DNA of 64,000 nt from Rebecca billardiae RCC1528 (GCA_965240325.2 OZ251254.1:558001-622000), one strand, 5' to 3'; positions 1 to 64,000 are shown, numbered from the stretch's first letter. Notes: generated by a model from the letters alone, not told the origin. A program made the numbers and translations.

Positions 1-767
1 TCGAGGCAGAAGCACTCCTCCTGCGCCGTCGCCATGGCCGGCACGCGTGGCCGGCGGGGACGCGGAGGTGATGCCTTGTCCGCGCTGGCGGTTGTTGGAC
101 CGGCGCCCGCGCACGCGCAAATGTGCTCTCGGAACCGTCACGGTATGCACAAGTAGCACAGTTTCGTAAGCGCGTGAGCGGGCACGAACACGCTCGTTGA
201 CAGGACTCGGGCCGGCGACGCACAGCCGGCCGGCCGTAGGCGCGACGCGGCGCGCGTCCACGCCGCGTCGCCATCTGAACGCACGCACCGACCACGTGGG
301 TGAGTGCAGACGTGCCAACCGGCACGACCCGGGGCCTGGCGGCTGCTCGCCACGCGCGATGCCGTGGCTGGTGCTTGACCGCGAGTGACTGCGCCATCCG
401 GAATCAGTAAACGCGAGCGTGCATGCAAATAAAGGTCGTCCTTCTCCCAAGCCGGACAGGCGCACGCAGGGCCAATATGAACAACGTCACTCTGACGGTC
501 CGGTCCCGGCCGGGTAACTGTATTCCGCGCTGCGGCGACACAACTGAAGACTGCTGCATGCAATATGGGCGGCCCGTGTTACGAGGACTGTAGTAGGAAC
601 TGTAGAGTGTAGTCTGTCAGTGAGTCTGATCTTCATCTAACTGTCTCTGAGTATATATATATATATATATGGGTATGACGATGCCATAATAACTACGACG
701 ACGACGACTGCTATAATACAAACACGTACGGCCGTCGCGCTAAGTAGCGTAGCGCAGGCTGTCAGAG

Positions 768-6880
<6,113 letters not shown>

Positions 6881-7541
6881 CGCGCGCCGGGCGGGCGGGC
6901 GGGGGCGGGCAGGCGGCGGCGGCACTCGTGATGGCGCCTGGTCGCCACCCTGACCCGCCCGCAGCGTCGCCGCCGGTGGCGCGCCGTGCTGCAGCAGCTG
7001 CAGCAGGCTGCTGAGCACGATGCCACGAGCGCGGCCCTCGCGGGGCCGCGTCGGGACCCTGCTGCCGGCGCCCAGTGGCAGCATCTTAGGCGGACCCTAC
7101 GGCTGGCCTACGACGTCATTGCTGAAGTGGCGCTGCGCGGCATCATCGCGGCCTGACTCGCGTCGGATCTACGTCGACACTCTATTATTACGACGAGAAC
7201 TACGCGACGCAGGTGAGCTTGATGAACACACTAGCTACTCTTGGTATGATACGTGTGTAGGCCCACTTACAACACTGAGCCTGGGGTAAGCACTGAGTCC
7301 GACGACGAGTCCATTGTCCAACCAAGGTCCAACCGCACATACCGGGTTGCTCAGCACTGAGCACTTCACAGTCACTCATTCAGCAGCAGCAGCTGCAGGT
7401 GCCTGTAGGCATGTGTCCGGCCCGCCCGGGCGAGGGCGGGGCCGCCGCCGCCGCGTGTCCAACGGCAAGGACAACATCAATTCAAATTGCGGACCAACCG
7501 TCGTCGCTTGCTTGCCTTTATTCGGCGAATAGCTCACCGGC

Positions 7542-9410
7542 ATGGAGCGCACGTCGACTGCGCGCGATGGCGTGGCGCCCACGGCGCTGAGTTCGATGGC
7601 CGTTGACTCCCGCTGCGTCCTCTGCGGTGATCGCATTGGCCCGCAGCCGTGGGCGCAGCTCGCGTGCGGCGCGGAGCACGTCGCGCACAACGTGTGCCTC
7701 TTCGAGCGCGCGCTCGCGTCCGAGTGCTGCGCCGTGCGCTGCGGCCGCGCCGGCTGCGGGCGCATCACGCCCGTGGCGTCGGCGACGACCATGTACGCTG
7801 GCGTGCGTCAGCTCGACGCGGCGCGTCACGTCAAGGTCGCAGAGGGCAGAGGCCACGCCACACCTGTGGCGCCCTCGGGCGGAGGGCGGGACGGGGCGCA
7901 CCGCGGCAGTGCCGCCGCGCTGGCGGCGTCGGGGCCTGCGCTTGGCGCGCTGCCGTTCGAGCTGCTCGCCCGCATTCTGAGCCATCTTGGCAGTGCGCGT
8001 GACCTCGCGTCTGCCAACGCCGCCTCGCAACTCTTCCGCGGCGCGCCGGGCGGCCGCTCGGCGGTCGAGCACGCGTTGCGCGAGCGCGCGCACTCGCGAG
8101 GGCACAAGCGGCTGCTGCCGACGCAGCCGCTCACGTGGACAGCGAAACTACTCGGGTGTGAGCGTGTGCTGGAGATGAGTGCGCTGCACACCAGCGTCGC
8201 AGCGTGCGGCATTGATTACTACACGGCGTTCAGCGCGTTTGTGGACGCGGAGGGCGGGCTGCACACGTGCGGCGAGGAGGAGGTGTGGGAGGCGATGGAG
8301 GACGATGAGGAGCAAGAGCGTCGGGCCGGGTACGGCCGGCCCACCGCGATCGGCCACGGGACCGGGATGCCGCCCGTGCGTGTGCCCACGCGTGTGCCCT
8401 CGCTCTCAGCGGTGCGCGTGCGCGCCGTTGCGGCCGGCGGGCAGCACCTGCTCGCGCTGAGCGAGGCAGGCGCAGTGTACGGCTGCGGTGATAACTACTG
8501 CGGCCAGCTGGGGCTCGCGGACGTGTATACGTGCCCTGCGTTTACCGCGCTCGAGTCGCTCCGCGACGAGGTTGTCGTCTGCATCACGGCCGCCTTCAGC
8601 CACAGCTTCGCACTCGGCGCCGACGGCCGTGCGTACAGCTGGGGGGGCAACGAGTACGGCCAGCTCGGCCATGGCGACACGGAGAACCGGTGGGTGCCGA
8701 CGCGCATCCAGGCACCGGACGGCATTCGGGTTGGTGGCGTAGCTTCAAGCTATGAGCACACGCTGCTGCTCTCGACTGGTGGCTCCGTGTACTCGTGTGG
8801 CCACGGTGCCTCCGGGCGTCTCGGCCACGGCGACCAGCAGGATCAGCACACGCCGAGGCGCATCGAGGCGCTCGCGGGGATTCGCGCTGTGCATCTGAGC
8901 GCGGGCTGGCGGCACAGCCTGGTGGTGGACGCGCAGGGCGGCGTGCACTCTTTCGGACGTGGGGATGGCTGCCTTGGACACGGCGACGAAGCAGACCAAC
9001 CAGTGCCAACACCCATAGAGGCACTGGCGGGCATGCGCACCGTGCGCTGCGCTGCCGGCTTTCGCACCAGCGCGGTGGTGTGCGCGGACGGCAGCGTGCA
9101 CACGTTTGGTGACAACGACTATGGCCAGCTGGGGCTCGGGCACAGGGCCTTCACTGTGCGGGGGCCGGAGTGTGTGCATGCGTTCTCGCACGCGCGTCTG
9201 ATCCAGTGCTCGCTAGGCAAGTCCCACACGCTGTTCGTGACGGCGGACGGCGCTGTGCACGCGTGCGGCAAGCAGACGGCTGCGCTCGGCCTCGGCGTGG
9301 GTCCCATGGTCATGGATGACGTCGACGACGAGTCTGCAAGCACCGCAACGCCCGTGAATATCGCGCAGCTCCCGCCGCTAGCGTGCGACCGAGCACCGTG
9401 GACAGGGTAG
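7542..9410 (+). CDS. RCC1-repeat beta-propeller protein with N-terminal Cys/His cluster and F-box-like motif (paralogue 1)
   Basis: Repeated xAGxxHSxxx..G.VYSWGxNxYGQLGHG units; LPFELLARILSHL F-box-like motif; CVLC...C..H..C...CC..C...C N-terminus; intronless. Confidence 0.9.
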   Translation: MERTSTARDGVAPTALSSMAVDSRCVLCGDRIGPQPWAQLACGAEHVAHNVCLFERALASECCAVRCGRAGCGRITPVASATTMYAGVRQLDAARHVKVAEGRGHATPVAPSGGGRDGAHRGSAAALAASGPALGALPFELLARILSHLGSARDLASANAASQLFRGAPGGRSAVEHALRERAHSRGHKRLLPTQPLTWTAKLLGCERVLEMSALHTSVAACGIDYYTAFSAFVDAEGGLHTCGEEEVWEAMEDDEEQERRAGYGRPTAIGHGTGMPPVRVPTRVPSLSAVRVRAVAAGGQHLLALSEAGAVYGCGDNYCGQLGLADVYTCPAFTALESLRDEVVVCITAAFSHSFALGADGRAYSWGGNEYGQLGHGDTENRWVPTRIQAPDGIRVGGVASSYEHTLLLSTGGSVYSCGHGASGRLGHGDQQDQHTPRRIEALAGIRAVHLSAGWRHSLVVDAQGGVHSFGRGDGCLGHGDEADQPVPTPIEALAGMRTVRCAAGFRTSAVVCADGSVHTFGDNDYGQLGLGHRAFTVRGPECVHAFSHARLIQCSLGKSHTLFVTADGAVHACGKQTAALGLGVGPMVMDDVDDESASTATPVNIAQLPPLACDRAPWTG

Positions 9411-9698
9411 GTCAGTCGAGCAGCCGGCCGACGGACGGCGCATCAGCCACAGTGTTCGATCTGGCGTGTGAACGCGCTAAGTGTACAGTCTAGCTAACCC
9501 GCTTACCGTAGAGTCTGACGAGCGGACTGTGTCTAGTGTGTCTGAGTATGGAGAAGTGCACCCGCCTCCCGGACGACCGTCAATCACGACCGGAATCGGA
9601 TGACGGCCAACCGTCGTCGCCCTGTGTCGACCAGAATGCGAGCTCGCGCGCCGCCCACCTTGCACCGCGAGGACGAGCTCATCGACATCGGCGACGGC

Positions 9699-11548
9699 AT
9701 GGAGCACCCTTCGGCAGCACGCGATAGCGAGGTGCCCATGGCGCTGAGCGCACTGTCTGCCGACTGCGTCTGCGTGCTCGGCAGTGATCGCATCGGCCCG
9801 CAGCCGTGGGCGCAGCTCGCGTGCGGACGTGCCCACACAACGTGTGCCACTTCGAGCGCGCGCTCGCGTCCGGGTGCTGCGCCGTGCGCTGCGGCCGCGC
9901 CGGCTGCGGGCGCATCACGCCCGTGGCGTCGGCGACGACCATGTACGCAGGCTTGCGCCAGCTCGACGCGGCGCGTCACGTCAAGGTCGCGGAGGGCAGA
10001 GGCCACGCCACACCTGTGGCGCCCTCGGGCGGAGGGCGGGACGGGGCGCACCGCGGCAGTGCCGCCGCGCTGGAGGCGTCGGGGCCTGCGCTTGCTGCGC
10101 TGCCGTTCGAGCTGGTCGCACGCATTCTGGTCCACCCCAGCAGCGCGCGTGACCTCGCGTCTGCCAACGCCGCCTCGCGACTCTTCCGCGGCGCGCCGGG
10201 CGGCCGCTCGGCGGTCGAGCACGCGCTGCGCGAGCGCGCGCACTCGCGAGGGCACAAGCGGCTGCTGCCGACGGAGCCGCCCACGTGGACGGCGAAACTA
10301 CTCGAGTGTGAGCGTGTATGGGAGATGAGTGCGCTGCACGCCCGCGTCGCCGTGTGCGGCCACCCCCACTCGGCGTTCAGCGCGTTTGTGGACGCGGAGG
10401 GCGGGCTGCACACGTGCGGCGAGGAGGAGGTGTGGGAGGCGATGGAGGACGATGAGGAGCAAGAGCGTCGGGCCGGGTACGGCCGGCCCACCGCGATCGG
10501 CCACGGGACTGGGATGCCGCCCGTGCGTGTACCGACGCGCGTGCCCTCGCTGGCAGCGGTGCGCGTGCGCGCCGTGGCAGCTGGGCAAGCTCACCTGCTC
10601 GCGCTGAGCGGGGCCGGTGCGGTGTACGGCTGCGGCGACAACGGGAGTGGGCAGCTGGGCGTCAGCGACCGCCATGGGTGCTTGGCGTCTAGGCGGGTGG
10701 GCGCGCTGCGGCGAGATTTTATCGTCGGCATCGCTGCCGGCTGGAGCCACAGCTTCGCGCTCGGCGCCGACGGCCGTGCGCACAGCTGGGGCCGCAACGA
10801 GTACGGCCAGCTCGGCCATGGTGACACGGAGGAGCGGTGGGAGCCGACGCGCATCAAGGCGCTCGATGGCGTTCGCGTCGGTGGCATCGCTTCGGGCTAC
10901 GAGCACACGCTGCTGCTTTCGACCGGTGGCTCTGTGTACTCGTGTGGCTGTGACGTGTACGGGCAACTCGGCCACGGCGACCAGCAGGATCAGCACATGC
11001 CGAGGCGCATCGAGGCGCTCACGGGCGTGCGCGCCGTGCACGTGAGCGCTGGCCTATGGCACAGCCTGGTGGTGGACGAGCAGGGCGGCGTGCGCTCTTT
11101 TGGCGACGGGTATAATGGTTGCCTTGGGCACGGGGATTGGGCAGACCGGCCAGTGCCAACGCGCATCGACGCACTGGCGGGCATGCGCGCCGTGCGCTGC
11201 GCTGCCGGCTACCGCACCAGCGCGGTGGTGTGCGCGGACGGCAGCGTGCACACGTTTGGTGACAGCAGCTACGGCCAGCTGGGGCTTGGGCACAGGTCCA
11301 GCCCCGTGCTGAGGCCGGAGCGCGTGCGTGCACTCTCGCACGCGCGCGTGATCCAGTGCTCGCTAGGCGGCGCCCACGCGCGGTTCGTGACGGCGGACGG
11401 CGCGTTGCACGCGTGCGGCAGGCACACGGCCGCGCTCGGCCTCGGCGTGGGTCCCACGGATGACGAGTCTGCGAGCGCTGCAACGCCCACGCCCGTGCAG
11501 ATCGCGCAGCTCCCGCCGCTGGCGTGCCGTGCAGCACGGTCAAAGTAG
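9699..11548 (+). CDS. RCC1-repeat/F-box-like protein (paralogue 2, tandem duplicate) with a frameshift near 9830
   Basis: Colinear with 7542-9410. A net 7-nt deletion at ~9827-9836 shifts the frame from ATG 9699; the frame is open from ATG 9941 (MYAG) to the stop at 11548. Confidence 0.8.
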
Positions 11549-11849
11549 TTCCGATGCGGCAGCATCAAATAGGCACACGTGTAGCTATAGCCCCCATACG
11601 CGGACACGTGCACGTAAGCTTCCGGACCGTGCGGCCAACCGTCACCCTGGAATGCCTACCGTACGTGCGCGCGACGAAACACAGTGGAACAGCGCGCTCG
11701 CAAACCTGCTGTGAGTGCGCGCGTTTGCGCGCGCTTGGAACGCCGCGCTCGCCGCTCGACGGCTTTCACACCGCACGATCGCCCGCCCGCGCCGCGCGCG
11801 TGACTGTTCGCACGCCCGACGGGCACGAGATCGGCGCACGCCGCGTCAG

Positions 11850-14230
11850 ATGCCGCTCCGTGGGACCGCGCGCCTCGGCCTCGCGCTCGCGCTCGCGCTG
11901 AGCGCGCACGCCGCCGCCGCGTCCTCCGCCGCCTCGTCCGGCCGCGGCCGGCCGGCCGGCGCGCGCGGCGCCGACGGCGGCAGCGCGCAGGCGGCCGCGG
12001 CCGCGCGCGCGGCGCGCGAGCTCTCCGCGCTGCGCGAGTCGAGCGCGGGGCGCACGGGCACGAGCGCGGCCGCGCTCGCCTGGGCGGACGCGGGCGTCGC
12101 CGAGTGGAAGGCCGAGCTCCGCCGCGGCTCGCTGCCCTCGCTCGAGCCGGACCCGACGGCGGCGGGCGGCGGCGGCGGCGCGCCGCGCGACGTCTGGCCG
12201 GGCGAGCCGCTGTTCAGCCAGTTTCGGCAGACGTGCGCGGAGCTCGGGCTGCCAGCGCTCACGCGGCGCTACCCCGAGCTCTCGAACACGGTGATGCGCA
12301 CGCTCGTGCGCGAGGCCGCCGCCTTCCGCGAGCAGGTGAGCGCTGCGGCCGACGGCGACGGCGGCGGCGGCCAGTCGAAGGGCGCGGTGGAGGCGGCGGA
12401 GGAGGCGGCGCGCCGGCTGCGCGAGCAGTGGGACGGCGCGGCGGACGGCGTGCGCGCGCTCGAGGACGCGCTCGGCGGCCGCGCCCCGGACTCGCTCCTC
12501 CCGTCCGACGACGCGGACGCGGACGCGGACGCGGACGGCGCGGACGGCGGCGCGCCCGGCGGCGCCGACGCGTCCGCCTCGGCCGGCGGCGCGGCCGGCG
12601 CGGCGGCGCGCGGCGAGGGCGCGGAGGCGGACGAGGCCGCGGAGGGCGACGCCGACTTCGAGGCCGACGACCCGAGCGCCGCCGCCGCCGGCGCCGACGG
12701 CGGCGAGCCGGGGCGCGCGGGCGCGGACGGCGGAGTGTGGCGGCGCCGCGGATGGACAGAGCTCGCCGAGACGCGGCGCCGGCTGGAGCGGCTGCCGAGG
12801 CTGAGCAGGTTCATGGCGGACGTGGGCCGCCGCGCCGCGCTGAGCGGCCGCCGCCGCGCGCGCCTCCCGCTCCAGCGCCCCGCCTCGCCGCCCAGCCCGC
12901 CGGCGGTCGCGCTCGCGACTCGCGCGCCGCCCGCGGACGCGGCTGGCGTCGAGTCGGGCGACGACGTGGCACGCGCGCTGCCAGCGGAGCGCGCGCTGCT
13001 GCGCGCGGGCGTGGGCGGGCGTCGGCTCTTCCGCGCGCGGCTCGCCGAGCGCCGGCTGCTCTCCTACGCGCTGCACGGCTACACCGCCACGCCCGCGCGC
13101 CCGCCGCGCGGCCGCGAGGCGCGGCGCGAGCGCGTGCCTCTGTCAGACCACGGCGGACCGTTACTCATCTTACTCGACACGTCCGGCTCGATGCGCGGCG
13201 AGCGCGAGGCGCTGGCGAAGGGCGTGGTGCTCGCGGCGGCGCGGGTGGCGGCGCGCGAGGGCCGCGAGTGCCGCGTCATCTCCTTCGGCGGGTACAACGA
13301 CGGCGCGCACGTCTCGGCGCCGCTGCTGCTCGACGAGGGGCGGCGCGGCGTAACCGCCGGTGTAACGGCCGGCGTCACGGCCGGTGGAACCGCCGGCAGA
13401 ACGCCCGGCGGCGGCGGAGCGGCCGCGCCCGCGCCCTCCAAGGCGGGCCTGCACGCGCTGCTCGACTTCCTCTCGCACTCCTTCGACGGCGGCACCGACG
13501 CCGCGCCCGCGCTCACCAAGGCCGTGGAGTTGATCGAGCAAGCGGCCGAGCTCGGCGCCGCCGGCGCGGGCGGCGGGGCGAGCGGGGCGGCGCGGCAGGT
13601 GCGCTGGGGTGTGCCCGGCGCGGCGGGCCCGCCCCCGGGCGCGGCGCCGCGCGCGCCCGCGCGCCCGCCCGTGTCGGCGTACGGCGCCAGCCCCGCCGAC
13701 ACCGCCGCCGCCGCCGCGCTCGCCGCGGCCGACCTCGTGCTCGTCACAGATGGCGAGCTGCCCTCGCCGCCCGCGCCCGCGGAGGTGATGAAGCGGCTCG
13801 CGCGGCTGCGCGCGCGGCTGGGCACGCGCGTGCACTGCCTGCTCACGACGAGCGCGCGCGGCGCCGACTCGGTCCGAGGCCGCATGCAGGAGCTCGCCGG
13901 AGACGGCGCCGACGGCGGCGGCGTCCACTCCTTCCTGTGCGCGGAGCTCGACCCGAGCGCGGCCGCGGCGGCGGCGCCGCCGCCGCAGCACGCGGGCGCG
14001 GCGGGTGGCGGCGCGCGCGCGCGCGCCGGGCCGCCGCCGCGCGCGCCGCCGCCGCGCAGCCGCATCGCGTGGCGCGCGCGCGGCGGCGCGGCGGCCGCGG
14101 CGCCGTGCGCCGCGGCGCGCGCGCGCGCGCGCTCGTGCGGCCGAATCGTCGCCGCCGCGCCGGCGGCGCACGGCCGCCGCCCTCGCTGGCGGCACGCCGC
14201 GGCGCCGTCGGCCGCGCGCACCATCATCGG

Positions 14231-14268
<38 letters not shown>

Positions 14269-16892
14269 ACCGTGACACCCGTGCCGACGGCGGCGGCGGC
14301 GCGTCCGCGGCGGCCGACAACGACGCCGCCGCCCTCGCCGAGCTGCGCGCGCTCGCGCCTCAGCTCGAGGCCGCGCGGCGCGCGCTCGAGGCGGGGCTGC
14401 TGGAGCGCGAGGCCGTGTGCGGCGCTCTGCTGCTGGCAGCGGTGTGTGGCGAGCACGCGCTGCTGCTAGGGCCGCCGGGCACCGCAAAGTCGCTCGTCGC
14501 GCGCCGGCTCGCGGCCGCGTGCGGAGGCCGGCGCTTCGAGGTCCTTCTCACGCGATTCTCAGCGCCGGAGGAATTGTTCGGCCCCCTGTCGCTCGCAGCG
14601 CTGGAGGAAGACCGTTACGAGCGAGCGGTTGACGGTTACCTGCCCACCGCGACGGTGGCGTTTCTCGACGAGGTGTTCAAGGCGAACGGCGCCGTGCTCA
14701 ACGCGCTGCTCGGCGTGCTCAACGAGCGCGCGTTCACCAACGGCGGCCCGCCCGTGCGCGTGCCCCTGCTCAGCTGCGTCGGCGCGTCCAATGAACTCCC
14801 GGAGGGCGAGGAGCTCGCCGCCCTGTGGGACCGGTTTCTCGTGAGACTGCCCGTGCCGCCGGTCTCGGATGCGTCGGTACACGCGCTGATCGGCGCGGAC
14901 GAGCCCGCGGACGTCGGCCTCGGCGCGCGCGCCGAGCGCGGCGCGCGGCGCGCCGCGCTCGCGGACGCCGCCGCCGCGCCGCCGGCGGACGATCCTTCGC
15001 TCGCGGTCGACGCGCCGCGCGCGGTGGCGCGCGCGCGCGCGCTGCTCGGCATCGGCGCGGTGTCGGAGCTGCGCGCGGCCGGGTGCGCGGAGGCGGAGGC
15101 GGCGCGGCTGCCCAGCCTCTCCGCGCTCTCCGCGGCGGTGCGCCTCCCCGCACACGTCGCGGCGCTCCTCACCGACGCGCGCGCCTACGTCGCTCAGCTG
15201 GCCGCGGCGGGCGGCGGCGGCGCCGCGCCGGACGCGCTCAGCGGCATCTCAGACCGGCGTCTTGTGCAGTGCGCGCGGATGCTGCGCGTGTCCGCGGCGA
15301 CGCACGGGCGGGGCGTGGTGGGCCCCGCCGACGTGCTCACGCTGCCCGCCGCGCTGTGGGGCGACCCGGACCAGCTCGAGGCAGTCCGGGAGTTTGTGCA
15401 CGCGCGCTCCATTCCCGAGCCGCCGTGCGCGCAGCTGCGGCTGATGGCCGACACTCTGTTGGCGGAGGGCGTGGCGGCGCTCGCGCCGTCGCCAGGCGGC
15501 GGCGGCGGCGGCGGTGCTGGCGGTGCCGCGGACGCGCGGGCGGGCGCGCGCGCGCAGCAGCAGGCGCAGCAGCAGCAGCCGGATGACGGCGCGCTGCCCA
15601 GCCCCGCCGCCGAGGCCGCGCCGCTGCGCGCCCTGCAACAGGATGTCGCGCAGCTGGCCGCGGCCGTGCGCGCCGAGCGCGCGCAGCTGGGCAGCCAGGC
15701 GGCAGAGCTGGGCCTCCGCGGCCTCGGCGCAGACGCGGGCCGCAGCGACGACGCAGCCGCCGCCGCCGCGCCCACCGCCGCCCCCGAGCTGCTCGCGCGA
15801 CACCTCTGGGTGCCACCGTCCGAGCTCGCGGCCGCGGCGACGCGCGTCGAGCCGTCCGTGCGGCGCTGGGCGCAGGAGCTCGACGTGCTGGCGGAAGTGG
15901 CGACGGCGCTCTTGTCGGCGCTGGGCGCGGGCTCGGGCGGCGGCGCGGAGGGCGCGGGCTCGCGCACGCCCTCGCCCCCGCGCCCGCCCTTCTGCGTGTA
16001 CGCCCACCTCCGCGCCCTCGCCGAGGCCCTCGACGCCTTCGACACGCAGATGGCGCAGGCGCCGCCGCGAGACGCTGGCGGCTGGGCGGCGGACGCGCGC
16101 GCCGAGCTGCGCGAGTCGATCGCGCGCGCGGAGCGCGTGGCGGCGCGGTGCGCGGAGCGCGTCGCGCAGGCGCAGGGCCCGGCCGGCCGCCTCGCGCGCG
16201 CCGCCGCGCCGCCCGAGCGCATCGACGTCTCGTTCGGCCGCGTGTGGGCCGCGGCCGGCCGCGCCGCCGCCGCCGCCGCCGCCGGTGGGCGCTCGTCGCC
16301 GCTCGTGCGCGCCGCCGCGGCCGCGGAGGTGTGGAGCCTGCGGTACTCGGCGGCAGAGGACGGCTACCTGGAGGGCGTGGAGGGCAGCGTGGGCGCGGAG
16401 GCGGCGCGCGGCTGGTCCGCCGGCGTCTGGGAGGCCGAGAACGTCGCGCGCGTGTGCGATGGCGCTGAGGGCGCCGACGGCGGCGGCGGCAGCGCGTGGC
16501 TTGCGCGCGCCGGGCCGGGCCCCGCCTTCATCGAGTGGCGGTTCGCGCCGGCCGAGGGCTGCGAGATCGCGGGGTGCTGGCTGCGCGCGCGCTCCGAGGA
16601 GGTCAGCTTCGCCGACCGCATCCGCTGGATCATCTCCGACGACGGCGGCGAGACGTGGCAGCCAGTCAGCGGCCGCGCCACGCGCGGGCTCGACCGGCCG
16701 GGCGGCGTGACGCGCGCGCTCTCGCTCGCGCTGCGCGTCGAGCTGGGCGGCGGCGCGGACGGCTCGGGCCAAGGGCAGGGGGCGGCGCCGTCCGCGCGGC
16801 TCTTCCGCGAGCCGCTCGCGCCCGCGGCGGGCGGCGCGTGCGGCTTCGAGGTGCTGCTGCCTGTCCGGCGCATCAGCGATCAGATCTGGTGA
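11850..16892 (+). CDS. Fusion protein: signal peptide + ViaA-like VWA + RavA-like MoxR AAA+ ATPase + PAW-like C-terminal domain
   Basis: Leader MPLRGTARLGLALALALSAHAAA. VWA motifs: GPLLILLDTSGSM, FLSHSFDGGTD, ADLVLVTDGE. AAA+ motifs: GPPGTAKS, TRFSAPEELFGP, FLDEVFKA, ASNELP, LWDRF, SDRR. C-terminus LRYSAAEDGY..W..GVW..WLAR..IEWRF..LFRE. One uninterrupted ORF. Confidence 0.88.
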
Positions 16893-18112
16893 TCATCGAT
16901 CCGGAGCGGGAAGTCCGGAGGCTCCGGAGCCTCCGGAGGGAAGTCGGGATCGCGCAGGTAGGTGCTTAAGACGCTGATGGATGGTCTGCCGAGATCCTTC
17001 GCCCCGCCAGTACACGCCGATGACGAATAACCCATATATATATATATATATGACCGCGTTCCGCGGTCTTTTTCCGTAGAACGAACGTAGTTCGGGGCCC
17101 GCGGCGCACCCTCCGTCGGCTGCTGTCTCAGTCTGACATGTGTAACAGTTCGCCTGAGCTGCCACCGCCAACTCAGTCACTGCCGCCCACCGGGCCGGCG
17201 GGCCGAGGACTGTCGCCGCGGGTCCGCGGGCCGCCGCGGGGACTAGCGGCCGGCGCGCGCGCGCAGGCAGGGCGAGAGGCGCTGGCGCGGCGCGAGCCGG
17301 CGCGTGCGCGCGAGCGGGCGCACCTGCTTGAGGTACTCGCCCTGCGCCATGCGCTCGACGACGGGCCGCTGGTCGCTCGTGCCGGCAGAGCGAGAGCGCG
17401 CGCCACTGCTGGCCCCGGCCTGCCGGCTGCGCAGCCTCGCACCGAGACCGACCGAGCGGAGCTCGGGGCGGTGGAACGAGGCGAGCGGCGCGTCGCGCCT
17501 GCCGCCGCGCGTGCGCGCCTGCTCCACCGCGCCGCCGTGCTCGCCCGCCGCCTCCTCCGCCGCGTCGGCCTCGAAGACGGCGGCTGCCAGCGGCAGGCTG
17601 AGCCGCGCGCCGGCTCACTCACACTGTGAGTCACACCCGCGGTCGCCTCGACAGCCAACTATCCACAGCTGCTCGAGCTGCTGGAGGGCGCCGCGACGAT
17701 GGCGGCGCGGGCGCCCAGCGCGTCCGTTGCCGCGTCGCTCAGCTCGTCGAGCTCGGCGCCGCACTTCGCCAGCTTGGCGCCTAGCGCCTCCGCGTGTCAC
17801 GTGCTCGTGCACGTCAGCCTGCTGATACGCCGCCGCCCATCGGCACTTCTGGCATCTGCGCGCGCAGCTGCTGCAGCTCGACGGCGGAGTCGTCGCGGCT
17901 GGCGGCGAGGGTGCGCACCGCGTCGATTGCCGAGGCCTGCAGCCCGGTGATCGCCGCGTCGACGCGCGCGGCGATTTCCCCACGCAGCCTCCTCGCGCCA
18001 CGTGGCCGCCGCTCGCGTGGCAGGCAGCTGGGCGCCGCTGCGCGACCCGGAACCGGCGCGCGTTTCACTGATGCTCCTGCTCGTCCTCACGCTGCTGCAC
18101 CTCCGCGCCGCC

Positions 18113-29864: not shown

Positions 29865-31378
29865 TTACTGATCCGGATCCGGGGGGATTAGTCGGTCGCG
29901 CGCAGGTGCTTGAGACGCTGCGATGATGGCGGATGGTCTGCCGAGATCCTTCGATCGCCCCAGTACATGCACGCCGAATAACCCGCCGCCAAGCATAGAG
30001 AGAGAGAGAGAGAGAGAGAGAGCCAGCGCGCGCGCGCGCGCGCAGCACGACTGCGGAGCAGTGATGTCCGCGCCCCTAAGTCGGCCTCACGAGACGGCAC
30101 TTCACAGTTCACTGGCGGCCTCCGCGCCGCGCGCTTCGGCCGCGGTCCGGGTCGCCGACAGGCGGCCACGGCCGGAGTGTCTAGCAGCCGTAGTTGCTGA
30201 TCATCGGCGCGGCGGTATAGCAGTCGTCGTGCTGATGAACTGAAGCATCAGACGACTGCTACCGGCGCTATTATAGTATATGTACGACCGCGCGCATCTG
30301 CGTGAGTAGAATCTGCGTCAGTACAGCAACGGCTCTGACTAGCGTAGTCACTGATGCTTATTGATATATAATAATATATATGCGCGCGATGTTTATATAT
30401 ATAGGCGGACGCGAATATAATAATCTGATGATAGATCCTGCGCGCCACACGGACGCGCTAGTGCCCGTCGTTGATGATCATCAGGCGGCTATCAGTCGGA
30501 CGCGGCAAGTACGGTCGTAGTCATTATACGCGCGCTTGCTGCGGGCCGTCTCGGGATGATGAGGCTACCGCGCTGATGCGGTTCAGTCGGAGCCGCTACT
30601 GACGCCAGCCAGGTCGTCGTTATAGTGAGCCAGCAGTACATAGAGTAGCAGCCGCCTGCATGGCGGTTTGTAGTACTCGCGCGATCGAGAGCAGGCGGTC
30701 CGGTTGCGATCTCAGCTCGTTACCGCGCGTGAATAAGAGAGTCCCGGCCTTTGGTCGAGGTTGCACCTCAGCCACATCGCCGAGGGCGCGACCGACGACA
30801 AAGAGGCGCGCGCATACTGCCAATATTGAGTGCCATCGCGGCATCAGGGCCCACCAATGCGGGCGAGCCGCGAGGCGCCACGTGAGTTGCGGGCGTGTCA
30901 CACTGCGCCGTCAGCATCAGGACCGCATCACTGAGACGGAGATACAGCACTGACCGATATACCGTGGGGTGTAGCCATCAATATACTGCGGCACACGGTA
31001 CACTGCCGATACCTTCGTCAGGCTAATAATGCAGATACCACGCCAAAGCAGGGGACTCACTCCACTTGGACTACGTGCTAGTGTAGCTACTATACAGTAC
31101 TCATGCTGCCTACTACGTGATTCCGAACTGCCGGTTATCGGTGCCTGTGATTGCATGCGCGGTTGAACAGGCGACGGCCTGGCGGCCCCAGTTGTAATAA
31201 GTTGCAGCCCACTGGCCACTGGGCGTGGTCCAATGGCTTAGCAGGGCAGTCAGTGCTAGCTACGCAGCCACATCATGCAGCGCTACCGGCAGCCCGTGCT
31301 GAGCGGTAACGAACTTCACTGTTGCCTCCACCACCCACCCCTGGCAACGTACAAGTGGAGCGTCGCGAGAGGCGCGCG

Positions 31379-32857
31379 TCAGTAGCGGACACGAGCACGC
31401 CAGGCTGTCTCAACGCGCGTCAGTAGTGTTTCGATCCGCGCAATGGGCTTGGGATTCTCGGCGCCCATGCCGAGGCCGCGCGCAGCCGACCGTCCGCCGC
31501 ACGAGTACACGCTGCCATCCGCCGTCACAAACAGCGAGCAGCAGTAGCCCATGGCACAGCGCGCCACGCGAGCCTGGGCGAGGGTGCTCACACGGTCGGG
31601 AATCGGGGAGGCCTTGCACCTGCGCCCATGCCCGAGCTGGCCGCACCCGTTGTTCCCGAACGTGTGCACGCTGCCGTCCGCGTCCAGGACCGCGCTGGTT
31701 TCGGAGCCAGCATACACGCGCACAGCGCGCACGCCAGCCAACGCCTCGATGCGGCTGGGCGTGGGCTGAACCCGTCCGCCATCGCGCCCGAGCTGGCCGG
31801 AGGTACTCTGTCCAAAGGAGTACACCAGCCCCTCCGCGTCCGCCACCAGGCTGTGCGCGTAGCCCGCGCTCACATGCACTGCGCGCACGCCCGCGAGCGC
31901 CTCAATGCGCCTCGGCGTGCGCTGGCTGCGCCTATCGCCGTGGCCGAGCCGGCCGGTCTGACCACCGCCACATGAGTACACGGCGCCTTGAGCAGATAGA
32001 AGCAGCGTGTGCCCCCAGCGTGCAGACACGCCGCCCACGCGCACGCCCTCGAGCGCCTCGATGCGCGTCGGCTCCAGCCGGTCCTTCTTGTCGCCGTGGC
32101 CGAGCCGACCATCTTCGTTCCAGCCCCAGCTGTAAGCACAGCCGGCAGCGGTGAGCGCGAGGCTGTGGCAGCTGCCCGCGGCGATGCACACGCTGATCTC
32201 GCCCGCGAGCGAGCGCACATGGGCAAGCGTGTGACGCGCCGTCGAGTCCCCCAGCCCGAGCTGGCCAAAGTCGTTGTAGCCGCAGCCGTACACGGCGCCA
32301 GCCTCGCTCAGCGCGAGCAGGTGGTGCCTGCCAGCGGCCACCGCGCGCACGCGCACCGCTGACAGCGAGGGCACGCGCGTCGGCACACGCCGCGCTGCTG
32401 GCATGCCCGCGTGGCCAGTAGCATCGTGCGGACCATACGCCAAACGGCCGTCTTCAACCCCTTGCTCCTGCTCGCCACACGTGTGCAGCCCGCCGTCCGC
32501 GTCCACAAACGCGCTGAAGCCCCAGCCGACATCGTCATCGTCGGTCGCCACGGGGGACGAGTGCGCGCACGCGAGCTCGAAAACACGCTCGCGCGCGAAC
32601 AGCTCCTCTATCCACGTGCGCACGCCCGAGGACAGCGACGCCCGCAGAGCGCGGTCGTGCCCGCGCGCACGCGCGCGCTCGCGCAGCGCGCGCTCGACCG
32701 GCGAGCACCCGCCGGGCGGCGCAGCGTGGAAGAGGCGCGCGGTGGCGTTCAGGCTGGCGAGGTCGCGCGGCGGTAGGGACGAGATGATGCTGTCGAGGGC
32801 CTTTGGCGGCAGGTTGTCGAGCGCGAGGCGCGGCGTGCACGTCCGTGCCGTGGCCAT
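31379..32857 (-). CDS. F-box-like/RCC1-repeat protein (paralogue 3)
   Basis: LDNLPPKALDSIISSL F-box-like motif; FSAFVDADGGLHTCGE and RCC1 repeats shared with paralogues 1 and 2; intronless; likely ATG at 32857. Confidence 0.88.
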   Translation of the reverse strand: MATARTCTPRLALDNLPPKALDSIISSLPPRDLASLNATARLFHAAPPGGCSPVERALRERARARGHDRALRASLSSGVRTWIEELFARERVFELACAHSSPVATDDDDVGWGFSAFVDADGGLHTCGEQEQGVEDGRLAYGPHDATGHAGMPAARRVPTRVPSLSAVRVRAVAAGRHHLLALSEAGAVYGCGYNDFGQLGLGDSTARHTLAHVRSLAGEISVCIAAGSCHSLALTAAGCAYSWGWNEDGRLGHGDKKDRLEPTRIEALEGVRVGGVSARWGHTLLLSAQGAVYSCGGGQTGRLGHGDRRSQRTPRRIEALAGVRAVHVSAGYAHSLVADAEGLVYSFGQSTSGQLGRDGGRVQPTPSRIEALAGVRAVRVYAGSETSAVLDADGSVHTFGNNGCGQLGHGRRCKASPIPDRVSTLAQARVARCAMGYCCSLFVTADGSVYSCGGRSAARGLGMGAENPKPIARIETLLTRVETAWRARVRY

Positions 32858-33373
32858 GGCGTCGATGAGCGCGAGAGCGGGCGGAGCTGGGGTGCCTTGT
32901 CCAGCGGGTGGACAGGGCAAACGGCTGTGCCGGCGCGCCGCGCCGAGAGGCGGCAGCGCCGAGCGAAATCGCCGAGCGATCAGCGATCACGCCAAGGGGT
33001 CCGGATAGTGAGAAAGAGTGGCAGTGGCTGACCAAAATTCCTTTCGGGGCTGACGACGACAGTAGTGACGAGACTTGTCTGACTTGACGCGGACGGGCGT
33101 GCTAAACGACTGACCGACGGCCGGAGCCCAGGCTTGGCAGTGGGCGCTGACGTCTGGTACTGCGCATCGGCTGTGCCGACTGGCGCGGTACCGTCGGGCC
33201 CCTCCGCGGATGGTCGCTCGGTCGGACGGCGGGGCACGCCCGCCTGGCACGGCGCACGCCGCGCGGCACCCGGCTCGTGGATCGGACATCGGTGGATTCT
33301 TTGGCCATGCCGGGCGGGCCTGACAGCCTGCAATGGCTGAGCCCGGGCCCAGGCGGCGCGCCGGCGTGGGCGC

Positions 33374-35394
33374 TCAGCCCGCGCGCTTCAGGATCGTGTG
33401 CCGCTCGGTGAGCGCCTTCGTGATCTCGACGCACAGCACGTACCAGTGCCCCTCGTCGATCGCGCCCGGCGGCGCCGAGCCGCGCAGCCGGTCCGGGTGA
33501 TAATCGACCAGGGCGTGCACGACTGCGCGCTGGATGTTTTCGGCGCGGAGGCGCGCGGTGTCGACGCGCGGGGAGCCCTTCGCGCGGGGCGGGTGGGTGG
33601 AGTAGATGTGCGCGAGGAGCGAGTACACGTCGCGCGACGCGCGGCGCAGCGCCGCGAGCTCGGCGGCGAGGTCGTCCGCGCCCGCGGCCGCGCCGGGCGG
33701 CGGGTCGGCGCGCGGCGTGCGCGCGCGCGCGCTCGGCGGCGGTCCCTTGATGCCCGGCGGCCCTGCGGAGCGCGAGGCGCGGCGGCGCGGCTCGGAGCGG
33801 CTGCGCGCGGGCGAGATGGGCGGCGGCGCCTCCGCGCTCGCCGAGTACACCGGCGGGCTCATCGGCGGCGGCGGCGGCGAGCCGCGCGGCGGCGAGGCGG
33901 CGGCGCGCGGCGGCGGCGGCGACGGCGCGCTCGCGCGCGGCCGCGGCGGCGAGCCGCGCGCCGCCTGCGGGGCGGCGGCGGCGGCGGCGGCGCGCGCGGC
34001 GTGCTCGGCGGCGTCCTCGATGGTGGGCGTGGCGTGCGCGTGCGCGTCCTCGATGCGCGCGCGCCCCATCGGCGAGCCCGCGCTGCCGTCGCCCTCGCCC
34101 GCCAGCGACGGCGGCTCACCGCGGCCGCCATCGCTCAGAGGCCACGCGTTGAGACCGAGCAGAAACACCGCTCGGCCGAGCAGCAGCGGCGCCAGGTGAG
34201 CGCCGTCCGGCGACGACTCGACGGCGGCGGCGAGCTGCGCGAGCGCGAGCGCGGTGTCGAGCGGCCCGCGCGGCGGCGCGTGCGGGCCGAGCCGGCTCGG
34301 CACCAGCGCGCCGCCGCGCCACAGGCCGAGCTCGTCGTGCGCGAACTTGAGGCCAGCCAGCGAGGGCTCGGCGGCGGCCGCGGCCGCGGCGGCCGCGGCG
34401 CCGCTCGCGCCGGCGGCGTGCGCTGCAAGAGTCCCCTCTGGCGCGCAGAGGCGGAGCAGCTCGAGCGCGCGCTGCGTGAGGCCCTGCGCCGCGCGAGGCG
34501 GCGAGGGGAGGGCGGCGCGCGCGGGTGGGCGCCGCGCGGTCAGGCCGGGTGGCGCGCGCGCGCGCGCGACGGCCGCGCCGCGCGCCGCCGCGCCGCAGTT
34601 TGGCGCGGCGGCCGCGCTGCGCTTCGGTGTGGCGCGCGGCCGCGCACCTCGCGCGCGTAGCGGTGCGAGTGCAGCGCGGCGACGAGCGCGCCGAGCTCGC
34701 CGGGCGCGCGCGAGGCGGCGGCGGGCGCCGGGATCAGCACGCCGAGCGGGTCGGCCATCGTCTCCGGCTCGTCCGCGTTGCGCGCGCGCGGCGAGGCGGG
34801 CGGGCTCGCCGCCGCGCCGACTTGCGCAAAGACGGCCGCGTGCTCGCGCGTCGCGAGCGTGCCGCGCGGCAGCGCGGCGACGAAGGAGCGGACGGCGGCG
34901 GCGCGCTCGGCGGGCTCGAGGCGGGTGCTCGCGCTCACGAAGCGCGCGACCGCCTCGCGCAGCCGCTCGCCCACGCCGCGGAGCCACGCGTCTTCGGCAT
35001 CGGCGCCGGCCGCCGCGCCTTGCGCCGCGCGCGTGCGCGCGAGCGCGGCCTTGAGCAGGTGGGTCGAGGCGAGGCGGAGGTGGGCGAGCTCGGCGTGGTC
35101 GGGCGTGTCCGCGCTCGCGCGGCGCGCCTCGTGCAGGTGCGCCACGCCGAGGTTCTTCTCCGCGAGCGCGAGGTCGGCGAGCGCGAGCTCGGCGCCGTCG
35201 GCGTCGCGCGAGTCGGCCGCGTCGGCGCGCGCGGCGTCGGCGGCGGCGACGGCGGCGGCGTAGCGCGTGCGCGCCTTGTCGAGGTGGGACTCGCGCAGCC
35301 CGGGGCTCAGCCCGGGCGTGACGCTCTTCTCGAAGTGCGCGTTCGCCTCGCGGCGGAGCGCGGCGGAGTCGGAGGGCAGGTGCGCGGTCGTCAT
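33374..35394 (-). CDS. Helical/TPR-like protein with C-terminal J-domain-like HPD motif, 2 exons
   Basis: Exon 35394-34648 (LRREANAHFEK..), GT-AG intron 34647-34484, exon 34483-33374 ending HALVDYHPDR...WYVLCVEITKALTERH. Confidence 0.7.
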
Positions 35395-35873
35395 TGGGCG
35401 ATTGGAGCGGCCTGATGGGCTCTTGCGGTTCGTCAGTGGGTAGCGCGCGTTTAAGGGGGGAGTGGGGATAAAGGCATGTTCGACGAAGTGGCCGGAGCGC
35501 CGCATACAAAAACGAGCGCGGTCGGCACCTTCGTACCCGATTCGGGGGTTGTCATTGGCCCACGCCGCCCAGCCGGTGCGGCGAACCGGTGCCAACCCAG
35601 GCTAATTGCCTAATTGGGCGTCCGTCAACTAGTCAACTACCCGGACGTAGTCCTGCAAGGAAAATGCGCTTTTTCGAAAATGAAATGCACGGCTCGATTT
35701 CGGCGCGCATTTGTCGCGACGGGCATTTCTCGGCGGCGAAATTCATCTCCCGGATTCCATAGCTCCCGGACCGGCTCCCGACCGGCACAGCGCCTTCGCG
35801 CGAGAGAGCCGGAAGCGGCAAAGCGCCTGCCGCCCTGCCCTGCTGGCCGCCCGCTCCGCGCCGCTTCGTCGCG

Positions 35874-37199
35874 ATGGCACGGACAGCGGTGTGGCGGGCG
35901 ACAGAGGCGGTGGCCGTGCAGCGCGCGCCGCGCGCGGCCGGTCGCGCCTTCTCCGCCGCGCACAGCTCGCGCGCGCTCGCCGCCGCGCAGCGCGGCGCGC
36001 CGCGCGGCGCGCGCGCCACGCCCGGCCTGCCGCCGCCCGCCCGCCCGCCGAGCGCGCTGCGCGGCGCGCGCATGCTCGCTGCGGGCGGCGGCGGCCCGGA
36101 GGACGCGATCGCATACGCGCGTGACACCGGCGTGATCGGTGGCGGCGGCGGTGGCGGCGGCGGCGGTGGCGGCGGCGCGGCCGGCGGGTACACGTGCCCG
36201 CGCTGCGGCGCGCCTCTGTCGCGCTACTGGGCGCAGGACCGCTCGTGCTGGACGTGCGGCACGTGCCGCGAGGTGTACTTCCGGCTGGGCTCCTCGATCG
36301 TCGGCGCCGGGCCCGCCGACGCCGCCGCGCCCGTCGCGGGCGCGCCCGCGCCGCCCGCCGGCTCGTCGGCCGCGGCGGCGGTCGCGGCGGCGCGTCAAGG
36401 AGGTGCAGCCGCAGGGGGGCGGCAGCGCGCGGGGCAGGCGGCTGCGCCGGGCGGCCCGCCGACGCACGCGCCGCCGTTGCACGCGCCGCCGTTGCACGCG
36501 CCGCCGTTGCACACCGCGCCCGGCGCCGCGCCGGCCGACGCGCCGCCCACGCCACCCTCGCCCACGCCGCCGCCATCGCACGCGGCGCAGCCGCCGACGC
36601 AGCCGCCCGCGGCGCCGCCCGCGGGCCCGGCGTCGGAGCCGCCGCCTTCGCGCGGGCCGTTGCCGCAGCCGCCGGGGCCGCACGTGCACCTGCCCGGCGG
36701 CACGGGCGGCGCGGGCGCGGTGGGCGGCGGCGTCGGCGCCGGCAGCACCACCGGCACCACCGCCGACTGGTCCGCCGCCCTCGCGCCGTCCGGGCCTGGT
36801 GCCTCAAGCGGCGCTCCCGTCACGCTCGCCGAGCCGCCGCCGCCGCAGCAGCAGACGCCCGCGTCGCTGCGCGCTGAGCTGGACAAGTGGGTGATCGCGC
36901 AGAGCCACGTGAAGCGCACGCTCTCGGTGCGCGCGCGCGGCGCGCGCGGCGCGCGCTGCATGCGGCGCGGCGCGGCGCGCGCGCGCGCCACCGCCGCGCC
37001 GGACGGCCCGCCCGCGGGCGCGCGCGCGCCCGCCCCCGGCCGCCGCCCTCACGTCCGCGCGCGCCGGTCGCCTGGCGTGCCTGGCACTCGCGCCGCGCAT
37101 CGGCCGCGGCGCGGCGCCGCGCGCAGGTCGCGGTGTACAACCACCTCAAGCGCCTCGCGCTGCAGCCGGCGCAGCCGCAGCCGCCGCCGGTGCAGCGCA

Positions 37200-37230
<31 letters not shown>

Positions 37231-40082
37231 GCCCGGCGGCGGCACGCCGCCGCCCTCGGCGCCGCCCGGCTATGGTGCCAGCCCTGCCGCGCAGCAGGCG
37301 CAGCCGGCGGCAGCGGCGCAGCCGGCGCCGGGCGGCGTGCCGCCCGTGCCGGCGCTGCAGCTCGGCCACGGCCTGCTCGACGGGCCGGGCGGGCCGCACG
37401 GGCCGGCGCCGAGCGCGCCGCCGCCGCCGGCCGCGCCCGCGCCGCCGCCCGCCGCGCCCGCGGCTGCAGCGCTGGCCGCGCACGTCGCGGGCGCGTCCGC
37501 CGCGGCGCGCGCGGCGGCGGCGGCGTTGGCGCGCGCGGCGTCGGCGCCGCCGCTCCCGCACGGCGTCGCCCCCATCGACGACGACGACGGCCAGACCGAG
37601 CTCGACAAGTCCAACGTCCTGCTCATCGGACCGACCGGGTGCGCCGCGCCGCCGCGCCGCCGCGCCGCCGCGCCGCCGCGCCGCCGCGCCGCCGCGCCGC
37701 CGCGCCGCCGCGCCGCCGCGCCGCGCCGCCGCCGCGCCGCCGCGCCGCCGCGCCGCCGCGCCGCCGCGCCGCCGCGCGGCTGCGGCTGGCGGCTGCGCGC
37801 GGCTCTGCGGCTGCGCGTGTGGGCGTGCAGCCCGCGCGCGTGGCTGCGTGGCTGCGTGCGTGTGCGTGCGTGGTGCGCGTGCGCGTGCGCGTGCGTGTCG
37901 GCACCCGCTGCGCCGCTGGGCGCGCGCGGCTGCCGCCGCGCTCGCGCCGCGTGCGGCTGCGTGCCGGCACGGCGCCTGCTGAGTGTGGGCGGTGTCCGGC
38001 GCCCGCGCCGCGCGTGGCTGGCGCGCGCAGCTGCGGCAAGACGCTGCTGGCGCGCACGCTCGCGCGCGTGATCCACGTCCCTCTCGTCATCGCCGACGCC
38101 ACCAGCCTCACACAGGTGTGTGCGCGTGCGCGTGTGCGTGTGTGTGTGCGCGTGCGTGCGTGTGCGTGTGTGCGTGTGTGCGGCGGGTGCGCCGGTGGCG
38201 CGGGCGGTGTGCCGGGCGGTGGCGGCAGCAGCGGCACAGCCGCGGGCACGCGCGCTGGCGCTAGGTTGGTGGGCGCGGGTGGCCTGGGTGGCACCCAAGG
38301 GCTCGGTGCAGGGCCACGCCTCGCCCCGCGCCGTGCCCTCAGCCGCCGCGCCGCACCGCCGCCGCCCGCCTGACCGTGCCCTGCCCTGCGCCGCCCCCTC
38401 CGCTGCGCGTCCGCCGTGCGCGCCCGCGCGCGTGTACGCACCCCGCCGCCCCTTCCCCCCGCGCGCAGGCGGGGTACGTAGGCGAGGACGTCGAGTCGAT
38501 CCTGTACAAGCTGTACCAGGCGGCGGGCGGTGACCTCTGCCTCGCGCAGCAGGGTATTGTCTACCTGGACGAGGTGCGGCGCGGCGGGGGCGGCGGGGGC
38601 GGCGGGGGCGACGGGGGCGGCGGCGGGGGCGGGGGCGGTGGGGGCGGCGGTGGGGCGCGTGTGCGCGGCCCCCGCGGGGGCGCGGGCTGCGTGCGCCGCC
38701 GTGTGTGTGGTGCTGGCGGCGCACGCACACACACACACGCACACGCACACACACACACGCACACACGCACACACGCGCACACACGCACACACACACACAC
38801 ACGCACACACACACACACGCACACACACGCACACACACACACGGCACACGCCGCGCCGCCCCCGCGCCCCCGCCCGCCCGCCCCCGCGCGCGTCAGGTGG
38901 ACAAGATCGCGCGCCGCGCGTCGGGCGGCACGTCGTATCGCGACGTCTCTGGCGAGGGCGTGCAGCAGGCGCTGCTCAAGATGCTCGAGGGCTCGCTCGT
39001 CTCCGTGCCGGAGAAGGGCGCGCGCAAGTCGCCGCGCAACGAGTTGATGACGATGGACACGTCGAACATTCTCTTCATCTGCGGCGGCGCCTTCTCCGGC
39101 CTTGAGAAGATTCTCGAGGAGCGGCTGGCGGCGAAGCGGATTGGGTTTGGCAGCCCGGCGCAGGCCAGCTCGGCCGAGCTGGCGGCGCAGGTGGATCGCG
39201 AGCAGCCCACCACGGACGACCTGGTGTGTGCGTGTGTGCGCGTGCGTGTGCGCGTGCGGCCGGCCGGGTGGCGAGCTGCGCGCTGCCGCTGCCGCGCCCG
39301 CGCCCGCCCCCCTCGCCCCTCGCGCGCGCCTCCCCGCATCCCCTCCGCCCGCCCTGCTGCCCGTTGCCTGCCCCCTGTGTGCCCCGAAACACCACCCGTG
39401 CAAACTCACGACCACGCGCGCGTGCACGCGCGTCCATCCCTGCTCCCCGCGGCCGCCTGCCTCCCAGGTGCAGTACGGCTTGCTGCCCGAGTTCATCGGG
39501 CGCTTTCCCGTGCTGGCGCGGCTCGACTCCCTGGGGGAGGCCGAGCTCGTGCATGTGCTCACGCGCCCGCGCAACGCGCTGCTCAAGCAGTACCGGACCA
39601 TGTTCGGAGCGGAGGGGCTCGACTTGCACTTCACGCACGAGTGCGCGCTGTGCGCCCGCAGCGCGCGCTCGCGCGCAGCACAAGCGCGCGCGCGCCGCAC
39701 GCCGCTGCCTGAGCGCCGCGCGCCCGCGCGCGATCGCGCCGCGCGTGCGCGCCGCGCAGCGCCCTTGCGGAGGTGGCGGCGGTGGCGCTGCAGCGGCGCA
39801 CGGGCGCGCGCTCTCTGCGCGCGATCGTGGAGGGGCTGCTCAACAGCTCGATGTGCGCGCAGCGCGCACGCGCACCGCCGCGCGCCGCGCGCGCGCGGCG
39901 CGGGCGGCGCATGCGCGCGCTGGGCGGAGGCCATGCGGGCAGGCGGGCCGCGCCAGCGGCGCAGAGGGCCGGCGGCCGCTGAGGCGCCGGGACGCGCACA
40001 CACACGCGGACGCGCGCCGCCGCCGACGCGCCGCGCACGCGCGCACCTCACGCGCCGCCCGCACTCGCGCCGCGCCTCCCTC

Positions 40083-40115
<33 letters not shown>

Positions 40116-40426
40116 CGCTGCCATCCGTCCGCCCGCGCGCGCGCAGGTACGATGCGCCGCAGTGGGCGCGGGCCGGGGTCGAAGTGGTCCTGGTCGATGG
40201 CGCGGCGGTGCGGGCGCACGCGGCGCCGCTGCTGCTGTCGCGCTCGGAGTTCTTCGAGCCGGGGTTCGACGCGGAGGCGGCGCGCAGGAAGCAGCGCGCG
40301 CGCGCCACGGACACGGCGCCGAGAGTGGGCGGGCCCGCGGGCGGCGCCGACGAATCGGCTGCGGCGGCGTCATCAGACGCAGACGCGGACGGCGCAGAGT
40401 GCGAGCCGGAGCAGTCGGCAGTCTAG
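35874..40426 (+). CDS. clpX: ATP-dependent Clp protease ATP-binding subunit ClpX, mitochondrial type, 8 exons
   Basis: Exons 35874-36926, 37127-37638, 38031-38115, 38469-38573, 38897-39223, 39468-39640, 39760-39852, 40147-40426. They give CPRC..CGTC zinc finger, [67 protein letters not shown]. Arg/Ala-rich presequence. Confidence 0.95.
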
Positions 40427-40732
40427 CCGCGAGCGGCCTCGATCGCCCTCGGGCGGAGGGCGCTGCGCCCCGTATGCGCGTAGTGCCCAGAGGCTATCCT
40501 TGCTGACGGTCGAGACCGTTGCCGCGCAAAGTTGCGACGGCGGTCGCCGTCGGCCGGCCATCGTGAAAACGTGCTCAGCGCGGCTCGACGACCAAGTCCG
40601 GGGGCACAGTGCACACGTCCGGTGCCGGAGTGGAAGATGCCAGCAGGGCGTCCCGTGCCGCCAGGGCCCAGGCGCGCACAGCGAGCTCTCGGCCGGGCGC
40701 GAGGCATCCCGCGGCGCATCACGCGGGCCGTG

Positions 40733-42649
40733 ATGCGTGGCGCGCTCGCTCTCGCGCTGCTCGCGGCCGTGCCCGCCGGCGCGGGCGGCGCGCCGCGGTG
40801 GGCGCCGCCGCGCCACCCGTGCACCACCCCCGCCGGCCCGCGCCTCCGCCACGCCGCCCGCCGCCCGCCGCGCGCCGCGCCGCGGCTGTCGGCGCCCGCG
40901 CACGACGAGGGGAGGATGGCGGTCGTGCTCAACATGAACGCGCGCCGGGTGAACGAGCGGGTGGCGGAGATGGCGCGCGCGGAGGTGGGCGAGGCGGACG
41001 TCTTCGTCACGCGCACCGCCGACGACGCGCGGCGCGCGTGCGCCACCATCGTCGAGCGCGGGTACGCAACCGTCGTGCCGTGCGGCGGAGACGGCACGCT
41101 CGCCGGCGTGATCAACATGCTCGCGGAGATCCGGCGGGAGGAGTGGGGCGAGGCGGCGCCGCTCGAGGGGATGCCGCGCTTCGCGTACGTGCCGCTCGGC
41201 ACGGGCAACGGGATGGCCACGCTTGTCGGCCCGCGCGCGCGCACGCGCTGCGCGCTGCGCGCGCTCGCGGCCGCGCGCGACGCGCGCGCGCTCGGCGCGC
41301 GCACCCTCGCCGTGCCGGCCATCGAGGTGTGCACGCTGGACGACGGCAGCGCGGAGGAGGGCGCGGCCGCCTCGCCGCGCCCCGAGCCCGCCTCCGAGCT
41401 CTGCTTCTTCGCCGGCTGCGGCTTCGACTCGCTGATGCTCGACGACTTCAAAGCGGTGCGCCGCTGGGGCAGGCGGCTGCCGGCGTGGGCGGGCGGCGGC
41501 TGGCTGCAGTCGCTCGGCGGGTACGTGGTGGCGTACGTGGCGCGCACGCTGCCGCAGTGCCTGGCGGGGCGGCACCGCGTGTGGGCGCGCATCACCGCGC
41601 CCGCCGCCGAGCCCGCCGCGCCGCGCCCCGCGCCCCCCACTTGGTTCATGGACCCAAGGCGCGCGGACTGCGCCATGCAAGTTGGGCCCGGCGGAATCGA
41701 GGCGGGCGGCGGCGCGCAGCCGCAGCCGCAGCCGCAGCCGCAGCCGCAGGCGCAGCCACAGGGCGGCGGCGCGCAGCGCGCGGCCGGCGCGCCGAGCCTC
41801 GCGCCGGCCGTGCCAGGCGGCGCGCTCGGCGCGCCGCCGGCGCCGAGCGCGGCCGAGGGCGCGCCGGCTGATGCGGCTGCGGCCACGTTTGCCGTGCCGG
41901 CCGCGGCCGAGGCGGAGGCGCAGGGCGGCGGCGGTGCGGCGCCGCCGCAGCCCGCCGGCCCGCCCGCTCCCGGCGCGGCCTCGGCGCCGCCGCAGGCGCA
42001 GCCGCCGCAGCAGCAGCTCCTGCTGTACGAGGGCCAGGCCGGCATCATCGCCGCCGGCAGCTGCCCATACTACGGCGGCGGGCTCAAGCTGTTCCCGCTG
42101 TCGAGAGTTGTGCCCGTGGGCGGCGGCGCGGCGCCGACGCTGCACCTGCGCATCGCGCGCATCCCCGCGCTGCTCGGCTTCGTCAAGCTGTACTGGATCT
42201 TCCGCGGGACGTACCGGCACATGCGCTCGGGCGTGGTCGACTACGTGGGGAGCGAGTTCACCGTCGAGCTGGGCAACGCGTACCCACTGCAGCACTCGGG
42301 CGAGGCGGTGGGCGCGGCGCGCGTGTTCAGACTGCGCGCCGCGCCCTCGCCCATCCGCTTCGTCGACCAGCTGCCGCCCGCGCCGCACTTTGCGGAGGTC
42401 GCGGCGGCGCTCGGCGCGCGGGGCGAGCACCGCGCGCCGCGCGCGCGCCGCTGGCGCCGGGCTGCGAGGGGCGGCGCGCCCGCGCGCGCCGTGGGCGGTG
42501 CAGACGCTCCCGTGAGCGCGGGCGGCGAGCACGGCCCAGCGGGTGCGGCGGCTGCAGCAGACGCCGCGGGCGCCGGCGGGGCGGAGGAGGAGGGCGAGAC
42601 GCGCGTCGGCGCAGAGCAGGCGGCGCATGCCGCGGCCGGCGGCCAATGA
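40733..42649 (+). CDS. Diacylglycerol kinase catalytic-domain (YegS/DAGKc) family lipid kinase with signal + transit-like leader
   Basis: VVLNMNAR, VVPCGGDGTL, YVPLGTGNG, FAGCGFDS, PYYGGG, LQHSGE; leader MRGALALALLAAVPAGA followed by an Arg/Pro-rich segment. Confidence 0.87.
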   Translation: MRGALALALLAAVPAGAGGAPRWAPPRHPCTTPAGPRLRHAARRPPRAAPRLSAPAHDEGRMAVVLNMNARRVNERVAEMARAEVGEADVFVTRTADDARRACATIVERGYATVVPCGGDGTLAGVINMLAEIRREEWGEAAPLEGMPRFAYVPLGTGNGMATLVGPRARTRCALRALAAARDARALGARTLAVPAIEVCTLDDGSAEEGAAASPRPEPASELCFFAGCGFDSLMLDDFKAVRRWGRRLPAWAGGGWLQSLGGYVVAYVARTLPQCLAGRHRVWARITAPAAEPAAPRPAPPTWFMDPRRADCAMQVGPGGIEAGGGAQPQPQPQPQPQAQPQGGGAQRAAGAPSLAPAVPGGALGAPPAPSAAEGAPADAAAATFAVPAAAEAEAQGGGGAAPPQPAGPPAPGAASAPPQAQPPQQQLLLYEGQAGIIAAGSCPYYGGGLKLFPLSRVVPVGGGAAPTLHLRIARIPALLGFVKLYWIFRGTYRHMRSGVVDYVGSEFTVELGNAYPLQHSGEAVGAARVFRLRAAPSPIRFVDQLPPAPHFAEVAAALGARGEHRAPRARRWRRAARGGAPARAVGGADAPVSAGGEHGPAGAAAAADAAGAGGAEEEGETRVGAEQAAHAAAGGQ

Positions 42650-42914
42650 CGACCGGCGGCTGCTGCCACTGCCAGCGCGCCGCGCTGATGTGAGCCGCGC
42701 CGCCGCGCGCGGCCGCGCGGGTCATGCAAGAAGACTTCAGCAGAAGGTACTGCTGGCGCAATCGTCCGCGGCCACGACTCCGCTGCATGATCAGAGTCTC
42801 ATGTGTGATGTCGCCTCATCAGCGAATAGCAGACGATATACATACACACATATATATACATATATATATATATATTATCGCCGATGTGTGTGTACATATA
42901 TGTATATGTATATG

Positions 42915-42946
<32 letters not shown>

Positions 42947-43626
42947 TCGACATCATGACAATGTTATATATTATTATTATATTATTAATATAATAATAAC
43001 ATCGTCATCCGAGCGTCTCATCATGTATCGTCCCGCCGCCCGCGCCGATCACGTAATCGGTCGTGGACGTAGTAGTCGGCCTAGTGGTTCAGTCGTTCGG
43101 TAACATCGGCCCGCCCCGCGATATATGCTCGTCATCAGTTAGATGGCAGCCTGCTAGTGATATGGCGGCCTGATGCGCGGCGGCTGATAATGCCGCAATA
43201 TGATTAACATGCCGCGGCCCCGCACGGCCCCGCTGATCCTGATGGCGGCGAGTCGGATAACGGATTGACAGTCTGCCGGTCACACATTACATTGGTCATT
43301 GCTACTCAGGAATGAAATCAGGCGTACAGTGTCACCTGACATATCAGTATAAACCCGGCACCCTCGCTCGACTGGCACCTCGGCGACCTCGGCACCTCGG
43401 CGACCTCCGGCGATCACTCGCTGACATTGCAGACTGCTGCTGATCTGAGTGATCAAGCAGAGCTCTCGGACTCGGATCGAGCGCCTGGCCGCTTTCCGGG
43501 ATTGCCCTGAACTGCATGGGCGGTCGCGCAGCGGTGCCTGTCTGCAGTGGCGACGACCAACGGGTGCGCTGCGCACAACCGGGGGCGAACAGGCACCCAA
43601 AGCAAAAGCCGCGGGCCGAGCGAGCG

Positions 43627-45495
43627 ATGGACGCGGCCGATCCGCGCGATGCGCTCGACAACGCGCTGCTGGACAGCGACGCAGACGAGGAGGACGAGGA
43701 GGATCAGAGCCGTGGCAGGTGGAGGCGCCCGAGCGTCGACTTCTGGACGCGCATGGGCCGCGCGGAGAGCGCCGTCTCACTCTCGAGCCTCGTGCTCGGC
43801 GCGGGCGAGGTTGCAGACGGCTCGGTGCTGCGCGCGCGCGCGATGTCCGCGGCTGCGCTCGACGGCTACGCGGGAAAGCTCTCGCCGGCGGCGCCCTCGC
43901 GTATCACGCGCGCTCGGGCACCGACGGCGCCGCATGCCTACGCGCACGCCCGCCGCTCGCGGCTGGACACGCCGCCGATCACCGAGGACGAGACCGCCGC
44001 AGCGGGCGCCGACGACGTCGCCGTGCCGGCCGCGGTCGGCGAAGGCGGCATGTCCGTGCGCGTGGTAGGGCTGCTGTGTCTCTGCCAGATCGCCCACTTC
44101 TACTCCATGTGCTCCATCTTCTCGTACGCGGGCTTCCTGTGCGTGGACGCGGGCTGGGTGGAGTCGGCGGACCGCGCGGGCTTCCTAGCCGGGCTTCTGG
44201 CGACCATGCTGCCGCTCGGCCGGCTGCCCACGTCCGTGCCTTGGGGGCACCTGGCGGACAAGGCGGGCCGGCGGCCCGCGCTCGTCGGCTCGATGGCGGG
44301 CGTCGCCCTCGGCTCCGTCGCGTTCGCGTTCTGCACCGACCTGCGCGCTGCGCTTGCGGTGCGCTTTGTGCTGCTGGGCGGCGGCAACGGCTGGAACTCG
44401 ATCCTCGGGCCGATCTGCGCGGAGAACGCGGGCGGCGAGCAGGCGCGCCTGATCGGCTACGTGTTTGGCGCCGGCGGCGTGATCAACATGCTCGGCCCCG
44501 CCGTCGGCGGGCTGACGTACGGCAGCGGGCCGCTGGGCGCGCGCTTCCCCGCGATGGTGCCCTCCCTGATCGGGGCAGTGCTCGGCGCCCTGGCCGCGCT
44601 GCTCGCATATCTGTGGCTGCCCGAGACCAAGCCGGTGGCCGCGCGGCCACGGCTCAGCCTCGGCTCGCGCGCGAGCGGCGCCTCGCGTACCTCCGGCCCC
44701 CGGCTCAGTGGCACGTCCGGGCCTCGGCTCAGCAGCGCGAGCGGCGGCGCCGCAAAGACCGGCAAGCAGCTCGGGAGCGACGCCGGCGCGGCGGCGGGCC
44801 CGGGGCTTGGGCGCGCGCTGCTCACGACGCCGATGCCCGCCATGCTCGTCCTGCGCAGCGGCATCGGCCTCGCGGCGTTTGCGAGCTACGACATCGTCCC
44901 GCTGTGGGCGATCGCCTCGTTGGACGCGGGAGGCGTGCAGCTGCCCAAGCAGTCCCTAGGCCTCCTCCTCGCCGCGGCCGCGAGCGTGCAGCTGCTGTGG
45001 ACGACGTTTGCGATGGGGCCGGTCATGGCGCGCGCGGGCAGCCGGCGGACGTTCGCCGGCGCGTGCGTCGTCGGCGCGTGCGCGCTCGTCGCGCTGCCGC
45101 ACACGCACACGATGCCGCTGCTCGCTGTGATCCCGCTCGTGGCCGCGCAGGCAGCCGCGCTCAACACCGCCTGCACGGCCTCCATCATCGCGACCAACGA
45201 GGCTGTGACCCTCGTCGCGCACGAGCTCGCGGGCGCGCTCAACGGCGTGCTCGTCACGGCCGAGTCCGTCGCCAAGGCGCTCGGGCCGGCTGTGGCGGCG
45301 CCCTTGTTCGCAGCGGCGATCACGGCTCGGCCAGCGTCAGAGGGGCAGCCCAGCGGCGCCGCGCTCACCTTCGCGGGGCTCGCCGTGCTCGTCAGCCTCT
45401 TTGGCGCCGGCGCGGCTCGCTTTCTGCGCGCCCTCGACTCGCGCGATCGCGAGCCCGACAGCCTCCCGGTCGTCGCAGAGCACTTGCTGGAATGA
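43627..45495 (+). CDS. Major facilitator superfamily transporter (ZIFL/DHA1-like)
   Basis: About 12 hydrophobic segments; motif A WGHLADKAGRRPAL; GPAVGG; ESVAKALGP. An alternative ATG lies at 43516. Confidence 0.9.
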   Translation: MDAADPRDALDNALLDSDADEEDEEDQSRGRWRRPSVDFWTRMGRAESAVSLSSLVLGAGEVADGSVLRARAMSAAALDGYAGKLSPAAPSRITRARAPTAPHAYAHARRSRLDTPPITEDETAAAGADDVAVPAAVGEGGMSVRVVGLLCLCQIAHFYSMCSIFSYAGFLCVDAGWVESADRAGFLAGLLATMLPLGRLPTSVPWGHLADKAGRRPALVGSMAGVALGSVAFAFCTDLRAALAVRFVLLGGGNGWNSILGPICAENAGGEQARLIGYVFGAGGVINMLGPAVGGLTYGSGPLGARFPAMVPSLIGAVLGALAALLAYLWLPETKPVAARPRLSLGSRASGASRTSGPRLSGTSGPRLSSASGGAAKTGKQLGSDAGAAAGPGLGRALLTTPMPAMLVLRSGIGLAAFASYDIVPLWAIASLDAGGVQLPKQSLGLLLAAAASVQLLWTTFAMGPVMARAGSRRTFAGACVVGACALVALPHTHTMPLLAVIPLVAAQAAALNTACTASIIATNEAVTLVAHELAGALNGVLVTAESVAKALGPAVAAPLFAAAITARPASEGQPSGAALTFAGLAVLVSLFGAGAARFLRALDSRDREPDSLPVVAEHLLE

Positions 45496-45546
45496 ACTAA
45501 TTACTGCGGCTTACGGCGCTGCTGCCGGTCATCATCGTTATTTTCG

Positions 45547-45553
<7 letters not shown>

Positions 45554-45608
<55 letters not shown>
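45554..45608. repeat. (GT)n microsatellite
   Basis: About 27 GT units, continued at 47300-47313 beyond the TIR element. Confidence 0.95.
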
Positions 45609-45610
<2 letters not shown>

Positions 45611-47299
45611 CAGGTTGCACGGAAAAATGACCGCCCGCGACTGACAGATGTTACATTCCCAGTGGACGCGACCTGTCCACCCGTCTTTCGGTACATGGCG
45701 CCGTCGCCGTGCGCTCGGAAGCGGCGCGCGCTCTCGCGCGCTGCACGATGCCCGCTGTTGCGGGTGCAGCGCGCCACTCCGCGCCTCGATCGGCCTCTTC
45801 CTGCTTGAGTAGCATGTACCGAAAGTCAACCACCCTTGAGCTCCAATCGCGACATCGCGCAGCCGCGCGGCACGTTCACGTGGCATCTGAGTCGCAGAGG
45901 GCAGCAGAGCAGGCCGTCTCAGCCTGGAAGAGTTCCAGGCCCGGTGTGAAGAGAGGTAGCAATGCAAGGTGGATACGTGCCATGCATGTCGCAGTCTGGC
46001 CGCACACGACGTTCGCAGCCTACGACTCGCGCGTGCGTGCTTGCGCTCGGCCACGTCCATGCATCAGCTGTGCATGCATTGGATGGAGCGCGCGCGCGAC
46101 TGGTCTTGCACATCACGTTGCGCAGCAACAGTCGCGGGAGGAGACACGCGACACTCATAGAATGCGACAACCTTGCAATGTTCATCCAGCGCGTGTTGGT
46201 GAGGGTCGAAAAGCTGGCGGCGGCTACCTCTCAATCGCTCGGTTGCACTTGATGGTGCATGCGCGCCGGCCGGAGCGCTGAAGTGTCAGAGTCGTGGCAT
46301 GCTCGAGGCTCTTGGATGAGGAGATGGCCGCTACGCAGTCCGTCTATGTCGTCAGCATGAAGAACGGCATCCACGCACGACGCCTCTCGAACGCACACGT
46401 GCTTCCGCGCTGTGACACGCATCGACAAGAACTGCTCGGCAGGCTGACGAGGCACCACGCCTCACTCACGCCCAAGAACAGCAGGGCGAGTGCTAAGGAG
46501 CGGGCGAAGGAAGCTGTCACTCGCTGCGGCAAGGACGCTCTTCCTGTACGAATGGTCAGTGAGCCCTACATAGCCTTCTTTGTCTCGCGTGAGCGCAGCA
46601 CCAAGGGTGAGGCGCGAGGTGTTGCGCAGACGGTCGCACAGGCTCACGTAGACAGCTCGATGGTGATCATCGAAAGCTTCTATCGAGTGTTCAGATGCAG
46701 AGCGCGTGCGTACACCGAGCAGGAGCTGACGACCTACATGCTATCATGCCACGCGTGGATCTCCCCGCCGGCCCACAAGTCGCTGACGACTTACTGTCGA
46801 ACTCGAATGCTCGCGCGCGGCACTGCTGGCGAAGGCTGCACTCGTCGACGAGCTCGGTCCGATCATGACGGTTTGCCATACTGCGCGTGGTGACGGGCGT
46901 TGGCGGGCTCGAGGCGGATGGCGCGGGCGGTGTGAAGCAGATAGAGCCGGGCGTGTGCGCTCGCTCCGAGACGCGTCGAAGGGAGGACTGTCTCCAGCTG
47001 CCTGATGATCCTGGTCGAGAGGGTGATGCTGCTGTGGCTTTGCCGTCTCATCACGCGACGTGTGCTGGGATGATGACAGTCACTGCCGACGGCGAGGGTG
47101 TCCCGGCTGTGCTAGCTCAAGGGATGTAGCGCACGCGGACAAGTCCTGACGACACGCGCATTCAGCTAGTCATCATGCGGGGCTGCATCGACACGCGAGG
47201 CGCGCGCCACCCACGAGCGGCGAGTGGGCGGGCGCCATCCTTCAGAGGCGCCGTCTCTGAGAAATGTAACACCAAGGACAGTTTCCTGTGCAACCTGTC
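45609..47299. mobile_element. Decayed TIR DNA transposon (hAT-like) inserted in (GT)n
   Basis: Perfect 12-bp TIR GACAGGTTGCAC / GTGCAACCTGTC extending imperfectly inward; GTGTGTGT on both sides; lower-GC interior with broken coding-like text. Superfamily assignment is tentative. Confidence 0.7.
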
Positions 47300-47319
47300 G
47301 TGTGTGTGTGTGTATATAT

Positions 47320-47771
47320 TGTCAGGGAACGCGTCTCGAGGCTTGACGGTCGCGAGGTCGTGGACGAGCTTCGGCTCTTGCTGTGGTGACGCACAGCTTG
47401 TTTTGTGTGATCGGCTCATGTTTCGTTCACGAGTTGCAGAAGCATCTGGAATGCTTCCAGATGTCAGGGAACGCGTCTCGAGGCTTGACGGTCGCGAGGT
47501 CGTGGACGAGCTTCGGCTCTTGCTGTGGTGACGCACAGCTTGTTTTGTGTGATCGGCTCATGTTTCGTTCACGAGTTGCAGAAGCATCTGGAATGCTTCC
47601 AGATGCCGCCGCCAGCCATGCTGTCCTGCTGTATTTTAGGATGAGGTTCAGGTTGATTTTGGAGGATTTTGTGCGAGCGCCGCCGCAGCGGTCGCGCCGC
47701 CACTGTGTGACTGCGAGTAAAATGTTGGATTGGAAATTGGAAATCACTGTAGATTGGCGATTCCTTTGACA
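47320..47771 (-). repeat. 3' LTR with 142-bp tandem duplication of its outer end
   Basis: 47320-47461 repeats 47462-47603. Confidence 0.9.
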
Positions 47772-48036
47772 CCCCCCCTCAATCCAATATGCGCTCGTCT
47801 GTGAGGACTAAGCTTGGATTATGAGTGATTTTGGGTTTTGTTTTGTTTGTGCATCTGTGTGCATGAGTGAATTGGAGTCAGTAATGGTTGCCAATGCCAG
47901 GATACGGGTCATGTGCTGGGACTTCCGTGTGACGGTTTTGGGTAACCCGAGTCAGTCCTGGGCTTATTTGCACCATATGTTCACTCTTTGGCCTTGATCT
48001 TGGACCTTGTTATTGGGCTATGCCCTGCCTTGATAG

Positions 48037-50421
48037 TTAATCATAGGCATCCGGAGCAGGAATATCCAGGGAATGGATACGCTCCTTGGGAAACTTGTTG
48101 GCTCCCTTGTTTTTGCCTTTGTTGTAATTGTTGGCCTTGGGGCGTAGCTCTGGGTGGAGCCTCCAACACTGCTGGGCAGTATGGTTCTTGAGACCACAGT
48201 GAGTGCACCGTTTGCCGGTGTCCGAGTTATTCGGCCCGCTCTCGCCATTGGCTGGAGCCTTTTGGGCCTGAGCGGCGAAGACTTCGGCGCCCTCAAAGTC
48301 ACCGCGTCGCCGCGTGCCTTGCTGATAATCAGCATTTTGGCGTATCTTGGAATAATTGTCGGTCTCTCTCCCCTTGGTATTGTTCTGATGGAGTAGCTTC
48401 ATTGAGCCGTGCCGTTTGTAGGCATCTTCCATCTGGGCCATTATCTGGTCAGTGTTATCCACACATTGCTCGGGCGTGAGCGCTCCGAAGTGCGAGATAA
48501 CTGACTCGTAGACTTGGGGATGGTCGTGCATGCTGTTATACAGCTTGAAGACCAACATCGTAGCATCGTCCAGATTCCCATATCGAGATGAGCGGACTTG
48601 CTCGACGGATTTCTTGATAATGTCCGATGCGCCAATGGGCGACACCTTTGTGGGGTATAACTTCAGGAATTCATCCCTGAGTTCGGACATAGTTGTGATC
48701 TTGAGCTCGCGCTCGAATATCTGTAGCAGCAGCGCCAGATCCAAGTAGTTCTTGGTCGGATCGCTGATGTGCAGCTTCGATTCCAGATAGGCGAATAACT
48801 GAGGCTCGATAGAGTCCTTCAGCTGCTTGAATATCGCTGCCGCAGATCGATCGTAGACCGATCCGATCTTGTTGGCGTCAGCGTTGTCAGCCTTGTATGG
48901 ATCGATTTTGGCTGCGTCTTTCACCCATTTGTCTTTGGCAATGAGTTGAAAGCCGGATAGCTTGCTATCCTTGGGCTCCATTATGTCAGGTGTGACATCT
49001 GAGGATTTGCCCTTGTAGTAGGTGCTCACTTCTGCGAGTGCATCCCGTATCGCGCTGTGTACCGCGCGCTTGGATTTCAGAGCCGACTGTGTCAGCTTGT
49101 ATGTGGCGGGTGTATCCACTCCTGCCGAGGATTCGCGTGCCATGAACACACGTTCCTTCTTGTTTGGATTAGAGTCTGTGACTCCTCCTTCGATGACTAT
49201 CCAGTCACGTTTCTTCGACTCAAGTGCATTGGTCGATGTGTCGCGCGCGCTCTGTGGCGATTCGCGCTCTACCTTCGAGCGAGGAGTGACCCTCGTCGAG
49301 GCTGTGGTGCCTTCTTTGGGCTTCTTCACGCTCGTTCTGTCCTGCGGTGATGCATGTGCATCCGCGGCAGCTTCGGCGGAATACTCTTCCTTGCAAGAGT
49401 GTGGCGTTGTGATGGCTGACGCAGCTGATGCATGCGCACGCGCGTCGCGCTCGCCAACTTGGTTTTGCTGCGGCTTTGCCGTCAAGCAGGTGTATGATGC
49501 CCCCCCTGCATCGTATGCGCTTCCTACGTTCGACGCGAGTCGATACGTGCCAGACGAGGACTCTGCCGTCTCTGCGGCGGTCATCTCGCGGCTGCTTGTG
49601 TTGCTCGTGGCGAGCAGCTCGGCTTCGGAAGCCATCGTGAGGCCTGCGAGGGCCCCGTGAATTTTGGGGTAAACGTATTTGTTGGTCATCTCCAAAAATA
49701 CGATGGGTTTGGTTCGGCCCTGGCAATGAATATTGGGGCTGGTGCTCGCGGTGACTGGGTCACGCGTCGTAGCATCTTGGAGCATAGTTTGCTCTGCCAG
49801 ACCATACTGGTCGTTTGCGTCGCACTCATCGGTGCTAATGCCATCGTTCGATCGGTCAGACTCAGACACAGAGTCGTGCGCGCGAGGCTGCAGACTGACT
49901 GCGGTCACGACCGCGCTGTCATTGGCGGCGGCCAGAAGGCCAGCACGCCGAGCAGCGTCGGCAGGCTCGAGGGCCTCGACGGTCGGAGCGGCATCAGCGG
50001 CAGCAGCGTCGAGCGCTACATCTGCCCCGGAACGCTCGGTGACCTCGTTCGATGACTCGGAGGCAGCAAGGCACTCCTTGAGCTGCGGGCACTCGGCCTC
50101 GCGCTCAGCCGCGCTTGCGGGCGCCAAGTCCCGGGCGGTAGTGGTTGAGATCCCCTGCGCAACGACGTGCGTGCGGATGGAGTGGCGCGATGGCGGGGGA
50201 TGCGAGCGGCAACGCTCCTCCTCACCGCGCTGTGCGCGAACCTCCTCCTCAAGGTGATCCTTGATTGACTCGGCATGAAGCCAGTCGACGCGCGGTGCAA
50301 TCGCACTCGACGCGTGGCTGCCTGAATTCAGGTCAGCGGTGTTGCCAGGCCCGTAGGCGCTGGAGATGGGCTTGCGGAGAAGCGTGAGCTTCTCGCCTTG
50401 CCGGTTCTTCTCAGCCTGCAT
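48037..50421 (-). CDS. Gag-like protein with CCHC zinc knuckle
   Basis: Open frame ending in CTHCGLKNHTAQQCWRLHPE (Cx2Cx4Hx4C, Copia-like). First ATG at 50421; the frame stays open upstream into the LTR. Confidence 0.85.
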   Translation of the reverse strand: MQAEKNRQGEKLTLLRKPISSAYGPGNTADLNSGSHASSAIAPRVDWLHAESIKDHLEEEVRAQRGEEERCRSHPPPSRHSIRTHVVAQGISTTTARDLAPASAAEREAECPQLKECLAASESSNEVTERSGADVALDAAAADAAPTVEALEPADAARRAGLLAAANDSAVVTAVSLQPRAHDSVSESDRSNDGISTDECDANDQYGLAEQTMLQDATTRDPVTASTSPNIHCQGRTKPIVFLEMTNKYVYPKIHGALAGLTMASEAELLATSNTSSREMTAAETAESSSGTYRLASNVGSAYDAGGASYTCLTAKPQQNQVGERDARAHASAASAITTPHSCKEEYSAEAAADAHASPQDRTSVKKPKEGTTASTRVTPRSKVERESPQSARDTSTNALESKKRDWIVIEGGVTDSNPNKKERVFMARESSAGVDTPATYKLTQSALKSKRAVHSAIRDALAEVSTYYKGKSSDVTPDIMEPKDSKLSGFQLIAKDKWVKDAAKIDPYKADNADANKIGSVYDRSAAAIFKQLKDSIEPQLFAYLESKLHISDPTKNYLDLALLLQIFERELKITTMSELRDEFLKLYPTKVSPIGASDIIKKSVEQVRSSRYGNLDDATMLVFKLYNSMHDHPQVYESVISHFGALTPEQCVDNTDQIMAQMEDAYKRHGSMKLLHQNNTKGRETDNYSKIRQNADYQQGTRRRGDFEGAEVFAAQAQKAPANGESGPNNSDTGKRCTHCGLKNHTAQQCWRLHPELRPKANNYNKGKNKGANKFPKERIHSLDIPAPDAYD

Positions 50422-50628
50422 GCCCCTCAGGGCAGCGGCGAGGTAGCCTCTGGCGTGCGCTTGCGCGCGATCGCCGATGAGCTGCGCGGCATTGCCGGGC
50501 GCTCTGCCACGCCTGGCTTCAACCCAATGAGGGGAGCAACTGGGGCGGGCTGATGGCCGTTCACGTCCTTGCCGCTGTTCTCGTCGTCTCCATCCTTGCC
50601 CAAGTTCTCCCAGCACCGTGCTAGCTAA

Positions 50629-50938
50629 TGTCAGGGAACGCGTCTCGAGGCTTGACGGTCGCGAGGTCGTGGACGAGCTTCGGCTCTTGCTGTGGTGACG
50701 CACAGCTTGTTTTGTGTGATCGGCTCATGTTTCGTTCACGAGTTGCAGAAGCATCTGGAATGCTTCCAGATGCCGCCGCCAGCCATGCTGTCCTGCTGTA
50801 TTTTAGGATGAGGTTCAGGTTGATTTTGGAGGATTTTGTGCGAGCGCCGCCGCAGCGGTCGCGCCGCCACTGTGTGACTGCGAGTAAAATGTTGGATTGG
50901 AAATTGGAAATCACTGTAGATTGGCGATTCCTTTGACA
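50629..50938 (-). repeat. 5' LTR
   Basis: Direct repeat of 47462-47771. Confidence 0.93.
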
Positions 50939-50951
50939 TATATATTGTGTA

Positions 50952-52913
50952 AACTTTTCTGAGGATAGCGCACCAGCAAAATCCCTTGACCGCCATCCGG
51001 ATTTTACGGAGGCCGCGTTTGGACGCAGAAACGCGCGATGGCGAGGCCCGCCCTCGCACCACCGCTCTCGCGAGATCGCGACCGTGCGACCTGCGGCGTT
51101 GCGCTCGACGCGCTCTTTCTGCTCGGAGGCCGCGAGGACTCCCAGGTGCGCCAGCTCGCGAGCGCGCACCTTCCTCCTCGCCGCGCTCGCCGAGCACGAG
51201 CCGATCTGCAGCAGATGTGCAAGGAGCCGCATGTGGCCTTCCTCGCGCGCGCGGCACGGCTGCACACGAAATTCGTTAGAGGGCACTTCTCCGCGCATTC
51301 TACATTTTGGGGAAAGAACGCCTGAACTGCACAAGAAGTGCCCTCTAACGCTTCCGCTCCTCGCCGTTGCGTGCACGCGCAAAGGAGCACTGCAAAGGGT
51401 GCGACTGGGAGCATTCCTTCTCCCGGGCGGCCACCACGGCCTCGGAGGTGGTGAGGAACGCGTCGGCGACCACGACGTGGACCACCTCCGTCGCGCCGGA
51501 CACTCCGGTCGCCCCTCGCCGGACTCCATCCTCGCTGCGCGCTGACCGTTTGCCGAGCGGGCTGCCCCCGCCGCCTGCCCGGCGTGTGCCCGCGTGGTGA
51601 CACAAGATGGTCGAAGGCGTGGCAGCGCGGTGGTGCGTGCGATCGGGGGACCCCACCTGAGCTACGACACGGGCGCACGCGCTCATCCGTGCTCATCAAG
51701 GTGGTGCACGCGCGCGTCGCGCGCTCGTCGGCTGTCGCGCGCTGACGGCTGGGCTGATTTGGGGTGTCGGCGGCGGCCACAGCTCGCTGGTACGGGCGCG
51801 ATGGTGGCTGCGAGTGGTACGCGGCGTTGCACCAGGTCCATGTGCGTCACGCACGACGCTCGGCCGGCTCGCCCTCGGACCATTGGCTGAGTTCTACTCG
51901 CCGCGCGCGCCGCGCGCGGGAGCCGCTCGGCAGCTGCTCGAGGCGCAAAGTGCGCCCCGCGCGCTGAACGTGGGCACGACGAGGTGGTGCGGCGAGCGTG
52001 CGCGGGTGTGTGTGCGTGATGGGCACCCCCATTGCGCTACTTGCCATGCACATCTGCCTCTCGCCAAGCCTTCGACACGATTGCTGCAAGCGCTGCTCGG
52101 AGGCGCGCTCGCGGGCTCGCGCGCGTTTGAATCTGGGCTCGGCGGCGATCGCGTGGACGAGGGGCAGCGCGGTGCACGGTGGCGGAGCGCGTGCGGAGCG
52201 CAGCCTACACCTCCTACACGCTCCATCCAGACACATCGCGCATGCTTGCGCGACCTCCTCTGTCCATCACGTGCGCGTGCGCGCGCGAGCAGGTGTGCAT
52301 TCGCCGGGCGCGTTCACTGCGCGCCGCGTTGGCGCGCGCGCACCGATACCCGTGCGCAGCTCGACGAGCGAGCGCGGTGTGTTTCGATGCGTATGGGGAG
52401 GCTCTAATTTACGCGCGCGCACGCGCCGGCCCTCGCCGCCTTTTCGCTCGCCCACGCCTCATCTGCGCGCTCGGCGTTTGCACGCAGCTGCTCATCCTTT
52501 CCAACACGTGCACAAACGAGCAGATGGCGCTGGGCGAGGTCGATTGGTGCGTCAGATATTCGGCAACGACCAGTCCCGCTCGTGTGCCGCCGCTCGTGCT
52601 ACTCTTGACGACCACCTCTGGCTCGGTCGCGCGCACGAGGCTGCTCGCGGCCCCAATCGTGCCGTGTACCGTCAAGCTGTACCGTGCGCAGCGAGGCGCA
52701 CTCAGACGTCGGCATGGGCTGGCATGCGAGGGCCCGGCAGTGCGACGCGTCGATGGAGCATGCTCCGGATACGCTTTGGCGCACTTCCCGACGTGCACGA
52801 GCCGCTCGAAGGCGCGGAAGGGCGCCCAAACGGGGCAACCGCCATTTTGCGCCACTTCGGCCCGGATGGCGGTCAAGGGAAATTGCTGGTGCGCTATCCT
52901 GCTCAGAAAAGTT
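50952..52913. mobile_element. Decayed TIR DNA element with ~50-bp TIRs and TA target duplication (Tc1/mariner-like ends)
   Basis: AACTTTTCTGAGGATAGCGCACCAGCAAAATCCCTTGACCGCCATCCGG at the left, near reverse complement at 52862-52913. TA at 50950-50951 and 52914-52915. No intact transposase. Confidence 0.8.
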
Positions 52914-53246
52914 TAATCATATATATGGCGTCGAGCTTCCGCTCGGCGATGGAGTGATGGGCGACTATGAGGGGGGGGACGACGGCGAGGAGCGCTGATC
53001 CTGGTGTTTGTCTCTGCTGCTCGATCTGCTGCTACAGCTTGCTGACTCTGACGCCTGCCCGTTGCATACCACGTCGTTAATATATATGCGTATGTATATG
53101 TATTCGCGCAATATATAACGAAAAAAGCAGAGACGCGAATCGTCGCTGTCCCCGAGCAGCGTGCGCGCAGTCGCGTGCTCGGACGATTCGTCACCGCCCT
53201 TGTCGTCATCATCGTATCATCTCCCTGATATATATGTATCATAAAT

Positions 53247-54771
53247 AAACTGTGCCCTGGCGGGCGGGGGGGTCGGCGGGCCGTGCCAGTGCTGTCGCAG
53301 TGTTTCCTCTCTACTGCGGGTTCGCGTCTTTCCACATTCGCTCGTGGCCGTGGGTGACGGACAGTCCGAGGACCAGTGACACCTGAAGTTCTCCGCGGCC
53401 ACGTGCACACGTCTGTGCGCATCAGCAAGGCCCGCACCCACGAGGGAATGTCAGCACGCGGGGCGGGGCGGGTAGCCCGTTGCTCCGCGCGAGCGCGGAT
53501 ACGCGCTGTATGTGCTGCATCTCGACCGCGATGGCGTAATCGAGCGCCTCGCCGCCGACGAAGCCGCCAGAGTAGATCGTGTGCATGTCCTCCTGCCGCC
53601 AGCCGAGAGCGGTCGTTGCGAGGATGCTTGCCGATGTCCGCTCCGGGCATGATGGGCTCGACGCAGGTCGCGTTGACGTCGTACACGGCCGCCACGCTGA
53701 ACATGAGCGCGTTGACGTTCACGCGGTCGTCGCTCTTCGCCTTTTCGACAGGTCTGGCGCCCGCGTGTTTGGCGGCACCAGGAGCTGTTGGTTGTGCGCG
53801 CGCGCGCGCACAGCGACAGCGTGTGCCACTCGCGATCGAGAGTGGGCACGAGCTGCTCACGCAGGCACACAAATCGCAGCGCATCCGTCACCGGCGTGAC
53901 GACGTCCGCCTCGTCCCGCAGCGCCTGCGCCATGGACGAGGATGGCGCGGCGATGTTGCATGCTCAACGATTCATCTCTCTGCGGATGGCATCACGGGTT
54001 TGTCTGTGTCGCGCTGCGGCGAGGGTCACCAACTCGCGAAGACACGGTTGCTGCCACGGCGACAGACCCCGGAGGTGCGTCCGCTGCGCGTCGTACGCCG
54101 TTGGCGCTGCGCTTCCGTCGCATTGGTCACCGTCGACGCCATGCAGGCCGGACGTGGGCTTCGGCTGCTGGGGACCGCGAGCGACGACTAAGTCCGGTGC
54201 GCGGATTCCGGCGATCGAGTTCAGCAGGCCGCGCCAATAAACCTTGCGTCGCGTGCGATGGCGCTTCCCGACCGCCCGCAGACACCTCGTGATGAGGTCG
54301 TTTCCGCACCGAGCCCGACGCGCGGCGGTGGATCGCGCGAGGCGGTTGTCGTGCGCAGCGCTTGACACTATGGCCCGTGCGAGCGCTCGACGTGCAAGTC
54401 AGGCGAGGACCGCCCCAGGTCGCGCGATCGTGTCGACGCGCCGAGCGTACCGCTCCACTACTGACGGGTCGACTTTAGCCCCCGTTCGACCTGCACGCGA
54501 GACGACGAGGGCAGCAATCGCGAATCGGGCGAGAACCCGTCTAGAGAATCCTCACGCGATGTCCACGCCGGCGTTGGATTTGGCGCGCGCGGCCCACGCG
54601 CTCCGCGCCATGGGCGACCCTTTTTCGGCCGAGCGTCCCCAGTGGGAGCTGCGAGGGCGCCCGGTAGTGAGCGAGGCGATCTTCTTTTCTTTGTGAGGCG
54701 AGTTTCTTTTTTCCTTTCCCTGTTTCTTATCTTTTCCCCGGGCACTACAAGGGGCGGACCTACGGCCCGCC
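53247..54771 (-). mobile_element. Asymmetric-IR transposon copy A2 (internally deleted, frameshifted relative to A1)
   Basis: Same termini as 19140-21264 (IR 53275-53284 and 54762-54771). 53420-54771 aligns with 19800-21264. Flanked by TA-rich DNA. Confidence 0.78.
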
Positions 54772-55004
54772 ATATATATATCTGACCATGCGCATCACCG
54801 CTGCGTGCGAGTCGTATCCCAACCGCCGTCCCCCTGCATGCAGCGGATGAGCTGAGCGATGATCAACCCGATCCACGCGTCATCGTAGACCGGCCGCAGC
54901 CGCGCGATGCCTAGCAAAGTAGCATGCGTGCGGCCCCGCTTCTGAGTGTCCGTGAACTGGAGCGCTTGCCCGCCCGTGGGCTGCCTCGCGCTGCGGGCGC
55001 ACGC

Positions 55005-56148
55005 TCATGCCGGCTGCGAGCGCGTCAGGCCGTCCATCAGGCCAAGGCCCATCTCGTCCACCTGCGTCCGCGGGCGGGCGGGCGGATGGGCGCGGCCTGT
55101 GAGCGCTGCGCAGCTCGCCGCGCCGTTCGGACACGCGCGCGCGGTCTCTCGCCCGCCACGCAGCGCGCCGCTCGCGCCGCACCTGCCAGTAGGGCAGCGC
55201 CCTGAACGCGGCGTACGAGATCATCCCGTTCTCATCGAGCGGCACCTCGGCCAGCAGCGCCGCGAACTCGTCGACCGAGAGGCGGTCCCCCAGGCCGCAG
55301 AGGAAGGTGCGGAGCGTGTCGACGCTGATGCGCGCCTCGGGCGGCGGCGGGTGCGGCCAGCTCGCGTCGTCCGCGGAGGCGTCGTCCCCGCCCACCATCG
55401 TGCAGAACAGCGCCGCGATCTGCGCCCGGGGGCGCGCGGCGCGGTGCGCGCGGCGCCGCCGGCGTGCGCGTGGGCACTCGAGCGCGCGCGCGCGGCGCGC
55501 GCCAACGTGCAGGTGGGCGGTGCGCGCACGGCGCGGCGCAAGCCTCCGCGCGCGGCGGCGCGCGCGCCCGGGTGGCGAGCGCACCTCCTCGTCGACCGCT
55601 CTCCGCTCCTGCGCGGCGCTCATCAGATGTATGAACTCCGCGAGCCCGACGCGCCCGTTCCCGTCCTTGTCCACCGTCGCGATGATCGACTGGACCTCCT
55701 CGTCCGTGGGCTCGAACGAGAGCAGCTGCAGCAGCTGCCGGAGCTCGTGGCCGTCGATCTCGTTGGAGCCGTCCGTGTCGAAGCGGTAGAAGAGGCGCTT
55801 CATCTCGTCCAGCTGCTCCTTACTCATGTTGTACCCCTCCACGTTCCACAGCTCGTTCACCGTCGTCGCCCACGAGTCCGCGTCCACCGCCTTGAACATG
55901 AACGACGCGCTGATCGTCTCAAACGCGGCGCCGAGCGACCTGCGCCGGCCGGTGGAGGTGTTGGTGAAGTTGCGGATGCCCGAGCGCACGGAGGAGCGTC
56001 TGCGCATCTCCGTGCTGTTCCGTTGGCCCGAGCCTCGCCTCTCGCTCAGCCCAGGCAGCTGGAGGCGGCTGAACAAGCCGGACGACTGGCGCTGCCTGCC
56101 TGAGCCGTTGGCCGGGAGCGTGGGGACGGCCGGCGAGGGCTCCGCCAT
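55005..56148 (-). CDS. EF-hand calmodulin/centrin-like protein with basic N-terminal extension, 3 exons
   Basis: Exons 56148-55585, 55419-55183, 55061-55005. EF loops DTDGSNEIDGHE and DKDGNGRVGLAE; C-lobe degenerate (PLDENGMISYAAF). Confidence 0.87.
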
Positions 56149-56670
56149 CCGGCTGGGCGCCGCCAGCGTACTCGCACCAATGCGCACACCGCAGCCCGCG
56201 CACGCGAGCCTGCAGCGGCTCAGGCCGCCAGCGGGCCAGGGCTTCTCGCTTGACGAGCAACAAGCGCCTGCCTGCCCACCACCCTGCTTGCGAGTTGTTG
56301 TTCAGTTGTGGTAACCGGGTATCTGTCTAGACTCTAGTCCGCGCTACAGCGCGGTAAGTAAGAAGTCCCCCCATACTGTAGTTGGTTACACAGCAACGCA
56401 CATCTGACGCGACATTCACGACAACAGCGGCACGATGCGGGCCGCCACAGCAAAAGACTACGTTACAAAGAACTGCATCACACTCCTTGGTCCATCGGTT
56501 CGTACTTCTTGGCTTTCCTTTTTGTTTTCGAGCGCTGGAGCCGTGTATTGCACGGCGAACACGTGCGGAGGCAGCGGCGGCAGCGGCTTCCGCGGCCAAG
56601 CCGGACGTGCGCGCTTCGGTGCCGCGGGCGGCCGAGCGACGACCGGAGCATCGGCGCGGGAGCGGACGAC

Positions 56671-58897
56671 ATGCTCCGCCTCACGGGCGCGCTGTGGCGA
56701 CGCGCGGCGTCCGCGGGCGCGGCGGTGGCGGTGGGCGCGCTCGTCGCGCACGAGCAGCTCCGCGCGCCGCCGCCCGCACACGCCAAGCCCGCCCCCGACG
56801 CCAAGCTGCGGCCGGGCGATCGGCTCGTCATGTCTGGCGACTGCGGCGGCACCAACACGCGGCTGCAGCTCTTCAAGGTGCCTGCAGGCTCGGTGCTCAC
56901 GATGGGCGAGAAGCCGCCGGGGAAGCTGGTCTTTGCGAAGAAGTACGTCAACTCCGAGGTGCGCCTCGCGCCCCCGCGCCATCCGCCGCGCCGCGCGTTC
57001 TGGCGCGTGCGCGCCGCGACGGTTGACCGCGCGCCCCGGCGGCCGTGCGCCACAGTTCGAGTCGTTCGAGGCGGTGTGCGTGCGCTTCCTCGAGGAGTCG
57101 GCCCCCGTCGCCGGCCCCGCGCGCCCCGAGGCGTGCTGCCTCGCCTGCGCCGGCGGCATCGTCGACAACACCGTCAACTTCACAAACGTGCAGAACAGAG
57201 GCTGGTCCATCGACGGGTACAAGCTGCAGCACACGCTCGCCATCCCCACCGTCCGGCTGATCAACGACTTCGAGGCGCAGGCGCGCGCGCGCAAGGGCGG
57301 GGCCACGGATGCGGCCGGGCGGCGCGTGCGCGCCGAGCCGAGCCGTGCGGCCGTGACTCCACTCACTCCCGCGCGTGTGCGTGTGCGTGTGCGTGCGTGC
57401 GCGTGCGCGTGTGGCTCTCTCTCTCCCTCTGTGCGCGTGCTCTCGCAGGGGTACGGGCTGCTCACGCTCGAGCCGCACGAGAGGCTGGCGCTCAACGACG
57501 CCAAGCCGCGGCCGGGCGCGCCCATCGCGTGCATCGGCGCGGGCACCGGTCTGGGCGAATGCTTCCTGACCGAGACACGAGGCGAGTACGCGTGCTGGCC
57601 GTCCGAGGGCGGCCATGCCGAGTTCTCGCCGCGCAACCAGCTCACGTACGACCTGCTGGTGTACTTGAAAGCCAAGTTTGCCGCGCACCACCGCGTCTCG
57701 GTCGAGCGGATCGTCTCGGGCCCCGGGCTGGGCAACGTCTACGAGTTCCTACGGCAGGTGCACACGGGGCTCCCGCTCGCTCGCTCGCTCGCGCGCGCGC
57801 TCGCTCGCGCCGCGCGCGCGCGCGCGCGTGTGAGCGCATGAGGCGCTCATGAGGGCTCGGCGCCGTGCCCGCGCCGCCCGCGCACCGCACGCCGTGCGGC
57901 CTCGGCGCAGCACTGGGCGTTCGCTGACAGGGTGGACTCCGCCGTCGATGCGGAGTGGCACAAGGCCGCGCCGGACGCCAAGGTGAGCGGCGCGCGCGCT
58001 GCGTGGGTCGGAGGCGCGCGCACTGGCGCTGCAGCCGGCCAGCGCGCCACGCACGCGCGCTGCGGCGGGTGCGCGCGCGTGGCCGCGCGGCGGTGACGGC
58101 TCGCCGCGCGCGCGCACAACCGACGGCGGCTGTGCAGGGGGTCGCCGTGGCCAACGGCGCGCACAAGGGCGACGTGCTCTGCCTGAAGGCGGTGGAGATC
58201 TTCTCCGAGTGCTATGGATCAGAGGCTGGGTGCGCGCGCGAGCCCGCGCGGCCGCGCGGCGCGCGCGCCGACTCGGGCCGACTGAGACGGGTCGGAGCCG
58301 ACTGAGCGGCCGAGCCGGCCGCGCCGCTGCGGTCTGGCGCGCGCCGTGTGACGCCGCCCGCCTCCACGCGCCCCGCCCTGCCTCTCGCGGCCCGGTGCAC
58401 CCGCGCGTGTCGTGTCTGCCGCGCGCGCGCCCTCGGCCTCCCTCGGCCGCGCCCTCCGCCCCGTCCGCGCTCGCGCTCTCTCTCTCGGCTGGGCGCCACG
58501 CTGCCCCTGCGCGCTGCCTGCCCATGGCCGCTGCCCACGCCCGCTGCCTATCAGCACGGTTGCGCTCAAGTTCCTGCCGTACGGCGGGCTGTACATCTCC
58601 GGCGGCATCGCCGCCAAGAACCCGCAGTGGGTTCAGGGCAAGCCGTTCACGTACGCGCTGCATGACAAGGGGCGGATGAGCCCGCTGCTGCAGCAGGTGC
58701 CCATCTACCTCGTGCTGGTCGAGGACACCGGTGCGCGCCGCGGCCGGCGGGGCGTGGCGCGAGCGGCGCGCGCGAGCGGCCCGGCGCCGTGCATGCGCCA
58801 CTGACTGCGCGTGCGCGACGTCGCCGTCGTCGTTGCGCGCGCGTGCGTGGCAGGTGAGCGAGGCGCGCTGTACAAGGCGGTGCAGATGCTCGACTGA
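56671..58897 (+). CDS. glk: Glucokinase, bacterial Glk (group A) type, 7 exons
   Basis: Exons 56671-56958, 57056-57280, 57449-57757, 57911-57982, 58138-58229, 58555-58730, 58854-58897. They give GDCGGTNTRL, LINDFEAQGYG, GAGTGLG, SEGGH, ERIVSGPGL, GGLYISGGIAAK, GERGA. Confidence 0.94.
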
Positions 58898-59106
58898 GGG
58901 ACGGGCCGACTCTCGTCTGTCACCATCAGGCGACTATGCCGTGGCCGCACTGGGCGGAGACGAACTCGATCGTCGTATAGGACCGCGCATCGCCGCCTTC
59001 ACACACCAGAGTCGAGTCCGCTGGCCACTGCCACGATGGTCACCGTGCGCGGTCACGGTGACGCCGACGGACAGACGGTGCTAGTGCTACGCCTACGCTA
59101 TGCCTA

Positions 59107-59180
59107 ATAATCATAATCATAATCATAATCATAATCATAATCATAATCATAATCATAATCATAATCATAATCATAATCAT
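59107..59180. repeat. (ATAATC)n hexanucleotide microsatellite
   Basis: About 12 units between two convergent genes. Confidence 0.9.
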
Positions 59181-59365
59181 GATGATGATGATAATGATAA
59201 TGATAGTAGTAGTATATATTATTTATAATAATATATATAATAATAATAGTGTCGCGGACAACAACACTCGGGCACTGCCGACGACGAATCAGGACGAGAC
59301 CTGCGGCGGCTGCGCCGTCCTACTCCTGTGACTGTGTCGTTAAATCATATATATATAGAATGAGT

Positions 59366-60763
59366 CTAAACCGAGCGCCGAAGCTCAGGCAGGCTGAAGA
59401 TGTCGGTGAGCACCGCCGCCTCGGCGCTGATGTTCCGTTCATGATGGCCGCCGCTACCGTAGTCAGTGTGGGCGGATCGTGCCGCGCGTCCCGCGGTGCT
59501 TGATGCAGCGCCCGCCGCCATCTGCGTGCGGCCGTCGTCGCGTTCGGCGCCGCCCCGCCCGCCCTCGCCCTGCCCGTGCTCAGTCTCGTGCTTGGCCTTG
59601 ACATTGTGCCACGCAAATGGGAACAAGGGCCACGCGATGCGCGCGGCCGCGAGCGCGGCGCGTATGCTGCGCCGCTCAGCTCCAAGGCTCGGGTGCCGGG
59701 CGCCGGTGCGCGCACGGGCAGCGCGCGCGGCCATGCCGGCGAGCGCGGCGCTTGGGCTGAACCGCTCTGCGCGGCTGGTGTGCAGCGCGAGCACAGGCAG
59801 CGGCTCTTGCTCGCCGAGCGCTGAGCTGACCGCGCGCGCGGCGTAGCACGCCAGGTGCAGCCGCTCGCGCATCCGACCGAGCGGCGCGGCCTCCGCCTCG
59901 GCGGCCGGCGTCTCGCCGCCGCCGCCGCCACTCCGCCGCGGCTCGCCAGGGCGGGGAGCGCCGGAGCGCAGCGAGCGATTCGATTTCGAATAATCATGTT
60001 CGGCCGCGAGGAAGAAGACCGCGCGGATGTCTTGCAGCCGGTATGTGAGGTGGACCTCGTTGAGGAGCGAGCTGAGCGGCAGGGCGCCTGCGGGGTACTC
60101 GCGCGCGGCCGCCTCGACGAACAGGCGCGCCCGCGCCGCCATCGCGGGCCACTGCCCGTCGTAGCAGTTCGCGTCTGCCGGCTGCACAAAGCGGCTGAAG
60201 TAAATCCGCTCGGCGTCGGCCTTGCTCGCGCTCGCGGCGCGGAGCGCGGCGAGGCGCTTGCTGACGTAGACGGCGGGGTCGGCCGCGCACCTGCGCTCCG
60301 GCGAGGCCTTGCGCCCGTACGCGTCGTTGGCGAACGCCTCGTGCCGCGCCTCCGGCCGCAGGCGGGCAAAGACCCAGCCAAGCCGCAGCGGGCCGATGCC
60401 TTTGCGCGTGCGCGGGTGGGTGAGCGGCCTGGTGTACGCGGTCGCAGGCAGCGCGGCGTGGAGCAGCGAGGCGGGGGCCCGCGTGGGCGGGTGCCCTGCC
60501 AGCTCGCGCACGCACGCGTCGAGGAGCGCCTCCAGCGCCGTCACGTTGGCGCGGCGGCCGCGCAGCACGCGCTGCCGCACCTCGAGTGGGCACTCGAGCA
60601 TGTGCACGGCGACGCCCTCGGCGGCGAGGCGCGGGCGGAGGGCATCGAGCGCGGCGGGTGCGCGTGCGACGCTCCGTGCACAGCGGACGTTGCCGTGGAG
60701 CGGCGAAGCCATCGCCGCAAGCACGGGGATGACAAGCCCAGTGGGCGCATGCCGCGTCGCCAT
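59366..60763 (-). CDS. Hypothetical protein
   Basis: Long intronless ORF with host-like codon usage and globular-looking segments (RIYFSRFVQPAD, LNEVHLTYRLQDIRAVFFLAAEHDY, IAWPLFPFAWHNVK). No family recognised. Confidence 0.6.
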   Translation of the reverse strand: MATRHAPTGLVIPVLAAMASPLHGNVRCARSVARAPAALDALRPRLAAEGVAVHMLECPLEVRQRVLRGRRANVTALEALLDACVRELAGHPPTRAPASLLHAALPATAYTRPLTHPRTRKGIGPLRLGWVFARLRPEARHEAFANDAYGRKASPERRCAADPAVYVSKRLAALRAASASKADAERIYFSRFVQPADANCYDGQWPAMAARARLFVEAAAREYPAGALPLSSLLNEVHLTYRLQDIRAVFFLAAEHDYSKSNRSLRSGAPRPGEPRRSGGGGGETPAAEAEAAPLGRMRERLHLACYAARAVSSALGEQEPLPVLALHTSRAERFSPSAALAGMAARAARARTGARHPSLGAERRSIRAALAAARIAWPLFPFAWHNVKAKHETEHGQGEGGRGGAERDDGRTQMAAGAASSTAGRAARSAHTDYGSGGHHERNISAEAAVLTDIFSLPELRRSV

Positions 60764-61457
60764 CGTTCGTATAGCCAGATTGTGCTGAAACCGTGTGTTC
60801 ACATAAGTACTGTGCATCCATAGGTACTATCTACAGTCTGATGAAGAAACTGTAGTTGTGGAGTGATTATAGGGGTTGGAGAAGCCGCGTTTCTATGTGC
60901 ACGAGCGAAACGTTTTCGTCAGCAATTAGATAACCACATGTCATCACTTGAGCCGTTCTTCGTCATCAAAGACCCGTTTCGCTATGAATATATTCAATTT
61001 TGATTGCTGCGCTTGAATACGCGTGTTTGCCTCAGTCATTTTGAGCGCGCCTGGTTAATGACCTGTTGTGCTCTGATTACGGTGTTCGAGCGCAGATGAG
61101 TATGACCTCATCACCAAATCTGCCAAATCATCGGACGGGCTCGAGGCGTATTCATCAAGTCTGACCGAATTATATGAGTACCAACGGCGGGTACCATCAC
61201 CTGCATGTGCCCTTACCCAATATGGCTATATCTCAACTTCCGCAGCTCGGCTTGCATCCCGGTGACTCCAATCCAGGCCAAACGGCGGATTCTGCCAGGA
61301 GATGCGCCCGTCGCCGCCCGTGTGGGTATTCGGTTACGTTAATGCCCGGGCGCGAGCGCCAAAGATAGCTCGCCGGTGATTAGGCGGCGCGCGCCGGTGG
61401 CGTGCGTTGGGAACGATCAGGAAGGCTCGTGAGCAACAGACCGGGGAAGGGGCGGGT

Positions 61458-63156
61458 ATGGACCGCCAGCAGAGACCACCACAACACATCGACGGCGCCG
61501 GCGCCGAGCCCGAGGGCGGGGGCTGCGCGCGCGCCGCGCCGGAGGCCATGCTCTCGCGCTCGGGTACGCACAAGGCGCTGTACCCCGCCGCGGACTCCGC
61601 ATCCGCCGCCCAGCCGCCGCCGGCGGCGCGCTGGAAGCTTGCTCGGCAGCCGAGCGAGCTCTCCGCCGTCCTCACGGAGAGGGAGGGCGGCGCGTCGCTC
61701 GACGGCTTGATGGCCGTGCCCAGGTGCGGCTCGAGCGGCTCGAGCGCTCGAGGACGCCGCCTCACGCGGCAGTCGCTCCCAGAGTCGCACGGCCCCGTCG
61801 TCGTCCCGGAGAACATCCGCGAGGCGTGCGACGCGGACGCGACGGTGCTGGTCACGCGCGCGCTCGCGAAGGAGCTCGACCTGCGCGTGGCGTCGTCGCG
61901 GCTGTCGCACCTGGACGTAGCGTGGCAGCTGAGCCGGCTCGACGTGGCCGACCAGGCCCTCGAGGCCGCCGACGAGGACGCCCTCGCCGAGGCCGAGCTG
62001 TTTGCCGGCATCGGCGCCGCGGTCGGGCTCCACGTCAACCACGGCGCGCGCCTGCTCAAGGCGGCGGGCGAGGTGTGGGGCGCGTTCGGCGCGCCCTCGG
62101 CGGGGCGGCGGGTTGGCGCGGACTCGTCCTTCGACGCGCAGCTCGCGCTCGCGCTCGACGAGCGCTTCGCGCCCCTCAGCCGCACGCCCGCCGGCGCGTG
62201 CTCGCAGCCAGGGCCCTCGCCGCCAGCCTCGGCGCGGCGCGCGCGCAGCTCGCGCCGCTCGCGCCCGTCCGCCGGCGGCGCGGGCTCGCCGCAGCGCTTC
62301 TCGGAGGCGGGCGTCGTGCGACTGCTCCGACTGCTGCGCGCTGAGCTGCAGCTCGACCTCGAGGTGCGTGCCGCCGCCGAGCCCTCCCCAGCGCGCGCGC
62401 GCGCGCGCGCATCGGCACAAGCGCGCCCGCGCTCGCGCCGCGCCCGGCCTGCCGCTTTCGCACACCTGCACAGCCGCTGCTGCCGCGCGCGCGCTCGCGC
62501 TGACGCGTCGTGGCCGGCCCTGCCGCGCGTGCGCGCGCGCACGCGCCCGCCCGCAGGTCTTTGTCCTGGCGTACGTGTTCGTCGAGCGCTCGCTGCCGCA
62601 CCACGCGACGTCCGCCGACGCCGCGCCGGGCGCGCTCCCGGCCGCAGGGCCGGGCGGCGGTGCGCTGTCGGTCCTCAGCGGCGCCTCCTGGCGCCCCGTG
62701 CTGCTGGGCGCGTTGCTGCTGGCCGCCAAGGTGCGCGCGCGGCGCAGCGTGGTCGCGCGCGCGCGCCAGGGCGTCCGCCTCGTCAGCCACGCCCTCCTTC
62801 GCCCGCCCCCGCGCTCGCACGCGCCTCTTGCTGAGCTCACGGCCCCTTCCCCGCACCCACACCCGCGCGCACGCTCCCGCTCCTCCCGCGCCCCCCTCCG
62901 CGCTCACCAGGTGTGGTGCGACGAGAGCATCTGGCTGAGGGACGTGCGCGAGAGGCTGAGCGCGCACTTCGAGCTCGGGCACCTCGGGGTGCTCGAGCAG
63001 GCCGTGGCGCAGCGCATCGGCTTCCGCTTTGGCGTGCCCACCAAGGCGTTCTTCACATACCTCTACAGCCTGCGCGACTTTGGGCGGCAGCGGCTGCGCG
63101 CGCGCGGCGAGGAGCCCGTGCGCGCGGTGCGCCGGAGGCGGCGGATGACGGCGTGA
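61458..63156 (+). CDS. Cyclin Y-like (Pcl/Pho80-related) cyclin, 3 exons
   Basis: Exons 61458-62363, 62557-62730, 62911-63156. VLAYVFVER, SWRPVLLGALLLAAKVWCDESIW..D, LEQ....IGFRFGV..F..Y..LR. Confidence 0.87.
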
Positions 63157-63626
63157 GCGGTGCTGAGCAGGAGCCGGGAGTGGGGCGTGCGGTGCCTGCA
63201 CTGCTGGCTCAGCAGAGCCCGGGCGCGGCGGTAGTGCCGCGCCGCCGAGTGTGCCCGGCGCCGATGCCGGGCCGTCTGGCGCGCGGCCCGCCCGCCCCCG
63301 GGGCCCAGGCGTGAGCCGGCGTTGCGACGCGTGAGCGGCCCGCACGGCGCACTGTCCCGGACCGTCGAGGCAGGCCACGGAGTTACATACTCTTATTAAA
63401 GAGCTCTCTCTCTCTCTCTCATAGCAGTAGTACGAGACTGATCGCCAGTTTCCGCGCCGCTGAGTCGGCCGCCATGTAATAAATTAATAACAAGTTAAAG
63501 TATATCCGGAATCCGATTTAGAGACCGCAGAATCTGCTATATATCATCAATCATCTGTTACTGTAATTACTCCGCGCCGTCATTAAATCTGATGTCGTCG
63601 TCGTAGACGTAGTAGTCAGCATATAT

Positions 63627-63631
<5 letters not shown>

Positions 63632-63677
<46 letters not shown>
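63632..63677. repeat. (AT)n microsatellite
   Basis: Pure AT run. Similar runs occur at ~652-669, 17034-17051 and 42836-42947. Confidence 0.9.
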
Positions 63678-63682
<5 letters not shown>

Positions 63683-64000
63683 AGACCGACTACAGCACTA
63701 GAGTACATGCTGCATCAGTCAGGCAATCGCGGGCAATAAGAGGTCAGAGATCTCACGGCTAGTCGTCTGCTCGGTTTCTTAAGCCGTTTCTTACGGCTGC
63801 CAGGTCCGCCCGCAGCGACAGGCGCGGGGGGCGCATCAGGGGGGCTGAGCCCCCCGCTGAGTCTTTGACTTTAGGCCCGGCCGGCGAGGCCGAAGAAAAC
63901 ATATTTGGGCCGGCCGTTTTGATGGAGCAAATCTGGCATGATGTTGCATGAATGCTGCGCGCACTGGCCAGGAGTAAGTCATCAGGACGAGAAGTCGGGA

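Follow-up and report, generated by a model that had tools for sequence, protein, structure and literature searches.

A Single Reading Frame in Rebecca billardiae Joins ViaA-like and RavA-like Parts to a PAW-like C-terminal Domain

Results

One frame and its features

We analysed a 64,000-nucleotide stretch of Rebecca billardiae RCC1528 (GCA_965240325.2, OZ251254.1:558001-622000), hereafter the window. A single plus-strand frame, from the first ATG at 11850 to the stop at 16892, encodes a product of 1680 amino acids in which a ViaA-like part, a RavA-like AAA+ module and a C-terminal domain are joined. This frame and its profile matches bear out the sequence-only reading of the locus, which had proposed one ORF with these three parts. 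All the motifs named in that reading lie where it had placed them: GDDVARAL (12957), DTSGS (13176), GGTD (13488) and VTDGE (13743) in the ViaA part; GPPGTAKS (14469), FLDEVFKA (14661), ASNE (14784) and SDRR (15249) in the AAA+ part; and SLRYSA (16335) and LFREP (16800) in the C-terminal domain. The features are listed below in window coordinates.

11715-16892, plus strand: whole ORF, stop to stop (computed frame)
11850-11921, plus strand: start codon (first ATG of the ORF) and signal-peptide-like leader, with a basic n-region and a Leu/Ala hydrophobic core
11922-12074, plus strand: Ser/Ala/Arg/Gly-rich, transit-peptide-like stretch (by composition; 7 basic and 3 acidic residues)
12075-13160, plus strand: ViaA-like N-terminal region with low-complexity Asp/Ala/Gly inserts (NCBIfam ViaA; blocks shared with algal orthologues)
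13161-13946, plus strand: VWA domain with a complete MIDAS (Pfam VWA_2, E 1.5e-4, under the cut-off; motifs)
13947-14330, plus strand: linker, first basic and rich in Arg/Ala/Pro, then a run of Asp (composition)
14364-14897, plus strand: RavA-type MoxR AAA+ alpha/beta domain (Pfam bpMoxR and AAA_5, NCBIfam RavA, 3nbx)
14898-15245, plus strand: low-complexity insert between alpha/beta domain and lid (gap between bpMoxR and AAA_lid_8 and between the aligned RavA stretches)
15246-15398, plus strand: AAA+ lid with sensor 2, SDRR at 15249-15260 (Pfam AAA_lid_8, E 2.3e-12; RavA residues 245-299)
15399-16313, plus strand: Ala-rich post-lid region broken by Gly/Gln runs (no family match)
16314-16889, plus strand: PAW-like beta-sandwich (Pfam, phmmer, AF2 model, Foldseek, VIA-align)
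16890-16892, plus strand: stop codon
25665-29877, plus strand: second copy of 12693-16905, 99.1% identical without gaps (blastn within the window)

Those genes near the locus that were checked are of RCC1-repeat, Ulp1-like and MFS type.

GC content in the ORF area lies at 74-85%, and open stretches of 400-720 codons occur there in several other frames. Because chance open frames are long here, openness alone is little proof of a reading frame, and in the linker it is the least. Support for the frame comes instead from GC3, which is ~0.96 over the entire ORF length, and from the way in which the window's two copies differ. The second copy lacks the first 281 codons, and hence the leader, and has an in-frame stop just upstream; its ORF spans 25707-29864. 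The copies differ at 37 sites, with 23 of the 37 differences at codon position 3 (22 of the 34 within the CDS; position-3 excess, p 4.5e-5). Their dN/dS of 0.20 (p 3e-6) shows that the frame is under protein-level selection.

The ViaA-like half and the linker

The NCBIfam ViaA model NF008230 matches in two stretches, the best at 12918-13286, with E 5.2e-22; its score of 78.7 bits, against an equivalog cut-off of 500, falls short of whole-ViaA equivalog similarity. The MIDAS is complete, comprising D-T-S-G-S at 13176-13190, the Thr of GGTD at 13494-13496 and the Asp of VTDGE at 13749-13751. A ViaA-type region with a MIDAS, as the earlier reading had it, is thus present, and the orthologues pass the Pfam cut-offs of both VWA_2 and VWA_CoxE.

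In the linker GC3 is 0.96-0.98, GC2 reaches ~0.9 and all frames are open. Its length and sequence vary among species, and orthologues have a comparable basic-then-acidic linker. The only in-frame GT..AG candidates in this area have no pyrimidine tract, and splicing at one of them would take out part of the conserved ViaA sequence. Since every frame is open there, translation of the linker rests on the orthologues and on the absence of a plausible intron.

The RavA-like half

The AAA+ core has the full set of elements of RavA-branch MoxR proteins: Walker A (14469-14492), Walker B (14661-14684), sensor 1 ASNE (14784-14795), sensor 2 and a MoxR-type lid. It matches Pfam bpMoxR PF20030 (E 7e-59) and AAA_5 (E 1.5e-24), with AAA_5 and AAA_lid_8 both above their cut-offs, NCBIfam RavA NF010054 (E 4.3e-60) and, by phmmer against the PDB, E. 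coli RavA 3nbx (E 8e-53). These matches leave the proposed full RavA-type AAA+ module standing. The NF010054 score of 204 bits, against an equivalog cut-off of 681, places the protein short of equivalence to RavA proper, and only RavA residues 6-186 and 245-299 align. For the post-lid region neither Pfam nor NCBIfam gave a match up to E 1, and a LARA or RavA C-terminal domain was not detected. BLASTP aligns more than 320 residues of this region with the relatives P0096 and P0101, at 32-39% identity.

A PAW-like C-terminal domain

The Pfam PAW model PF04721 matches a 200-residue C-terminal piece at E 4.3e-5 with 23.9 bits, and a 463-residue piece with 20.6 bits, both under the gathering threshold of 31.4. 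The PAW domain of mouse PNGase (2i74) matches across the whole domain at E 7e-4 (phmmer against the PDB), and phmmer, the Pfam HMM and a three-sequence profile all give PAW as the sole full-length match. An AF2 model, built on three sequences, is of middling confidence (pLDDT 58.6, pTM 0.61). Foldseek places 2g9g/2g9f first (E 5e-6, TM 0.51-0.59; next fold, E 7e-3), in a scoring that includes residue identity, so that the fold match is partly dependent on the sequence match. VIA-align gives PAW a Z of 10.6 (151 of 180 residues aligned, 24% identity) against 7.6 for the next match. In one of two AlphaFold DB searches, against Swiss-Prot, all ten PNGase entries returned fall within the first eleven matches. 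Both searches put PNGases of many animals on top, together with PAW-domain and BTB-domain proteins, the same stretch being aligned.

The models and alignments therefore support a domain that is PAW-like by fold, PNGase PAW being its only clear match. The PAW resemblance read from motif order has held up on structure; by sequence it stays below the Pfam cut-off. The suspected absence of the NGLY1 DW and WQH, which we take to be the mannose-contact residues of mouse PNGase, is seen in the HMMER alignment, where both face non-identical residues. The domain also contains an Asp-box, S-D-D-G-G-E-T-W, at 16635-16658. Calling it an ERAD-type module read too much into the fold, which also occurs in BTB-domain and stand-alone PAW proteins, and a quality-control role for the protein is not supported.

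The N-terminal leader

By simple computation the leader core is the 11-residue LGLALALALSA (Kyte-Doolittle 2.27), with A-H-A ahead of the likely cleavage site. The next residue is Ala, and not the aromatic residue or Leu of the bipartite plastid signal in algae with red-type complex plastids. Some 50 Ser/Ala/Arg-rich, net-positive residues follow, and homology to other fusion-family members begins directly behind them. Orthologues likewise start with a leader. In more than 15 diatom-type orthologues a Phe stands behind the signal peptide at the predicted cleavage site, which by sequence is a classic plastid-targeting leader; in the prymnesiophyte-type P0004, P0019 and P0023 the leader is short and the conserved domain comes straight after. 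The window protein may be plastid, periplastid, ER or secreted. The earlier proposal of an ER/periplastid/plastid route was overstated as to the compartment, which is inferred; the leader has no aromatic residue at the position where the diatom orthologues have one.

An algal fusion family

The window protein, a single polypeptide in which the ViaA-like part precedes the RavA-like one, belongs to a family of such fusions comprising 69 protein clusters, among them diatoms, haptophytes and dinoflagellates. Some members are transcriptome-derived (P0011, 'type:complete'; P0086 and P0096, from MMETSP). Database labels of family members are MoxR-like ATPase, VWFA protein and ravA. The literature searched on the fusion and on PAW yielded no description of a ViaA-RavA fusion; the family is widespread and, as far as that literature goes, uncharacterised. 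The supposition that the architecture was undescribed is thus to be divided: the two-part fusion is common in algae with red-type plastids, although undescribed in the literature searched, and our search of other algae found the PAW-like end, a rare feature, in only two relatives, P0096 and P0101.

In the tree these two and the window protein form one clade (SH-aLRT 99), whose sister is P0100 (97), and the window protein falls with haptophyte-type members. P0100, which falls in one 90% cluster with a protein of Diacronema sp., bears the conserved basic C-terminal tail (KEAK...W-K-K/R-A-K/R-K type) found in most members that reach the C-terminus. The window protein has no such tail and ends in the PAW-like domain.

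Bacterial relatives

Bacterial RavA-like genes reach 57-68% identity to the window protein across the AAA+ core. They are stand-alone ORFs of ~480-630 codons at 23 of the 24 loci checked, the remaining one being a long open frame without a MIDAS. In the best-matching loci ViaA-like sequence lies ~2.2 kb downstream. None of the 80 bacterial loci contains a PAW-like domain. A bacterial origin of both halves, as had been suggested, is plausible from these separate genes and the ViaA-like sequence downstream.

Discussion

We consider that the locus is probably a nuclear gene encoding a MoxR-class chaperone on a single chain, in which a complete ViaA-like adaptor and a RavA-like ATPase, behind a signal-peptide-like leader and ahead of a PAW-like end, would serve in client remodelling. 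If the machine works as RavA-ViaA, NorQ-NorD and CbbQ-CbbO do, its AAA+ parts could form a hexameric ring, with the six tethered VWA domains holding an acidic residue of the client through their MIDAS. In the small clade of the window protein, where a PAW-like beta-sandwich appears to have replaced the usual short basic tail, six such domains might provide a second contact with the client, through a glycan or another ligand. ATP hydrolysis would then remodel the client, most likely in complex assembly or cofactor loading, in the plastid or on the way to it.

Could the long frame be an artefact of extreme GC content, with a linker free of stops by chance running together what are really a viaA-like gene and an adjoining ravA-like one, or two exons separated by an in-frame intron? 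The other long open frames in this stretch favour such a reading, as do the GC2 and odd Arg/Ala/Pro composition of the linker and the presence of introns, with a CT-rich tract, in the copy of the gene in a related genome (L001). However, VWA precedes MoxR on one polypeptide, with a comparable linker, in six of the seven homologues scanned, the family includes transcriptome-derived sequences, GC3 holds through the linker, and the only in-frame GT..AG candidates, including the one that cuts conserved ViaA sequence, lack the CT-rich tract of the L001 introns; we regard the artefact as very unlikely. That the gene belongs to a MoxR-vWA conflict (immunity) system carried into the alga is hardly credible. 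The best Pfam model is indeed named for this context ('MoxR domain in the MoxR-vWA-beta-propeller ternary systems', PMC7159879), but neither a beta-propeller nor an effector partner can be seen among the neighbours checked (RCC1-repeat, Ulp1-like and MFS genes), and the protein strongly matches both NCBIfam models and E. coli RavA. Moreover, conservation of the family and its plastid leaders from one algal group to another agrees with a housekeeping role.

Two further alternatives concern the ends of the protein. The C-terminal domain may be no true PAW relative and match PAW through a few shared motifs; it would then be an Asp-box-containing beta-sandwich of a generic jelly-roll or carbohydrate-binding type, such as the reelin-subrepeat, CBM32 or F5/8-type-C kind. 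This is what one might suspect from the sub-threshold Pfam score, the pLDDT of the model, the failure of P0096 and P0101 alone to match the PAW model, the BNR/Asp-box repeat proteins that made up most of an exhaustive phmmer search, and the CBM32, MAM and F5/8-C neighbours in an atlas feature search. We think it unlikely, as PAW alone is matched over the full length by three methods, the Foldseek and VIA-align scores separate it from the next fold, and the leading AlphaFold DB matches are PNGases and PAW- and BTB-domain proteins over the same stretch. As for the compartment, action in the ER lumen or after secretion, where the PAW-like domain would meet ordinary secretory-pathway N-glycans, is a real if somewhat unlikely alternative to the plastid. 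The Ala after the likely cleavage site and the short leaders of P0004, P0019 and P0023 are consistent with it, whereas the transit-peptide-like stretch behind the leader and the canonical plastid leaders of diatom orthologues point the other way.

For the single-chain chaperone that we favour, the conservation of the fusion with plastid leaders across the main marine primary producers points to an unstudied plastid assembly or repair factor. The fusion sets one adaptor per ATPase subunit and inverts the bacterial gene order, and both bear on the mechanism of the machine. The PAW-like end is a rare instance of the fold outside deglycosylating enzymes and a testable hint of a glycan role in one lineage. 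It seems doubtful that the domain is a working lectin; as such it would be the first case of client choice by glycan in a MoxR-class AAA+ machine. Were it one, the clients might be N-glycosylated proteins crossing the complex-plastid membranes, or a glycoconjugate made there, and the wider family would be a conserved plastid assembly factor of diatoms, haptophytes and dinoflagellates.

Comparison with Known Systems

The closest likeness is to the algal fusions, such as CTEN210_12019 of Chaetoceros tenuissimus (P0005), AB1Y20_020488 of Prymnesium parvum (P0035) and Symbiodinium 'ravA' (P0044), which share the order of parts, a comparable linker, an N-terminal leader and 38-66% identity in the AAA+ region. 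Whereas these are mostly ~1000-1500 residues long with a basic tail, the window protein has a PAW-like domain of ~190 residues in its place and many low-complexity inserts. With E. coli RavA-ViaA (3nbx, 6q7l) it shares the aligned AAA+ core, with both Walker motifs, both sensors and the lid, together with the ViaA model match (E 5e-22) and the complete MIDAS. E. coli, however, has two proteins from a ravA-then-viaA operon, and the window protein is one chain with ViaA ahead of RavA, a eukaryotic leader, a PAW-like end and no detected LARA or RavA C-terminal domain.

PAW of animal PNGase/NGLY1 is a mannose-binding module. Both it (2g9f, 2g9g, 2i74) and the window domain have L-R-Y, G-W..G-V-W, L-A-R, I-x-W-x-F and L-F-R; the window domain differs in its Asp-box insert, its unmatched DW/WQH and its sub-threshold Pfam score. 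PNGase PAW sits on a transglutaminase-type amidase, a cytosolic enzyme, while the PAW-like domain of the window protein sits on an AAA+ ATPase behind a secretory leader.

In bacteria, MoxR/VWA pairs mature particular enzyme complexes, among them nitric oxide reductase, Rubisco, CO dehydrogenase and respiratory complexes. In the single-chain BchD and midasin the VWA comes after the AAA+ part, and two-protein systems have about one VWA protein per ring. In other AAA+/VWA machines (NorQ-NorD, CbbQ-CbbO, CoxD-CoxE, Mg-chelatase BchI/BchD, midasin) a MoxR or related ring and a MIDAS-bearing VWA mature or remodel a specific client (PMC9976466, PMC4660213, PMC7159879). The window protein departs from all of these in placing its VWA first and in fixing the ratio at one per ATPase subunit.

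Reading frame of the gene and its second copy

The gene under study and its partial second copy lie on the forward strand, with several other genes around them.

Features of the locus and its surroundings (coordinates, strand, feature)
7542-9410, +, RCC1-repeat gene (RCC1-like domain, E 3e-69), first of two in tandem immediately upstream; also has a weak F-box-like match
9806-11548, +, RCC1-repeat gene (RCC1-like domain, E 1e-72), second of the tandem
11850-16892, +, gene under study: leader, ViaA-like part, linker (13947-14330), RavA-like AAA+ part, PAW-like end (16314-16889)
19515-21008, -, open reading frame with a weak match to Ulp1 protease (E 1e-4)
25665-29877, +, second copy
43516-45492, +, MFS transporter gene (E 1.4e-19)

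The reading frame runs from 11715 to 16892 with no internal stop, has its first ATG at 11850 and encodes a product of 1680 residues. The sequence is eukaryote-like and extremely GC-rich (74-85% across the gene), and bare openness is weak evidence because stops are scarce in such DNA; other frames of the same stretch are free of stops for 400-720 codons. The frame is backed by GC3, by the second copy and by the pattern of differences between the copies. GC3 is about 0.96 over the full length of the gene, as against 0.44-0.9 at position 2. Positions 12693-16905 match 25665-29877 without gaps at 99.1% identity, and 23 of the 37 differences fall at codon position 3 (22/34 within the coding sequence; p 4.5e-5 for the excess). 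The dN/dS ratio between the copies departs from neutrality (p 3e-6).

The second copy, 4.2 kb long, begins within the coding region at the counterpart of 12693 and stops 13 bases past the stop codon. The leader and the rest of the first 281 codons are missing, and the sequence immediately upstream contains an in-frame stop. Given the dN/dS of 0.20, constraint may still act on this copy; alternatively, the two copies may be alleles split by the assembly.

A ViaA-like and a RavA-like part in one frame

The motifs that a sequence-only reading had listed along the protein were all found where it had placed them. The N-terminal 700 residues match the NCBIfam ViaA model (E 5.2e-22) and include a VWA domain with a complete MIDAS. 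The middle part matches NCBIfam RavA (E 4.3e-60), the E. coli RavA structure 3nbx (E 8e-53) and Pfam bpMoxR (E 7e-59), as well as AAA_5 and AAA_lid_8, and has Walker A, Walker B, sensor 1 and sensor 2. The scores against the two NCBIfam models fall far short of the equivalog cut-offs and, judged by these profiles, the pair is best described as RavA-like and ViaA-like, not as RavA and ViaA proper. In contrast to RavA, the protein has no detectable LARA domain, the partner-binding domain of that ATPase, and no detectable RavA C-terminal domain.

Bacterial RavA-like genes are up to 57-68% identical to the window protein over the AAA+ core. We collected 80 bacterial loci with such genes, mostly from Burkholderiales and other Proteobacteria, with some from Myxococcota. 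In 23 of the 24 loci checked the RavA-like open reading frame is separate, about 480-630 codons from stop to stop, and free of a MIDAS; the remaining one, L042, has an open frame of 990 codons that likewise contains no MIDAS. ViaA-like sequence was found in 32 of the 80 loci, some 2.2 kb downstream from the RavA-like sequence in those listed. No PAW-like domain was found near the RavA genes in any of the 80. As the bacterial order is RavA then ViaA, the algal fusion inverts the arrangement and does not amount to simple operon read-through. Two bacterial-looking proteins, P0020 and P0048, have RavA-like and ViaA-like parts fused in operon order, with the ATPase first, opposite to the algal arrangement; they are 65-66% identical to the window protein over the AAA+ core.

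The case for a single polypeptide draws on the relatives of the protein. A search limited to long proteins returned 69 clusters with a RavA-type module, most of them also bearing a VWA domain and some with transcriptome open reading frames among their members. The named members are diatoms (Chaetoceros, Cyclotella, Conticribra, Cylindrotheca, Thalassiosira), the haptophyte Prymnesium parvum and dinoflagellates (Symbiodinium, Polarella, Effrenium, Prorocentrum). As in the window, VWA lies some 300-500 residues ahead of the MoxR module in 6 of the 7 proteins scanned. The linkers of the relatives vary in sequence and share one layout, basic residues first and an acidic run after them. Two adjacent genes, or an in-frame intron hidden in the linker, could also lie behind so long a frame, and we regard this as very improbable. 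An intron was looked for in the linker: the only frame-keeping GT..AG pairs are without the CT-rich tract that marks both introns of L001, a related genome, and one of the pairs would delete conserved ViaA sequence.

In the L001 genome (GC 78%), the two introns interrupt the AAA+ domain within 1-450 and have no counterpart in the window; each finishes in a long CT-rich tract, and the first seemingly begins with GC, not GT. In another relative, P0100, about 50 residues of the linker after the ViaA-like part are duplicated in tandem, starting at the last conserved ViaA motif (C-A-E-V-D/E-G-F-Y-R-V).

Leader and predicted destination

The leader consists of two Arg, a Leu/Ala core of 11 residues (Kyte-Doolittle 2.27) and A-H-A, and the roughly 50 residues that follow are rich in Ser, Ala, Arg and Gly, with a net charge of +4. 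In diatoms, import into the complex plastid is marked by a signal peptide with Phe at its cleavage site. By prediction, over 15 diatom-type orthologues carry such a leader; the window protein has Ala where they have Phe. On these features the predicted destination is somewhat more probably the plastid or periplastid space, the reading that we prefer, and location in the ER or secretion is the less likely outcome.

The C-terminal domain resembles PAW

The last 200 residues match Pfam PAW with E 4.3e-5 and 23.9 bits, below the gathering score of 31.4. In a phmmer search of the PDB, the mouse PNGase PAW domain (2i74, 2g9f) was matched at E 7e-4 across the whole domain, with no other notable match. 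The same domain is present in two relatives: P0086/P0096, known from MMETSP transcripts (34-38% identity), and P0101, which comes from a Logan contig and was recovered by a word-based protein search with P0096. A profile of the three sequences has 2i74 as its sole full-length match (E 1.7e-3). An AlphaFold2 model from the same three sequences is all-beta and of middling confidence (pLDDT 58.6, pTM 0.61). Foldseek, whose scoring also draws on residue identity, placed 2g9g and 2g9f at the top of the PDB (E 5e-6, TM 0.51-0.59; runner-up E 7e-3, TM 0.28), and VIA-align gave Z 10.6 over 151 aligned residues, the next entry having 7.6. Among the Swiss-Prot models of the AlphaFold DB, all ten PNGase entries returned were within the first eleven matches and were aligned at their PAW domains; in the AlphaFold DB cluster library, both PAW-domain and BTB-domain proteins were matched.

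Several searches were less informative. P0096 and P0101 alone do not match the Pfam PAW model, a two-sequence profile had no match in the PDB, and a two-sequence structure model (pLDDT 37.7) was discarded. The 'Cake' designer propellers that headed the three-sequence profile search were rejected, as their scores summed repeats of which no single stretch passed alone. An exhaustive phmmer search with the C-terminal 242 residues returned, besides P0086, mainly Asp-box repeat proteins because the domain carries an Asp-box, which is conserved in the window protein, P0096 and P0101, whereas mouse PAW has none. A word-based protein search with the window C-terminus had no match, Ala-rich words having probably swamped the candidates, and two metagenome scans found no relatives of the domain. 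Overall, the sequence and fold matches to PAW make true kinship with it quite probable. The DW and WQH residues of mouse PNGase, putative mannose contacts that the sequence-only reading had thought absent, are indeed unmatched in the alignment.

In a tree of the stretch between the ATPase domain and PAW (quick IQ-TREE search on 29 rows and 294 columns), the window protein, P0096 and P0101 form one group (SH-aLRT 99) with P0100 as its sister (97), both separate from a clade of prymnesiophyte type, from the diatoms and from the dinoflagellates. A protein of Diacronema sp. CCMP2436 falls in the same 90% cluster as P0100. Most family members that reach the C-terminus, P0005, P0035 and P0100 among them, close with a basic tail of about 30 residues (KEAK...F/Y..W-K-K/R-A-K/R-K), which the PAW-bearing clade does not have. 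Since the Diacronema-type sister keeps the tail, the tree points to a replacement of the tail by the PAW-like domain in a single sub-lineage that probably lies in the Pavlovophyceae.

Other fusions, novelty and possible function

Additional domains occur elsewhere among the proteins with a RavA-type module. Dinoflagellate members have a Clp N-terminal (Clp R) domain, the client- or adaptor-binding module of Clp unfoldases, between VWA and MoxR (P0045, 936-985, E 2.5e-13; P0058, 810-853). In P0029 and P0041 an alpha-amylase catalytic domain (E 2e-32 and 9e-31) is joined to a RavA-type MoxR module, by sequence a second case of such an ATPase tied to a carbohydrate-related domain; these two proteins may be bacterial, since P0029 begins with a lipoprotein-like leader.

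The fusion proteins form a genuine, widespread and unstudied family, to which one lineage has added the rare PAW-like end. The architecture had been proposed to be undescribed. A literature search of limited coverage found no report of ViaA fused to RavA in algae, or of PAW linked to an AAA+ ATPase, and the fusion is not mentioned in a plastid-proteome paper or in a MoxR-vWA survey (PMC7159879). The fusion itself is not confined to this alga, and public databases already list its proteins, under generic names.

By analogy with studied MoxR/VWA pairs (PMC9976466, PMC4660213, PMC10585395, PMC7159879), the protein could form a hexameric ring that would spend ATP to remodel a client gripped by the VWA MIDAS. 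An earlier proposal of a role in ERAD or quality control found no footing, as nothing links the protein to either and PAW folds also occur in BTB-domain proteins. Compared with the studied pairs, the fusion fixes one VWA domain per subunit, and the clade of the window protein has a PAW-like domain in place of the C-terminal tail.
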